This document shows positions 1-20,471 of a stretch of 20,471 nt of DNA, piece after piece. How positions within the stretch are numbered: the first letter of the stretch is position 1; each line of letters begins with the position of its first letter. Origin of the DNA: Methanobacteriota archaeon (GTDB lineage Archaea; JAADCQ01; Methanopyri; Methanopyrales; Methanopyraceae); contig JAMOPY010000024.1 of NCBI GenBank assembly GCA_027064305.1, positions 1 to 20,471 on the forward strand, read 5' to 3'. The position numbers were made by a program, and so were the translations under genes. The notes below the pieces were generated by a model that ran no database searches, was not told where the DNA came from, and worked only from the letters and a program-made list of their open reading frames with translations.

Positions 1-175
1 ACGGGATCCCCGCGGCCGGTGGGGCTCGAACGCCCGATAAGCCTTCCCGCGCCGCCCGGGTGTGATCCGGTGTGAACCATCCGGGCGGGCGTGCGCGGCC
101 GTGCCGGCGCTCGTGTCAACTTTCGGGAAACGCTTGTTAGGGGGCCGGGGCGCGCCCCTCCCGGGGTCGACCCGA

Positions 176-955
176 GTGCGGGTGAGGGAGCTGACGGTCC
201 TGGGCGGCACGGACAAGGACGGGCGGCCCGAGCCCGTGAGGCGGCTGACGCTGCGTCCGGGGGACGTTGTCGCCATCGTCGGGCCGACGGGCTCGGGCAA
301 GTCGGCCCTGCTCCGGGACGTGGAGCTCCTGGCCCAGGGCGACACGGTCACGGGGCGCCGGGTGCTGATCAACGGCGAGCGTCCCCCGGAGTCCCTCCGG
401 TTCGACCCGGAGCGCCGACTGGTGGCCCACGTGACGCAGACGATGGGCTTCCTGGCGGACTGCTCGGTCCGCGAGTTCGTCGAGCTGCACGCGGAGAGCC
501 GGGGCGCGGACGTGGATCCGGAGGAGGTGATCGAGCTGGCCAACCGGTTCACGGGCGAGCCCATCCACCCGGACATGCACATGACGGAGCTGAGCGGCGG
601 CCAGTCCCGCTCCCTGATGATCGCCGACGTGCTCCTGATCAGCGACTCGCCGGTGGTGCTGATCGACGAGATCGAGAACGCCGGGATCAGGAAGCGGGAG
701 GCGCTGGAGGAGCTGACTCGGCACGACCGCATCGTGCTCCTGGTCACGCACGACCCGGCCGTGGCGCTCCGCTCGCGCCTCCGGATCGTCATGAGGAACG
801 GCGCCATGACGGAGCTGGTGGAGACGTCGGAGCGGGAGCGCGAGGTGGCGGACGTGCTGGACCTCGTGGACGAGTGGTGGCTGGAGCTGCGGGACCGGGT
901 CCGCCGCGGCGAGCGGCTGGACGACGTGAAACCGCCCTCGGGGGTTCGAGCGTGA
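176..955 (+). CDS. Stand-alone ABC-family ATPase (no permease nearby)
   Basis: Walker A GPTGSGKS, signature LSGGQ, Walker B VLIDEIEN, H-loop VTHD. Start moved from 62 to in-frame GTG 176 (or 182) because residues before VRVRELTVLGG look non-protein-like; the start is inferred. Confidence 0.85.
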   Translation: MRVRELTVLGGTDKDGRPEPVRRLTLRPGDVVAIVGPTGSGKSALLRDVELLAQGDTVTGRRVLINGERPPESLRFDPERRLVAHVTQTMGFLADCSVREFVELHAESRGADVDPEEVIELANRFTGEPIHPDMHMTELSGGQSRSLMIADVLLISDSPVVLIDEIENAGIRKREALEELTRHDRIVLLVTHDPAVALRSRLRIVMRNGAMTELVETSEREREVADVLDLVDEWWLELRDRVRRGERLDDVKPPSGVRA

Positions 956-1662
956 AGCTCGTGATCGTGTCCGGCACGCCGGGCGCCGGCAAGACCGCGG
1001 TCATCCTGCACGCGCTGAGGTACCTGGAGGGAGAGCACCGGCCGGCGGTCGTCAAGGTGGACTGCCTGGACACGGACGACCACCGCGTGTATCGGGAGCG
1101 GCTCGGCATCCCGGCGATCCGGGCGCTGGCCCGGGACATGTGCCCCGACCACTTCGCGGCCTACAACCTCGAGCACATGCTGCGGTGGGCGGAGGACGAG
1201 GGGGCGGACCTGCTCCTCGTGGAGACGGCCGGCCTGTGCCTGCGGTGCGCCCCGTACGTGGACGCGTGCCTGGGCGTCTGCGTGGCGGACGTGACGCTGG
1301 GCCCCAACTCGCCCGCGAAGGTGGGGCCGTTCCTGCAGACCGCGGACGTCGTGTGCGTGAACAAGGGCGACCTCGTCTCACAGGCGGAGCGGGAGGTGTT
1401 CATGCGCCGGGTGGCCGAGGTCAACCCGGACGCGCGCGTGATCGAGACGAACGGGCTCACCGGCGCGGGCTGCGAGCTGCTGGCCCGGCTCATCCAGGAG
1501 GAGGCTCCCGAGGTCCCGGACGACCTCAACGAGGTCCGGCTGCGCGAGAAGGCCCCGCTCGCCGTCTGCACCCTGTGCGCGGGCGAGACGCGCGTGGCGG
1601 CCGAGCGACACCGGGGCGTCCTCCGGCGAATCGACGGGTTCACGGAGTACCGGGGCGAGTGA
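952..1662 (+). CDS. HypB/UreG-like (G3E family) metal-binding GTPase
   Basis: GTG start overlaps the upstream TGA (GTGA at 952-955). G1 GTPGAGKT, CPDH metal motif, G3 ETAG, G4 NKGD, extra CxxC motifs (CLRC, CTLC). Confidence 0.88.
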   Translation: MKLVIVSGTPGAGKTAVILHALRYLEGEHRPAVVKVDCLDTDDHRVYRERLGIPAIRALARDMCPDHFAAYNLEHMLRWAEDEGADLLLVETAGLCLRCAPYVDACLGVCVADVTLGPNSPAKVGPFLQTADVVCVNKGDLVSQAEREVFMRRVAEVNPDARVIETNGLTGAGCELLARLIQEEAPEVPDDLNEVRLREKAPLAVCTLCAGETRVAAERHRGVLRRIDGFTEYRGE

Positions 1663-1665
1663 CCG

Positions 1666-2343
1666 TTGACCGCGGTGAAGCGCATCGCCGACCTTCTACC
1701 CGGCTTCCACTGTGGCGCCTGCGGGTACGACCGCTGCGACGACTTCGCCCGCGCACTGGTCCGCGGCGAGGCTGACGTCAACGACTGCCCTTACCTACGG
1801 ACCGAGCGGTTCGCGGGACAGCGTCGCCGGATCCTGGAGCTGCTCGGTGAGCTCAAGGAAGAGGAGGAAAAGGAGGGGATTCGAGGCGTCCTCGACGGCT
1901 ACGAGGCCGACCTGATCCTGGGTCCACTTCCCGATGAGCCGGCCTGTCGGGAGACCCTCCATCCGTTCGACCCGAACGCGGACGTGAGGGAGGGCGAGGT
2001 GATCCGCTACCGGCCCTGGGGGTGCCCGATCACCCACTTCGCCCGGGTGCTGCGCGCGGAGAAGGGGCTCGTCACGGTGCACGTGGTGGGGCCCCGGCAC
2101 CGGCTCGGTGAGGAGGACTTCGAGTTCCGGGACGTCGGACTGTGCCTGGTGGTCGGGTTCGAGGGCGTGGTCAAGGAGGGTCGGGTGCCGGACGTTGGGG
2201 AAACCGTCCGCTTCCTCCCAGAGCACTGCATGATGCAGAAGGTGCACTCCGGCGTGGTGGTGGAGGCGGTCGGCGACCGGGTCGTCATCGAGTGCATCGA
2301 CCTGAAGGTGTGGACCCCGCCCGAACGCCCGCAACCGAGTTGA
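1666..2343 (+). CDS. Predicted Fe-S cluster protein with N-terminal 4-Cys (RnfB-type) domain
   Basis: [19 protein letters not shown]...CP motif; further PWGCPITH and HCMMQKVH motifs; 3 bp after the GTPase stop. Confidence 0.82.
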
Positions 2344-2364
2344 GCCCGGGCCGACCGGAACCCC

Positions 2365-2430
2365 GGGGTGATGGGGAGCGAGGAACCCTGCCGAGCCGCC
2401 GGCGGTGAGGAGGGGTCGACTTACCGACCC
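2365..2430 (+). ncRNA. Box C/D methylation guide sRNA (candidate targets in 23S rRNA)
   Basis: C GUGAUGG 2368-2374; D' CCGA 2391-2394; C' GUGAGGA 2405-2411; 12-nt guide GGGGUCGACUUA; D CCGA 2424-2427; GGG/CCC terminal stem. Guides complement AGGGUUCCU and AGUCGACCCC, two neighbouring conserved 23S segments. Confidence 0.75.
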
Positions 2431-3338
2431 TCGCGCAGCCTCCTCCACCTCCTCACGTTCTCCTCGCCCGGCCGCCACTCGAGGGCGACGTTATCCCCCA
2501 CGCTCACGCCCAGCTCCCGCGCCACCGCCCGGCACTTCGCCCGGAGCAGGAAGTAGACCGGGACGTCGGGGAAGGGCTCCTCCGGGATCGACTCGAAGTT
2601 CCCCTGCCCCTTGGAGACGACCACGTCCGCCCACTCCAGCGCCTCGAGCAGCTCCCCGCTCGCCTCCGTCACCAGCAGCCCCAGCATCTCGGACCCGGTG
2701 TCGATCACCCGGCACACGTCCGTGAGACCGACCGCCCGCGCGTCCTCCCGGGTCGCGTCGTTCACGATCGGCGCGCCCCGCACCACCGCCACGACCTCCG
2801 CGTCCAGGTCTCCCGTGAGCACCTCGATCAGGAGTCGGTCGAGCGCGATCTCGCCGGCGTTGTCGCACAGGTACACGATCCTCTTCCCGCGCAGCTCGTC
2901 CGGGTCCAGGTCGTACACGGCGAACCTGACCCGCCTCACCTCCTCCCGCAGCTCCTCCACGTCGAACTCGTGTCCCGCCACCGCGAAGTCGATCACGTTG
3001 CCCACGATCGCCGCCGCGGCCGCCCTCCGCAACCGCTCCTCGACGCTCAGTCCCTCCAGCTCTCCCCTCAGCTCCCGCGCTAGCCCCAGGGCCACCCGGT
3101 TGGCCCGCTCCTTCTCCTCCCGGTACGGATCCTCCTCCTCGGCGTACCTCATCACGGCGCGCTGCGCCTCCGTGCCCAGCCGGGGCGGCTGCGGGGTGGG
3201 CTCGCGCTCGTAGAGCTCCAGCACCCGCCTGGCGGCCGCCGCGATCGCCCGTTTCCGATCCTCCCGGGGCACCGCCCGGTTGATCGTGTTCACCGCGATC
3301 TCCAGCACGCAGGGAACGCACTCCGGAACGGCCCTCAG
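2421..3338 (-). CDS. DUF89/ARMT1-family damage-control metal-dependent phosphatase
   Basis: DPYREEK, GNVIDF, YLCDNAGEIALD, PIVNDA and SKGQGNFES motifs. The family N-terminal ECxPC motif (LRAVPECVPC) lies upstream of GTG 3308 and is included only with a CTG start at 3338, which has GGGGAG upstream. Confidence 0.88.
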   Translation of the reverse strand: MRAVPECVPCVLEIAVNTINRAVPREDRKRAIAAAARRVLELYEREPTPQPPRLGTEAQRAVMRYAEEEDPYREEKERANRVALGLARELRGELEGLSVEERLRRAAAAAIVGNVIDFAVAGHEFDVEELREEVRRVRFAVYDLDPDELRGKRIVYLCDNAGEIALDRLLIEVLTGDLDAEVVAVVRGAPIVNDATREDARAVGLTDVCRVIDTGSEMLGLLVTEASGELLEALEWADVVVSKGQGNFESIPEEPFPDVPVYFLLRAKCRAVARELGVSVGDNVALEWRPGEENVRRWRRLREGR

Positions 3339-3353
3339 CCCCGACTCCCCCCG

Positions 3354-4610
3354 TCACCGCAGGAACAACCACGCGTACTCCTTCGGCAGGCTGACGATCC
3401 GGTCCCAGGGCCACAGGCCCAGCGGGGCCGGGGCGGCCAGGCACGCCAGGATGAACGTCAGCAGCAGCATCGGACCCCAGTCCTTGCGCTCGTCGTCGTC
3501 CAGGAACGAGCGATCCTTGGGGATCCGGGAGGTGATTTTGAGGAGCACCAGCAGGGCGACGATCGCGACGTGGTACCACCGGAGGAACGCCTGGACCAGG
3601 AGCGAGAGCGCCGAGAGCCACCGAACCGCGCCCGTGTTACCCAGGTAGTACCGCATGATGTACCCGCCCTCCAGCGGGTACACGGGGAGTGCGGACAGCC
3701 AGGTGACGGCCAGCCCCGCCCACCCGGCCAGCGTGAGCGGGTTCGCCTTCAGCCCCAGCCCCGAGGCCAGCAGGAGCGACCACGTGCTGTGCAGCACCTT
3801 GAACTTCACCGGCACGTGCCGGTGCAGGGCCCCGAGCGCGAAGACCGCGCTGGACACCAGGAACCCCACCGAGAGCCCGGCGGCGCCGACTCGGCACAGG
3901 GACCTCGCCAGCATCGGCCGCACGTTCGACCGCACGACGCCGGAGTACCCGCCCGGGAAGTGCGGGACCGGCAGCGCCAGCGGCAGGCGCGGGTCGAGCC
4001 CCTCCCGGCCCGCCGCCCAGAACTTCGCGAGCTCCTTCGCGAAGAAGATCGCGGAGAACGCGACCGCGAACTCGAGCCCGTACCAGGCGCTGCGGAACGC
4101 GTACCAGCCGCCCGCCCAGGCGAAGATCGGGACCGACAATAGGAGCGGGATCAGGTAGCCGGGCTCCTCCTTCGGCACGACGTGCTTGAAGACCCGCAGC
4201 GATCCCGCCTCCTCGCCCGGCTCCGCCGCGAACCCCAGCTCTCCCAGCCTCCGGGCCAGCTCCCGCGGATCCCCACGCCGCTCGTACCGGAGCTCGATCG
4301 ACCCGTCCTCGAGCACGCGGTGATCCTCCGCCTCGTACCCGGCCTCCTCCAGCGCCCTCAGCACCCGCTTAACCTCCTCGTAGTCGGGGAACGCCCCCGG
4401 GTCCGCCTCGGTCCGGAACACCCCTTCCACGATCAGATCGGACCCGCACTCCGGGCACCTGCCCCGACGCTCGTACACCACCTCACCCTCGTGCTCCTTG
4501 AACCGGAAGTAGTCGCACTCCGAGCACGCCAGCAGCGTGACGAGGTTGTACTCCTCCTCCACCTCCTCGGTGGACACCGGCTCGATCGGGAGCTGCCGCC
4601 GCAACGTCAA
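3354..4610 (-). CDS. M50/site-2-protease-like membrane protein with N-terminal Zn ribbon and degenerate active site
   Basis: CSEC...CPEC ribbon; multiple TM helices; M50-like order of motifs, but KELAK in place of HExxH and SALPVYPLEGG in place of NLLPxxxLDGG. TTG start overlaps the yjbQ stop (TTGA). Confidence 0.72.
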   Translation of the reverse strand: MTLRRQLPIEPVSTEEVEEEYNLVTLLACSECDYFRFKEHEGEVVYERRGRCPECGSDLIVEGVFRTEADPGAFPDYEEVKRVLRALEEAGYEAEDHRVLEDGSIELRYERRGDPRELARRLGELGFAAEPGEEAGSLRVFKHVVPKEEPGYLIPLLLSVPIFAWAGGWYAFRSAWYGLEFAVAFSAIFFAKELAKFWAAGREGLDPRLPLALPVPHFPGGYSGVVRSNVRPMLARSLCRVGAAGLSVGFLVSSAVFALGALHRHVPVKFKVLHSTWSLLLASGLGLKANPLTLAGWAGLAVTWLSALPVYPLEGGYIMRYYLGNTGAVRWLSALSLLVQAFLRWYHVAIVALLVLLKITSRIPKDRSFLDDDERKDWGPMLLLTFILACLAAPAPLGLWPWDRIVSLPKEYAWLFLR

Positions 4611-5020
4611 CCGTCCCCTACGACCGTGACCAGCACCCGCCTCGTCCTGGGCCCGTCCAGCTCCACGAACAGGATCGACTGCCAGGTGCCCAGCACGGGC
4701 TCCCCGCCCGCGACGGGCAGGGTGACGGAGGGACCCAGCAGGATGGCCCGCAGGTGCGAGTCCGCGTTGTTGTCCACCTTATCGTGCTCGTACCCCGCCC
4801 CTTCCGGCACCAGATCCTCAAGCTTGTTAACCACGTCCCGCAGCAGCCCGGACTCCGGCTCGTTCACGATCACCGCCGCCGTCGTGTGCCGGGAGAACAC
4901 GTGCACGATCCCCTCCTCCACCCCGCTCTCCGACACCGCCTCCCGCACGTCGTCCGTGATGTCCACGAGCTGCACGCGCCGCTCCGTCCTTACCGTCAGC
5001 TCCGTCCGGTACACCGTCAA
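4607..5020 (-). CDS. yjbQ: YjbQ/UPF0047 family protein
   Basis: HTTAAVIVNE, YEHD...NADSH, LGTWQSILFVELDGPR motifs. Start at TTG 5020 or GTG 5029. Confidence 0.9.
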   Translation of the reverse strand: MTVYRTELTVRTERRVQLVDITDDVREAVSESGVEEGIVHVFSRHTTAAVIVNEPESGLLRDVVNKLEDLVPEGAGYEHDKVDNNADSHLRAILLGPSVTLPVAGGEPVLGTWQSILFVELDGPRTRRVLVTVVGDG

Positions 5021-5046
5021 CTCCCACACCCCGGGGGCGCGGGGAC

Positions 5047-5769
5047 GTGGAGATCCCGCACCTGCACGTGGAACCCCTGAGGCTCGCCGCCTCCGTCGTT
5101 ATAGCGTTGATCCTGATCAAGATCGCCTCCCGCGTCGCCCGCGCCGCCCGAGACCGGCTGGAGCGGGAGGGGCTCCCCGACATAGCCTGGTGGGTCGAGA
5201 AAACACTCCTGTACGGCACCTACGCGCTCGCGCTGACGGTCGTGCTGGGCGCCCTCGGGGTCAGCCTCCTGGGCCTCCTCACCGGCCTCGGGCTGGCCGG
5301 GGCCGGCGCCGCCCTCGCCGCACGGACCCTGATCGCCAACCTCCTCGCCGGCCTCTACCTGGCCGTGGAGCGCCCCTTCGAGGTGGGCGACCGCATCCGG
5401 GTGGGCGAGTACCAGGGAGAGGTCGTGGACATCCGCATCCGCTGCACCGTGCTCCGCCACCGGGGCCGCGAGTACCTCATCCCCAACGCCCTCCTCATCC
5501 AGAAGACGGTCGAGCTCCTAAAGGGTGAGCACGAGGTGGACCTGCGCGTCCGCGTCCCGGGCCCCGCGACCGAGATCCGGCGCCGGATCGACCGGCTGGA
5601 GCGGGAATTAAAAAAGGCCGGCGCGAGGCACCTGAGCCTGACCCTCGAGCACCTGGAGCCCGGGGAGGCCCGGCTGCGGATCCGCTCCCTCGGACTCCCC
5701 CGGGACCGGGTCCAGGAGATCGTGGACCGCGTGCTGCTCGTGAAGAGGCCTGGCGGGACGGACCGCTGA
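5047..5769 (+). CDS. mscS: Small-conductance mechanosensitive channel family protein
   Basis: Three TM helices, Gly/Ala-rich TM3, NLLAGLYL...RPFEVGDRIRVGEYQGEVVDI...IPN signature. Confidence 0.88.
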   Translation: MEIPHLHVEPLRLAASVVIALILIKIASRVARAARDRLEREGLPDIAWWVEKTLLYGTYALALTVVLGALGVSLLGLLTGLGLAGAGAALAARTLIANLLAGLYLAVERPFEVGDRIRVGEYQGEVVDIRIRCTVLRHRGREYLIPNALLIQKTVELLKGEHEVDLRVRVPGPATEIRRRIDRLERELKKAGARHLSLTLEHLEPGEARLRIRSLGLPRDRVQEIVDRVLLVKRPGGTDR

Positions 5770-5802
5770 GGGATGACGATCACGGGAGCCGGGAGCGGAC
5801 CC
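5740..5802 (+). ncRNA. Possible box C/D sRNA or K-turn element overlapping the mscS stop
   Basis: GUGAAGA 5740-5746, CUGA 5766-5769, AUGACGA 5773-5779, CGGA 5796-5799. Spacers (19 and 16 nt) are longer than canonical and no target was recognised. Confidence 0.35.
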
Positions 5803-5837
5803 CGCCCCCACCCTCCCGAAACCGGGGGAGGGAGAGC

Positions 5838-6746
5838 GTGGCCGGGCTCGAGGTGAACGGCGTGCCGGTCGAGGACACGTACTGCGAGGCGTTCAAGGGC
5901 CTCTACGCCCGGTTCATCGTGACCGCCGCCGACGAGCGCCCGCTGCGGGAGGCCGCCGAGAACGTCGCCGCCCTCCCCGCCACCGTGTTCGGCGAGTCCG
6001 AGGCCGGCATCGAGCGCTGGCTCGACCCGGACGAGACCCCGGACGGGCGGCCCGGATTCATCGCCCAGGTGTGGGTCGAGCACGGGAAGAAGGCCGTCGA
6101 ACGGCTCGAGCGGGAGCTGGGCAAGCGGATCCGACAGGGCGTCCTCGTCCGCCCCACCACCCGCGTCTTCGACGCCTGCGAGAACCCACGGGGGCACATC
6201 GACACCGAGCGACCCATCGGCCGCTGCGGCGACGGGTACGAGTACACCGACGTCCGGTTCGGCCGCGAGGTCGTCAACATCCCCATCATGATGGGAGAGT
6301 TCCAGATCGAACGGCGCCTGGGCTACGGCGAGGGGGTCGCCGGCGGCCTCGTCTGGCTCCTCTGCGAGGACACCGAGGCCGCCCTCGAGGCCGGGTACCG
6401 CGCGGTCGACGCGCTCCGGGACGTAGAGGGCGTCATCACCCCCTTCAACGTCTGCGCCGCCGGCTCCAAGCCCGAGACCCTCTACCCCGACATCGGACCC
6501 ACCACCAACCACCCCTACTGCCCCACCCTCCGCGACCGGATCCTGGACTCCAAGGTCCCCGAGGGCGTGGAGGCCATCCCCGAGATCGTGATCAACGGCG
6601 TCTCCCTCGACGCGGTCAAACGAGCCATCCGCACCGCCATCGAGGCGGCGACCGAGGTCGACGGGGTCGTCAAGGTCACCGCCGGGAACTTCGGAGGCAA
6701 GCTCGGCGACTATCGAATCCCGCTGCGGGAGTGCCTGCACGAATGA
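5838..6746 (+). CDS. Formylmethanofuran:tetrahydromethanopterin formyltransferase-like protein (Ftr paralogue, EhaS-like)
   Basis: VNGVPVEDTYCEAF, ETPDGRPG, GSK...TTNHPYCPTLR, EIVING, AGNFGGKLG are Ftr-family motifs; the segment LPATVFGESEAG diverges from canonical Ftr (FGTSVIMCPAEAG). Confidence 0.88.
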   Translation: MAGLEVNGVPVEDTYCEAFKGLYARFIVTAADERPLREAAENVAALPATVFGESEAGIERWLDPDETPDGRPGFIAQVWVEHGKKAVERLERELGKRIRQGVLVRPTTRVFDACENPRGHIDTERPIGRCGDGYEYTDVRFGREVVNIPIMMGEFQIERRLGYGEGVAGGLVWLLCEDTEAALEAGYRAVDALRDVEGVITPFNVCAAGSKPETLYPDIGPTTNHPYCPTLRDRILDSKVPEGVEAIPEIVINGVSLDAVKRAIRTAIEAATEVDGVVKVTAGNFGGKLGDYRIPLRECLHE

Positions 6747-7633
6747 GCGTCGAGATCGTCGGGATCGGCGCCCTCAACGTGGACGAGCTCCTCCACCTCC
6801 CCCGCATGCCCGGCGAGGACGACTCCGTCCCCGTCGAGCGCCGCGAGCGCCGCGGCGGCGGCTCCGCCGCCAACACCATCTGCTGGCTCGCCCACCTCGG
6901 CCACCGCACCGGCTTCGTCGGCAAGGTCGGCACCGACGAACTCGCCGACCTCGCCCTCAAAGAGCTCGAGCGGTACGGCGTCGACACCTCCCGCATCGTC
7001 CGAGACGAGGGCCGCACCGGCGTCGCCTACTGCCTCATCGCCGGAAACGACCGCCGCATCCTCGTGGACCCCGGCGTCAACGACGAGCTACGACCCGAGG
7101 ACGTGGACCTGGACTACATCCTCGAGGCCGAGCTCCTCCACGCCGGCTCCTTCATCGGCCTCCGCACCGAGACCTCCCTGAAAACCCTGAAGACCGTCAT
7201 GCGCCGCGCCAGCCGCGAGCTCACCGTCACCTTCACCCCCGCCACCATGGTCCTCCGCGGCTACAGCTACCTCGAGCCCTACCTCCGCGCCGCCGACGTC
7301 GTGTTCCTGAACGAGACCGAGGCCAAGCAGCTCACCGGCAGCGTCCGGGACACCCTCAACCTGCTCTCCCGGCTCACCGACACCGTGGTCGTGACCCGGG
7401 GCCCCAACCCCACCCTCGTACGGTACGGAACCGAGACCCTCGAGGTACCGCCCGAGCGCGTCCCCGAGGAAGAGATCACCGATCCAACCGGGGCCGGCGA
7501 CGCCTTCGCCGCCGGCTTCATCGACGGGTTACTCCGCGGCGACCCGCCCGACAAGTGCTGCGAGCGCGGGCACGAAGTGGCCCAAAAATGCCTTAAAGTG
7601 ATGGGCTGTCGGCCGGCCCCCAACAACCGGTGA
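6743..7633 (+). CDS. PfkB/ribokinase-family carbohydrate or nucleoside kinase (EhaT-like)
   Basis: ATG overlaps the upstream stop (ATGA 6743-6746); GALNVD, GGGSAAN, FLNETEA, DPTGAGDAFAAGF motifs. Confidence 0.9.
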   Translation: MSVEIVGIGALNVDELLHLPRMPGEDDSVPVERRERRGGGSAANTICWLAHLGHRTGFVGKVGTDELADLALKELERYGVDTSRIVRDEGRTGVAYCLIAGNDRRILVDPGVNDELRPEDVDLDYILEAELLHAGSFIGLRTETSLKTLKTVMRRASRELTVTFTPATMVLRGYSYLEPYLRAADVVFLNETEAKQLTGSVRDTLNLLSRLTDTVVVTRGPNPTLVRYGTETLEVPPERVPEEEITDPTGAGDAFAAGFIDGLLRGDPPDKCCERGHEVAQKCLKVMGCRPAPNNR

Positions 7634-7649
7634 GCGGGGGGCGGGGTCG

Positions 7650-7814
7650 GTGGGCCTCTTCTGGGGGTTTGACATCCCGATAATCCCGGGCCACGTTTAC
7701 CTGGTGGTAACCCCAGTGGACCCATCCCTCACCATCCTGAGCGTCCCGTTGGCGGTCATCACTTACAGGCTACTTAAGGGCACGTTCAAGCCTAAACGCG
7801 ACACCGAACGGTAA
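7650..7814 (+). CDS. Putative 54-aa membrane microprotein (not in ORF track)
   Basis: GTG...TAA frame MGLFWGFDIPIIPGHVYLVVTPVDPSLTILSVPLAVITYRLLKGTFKPKRDTER; G-rich SD-like run upstream; fills the gap between the kinase and the His-rich ORF. Confidence 0.4.
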   Translation: MGLFWGFDIPIIPGHVYLVVTPVDPSLTILSVPLAVITYRLLKGTFKPKRDTER

Positions 7815-7828
7815 GGAGGGCCGAGCTC

Positions 7829-8074
7829 ATGGGCTGGGTTTACCGCAAGAAGGTGGTCGTGTACCATCGTTACCACCCGGGTTACCACAAGAAGGTCGTC
7901 GTGCACCATTACTATCACCATCCGCTGCTCTCATGGGGCCACCACTGGACGCACTCCTCCCACCCGGTGGTGGTCGTGCACCACGGCCACGGGGTTCCGG
8001 TGATTCTCCCGATGGTCCTGCTGGGACTACTGCTCGCCCTGCTGCTCGCCTCGGCCCGCCTTACTTCCGAATGA
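7829..8074 (+). CDS. Small His-rich protein with C-terminal membrane anchor
   Basis: Strong SD AAGGAGG before the ATG; 14 His in the first 55 residues; internal KKVVV(Y/H)H repeat; C-terminal hydrophobic helix. Confidence 0.65.
7841..7924 (+). repeat. Imperfect 42-bp tandem duplication inside the His-rich ORF
   Basis: taccgcaagaaggtggtcgtgtaccat... (7841) versus taccacaagaaggtcgtcgtgcaccat... (7883); a third degenerate copy gtggtcgtgcaccac near 7970. Confidence 0.65.
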
Positions 8075-8792
8075 ACCCCGCCAGCTTGTGCACCTGCGGG
8101 AGTATCCGGACCTCCGACCTCACCCTCCTCGCCAGCCTCCACAGCTCCCCCAGCCTGGGCTCCTTCTCACCGTCCGTGGCCGGCTGCAGGACGACGGTGT
8201 CCGGCTCCACCTCGTTCAGCCTCCGGAGGACCTCCGGGGCCCGCTCGTAGCACTCCTCGGAGTACAGCACCACCTTGACGTAGACCAGCTCACAGCGCTC
8301 CTTGACGCGCCCCAGGAACTCCAGGCATCGATCCGGAAATCCCTCCATCCGTGGACCGTGGGAGGGGAGTTTCACGTCCGCCGAGACGACGTCCACCGGC
8401 AGCTCCCCGGCGCGGTCCGGCAGGGACGCGTTCGTCTCCAGGAGCACCCGGAACCCTCGCTCGCGCAGCCCCGACGCCAGCCGCCTCAAACCGCGCAGCG
8501 GCTGCACCAGGGGCTCGCCGCCCGTGAGCGACACGGTGCGGAACGCGCCCACGCTCTCCTCCAGGCTGACCACGCTCTCGACGAGCCGCTCGGGCCGGGC
8601 CGGGCTGGCTATCGAGTCCAACCGCTCACCGTCCGGTCCGAGGACCGGGGCCTCGGTGCGCGCGCTCCTCGCGGCCGGCTCGTCGCAGTAGCGGCAGCGC
8701 AGGTTGCACCCGGAGAACCGGATGAAGGCCTGCGGCTCCCCAACCAGCGGCCCCTCTCCCTGGACCGAGGCGAAGATCTCGTACACGTTCAG
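8061..8792 (-). CDS. queE: 7-carboxy-7-deazaguanine synthase (radical SAM), archaeosine pathway
   Basis: [36 protein letters not shown]; adjacent to queD. Start uncertain (ATG 8828, CTG 8792 or GTG 8786). Confidence 0.88.
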
Positions 8793-9271
8793 TCGAGGCG
8801 GACCCGGGCCTCGGCCCCCTGCCCCCATCCCTCGTCCACCCTCACCCGCAGCTCCCGGAGGTTCTCCTCACCCTCCAACCGCTTCCGCAGCTCCCGTGCG
8901 AGGTACCGGGCCAGATCCTCGGCCGAGAGGGACTCCGCGGGGACGAACGCGACATCCTCCCGGGGGAACACGTACCGCTTGCCGTCCGGCAGCCTCACCT
9001 CCACCTCGTCGCCCCTCCGTCGGACCCGGAACCGCTCCGACTCCGTGGGTACCAGCACCCGGTGATCCAATGGCTTTATCAGCTCCCTGACGAGGCCCTT
9101 CAGCCTGTCGAAGTCGTAAACGAAGCCGTGGGGCTTCGTCCGGCTCCCTCGGAGCTCGACGGACACGTGGTACGTGTGCCCGTGCAGCCGCCCGCACTTG
9201 CCGTGCCCGGGGATCACGTGACAGGCCGAGAACCTCAGCCCCAGCTCCCGACCGTCCAGGTACACGCGCAA
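8789..9271 (-). CDS. queD: 6-carboxy-5,6,7,8-tetrahydropterin synthase / PTPS family
   Basis: FSACH...[16 protein letters not shown] and SAE motifs. Confidence 0.88.
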
Positions 9272-9283
9272 CCTCGGCTCCCC

Positions 9284-9343
9284 CGCCGATGATGATCAGC
9301 CGGAACTCCGACGCGGATGGGGAGCCCTGGCTTTACTGAGGTG
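9284..9343 (+). ncRNA. Box C/D methylation guide sRNA (candidate target 16S rRNA)
   Basis: C AUGAUGA 9289-9295; 12-nt guide; D' CCGA 9308-9311; C' GGAUGG 9315-9320; D CUGA 9336-9339; CGCC/GGUG terminal stem. D guide CCCUGGCUUU complements AAAGCCAGGG. Confidence 0.78.
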
Positions 9344-9347
9344 CGCC

Positions 9348-9410
9348 ACGGGGTCGGCGGTTAAGGCCCTCCTCACCCGTCGGCCACCGCCGTAGGTCCT
9401 CATCCCCCGC
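9348..9410 (-). ncRNA. Box C/D methylation guide sRNA (candidate target 23S rRNA)
   Basis: Minus strand reads GCGGGGG-AUGAGGA-CCUACGGCGGUGG-CCGA-CGG-GUGAGGA-GGGCCUUAACCG-CCGA-CCCCGU: four boxes, 13- and 12-nt guides, 6-bp terminal stem. Confidence 0.82.
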
Positions 9411-9423
9411 GGGGGTGGACACC

Positions 9424-11193
9424 GTGCCGGTGGTCACGATCCGTCACGACAAGCTCGTCGAGCTGCTGGGTGAGGACGTGAGCTTCGATGAACTAGCGCA
9501 CGAGCTGATCCCGATGCTGGGCAGCGACGTGGAGCGCATCGACGAGCGGGAGGGCGTGATCGAGACGGAGTTCTTCCCGAACCGCCCGGACCTGTACAGC
9601 GTCGAGGGCGTCGCCCGGGCGCTCAAAGGGTTTATGGGGCTGGAGACGGGCCTCCCGGACTACCCCGTCGGCGACGCCGGGATCCGCGCCCGCGTGGAGG
9701 AGAGCGTGCTGGACGAGCGACCCTGCCTCGCCCTCGCCGTCGTCCGCGGGGTCGAGCTGGACGAGTGGGACCTGGAGCACCTGATGGAGTTCCAGGAGCA
9801 CCTACACTGGGTCATCGGTCGAGACCGGCGCAAGGCGGCGATCGGCATCCACGACCTGGACGCCGTCGAGCCGCCCCTCCGGTACCTGGCGGTGGACCCG
9901 GACGACGAGGGCTGGGCCTTCGAACCGCTGGATCACCCGGGCGAGGAGATGACCCCGCGCGAGGTGCTCAAGCGGCACGAGAAAGGCCGGGAGTACGGGC
10001 ACCTCGTGGGCGAGCGGGTCCCGATCCTGGCGGACGAGGAGGGACCGATCTCCATGCCCCCGATCATCAACGCCGAACGCACCCGGGTCACGGAGGACAC
10101 GACCGACCTGCTGATCGACGTGACCGGCACCGGATGGCGCCCCGTCCTGGACGCCCTCCACGTGATCGCGTGCAACCTGGCCGAGCGCGGCGCCCGGATC
10201 GAGCGGGTGGAGATCGTCGGCGCGTACGAGCGCGTCACCCCGACGATGGAACTTGACGTGTGGGACGTGCCGGTGCGGGAGGCGCGGAGGCTGCTGGGGA
10301 TCGACCTCTCCGGCCGCGAGCTGGAGGAGCTCCTCGCCCGCGCCCGCCACGAGGCGGTGTTCGTCCCCGAGGGGGAGCGGGAGCTGCGGGAGTTCCCGCT
10401 GCCGGACCACCTCCACGTGGAGTCCGACTGGCGAGAGCTGCCCCCGGTCCTGTACGACGAGGACGTGGTCCGCGCCTTCGTGGGGCCCTGGAGGACCAAC
10501 ATCCTGCACGAGTGGGACCTGATCGAGGACGCGGGCATCATGTACAACTACGCGCGGTTCGAGCCCCGGCCCCCGCGGGTGTACACCGAGTCCCGACCCG
10601 ACCGGGAGCGCGAGTTCATCAACGTGGTCCGGGACGCGCTCGCCCGGCTCAAGTTCGTGGAGGTCAACTCGCTGACCCTGACCAGCCCGGAGGTGAACTA
10701 TCGCAGGATGCGGCTCGAACCCGACGGGCGGGCGGTGCGGATCGCCAACCCGATTCAGAAGGAGTACACGATCGTACGCACCTGGATCCTGCCCTCGCTG
10801 TTGCGTTTCCTCTCGGATAACCGGCACCGCCCCTACCCGCAGCGCGTGTTCGAGGTGGGCGAGGTGGCCGAGCGGGACGAGGGGGCGGAGACCGGGGCGC
10901 GCGACCGCTGGCACCTGGGCCTGGCGCTGGCCGGCCCGGGCGCGGGCTTCTCCGAGGTCAAGTCGGTGGTCGAGGCCCTGCTGCGCGAGCTCGACATCGA
11001 CGGGTGGGAGGTGCGGGAGGCCGATCACCCATCATTTATTAATGGGAGATGCGCCGAGGTTCTCGCGAGCGGACTGAAGCTGGGCTTCTTCGGCGAGATC
11101 CACCCGGAGGTGCTGGAGTCGTTCGAGCTGGAGGTGCCGGTTGCCGCCGGGGAGTTCGAGATCCCCGCCCTCAGAAGGGCGGCCGGGTGGTGA
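9424..11193 (+). CDS. pheT: Phenylalanine--tRNA ligase beta subunit (archaeal type)
   Basis: [21 protein letters not shown]...[34 protein letters not shown]. Start MPVVTI at GTG 9424 after GGGGGTGG. Confidence 0.96.
11031..11043 (+). promoter_or_regulatory. Candidate TATA box embedded in the pheT 3' end (for the ftsZ operon)
   Basis: ATCATTTATTAAT, an AT-only core in GC-rich coding sequence about 160 bp upstream of the ftsZ start. Confidence 0.45.
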
Positions 11194-11200
11194 CCCCTCC

Positions 11201-12400
11201 TTGGAACAGATCGTCCGCTCGGCGCTGGAGCGCATGGAGGAGTCCAAGGGGGGAGACGCTCACCCCTCCACCGCCCGCGATCAACCCGAGGAGGATCAAG
11301 AGCTGATCGAGGTGCTGGAGGAGGCCCGCGCCCGGATCCTGGTGATCGGGGTGGGGGGCGCCGGGAACAACACGGCCACCCGGCTCAAGGAGGAGGGGAT
11401 CGAGGGCGCGGAGGTCGTCGCCGTGAACACGGACGCGCAGGACCTCGTCGCCTGCAAGGCGGACAGGAAGGTGCTGATCGGGTACGAGCTCACCCGCGGG
11501 CTCGGCGCGGGCGGGGATCCACGCATCGGTGAGGAGGCCGCCAAGGAGGACATCGACAAGATCAAGGAGGTGGTCGAGGGCGCGGACATGGTCTTCGTGA
11601 CCTGCGGCCTCGGGGGCGGGACCGGGACCGGGGCCGCCCCCGTCATCGCCGAGACCGCCCGCAAGAGCGGCGCCCTCACCATCGGCGTCGTCACTCTCCC
11701 CTTCTCCGTCGAGGGCCGCAAGCGCATCGAGAACGCGCTCGAAGGGTTGGAAAAACTCAAGCAGGTCGTGGATACGTGCATCGTGATCCCGAACGACCGC
11801 CTGCTGGAGATCGTGCCCGACCTCCCCATCGCCGCCGCGTTCAAGGTCGCGGACGAGGTCCTGATCAACGCGGTCAAGGGCATCACCGAGCTCATCACCA
11901 AGCCCGGCCTCATGAACCTGGACTTCGCGGACGTGAAGGCCGTGATGGAGGACGGCGGGCTCGCGCTCATCGGCATCGGGGAGGCGGAGAACGACTCCGA
12001 GTCCAACCGCTCGGTCAGGGCCGTCGAGAACGCCCTGAACAACCCGCTCATCGAAGTCGACGTGAGCGGGGCGACGGGCGCCCTCGTCAACATCGTGGGC
12101 GGGAAGGACCTCACCCTCAAGGAGGCCGAGGAGGTGGTGGAGCTCGTCGCCTCCGAGCTCGCGGAGGACGCGACCATCATCTGGGGCGCGCAGATCGACG
12201 AGGACCTGAACGACGTCCTCCGCGTGACGATCATCGTGACCGGGATCGAGGACGTGGACTTCCAGGACATGCTCCGGGTCCCCGCCACCAAGCGCCGCGA
12301 GGAGCGGGAGAGCGAGCCCTCACCGAGCGTAACGGAGGAAGGCGATCGGGAGGAAGAGGAGGAAGGCACCACGATCGACGACCTGGAGAAGATCCTGTAA
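11201..12400 (+). CDS. ftsZ: Cell division protein FtsZ (FtsZ1 type)
   Basis: [24 protein letters not shown] tubulin signature, NLDFAD. TTG 11201 follows GGTGGTGA; the 11141 start overlaps pheT and is unlikely. Confidence 0.97.
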
Positions 12401-12416
12401 CGGGGGGTGGCTCCCC

Positions 12417-12602
12417 GTGAGCGCCCTACGCGACCTCCTCGAGTTCCTCCGCGAGTGCCGGATGGTCCTGAAGGCCGCCCGCAAGCCCGACCGCGACGAG
12501 TACCTGGAGTCCGCCAAGATCGCGGGCGCGGGCATCCTCATCGTCGGGGGAATCGGCTTCACGATCCGCGTCATCGTCCAGCTGCTGCAGCTGTACTACT
12601 AG
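12417..12602 (+). CDS. secE: Protein translocase SecE / Sec61 gamma
   Basis: ARKPDRDEY...G..IVGGIGF single TM helix; conserved ftsZ-secE-spt5 order. Confidence 0.93.
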
Positions 12603-12621
12603 ACCCGGAGGGGACGGAGCG

Positions 12622-13128
12622 TTGTCCGAGGAGCGGGAGGAAGAGACCGAGTCGAAGTTCTACGCCGTCCGCGTGCAGGCCGGTCGAGAGAAGAACGCCG
12701 CCGAGATGCTCGCGATGCGCGCCCGAAAGCGCATCAGGGAGGACAACGTGGACCTCGGACTCAAGGCCATCATCGCCCCGGACGACCTCCGCGGGTACTT
12801 CATCATCGAGGTGGAGGACCTCACCGACGAGCTCCGAGACCTCGTGTACGACCTACCCGACGCGCGCGGGATCGTGGAGAAGCCGATCGACTTCGAGGAG
12901 CTCGACCACTACTTCGCGCCGAAGCCCGAGGCCGTGGAGATCAGCGAGGGCGACGTCGTCGAGATCCTCTCCGGACCCTTCAAGGGCGAGAAGGCCCGCG
13001 TCGTGAGCGTCGACGAGTCCCGGGGAGAGATCACCGTCGAGCTCCTCGAGGCCCCCGTGCCCATCCCCGTAACGGTAAAAGTCGACTCCCTCCGGCTCCT
13101 GCGGGAAGAGGAGGAGTACGAGGAGTAA
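12622..13128 (+). CDS. spt5: Transcription elongation factor Spt5 (NusG)
   Basis: NGN domain (FYAVRVQAGRE, GYFIIE) and KOW motif (GDVVEILSGPFKGEKARV). Confidence 0.96.
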   Translation: MSEEREEETESKFYAVRVQAGREKNAAEMLAMRARKRIREDNVDLGLKAIIAPDDLRGYFIIEVEDLTDELRDLVYDLPDARGIVEKPIDFEELDHYFAPKPEAVEISEGDVVEILSGPFKGEKARVVSVDESRGEITVELLEAPVPIPVTVKVDSLRLLREEEEYEE

Positions 13129-13155
13129 TCACACCGGCTTGGGGGAACCAACCTA

Positions 13156-13662
13156 ATGGCCAAGGAAGAGGTTGAGGTGCTGATCGAGGGCGGCAAAGCG
13201 GACCCCGGACCACCCCTCGGCCCCGCGCTAGGACCGCTGGGAGTCAACATCCAGGAGGTGGTGGAGGAGATCAATAGAAAGACCAAGGATTTCGAGGGAA
13301 TGGAGGTACCGGTTAAGATCATCGTAGACACGGAAACGAAGGAGTTCGAGGTTAAGGTAGGATCACCACCGACGTCCGCAATCATCAAGAAGGAGCTTGG
13401 AATCGACAAGGGAGCCCACGAACCACGGCACGAAACCGTGGGCGACCTATCGATGGAGCAGGCGATCAAGATCGCCAAGATGAAGTTCGATGATCTGCTC
13501 TCGTACGACCTGAAAACCGCGGTCAAGGAGATCCTGGGTACCTGCGGCAGCATGGGCGTGACGGTGGAGGGTAAGGACCCCAAGGAGGTTCAAAAGGAGA
13601 TCGACGAGGGTAAGTGGGACGACCTGATCGAGAAGCACGAGCGGGAGCTGAAGGAGGAGTAG
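13156..13662 (+). CDS. rpl11: 50S ribosomal protein L11 (uL11)
   Basis: [32 protein letters not shown]. Confidence 0.98.
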
Positions 13663-13677
13663 GCCGGGTGGTGCGGG

Positions 13678-14322
13678 TTGCTGAGGAAGGAGGACCTGAT
13701 CGAGCCGCTGGAGAAGGTTGTGGAGTACTCCCCGCCGCGCCGCTTCCTGGAGTCCGTCGACATGATCATCAACGTCACCGGTGTCGACCTGTCCGACCCC
13801 TCCCAGCGCATCGACAAGGAGGTCGTCCTGCCCCACGGCCGCGGCAAGCCGGTGAAGGTCTGCGTGATCGCCGAGGGCGAGATGGCCCGGCAGGCCGAGG
13901 AGGCCGGCGCCACGGTCGTCACGCGGGAGGACCTGCAGCGGCTCGCCGAGAACAAGCGCGAGGCCAAGAAGCTGGCCCGCCGGCACGACTTCTTCTACGC
14001 CCAGGCCGACCTCATGCCCGAGGTCGGACGCGTGCTCGGACCCGTCCTGGGCCCGCGCGGCAAGATGGCCAAGCCGATCCCGCCCAACGCCGACGTCAAG
14101 GCTATCATCGAGCGCGCCCACCGCACGGCCCGCGTCAAGATGCGCGACCAGCCCGTCATCCACACCGTCATCGGCGCCCGCAACATGGAGCCCGAGCAGC
14201 TGGCCGAGAACGCCATGACGATCCTCAACGAGGTCGTCTCCGAGCTCGACAAGGGCTGGGCCCAGATCGACTCCGTCTTCGTGAAGACCACCATGGGCCC
14301 GTCCGAGCGCGTGTACCCGTAG
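13678..14322 (+). CDS. rpl1: 50S ribosomal protein L1 (uL1)
   Basis: RRFLESVD, LPHGRGK, LGPRGKM, KTTMGP. Confidence 0.98.
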   Translation: MLRKEDLIEPLEKVVEYSPPRRFLESVDMIINVTGVDLSDPSQRIDKEVVLPHGRGKPVKVCVIAEGEMARQAEEAGATVVTREDLQRLAENKREAKKLARRHDFFYAQADLMPEVGRVLGPVLGPRGKMAKPIPPNADVKAIIERAHRTARVKMRDQPVIHTVIGARNMEPEQLAENAMTILNEVVSELDKGWAQIDSVFVKTTMGPSERVYP

Positions 14323-14335
14323 GGGCGTGAGGACG

Positions 14336-15415
14336 ATGGCCGTGCAGTCCAAGGGCGAGCCGCCCGCCGGGTACGAGCCCAAGGTCGCGGAGTGGAAGCG
14401 CGAGGAGGTGAAGGAGCTCAAGCGGCTCATGGACGAGTACGAGAACGTCGGTATCGTCGACCTTGAGGGCCTACCGGCCCCCCAGCTCCAGGAGATCCGC
14501 GCCAAGCTCCGAGAGAACGACACCATCATCCGCATGTCCCGCAACACCCTGATGCGGATCGCCATCGAGGAGAAGCTCGACGAGCGACCGGAGCTCGAGC
14601 CGCTCCTGGACTACATCGAGGGCCCGGTCGCGTTCATCTTCACGAACCAGGACCCCTTCCGCCTCTACCGGATCCTGGAGGAGAGCAAGGCCTCCGCCCC
14701 CGCCAAGCCCGGCGACATCGCGCCTAAGGACATCGTCGTCCCCGAAGGACCCACCCCCTTCGAGCCCGGACCCATCGTCAGCGAGCTGCAGGAGGTCGGG
14801 CTCCCCGCCCAGATTCAGGACGGTAAGGTCGTCATCACCGAGGAGACCGTCATCGTCGAGGAGGGTGAGGAGATCGACGAGAAGACCGCCGAGATCCTCA
14901 AGAAGCTGGAGATCGAGCCCATGGAGGTCGGCGTCGACCTCGTCGCCATCGTCGCCGAGGGCACCCTCTTCGAGAAGGACGACCTGGCCATCGACATCGA
15001 GGAGTACGAGGAGCGAATCCGCGAGGCCGCCCAGCACGCGTTCAACCTCTCGATCAACGCGGCCATCCCGACCGCCGAGACGGCCGACCTGCTCGTCACC
15101 AAGGCCCACGTCGAGGCCCTGAACCTGGCCATCAACGCCGGCGTGCCCGTGCCCGACGAGGAGGTCATGGGCGCCATCCTGGCCCGCGCCCACGGGGAGA
15201 TGCTCGCCCTGGCCGGCGCCATCGCCGAGGTGGACGAGGAGGCGCTCAGCGACGAGCTGCTCGAGCGGCTGAAGGCCGCCCCCGCCGCCGCAGAAGAGGA
15301 AGAGGAGACCGAGGAAGAGGAGGAAGGGGAGGAGGCCGAAGAGGAGGAAGAGGAAGAGGAGGAAGGCGAGGAGGAAGAGGAGGCGGCGGCCGGCCTCGGA
15401 GCCCTGTTCGGGTAA
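14336..15415 (+). CDS. rpl10: 50S ribosomal protein L10/P0 (uL10)
   Basis: VAEWK, QLQEIR, SRNTL, GPT.F.PGP, poly-Glu hinge and C-terminal GLGALFG. Confidence 0.98.
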   Translation: MAVQSKGEPPAGYEPKVAEWKREEVKELKRLMDEYENVGIVDLEGLPAPQLQEIRAKLRENDTIIRMSRNTLMRIAIEEKLDERPELEPLLDYIEGPVAFIFTNQDPFRLYRILEESKASAPAKPGDIAPKDIVVPEGPTPFEPGPIVSELQEVGLPAQIQDGKVVITEETVIVEEGEEIDEKTAEILKKLEIEPMEVGVDLVAIVAEGTLFEKDDLAIDIEEYEERIREAAQHAFNLSINAAIPTAETADLLVTKAHVEALNLAINAGVPVPDEEVMGAILARAHGEMLALAGAIAEVDEEALSDELLERLKAAPAAAEEEEETEEEEEGEEAEEEEEEEEEGEEEEEAAAGLGALFG

Positions 15416-15431
15416 CCGGGGGCCACGCCCC

Positions 15432-15968
15432 CTGCCCCACAACGTCGCCCTCACCGGACGCCCCGGCGTCGGCAAAACCACCATTTGTCTCAAGGTTCGA
15501 AACGATTTGGAGGACCGCGGCCACACCGTCGGCGGCGTCTACTGCCCCGAGATCCGACGCGGCGGCCGCCGCGTCGGCTTCAAGATCGTCGACCTAACCG
15601 AGGGCGAGGAGTACCCGCTCGCGGAGGTGGGCGCACCCGGTCCACGCGTGGGCCGGTACGGCGTCTACGTCGAAAACCTCGAGCGCGCGGCCGACTCCAT
15701 CGAGCGCGCCGTCGAGGAGGCGGACCTCGTCATCGTGGACGAGGTCGGCCCCATGGAGCTCAAGTCCGACCGCTTCATCGAGGCCGTCGAGACCGCGGCC
15801 GACGCCGACACGCCCGCCCTGTTCGTCGTCCACGAACGCTCCCGACACCCCCTCGTGGTCGACCTCCGCGAGCGCCGCGACGACGTGAAACGCTACCGCG
15901 TCACCCCCGAGAACCGGGACCGACTCCCGGACCGGATCACCAGGCTGATTCTGTCCTGGCTCGAGTGA
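15432..15968 (+). CDS. Nucleoside-triphosphatase, THEP1/COG1618 family
   Basis: Walker A TGRPGVGKTT lies upstream of the first canonical start (TTG 15507), implying a CTG start at 15432; R.GF, VGRYGV and Walker B VIVDEVGPMEL. Confidence 0.88.
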   Translation: MPHNVALTGRPGVGKTTICLKVRNDLEDRGHTVGGVYCPEIRRGGRRVGFKIVDLTEGEEYPLAEVGAPGPRVGRYGVYVENLERAADSIERAVEEADLVIVDEVGPMELKSDRFIEAVETAADADTPALFVVHERSRHPLVVDLRERRDDVKRYRVTPENRDRLPDRITRLILSWLE

Positions 15969-15986
15969 GACGAAGCGGGTGATACC

Positions 15987-17663
15987 GTGGAACGGATCGA
16001 GTGCGACGTCCTGGTGCTCGGCGGGGGCGGGGCCGCCCTCCGGGCCGCGATCGAGGCCGCCCACCACGACCTGAACGTCGTCCTCGTCTCCAAGGGCCCC
16101 CTGGGCCGCAGCGGCTGCACCGTCATGGCCGAAGGAGGGTACAACGCCGTCCTCCGCACCGCCTCCCCCGACGACACCCTTGACCTGCACTTCCGGGACA
16201 CCGTCGAGGGCGGCGCCTACCTCAACGACCAACGCCTCGTCGAGATCCTCGTCCGAGAGGCCCCCGACCGACTCCTCGACCTGGAGCGGTACGGGGCCGT
16301 CTTCACCCGACGCGAGGACGGCACCCTCGCCCAGCGCCCCTTCGGCGGCCAATCCCGACCCCGCACGTGCTACGCCGGCGACCGCACCGGCCACGAGATC
16401 ACCATGGCCCTCCTCGACGAGCTACGCCGCCTGGACCGCGTGCGCACGCTCGAGCACGTAATGGCCTACCGGCTGATCACGGACGACGAGGGACGCGTGC
16501 TCGGCGCCCTGTGCGTGGACCTCGACCGCGAGGAGGAGCTCACCATCCTCGCCCACGCCACCATCCTCGCCACCGGGGGCGCCGGACAGCTCTACCCCAT
16601 CACCACCAACCCCGCGTACAAGACCGGAGACGGGTACGCCATGGCCCTGCACGCGGGCTGCCCCCTCATCGACATGGAGATGGTCCAGTTCCACCCCACC
16701 GGCATGGTGCACCCCGAGAGCGCCCGAGGCATCCTCGTCACCGAGGCCGTCCGCGGCGAGGGCGGCCGCCTGTACAACGCGGACGGCGAGCGCTTCATGA
16801 AACGGTACGACCCCGACCGCATGGAACTCGCGACCCGCGACGTCGTGGCCCGGGCCATCTACCGCGAGATCCGCGAGGGCCGCGGAACCGAGCACGGCGG
16901 GGTGTACCTGGACGTCACCCACCTCCCCGACGAGGTCATCGAAACCAAGCTCGAGACCACCCTCCGCCAGTTCCTCCGCTACGGGGTCGACATCCGAAAG
17001 GAGCCGATGGAGGTCGCCCCCACCGCCCACCACTTCATGGGTGGCGTCCCCATCAACGAGCGCGCCGAAACCCCCCTCCCCCGCCTCTTCGCCTGCGGCG
17101 AGGTCACCGGCGGCGTCCACGGGGCCAACCGGCTGGGCGGCAACGCCCTGGCCGACACCCAGGTGTTCGGCCGCCGCGCCGGCCTGCACGCGGCCCAACT
17201 CGCCCTCAAACTCCGACGACGCGGCGAGCGCCCCCGCGCCCCGGCATCCCGACTAACCGACCCCGAGCTGGACCCCTGGGCGCACGTGGGTGAGGAGGAC
17301 CCCCTGGAACTCCGGCGCGAGCTCCGCCAAGTCATGTGGCGACACGTGGGGCTGGAACGCTCCGAGCGGGGACTCAAGCGGGCCATCCAACGCCTCAACG
17401 AGCTCCAGGACCGGGTGAACGAGCGCGGCGTCGACGACGGACCCGGCCTGAGAATCGCCCTGGAGACGGTGAACATGATCCAGGTCGGCCTGGCCGTGGC
17501 CCGATCGGCCCTCTTCCGCCGCGAGAGCCGGGGCGCCCACTACCGCACGGACTACCCGAACCGGGACGACGAGAACTGGCTCAAACACACGGTGTACCGA
17601 CCGGACGGACGGCTGGAGACCCGCCCGGTCGACCTCCGGCGACTCGACCCACGCTCCGGCTGA
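15987..17663 (+). CDS. tfrA: Fumarate reductase/succinate dehydrogenase flavoprotein; probably thiol (CoM/CoB):fumarate reductase subunit A
   Basis: GGGGAA FAD motif, SGCTVMAEGG (no covalent-FAD His), QFHPT, TEAVRGEGG, HHFMGG, HGANRLGGN, ESRGAH; methanogen context. Confidence 0.85.
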   Translation: MERIECDVLVLGGGGAALRAAIEAAHHDLNVVLVSKGPLGRSGCTVMAEGGYNAVLRTASPDDTLDLHFRDTVEGGAYLNDQRLVEILVREAPDRLLDLERYGAVFTRREDGTLAQRPFGGQSRPRTCYAGDRTGHEITMALLDELRRLDRVRTLEHVMAYRLITDDEGRVLGALCVDLDREEELTILAHATILATGGAGQLYPITTNPAYKTGDGYAMALHAGCPLIDMEMVQFHPTGMVHPESARGILVTEAVRGEGGRLYNADGERFMKRYDPDRMELATRDVVARAIYREIREGRGTEHGGVYLDVTHLPDEVIETKLETTLRQFLRYGVDIRKEPMEVAPTAHHFMGGVPINERAETPLPRLFACGEVTGGVHGANRLGGNALADTQVFGRRAGLHAAQLALKLRRRGERPRAPASRLTDPELDPWAHVGEEDPLELRRELRQVMWRHVGLERSERGLKRAIQRLNELQDRVNERGVDDGPGLRIALETVNMIQVGLAVARSALFRRESRGAHYRTDYPNRDDENWLKHTVYRPDGRLETRPVDLRRLDPRSG

Positions 17664-17775
17664 AGGGTACAGCGGGGAGGTAGGCGCGCGGGATCATCGG
17701 TCGGCCCGCCGGCCCACTCCCCCGCGCGTTGTGGCCCGGCGGAGCCCACGCGGGCTCATCCCCGGAGCCTCCGCG

Positions 17776-18897
17776 TCACCCGCGCCGGTTGGACCGGGCC
17801 GATACCCGTGCACCCCGCGAGCGTAAGAAATCACCGCCCGGCCAACCGTCCAACACGCACCGCGCGTACACCCACGACGACGTCAGGAAACTGTACACGA
17901 TCGCCCCGTCCAACAGCCCCTCCGCCAACCAAAGCGGCACGCGCACGGGCGGCTCGGGCGGCCTCGGAACGAACAGCTCGTGCACCGGGTAAAACCGACC
18001 ATCCTCCGCGTTGAAGTACCCACGCGCCGAGGAGACGTACAGGCCCGAGGCGATCAGGAACAGGAGGCCCGAGGACAGCAGCAGCGCCCCCCACCGCTCG
18101 GACTCCAGACAGGCCGCCGCGCAGCTCACCGACCAGTAATTCGGGTTGACCACCTTGGAGAACGCCAACAGGGCCGCACCGATCGCGCACGCGCGACGCT
18201 CGGGCCGCCCCGGAAGGACCAGGGGCCCGAGCACCGACGCGACCAACAGCGCCACCGGCACCCCATCGGGCGGGGGAAGCAGCGTCCAAATGGAGCAGTT
18301 CTGAGGCGGCCTGTCCACCTGAAACAGCACCACGTTCCTCAGGAACGACCGTCCGTCGACCACCAGGTACGGTGACAGGATGACCAACGCCGTGAGCCCG
18401 AAGACCGCCACCGACCGCCACCGACGCAGGAACGGAAGGGCCACCACCCCGGCCGTGGGCTTCACGCAGAACGCGAGCGCCGCCAACGCGCCACCCACCC
18501 ACCGACCACTCCAACGAACCGCCGCCAGGGCCAGGGCGACGGAGATCGGATCCAACTGCCAGAACGCGCACGAGTAAACCGAGGAGAGCGCGATCACGAG
18601 CAGCCCCGACTCACCCACCCCCACCCGCCGCGCGCAGTAGAGGCAGGCCAGCGCCCCGACCCACACGGGCAGCTTCCACAGAACCCGGAACCGCCAATCC
18701 CACGGGTCCAACCCCAGCAGAACGTGCCCCACGTACCAGACGAGGGTGGGAAGCAGGGACCCGAGCGGCGGGTAGTGCACGTCCGTCCTGGCGTAGCACG
18801 TTAGCGGGTGAGACGCGATCACCGGGCACCACCGCATCCACTTCTCGTAGTCCGGGGCGTACACGACCGTCAGTACCCACCACAGCAGTCCCGGCAT
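17776..18897 (-). CDS. GT-C fold membrane glycosyltransferase (GT87/PIG-M-like)
   Basis: N-terminal PD...YPPL, WQLDP, KP and VVNPNY motifs; many TM helices; ATG 18897 preceded by SD GGAGGTGG. Confidence 0.68.
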   Translation of the reverse strand: MPGLLWWVLTVVYAPDYEKWMRWCPVIASHPLTCYARTDVHYPPLGSLLPTLVWYVGHVLLGLDPWDWRFRVLWKLPVWVGALACLYCARRVGVGESGLLVIALSSVYSCAFWQLDPISVALALAAVRWSGRWVGGALAALAFCVKPTAGVVALPFLRRWRSVAVFGLTALVILSPYLVVDGRSFLRNVVLFQVDRPPQNCSIWTLLPPPDGVPVALLVASVLGPLVLPGRPERRACAIGAALLAFSKVVNPNYWSVSCAAACLESERWGALLLSSGLLFLIASGLYVSSARGYFNAEDGRFYPVHELFVPRPPEPPVRVPLWLAEGLLDGAIVYSFLTSSWVYARCVLDGWPGGDFLRSRGARVSARSNRRG

Positions 18898-18908
18898 CTC
18901 TCCACCTC

Positions 18909-18975
18909 CGGGGTCCGCAGCTCGTGCCCTCCTCATCGGCCACCCGCTCGGAGAAGGCCAGACTCTTCATCCCCG
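18909..18975 (-). ncRNA. Box C/D methylation guide sRNA (two candidate 16S rRNA targets)
   Basis: Minus strand reads CGGGG-AUGAAGA-GUCUGGCCUUCU-CCGA-GCGGGUGGCCG-AUGAGGA-GGGCACGAGCUG-CGGA-CCCCG: two 12-nt guides, terminal stem. Guides complement CAGCUCGUGCC and GAAGGCCAG(G/A)C. Confidence 0.87.
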
Positions 18976-18987
18976 TTTCGGTGCCAC

Positions 18988-19012
18988 AATCGTTATGGAA
19001 TGATTAACGATT
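18988..19012. promoter_or_regulatory. Inverted repeat overlapping a candidate minus-strand TATA box
   Basis: AATCGTTA-N9-TAACGATT; minus-strand GCGAATCGTTAATCA lies about 28 bp upstream of the sRNA 5' end. Confidence 0.5.
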
Positions 19013-19050
19013 CGCCCAACGAAATGGGGTGGGGAGGGGGCGTGAGGGGC

Positions 19051-20091
19051 TTACAGGTACTTCACGATCGGCGAGGCCAGCGTCGTCAGCAGCTGGTCCA
19101 GCGCCCTGACGATCGGCGCCGTGATCTGCGCCGCCTGCGCCACGCCCTTGTCCGCCAGGTAGCCCACCACCGTCGTGACCGCCGGCACCGCCAGACCGGC
19201 GGCGCTCGCGGTCGTGATCACCGCGCTGCCGCCCAGGCCTAGCTGCTCACCCAGGTCCACGATCACGTCCTCCGTCGTCGCCACGCCGCCCATGTACGCC
19301 GCCAGCGTGACGATCGGCGCCAGCATCGTGCCCACGTCCAGCATGGTCATCGTGTTCACGTACTGCTTGTGGTCCATCGCCCAGCCGGCCAGCAGGTCGG
19401 TCAGCAGCGCCGCCGCCGGCATCGCACCGGCGACGACGTCCTTCTCCAGGTACTCCCTAACGCCGAGGCTGTCCAGCGTGCTCACGATCGTGTCCTTCAG
19501 TCCCAGCCCCGCCACGCTGTCGATCATGTCGCTGATCTGGTACCCACTCAGCGCGTCCAGGGCCACGAGCGCCACCGGCGCCAGCAGCAGGTCCTTGATC
19601 GCCGCGCCGGCCAGGTGCACCGGCTTGGCCGCCGGCGCGGCGGTCGGCGCCACTACCTCGATGGTCACCTCCTTCGTCGCGGTGCCGCCCTGGATGCCGT
19701 ACTGCGGCAGGTTCGGGAACCGCGCGGTCACCGTGACCGTGTGCTTGCCCGGGCCCAGGGTCAGGGTCGCAGTCACCGTCCGCGTGTCACCGATCCGGTA
19801 CGGTGGGTTGATGTAGGCCGTGTGCGCCGTCCGACCGTCCACCGCGAAGGTGACCGTGGTTCTCGTGCGCTTGATCGTGTACGGGTAGTTACCCGTCCAC
19901 GAGATGACCGCGGTTACGTTCACGGTGGCCGCCTTCTGACCCTGCTTGAGCTGGACCTTGGCGGGCGCTTGGACCGACTTAATCACCGGCTTGATGGTGT
20001 ACTTGGCACCGTACGCCTTTGCCTCCGCGGCCCCGGCGCCCATCAGGGCGCCCGCCAGGGCCACCATGAGGGCGAGGAGCACGCGCCTCAT
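19051..20091 (-). CDS. Secreted/cell-envelope protein: signal peptide, Ig-like beta domain, hydrophobic helical C-terminal domain
   Basis: MRRVLLALMVALAGALMGAGAAEA signal; Thr/Val/Lys-rich strands (LGPGKHTVTVTA); APTAAPAAKP linker; Ala/Leu/Val-rich tail. Confidence 0.75.
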   Translation of the reverse strand: MRRVLLALMVALAGALMGAGAAEAKAYGAKYTIKPVIKSVQAPAKVQLKQGQKAATVNVTAVISWTGNYPYTIKRTRTTVTFAVDGRTAHTAYINPPYRIGDTRTVTATLTLGPGKHTVTVTARFPNLPQYGIQGGTATKEVTIEVVAPTAAPAAKPVHLAGAAIKDLLLAPVALVALDALSGYQISDMIDSVAGLGLKDTIVSTLDSLGVREYLEKDVVAGAMPAAALLTDLLAGWAMDHKQYVNTMTMLDVGTMLAPIVTLAAYMGGVATTEDVIVDLGEQLGLGGSAVITTASAAGLAVPAVTTVVGYLADKGVAQAAQITAPIVRALDQLLTTLASPIVKYL

Positions 20092-20125
20092 TCGGGCCGT
20101 CCCCCGGTCCTCGCGAGCCCGCTGG

Positions 20126-20146
20126 GCTTATTTTACCTTTTTGGGA
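20126..20146 (-). promoter_or_regulatory. Candidate BRE-TATA promoter for the secreted protein gene
   Basis: Minus strand CCCAAAAAGGTAAAATAAG about 35-55 bp upstream of ATG 20091. Confidence 0.5.
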
Positions 20147-20161
20147 AGCGTGGGCCGATGA

Positions 20162-20471
20162 CTAGTCCTCGAACCCCATCATCTTCCTTAGCCTCCGTCC
20201 CACCCGCTCGATTTCGTGGTCCTTAATCTCCTCCCTCAATCTCCGTAGTACAATCCGCCCCGACTCGTTCTCCATGGTCCACTCCCGGGCGAACTTGCCG
20301 GTCTGGATCTCCTCCAGCACCTTCTTCATTTCCTCTTTGTTGACGATCCGCTTCCCTCTCGTAAGTCCCCCGTACTCCGCGGTGTTGGAGACGGCCTCCA
20401 GCATCCCGGAGAGGCCTCGCTCGTGGATCAGGTCCACGATGAGCTTCAGCTCGTGCAGCGTCTCGAAGTAG
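20162..20471 (-). CDS. ilvC: Ketol-acid reductoisomerase, 3' part (truncated by window edge)
   Basis: [15 protein letters not shown]...VSNTAEYG...[11 protein letters not shown]...IERVG..LR. Confidence 0.95.

Follow-up and report, generated by a model that had tools for sequence, protein, structure and literature searches.

Two tail-to-tail box C/D sRNA genes between divergent queD-like and pheT genes in a GC-rich member of the Methanopyraceae

In the window, the 20,471-nt stretch of contig JAMOPY010000024.1 that was analyzed here, a queD-like gene on the minus strand and pheT on the plus strand are separated by a 152-nt spacer (9272-9423), in which two unannotated guide RNA genes were found. 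Both spacer elements were confirmed as genuine box C/D sRNA genes. They are of an ordinary kind but stand in an unusually cramped place. The pair is probably best explained as two ordinary guide genes, tail to tail and within overlapping transcription units, that are a by-product of compaction and promoter sharing and not a regulatory device. The genome of the window is referred to as G000 and the other genomes of the genus as G001 to G005.

Box anatomy and genomic setting of the sRNA genes

A strict C/D pattern identified a full set of boxes on each strand of the spacer; the consensus of the class is RUGAUGA for the C box and CUGA for the D box. On the plus strand sRNA-A extends from about 9283 to 9347, with its boxes at 9289-9339. 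It is composed of the C box AUGAUGA (9289-9295), a 12-nt D' guide (9296-9307), the D' box CCGA (9308-9311), a 5-nt loop between D' and C' (9312-9316), the C' box AUGGGGA (9317-9323), a 12-nt D guide (9324-9335) and the D box CUGA (9336-9339). The fourth base of the C' box is G and not A, which is off consensus at a k-loop position. On the minus strand sRNA-B extends from about 9408/9407 to 9349/9345, with its boxes at 9354-9403, and has the C box AUGAGGA (9397-9403), a 13-nt D' guide (9384-9396), the D' box CCGA (9380-9383), a 3-nt loop (9377-9379), the C' box GUGAGGA (9370-9376), a 12-nt D guide (9358-9369) and the D box CCGA (9354-9357). The terminal C and D boxes of both sRNAs are able to form a k-turn, and the internal D' and C' boxes of both can form a k-loop with a short loop. 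The guide spacers are of about 12 nt, the 13-nt spacer of sRNA-B being one over the 10-12 nt given for C/D guides (PMC7994747). A short terminal stem closes the k-turn in both cases; that of sRNA-A has 4 bp and is present in the MFE fold, and that of sRNA-B has 4 G-C pairs followed by a bulge and 2 more pairs.

The two D boxes are separated by 14 nt (9340-9353) in a tail-to-tail orientation. A first-pass annotation had proposed that two tail-to-tail C/D sRNAs fill the spacer, and the boxes were recovered on both strands as it had placed them. The mature ends in the window are those that we infer from RNA contigs of the orthologues in the relative G002. With these transferred ends the 3' ends of sRNA-A and sRNA-B lie from 1 nt apart to 3 nt overlapping, close to the earlier estimate of about 4 bp. 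Outside the sRNA genes the free spacer amounts to no more than 11 nt on the queD side (9272-9282) and 15 nt on the pheT side (9409-9423).

The pattern matched only twice in the window, both times in this spacer. It gave 33 matches in the 1.21-Mb genome, compared to 0, 0, 1, 0 and 0 in five Markov-simulated genomes, and 25 of these candidates had CCGA as their D box. No Rfam family matched in the window at gathering threshold. Between 9200 and 9500, 15 of 16 weak matches were to C/D-box families, all below gathering score, the best being sR22 for sRNA-A (RF01275, 24.3 bits, E 0.004; gathering 40 bits) and sR51 for sRNA-B (RF01305, 20.8 bits, E 0.036; gathering 38 bits). Both sRNAs thus resemble the C/D class and belong to no curated Rfam family, which was expected because the C/D families of Rfam are guide-specific. 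Folding energies gave z-scores of 0.31, -0.18, 0.00 and -0.75 against shuffled sequences and carry no thermodynamic signal.

The start codon of the queD-like gene (8789-9271, minus strand) lies 12 nt from sRNA-A. Its product is of the PTPS family (Pfam PF01242, 87.5 bits), and the NCBIfam QueD model scored 70.6 bits, under its cut-off of 89.25. The end of this gene is overlapped by a queE-like radical-SAM gene (8061-8828, minus strand), for which Pfam Radical_SAM passes and the top NCBIfam matches are QueE models, all under cut-off. On the other side pheT, encoding the archaeal PheRS beta subunit (9424-11193, plus strand), starts 16 nt from sRNA-B. The archaeal equivalog TIGR00471 matched with 521 bits at a cut-off of 283 and aligned from residue 1, and with the GTG at 9424 taken as start the Pfam B1 domain likewise aligned from residue 1. 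The name pheT given in the first-pass annotation was therefore firm, while queD and queE hold at the level of the Pfam families, their best matches being below the curated cut-offs. Genes for fibrillarin, Nop5 and L7Ae are all encoded in G000.

A CCCCC-GC-GGGGG inverted repeat (9404-9419, plus strand) is made up of the complement of the sRNA-B 5' stem and the Shine-Dalgarno-like run of pheT, GGGGGUGGA at 9411-9419; the 3' end of 16S rRNA is ...GGAUCACCUCCA. The repeat forms the only helix retained in the centroid fold of 9340-9440 (plus strand) and was also found in G005, G003 and G004.

Predicted targets of the guides

Targets in 23S rRNA were computed on the G005 copy, and the G000 assembly is without a 23S copy. 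The D' guide of sRNA-B can form 12 consecutive Watson-Crick pairs with 23S at about 1106-1118 and its D guide 11 consecutive Watson-Crick pairs at about 1178-1189 (G005 numbering). Both exceed the 9-10 bp or so required of a guide, and in both the fifth position before D or D' is Watson-Crick paired. The predicted 2'-O-methylated nucleotides are C1110 (D' guide) and U1182 (D guide), 72 nt apart; the GGCUUAGAAG motif follows about 145 and 70 nt downstream of them. The same two sites were found in all four LSU copies available. The D' match was equalled by 6 and the D match by 8 of 1000 shuffled guides. By its base pairing sRNA-B is a canonical dual guide for domain II of 23S rRNA, and methylation of the two sites is predicted. 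Together with L7Ae, Nop5 and fibrillarin, sRNA-B would direct the 2'-O-methylation of these two 23S nucleotides.

The same was not found for sRNA-A. Its D' guide had no rRNA target above chance, the best match being equalled by 203 of 1000 shuffles. The best match of its D guide comprised 10 pairs including one G-U at 16S 741-750 and was equalled by 228 of 1000 shuffles. Of the earlier suggestion that both RNAs guide rRNA methylation, the half concerning sRNA-B was thus retained and the half concerning sRNA-A was no better than shuffles. Searches of tRNAs gave no convincing match for any of the four guides (aragorn with introns allowed, 28 tRNA predictions, several of them spurious with introns of more than 200 nt). 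When complements with at most one mismatch were searched across G000, the sRNA-A D guide and the sRNA-B D' guide matched their own locus only. Those of the sRNA-A D' and sRNA-B D guides were scattered, none of them in predicted tRNAs or 16S. In G001 and G002, both complete genomes, the 11-nt complement of the sRNA-A D guide likewise occurred nowhere but at the locus of this guide. The 10-mer complement of the sRNA-A D' guide gave 23 and 21 matches in the GC-rich relatives versus 3-4 for a backwards control, and this comparison was uninformative. Judged by these searches, sRNA-A appears to be an orphan guide with no recognisable target.

Conservation in the genus and RNA in a relative

The arrangement was conserved. 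The sRNA pair with its flanking genes was present in all five other genus genomes and in none of 25 genomes of other families, and the tail-to-tail pair was located between queD and pheT in all six genus genomes including G000. None of the 25 genomes provided an outgroup alignable at the DNA level. In the alignment of the genus genomes the guides were near-invariant, the loops varied and the boxes stayed. The identity between G000, a genome of 70% GC, and G002 is 72% over the region. The core of the sRNA-A D' guide, CAGCCGGA, was invariant in 6 of 6 genomes, with the register lost in G004, and the C' box of sRNA-A reads AUGACGU or GUGACGA in the relatives. In the terminal stem of sRNA-A the pair -5:+4 is C-G in G000 and G-C in G002, and the pair -4:+3 is G-U, A-U or G-C across the genus, a covariation to which six sequences lend thin support. 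Despite only 72% identity of the genomes at this locus, 11 of the 12 bases of the sRNA-A D guide are invariant in the genus. The term orphan guide leaves this conservation unexplained; a target that has escaped notice may lie behind it, or a constraint imposed by the queD leader on the other strand.

RNA evidence was available from four public small-RNA runs of a single study on the relative G002 (X1-X4), as Logan contigs that are strand-blind and may contain DNA. The sRNA-A orthologue yielded contigs of 62-63 nt (1634-1696) at depths of 126-262 in all four runs. The sRNA-B orthologue yielded contigs of 60-65 nt (1693-1752 and 1689-1753) at depths of 630-715 in three runs and pieces in the fourth. 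The accumulation of both RNAs, on which the first-pass annotation depended, was thus seen in this relative. Joints of 1752 to 1689 and permuted loose ends point to circular forms. Loose ends in A or T runs within the sRNA bodies agreed with the predicted strands in 5 of 5 cases for sRNA-B and 1 of 1 for sRNA-A, as did one permuted end at the 3' end of sRNA-A.

Contigs extended beyond all four sRNA boundaries, strand-blind as they are. Contigs 1668-1714 (X1 and X3) and 1667-1718 (X4) passed both sRNA 3' ends, and a record of X1 (1589-1663) ran from sRNA-A into queD with a T run at 1589. One record of X3 (1695-1898), which crossed the sRNA-B 5' boundary into pheT, was the sole one to satisfy the bridging rule of 31 letters; the other boundary-crossing records fell 1-13 letters short. 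Stretches without contig cover (1610-1630 in X2, and left of 1631 in X3 and X4) are uninformative on precursors.

In the hyperthermophilic methanogen Methanopyrus kandleri 126 C/D sRNAs of 55-97 nt have been described, most of them partly circular and highly variable in abundance (Su, Tripp and Randau 2013, PMC3695527). The G002 contigs of both orthologues show the same features, whereas G000 belongs to a different and far more GC-rich species. The sections of that study covered here contain no discussion of convergent pairs or of gene context.

Transcription of the locus and its possible consequences

A BRE/TATA matrix built from the tRNA promoters of G000, which weak promoters can escape, did not reach a score of 2 on either strand anywhere between 9149 and 9549, in agreement with the earlier remark that the spacer has no free TATA. 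The best scores within 80 nt upstream were -2.4 for sRNA-A and -3.8 for sRNA-B, and neither gene has a TATA-like element of its own within about 50 nt upstream, the distance applied by Tripp et al. (2017). No run of four or more T was found on either strand of the spacer, which is 71% GC. In G000 as a whole, a site scoring at least 8 was found within 80 nt upstream of 3 of the 33 C/D candidates; among the 902 crude gene calls no more than 151 (17%) had a site of this strength. A promoter-like site on the plus strand lies inside queD at 9068-9085 (score 9.4), in conserved RELIKPLDH codons; the scores at this site were 11.2 in G003, 6.5 in G002, 1.2 in G001 and -2.9 in G004, and it is regarded only as a candidate promoter.

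Promoter elements differed among the genomes. G001 and G002 have a bidirectional TATA module, and they differ from G000 by a 46-nt promoter module adjoining pheT. G004 has TTTAAA between the D boxes (score 6.0), and no canonical promoter element was found around the sRNA pair in G000, G005 and G003. A minus-strand site in G001 and G002 (1788-1771, score 10.1) would place a start near the mature 5' end of sRNA-B. No other minus-strand site was found to reach 6 in the roughly 280 nt upstream of queD; the nearest other one of 2 or more was at 1849, with a score of 3.2. In these two genomes pheT has a promoter-like site of its own 30 nt before the start codon.

The essential gene pheT must be served by a promoter somewhere. 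With neither a BRE/TATA-like site nor a T-run terminator in the spacer, run-on of each sRNA into its downstream gene is plausible. With no terminator to stop it, transcription of sRNA-B should continue through the antisense of sRNA-A into queD-queE and that of sRNA-A through the antisense of sRNA-B into pheT, so that the four genes would form two overlapping transcription units. Both sRNAs would most likely be cut from longer transcripts, as described for most archaeal C/D sRNAs; the k-turn RNP would shield the sRNA body during trimming of the flanks, and a fraction of the product would be circularised. Co-transcription of each sRNA with the gene toward which it points had been part of the first-pass annotation. 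The lack of promoter and terminator and the G002 contigs past the boundaries are consistent with it, while the contigs are strand-blind and a single record bridges.

This picture fits what is described for archaeal C/D genes in general. In about 20% of them a TATA-like motif is present in the 50 nt before the gene (Tripp et al. 2017, cited in Breuer et al. 2021, PMC7994747), a figure which the 3 of 33 obtained in G000 with the tRNA-promoter matrix resembles. Many are located no more than 25 nt from an ORF, and their maturation requires the box motifs only, the flanks being trimmed from precursors (PMC7994747). The classes in section 9 of that review are clusters, tRNA-sRNA dicistrons and genes that overlap an ORF in sense, at its 3' end (25%) or its 5' end (7%). 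They do not include a divergent promoter region that contains a convergent pair and in which each sRNA would be part of the leader of the gene past its partner. Convergent pairs are known from Pyrobaculum, where Pae sR113a and sR08 are 1 bp apart and sR34 and sR40 are separated by 16-78 nt (Lui et al. 2018, PMC6009581). Like the pair described here, these are facing C/D genes with almost no spacer, both detected by small-RNA sequencing. Unlike them, the present pair stands between the 5' ends of divergent protein genes and is conserved genus-wide, while the Pyrobaculum arrangements are fluid (PMC6009581). Its sRNA genes lie 12 and 16 nt from the start codons, and antisense overlap between them and the mRNA leaders is therefore unavoidable; in the parts of the Pyrobaculum study covered here no C/D gene is reported to overlap the 5' end of an ORF in this way.

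G000 itself has two further convergent C/D pairs (C36 and C28). A scan for convergent 3' half-units gave 27 matches, compared to 17, 15, 22 and 27 in simulated genomes, and was not above chance overall; the other matches were rejected on inspection and only C36 and C28 held up. The first-pass annotation had considered the architecture to be the novel part. It is less novel than this, as C/D genes that are promoter-less and co-transcribed and convergent pairs 1 bp apart are both published (PMC7994747, PMC6009581), and there are two more pairs in G000.

An alternative explanation could be that the locus consists of four independent units, in which weak non-canonical promoters in or beside the spacer drive each gene, transcripts stop soon after each sRNA and the overlaps are inconsequential antisense. 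The low yield of the tRNA-derived matrix among crude gene calls would allow for such promoters, in G002 an AAAUA run precedes the mature 5' end of sRNA-A by 26 nt, and the TTTAAA of G004 is placed between the D boxes. Contigs of mature size are also 2- to 10-fold deeper than the boundary-crossing records. Against these observations stand the failure of any site to reach a score of 2 on either strand of a 400-nt stretch in both G000 and G005, the GC-rich spacer without a T-run terminator and the 11 and 15 nt of spacer that are free outside the sRNA genes. On balance, four independent units are considered unlikely.

The pair could also constitute an interlocked unit, in which the overlapping transcripts control each other, each mRNA leader carries one sRNA in sense and the other in antisense, and RNP loading, excision or sense/antisense pairing adjusts pheT and queD-queE relative to the amount of guide RNA made. 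All six genomes share the layout while the surrounding promoter elements differ among three lineages, the spacer has no terminator and the G002 contigs cross all four sRNA boundaries. The Shine-Dalgarno-like run of pheT could pair with the complement of the sRNA-B 5' stem, only if the leader starts upstream, and in G001 and G002 the sRNA-A D guide is fully complementary only to the antisense transcript of its own locus. Regulators of the k-turn type are known from the 5' UTRs of archaeal mRNAs, where they are bound by L7Ae, and in S. acidocaldarius an L7Ae-bound k-turn in the 5' UTR reduces translation (Daume et al. 2017, PMC5539422). A sense C/D sRNA in the leader of pheT or queD would similarly put L7Ae-binding k-turn and k-loop motifs upstream of the Shine-Dalgarno sequence. 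However, the published elements are single k-turns beside the Shine-Dalgarno sequence, whereas those found here are complete guide RNAs that accumulate by themselves, and their role in a leader is hypothetical.

Conservation of the pair can be accounted for by guide function, at least that of sRNA-B, and by synteny. The two other convergent pairs of G000 are located at ordinary 3' ends, and tail-to-tail placement therefore needs no regulatory reason. The promoter-like site of pheT itself in G001 and G002 means that coupling is not a conserved requirement, and in reporters a 5'-overlapping C/D gene was simply detrimental to the downstream gene (PMC7994747). Mutual control is for these reasons held to be improbable. 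The first-pass annotation had suggested that the layout could couple the guides, archaeosine synthesis and translation genes through antisense or processing control; nothing was found that indicates control or a functional link with archaeosine synthesis, and we infer that the pair has no regulatory role.

In its strongest form the idea would be that in G000, G005 and G003 pheT and queD-queE have no promoters of their own and are expressed solely as run-on of the sRNAs, with regulatory consequences. Transcription would then start inside the coding region of the opposite gene, for example at 9068-9085 in queD, and every mRNA leader would carry a sense C/D RNP together with the antisense to the other, abundant sRNA. 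RNP assembly, sRNA excision and polymerase collision would set the output of the synthetase subunit and of the tRNA-modification enzymes, and the invariant orphan D guide of sRNA-A would be retained through pairing with the queD leader. There is little chance that this applies.

That the elements of G000 are decayed relics, chance box-like strings or k-turn elements of mRNA leaders is very improbable: the lack of an Rfam family at gathering score, the off-consensus C' box and orphan guides of sRNA-A and folding energies no better than shuffles could be read in that way, but stable folding or matches to Rfam families of other guides are not expected of C/D sRNAs, and the full and correctly spaced box sets on both strands, the 33 pattern matches against 0-1 in simulation, the guides invariant across six genomes, the abundant discrete and circular RNAs of the G002 orthologues and the highly significant dual 23S target of sRNA-B all argue against it.

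Two ordinary C/D guide genes in overlapping units therefore remain the preferred reading. With them an uncultured and very GC-rich representative of a hyperthermophilic genus gains two guide genes, one of which, sRNA-B, has a firm pair of predicted 23S sites. The sRNA pair is fixed across six genomes while promoter elements have been replaced around it, and the locus thereby offers a compact natural experiment on how archaeal C/D sRNAs, most of them promoter-less, are transcribed and excised from the transcripts of their neighbours, and at what cost to these neighbours. Run-on expression of an essential synthetase gene through two opposed sRNAs, if true, would represent a novel form of co-transcription of sRNA and mRNA; if run-on is not the case, the locus would be a tidy example of genome compaction.

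Identity and conservation of the sRNA pair

The G000 assembly (GCA_027064305.1), of which the window forms contig C24, comprises 1.21 Mb in 50 contigs, with 70% GC and an estimated completeness of 89%. A PTPS/QueD-like gene (8789-9271, minus strand) is followed on the same strand by a radical-SAM QueE-like gene (8061-8828). The QueD and QueE models of NCBIfam were the respective best matches, both below the curated cut-off. Divergent from them is pheT on the plus strand, identified by the NCBIfam archaeal equivalog (521 bits vs a cut-off of 283), and the alignment begins at residue 1 if GTG 9424 is the start. An 81-aa ORF (7829-8074, plus strand), rich in His, Tyr and Val, with a third-position GC of 0.80 and a hydrophobic C-terminal stretch, lies just past the end of the queE-like gene and overlaps it by 14 nt.

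The queD-like gene and pheT are separated by a 152-nt spacer (9272-9423; 71% GC). The first-pass annotation placed two tail-to-tail C/D sRNAs here, and full box sets were found for both. sRNA-A (9289-9339, plus strand) consists of AUGAUGA, 12 nt, CCGA, CGCGG, AUGGGGA, 12 nt and CUGA; sRNA-B (9403-9354, minus strand) consists of AUGAGGA, 13 nt, CCGA, CGG, GUGAGGA, 12 nt and CCGA. The gap between their D boxes is 14 nt. A strict whole-unit C/D pattern matched twice in the window, at these two units, and 33 times in the genome, compared to 0, 0, 1, 0 and 0 times in five first-order Markov simulations of G000. The D box was CCGA, not CUGA, in 25 of the 33 candidates. Rfam gave no match in the window at gathering score. 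In E-value mode, C/D-box families made up 15 of the 16 matches listed for 9200-9500, placed exactly on both units, the best being sR22 on the plus strand (24.3 bits, E 0.004) and sR51 on the minus strand (20.8 bits, E 0.036). Fibrillarin, Nop5 and L7Ae genes are all encoded in G000. sRNA-A and sRNA-B are almost certainly genuine C/D guide RNA genes.

Conservation of the arrangement was a check proposed with the first-pass annotation. The locus was present in all five other genomes of the genus (G001-G005; 72-96% identity), and alignment showed the two units, in tail-to-tail orientation and with the same flanking genes, in 6/6 genomes examined; it was found in none of 25 sampled genomes of other families. 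Both sRNA-B guides were identical in the six genomes except for one base in G004. The D guide of sRNA-A was identical in five, with G004 differing at the box-proximal base, and the core of its D' guide, CAGCCGGA, was invariant, with the register lost in G004. The D'-C' loops varied in length and sequence. The terminal stem of sRNA-A showed compensatory change: pair -5:+4 was C-G in G000 and G-C in G002, and pair -4:+3 was G-U, A-U or G-C. In the sRNA-B stem four G-C pairs were kept, and a pair past a bulge varied. With six sequences from three lineages, the stem and guide pattern is supportive, not statistical.

Predicted guide targets

Targets were searched in the 16S of G000 itself and, because no 23S gene was found in its assembly, in the 23S of the closest relative, G005; the 23S copies of G001, G002 and G004 were also checked. 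For sRNA-B, the D' guide formed 12 consecutive Watson-Crick pairs with LSU 1106-1118 and the D guide 11 with LSU 1178-1189. Both sites were found in 4/4 LSU copies, and only 6 (D') and 8 (D) of 1000 shuffled guides reached these scores. Methylation is predicted by the fifth-base rule at Cm1110 and Um1182, which are separated by 72 nt. Downstream of the sites, at distances of about 145 and 70 nt, is the GGCUUAGAAG motif, which we take to belong to the GTPase-associated region, the targets presumably being in domain II. In Pyrobaculum, dual guides acting within 100 nt are described as the common pattern (PMC6009581).

For sRNA-A the best matches, both to 16S and each including one G-U, comprised 10 pairs (at 741-750) and 9 pairs; neither was above chance, as 228 and 203 of 1000 shuffles did equally well. 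No tRNA target was found, and in the complete genomes G001 and G002 the 11-nt complement of the D guide occurred at its own locus only. sRNA-A is therefore an orphan guide; its D guide is strongly conserved, and this conservation is unexplained.

Promoters and transcripts

Despite the 70% GC, tRNA genes of G000 have a clear BRE/TATA element with the consensus GAAAAACTTTATAAACGA, ending 23-32 nt before the tRNA. A matrix derived from it scored 9-22.5 on 23/25 tRNA upstream regions, scores that are self-inclusive as the matrix was built from the same regions. The first-pass annotation saw no free TATA in the spacer, and in agreement no score of at least 2 was obtained on either strand of 9149-9549 in G000 or at the corresponding place in G005. 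Nor was there a run of at least four T on either strand of the spacer. The nearest promoter-like sites are both intracoding and roughly symmetric, about 200 nt to either side: one inside queD in antisense (9068-9085, plus strand, score 9.4) and one inside pheT (9618-9641, both strands, plus 10.6, minus 6.8). These overlie conserved AT-rich codons and therefore may mean nothing. An inverted repeat, CCCCC-GC-GGGGG (9404-9419, plus strand), connects the Shine-Dalgarno-like run before pheT with the complement of the sRNA-B 5' stem. It was the only helix retained in the centroid fold, and would hide the pheT ribosome-binding site in a plus-strand RNA starting upstream.

A missing canonical promoter is not unusual in G000. 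Only 3 of the 33 strict C/D candidates had a site scoring at least 8 within 80 nt upstream, and 9 had one scoring at least 6; for crude gene calls, a site of at least 8 within -150..+30 was found in 151/902 (17%) vs 3.7% of random windows. The 3/33 agrees with the published picture of archaeal C/D genes, in which a TATA-like motif accompanies only about 20% and most of the RNAs are excised from longer precursors (PMC7994747).

A 46-nt segment between sRNA-B and pheT (1753-1813 of the G002 locus, L006; same place in G001) was present in G001 and G002 only and absent from G000, G003, G004 and G005. It carries a two-faced TATA-like element, AGTATTAAC. On the plus strand the site scores 9.1 and stops 30 nt short of the pheT start codon; on the minus strand it scores 10.1, and its spacing predicts a start no more than a few nt from the mature sRNA-B 5' end. 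Judged by position, the element could serve pheT in one direction and sRNA-B in the opposite one. The segment splits a CCCC...GGGGG repeat, which is uninterrupted in G000, G003, G004 and G005. On the G002 minus strand, the roughly 280 nt upstream of queD contain no other site of at least 6; the nearest further one with at least 2 is at 1849 (score 3.2). G004 has TTTAAA between the D boxes (1694-1711 of its locus L005, reverse complement; plus-strand score 6.0), which may be an outward-facing promoter lying between the 3' ends of the sRNAs. G000, G003 and G005 have neither element.

RNA data were analyzed with the G002 locus as query and thus describe this relative. Logan contigs of four size-fractionated runs (X1-X4, 2013, one study; share of words 0.62-0.73) were placed on L006:1400-2000. 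The sRNA-A orthologue appeared as a 62-63-nt contig (1634/1635-1695/1696) in 4/4 runs at depth 126-262, and the sRNA-B orthologue as a 60-nt contig (1693-1752, depth 636 and 715) or a 65-nt contig (1689-1753, depth 630), and in X3 as pieces. The accumulation of both RNAs, as anticipated earlier, was thus seen in G002. In X1 and X3, position 1752 is joined back to 1689 through one to three additional C, which indicates circular sRNA-B, and two loose ends, before 1634 (X4) and behind 1697 (X2), were judged by their letters to be the other end of sRNA-A joined on. Such circularity is described for M. kandleri C/D sRNAs (PMC3695527). A- or T-runs were attached to contig ends. Inside the sRNA-B body all five were T-runs before the position (1690, 1693, 1695, 1724, 1727), and inside sRNA-A the sole listed run was an A-run behind 1651. 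From this internal consistency, not from a known protocol, we infer that the runs mark the 3' end of the sequenced strand, those in sRNA-B marking minus-strand 3' ends. In G002 the two mature 3' ends overlap by 4-8 nt. If the offsets (A, -6 and +8; B, -4/-5 and +5/+9) are carried over to the window, the mature ends there would fall at about 9283-9347 for sRNA-A and about 9408/9407-9349/9345 for sRNA-B.

Some molecules in G002 cross each sRNA boundary, in records several-fold shallower than the mature RNAs. Contigs 1668-1714 (X1, X3) and 1667-1718 (X4), depth 46-141, extend beyond both 3' ends. Contigs 1725-1898/2000 (X1, X2, X4) and 1695-1898 (X3), depth 64-140, lead from the sRNA-B interior through the promoter module into pheT, with an A-run behind 1898 in two runs, and contig 1589-1663 (X1 only, depth 45) leads from the sRNA-A interior into queD, with a T-run before 1589. 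A bridging rule of 31 letters on both sides was passed only by the X3 record 1695-1898; Logan contigs are strandless, and the libraries may contain DNA. Read-through precursors would give such records, but these are no proof, and pheT in G002 has its own promoter-like site.

The pair is probably best explained as two ordinary guide RNA genes whose transcripts, having no terminators, would continue into queD-queE and pheT, the sRNAs being protected as RNPs and then trimmed. A serious rival, which we consider unlikely, is four independent units with weak promoters. The interlock of sRNAs and mRNAs suggested by the first-pass annotation, coupling rRNA methylation guides, archaeosine synthesis and translation genes, is possible but improbable.

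Other C/D genes and the setting of the pair

Inspection of G000 revealed two further convergent pairs, at C36:48499-48610 (+/-, D boxes 4 nt apart) and at C28:35599-35682 (+/-, D boxes 6 nt apart, minus-strand partner cut by the contig end). Both lie where two convergent transcription units meet: the C36 pair between a plus-strand gene end and a minus-strand tRNA-Asn, and the C28 pair with its plus-strand sRNA starting 6 nt past the stop of a 452-aa ORF. The C36 plus-strand member has a long D'-C' loop; its minus-strand partner follows tRNA-Asn (48652-48727, minus strand) at a distance of 41 nt and therefore may form a tRNA-sRNA dicistron.

Immediately downstream of the fibrillarin (5685-6362) and Nop5 (6571-7254) genes, and in the same orientation, are two C/D candidates (C40:5465-5666), which therefore may be co-transcribed with the genes of their own RNP proteins. 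A C/D-like unit at C40:12833-12886 is about 108 nt downstream of the 16S rRNA 3' end (12725), in the presumed rRNA spacer. Direct tandem units on one strand, 7-8 nt apart, at C12:15721-15830 and C42:16970-17053 probably form dicistronic sRNA clusters. On C9, a C/D candidate (29830-29880, plus strand) whose TATA-like element is among the few strong ones (score 10.4) is divergent from one of the two L7Ae-family genes (29389-29667, minus strand).

Of the convergent pairs seen, only that in the window lies between the starts of divergent ORFs, with the two start codons 12 and 16 nt away. Convergent C/D pairs 1 bp apart are termed highly unusual in the Pyrobaculum study, which found no C/D gene that overlaps the 5' end of an ORF in antisense orientation (PMC6009581); the present pair is likewise convergent and differs in its divergent-start setting. 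Of the novelty claimed for the architecture, the convergent arrangement itself is already known. The sRNA pair is real and kept in the six genus genomes examined; its members are additions to a known class, and what is new in their nesting within a divergent promoter region is the way known features are combined, rather than the type of system.
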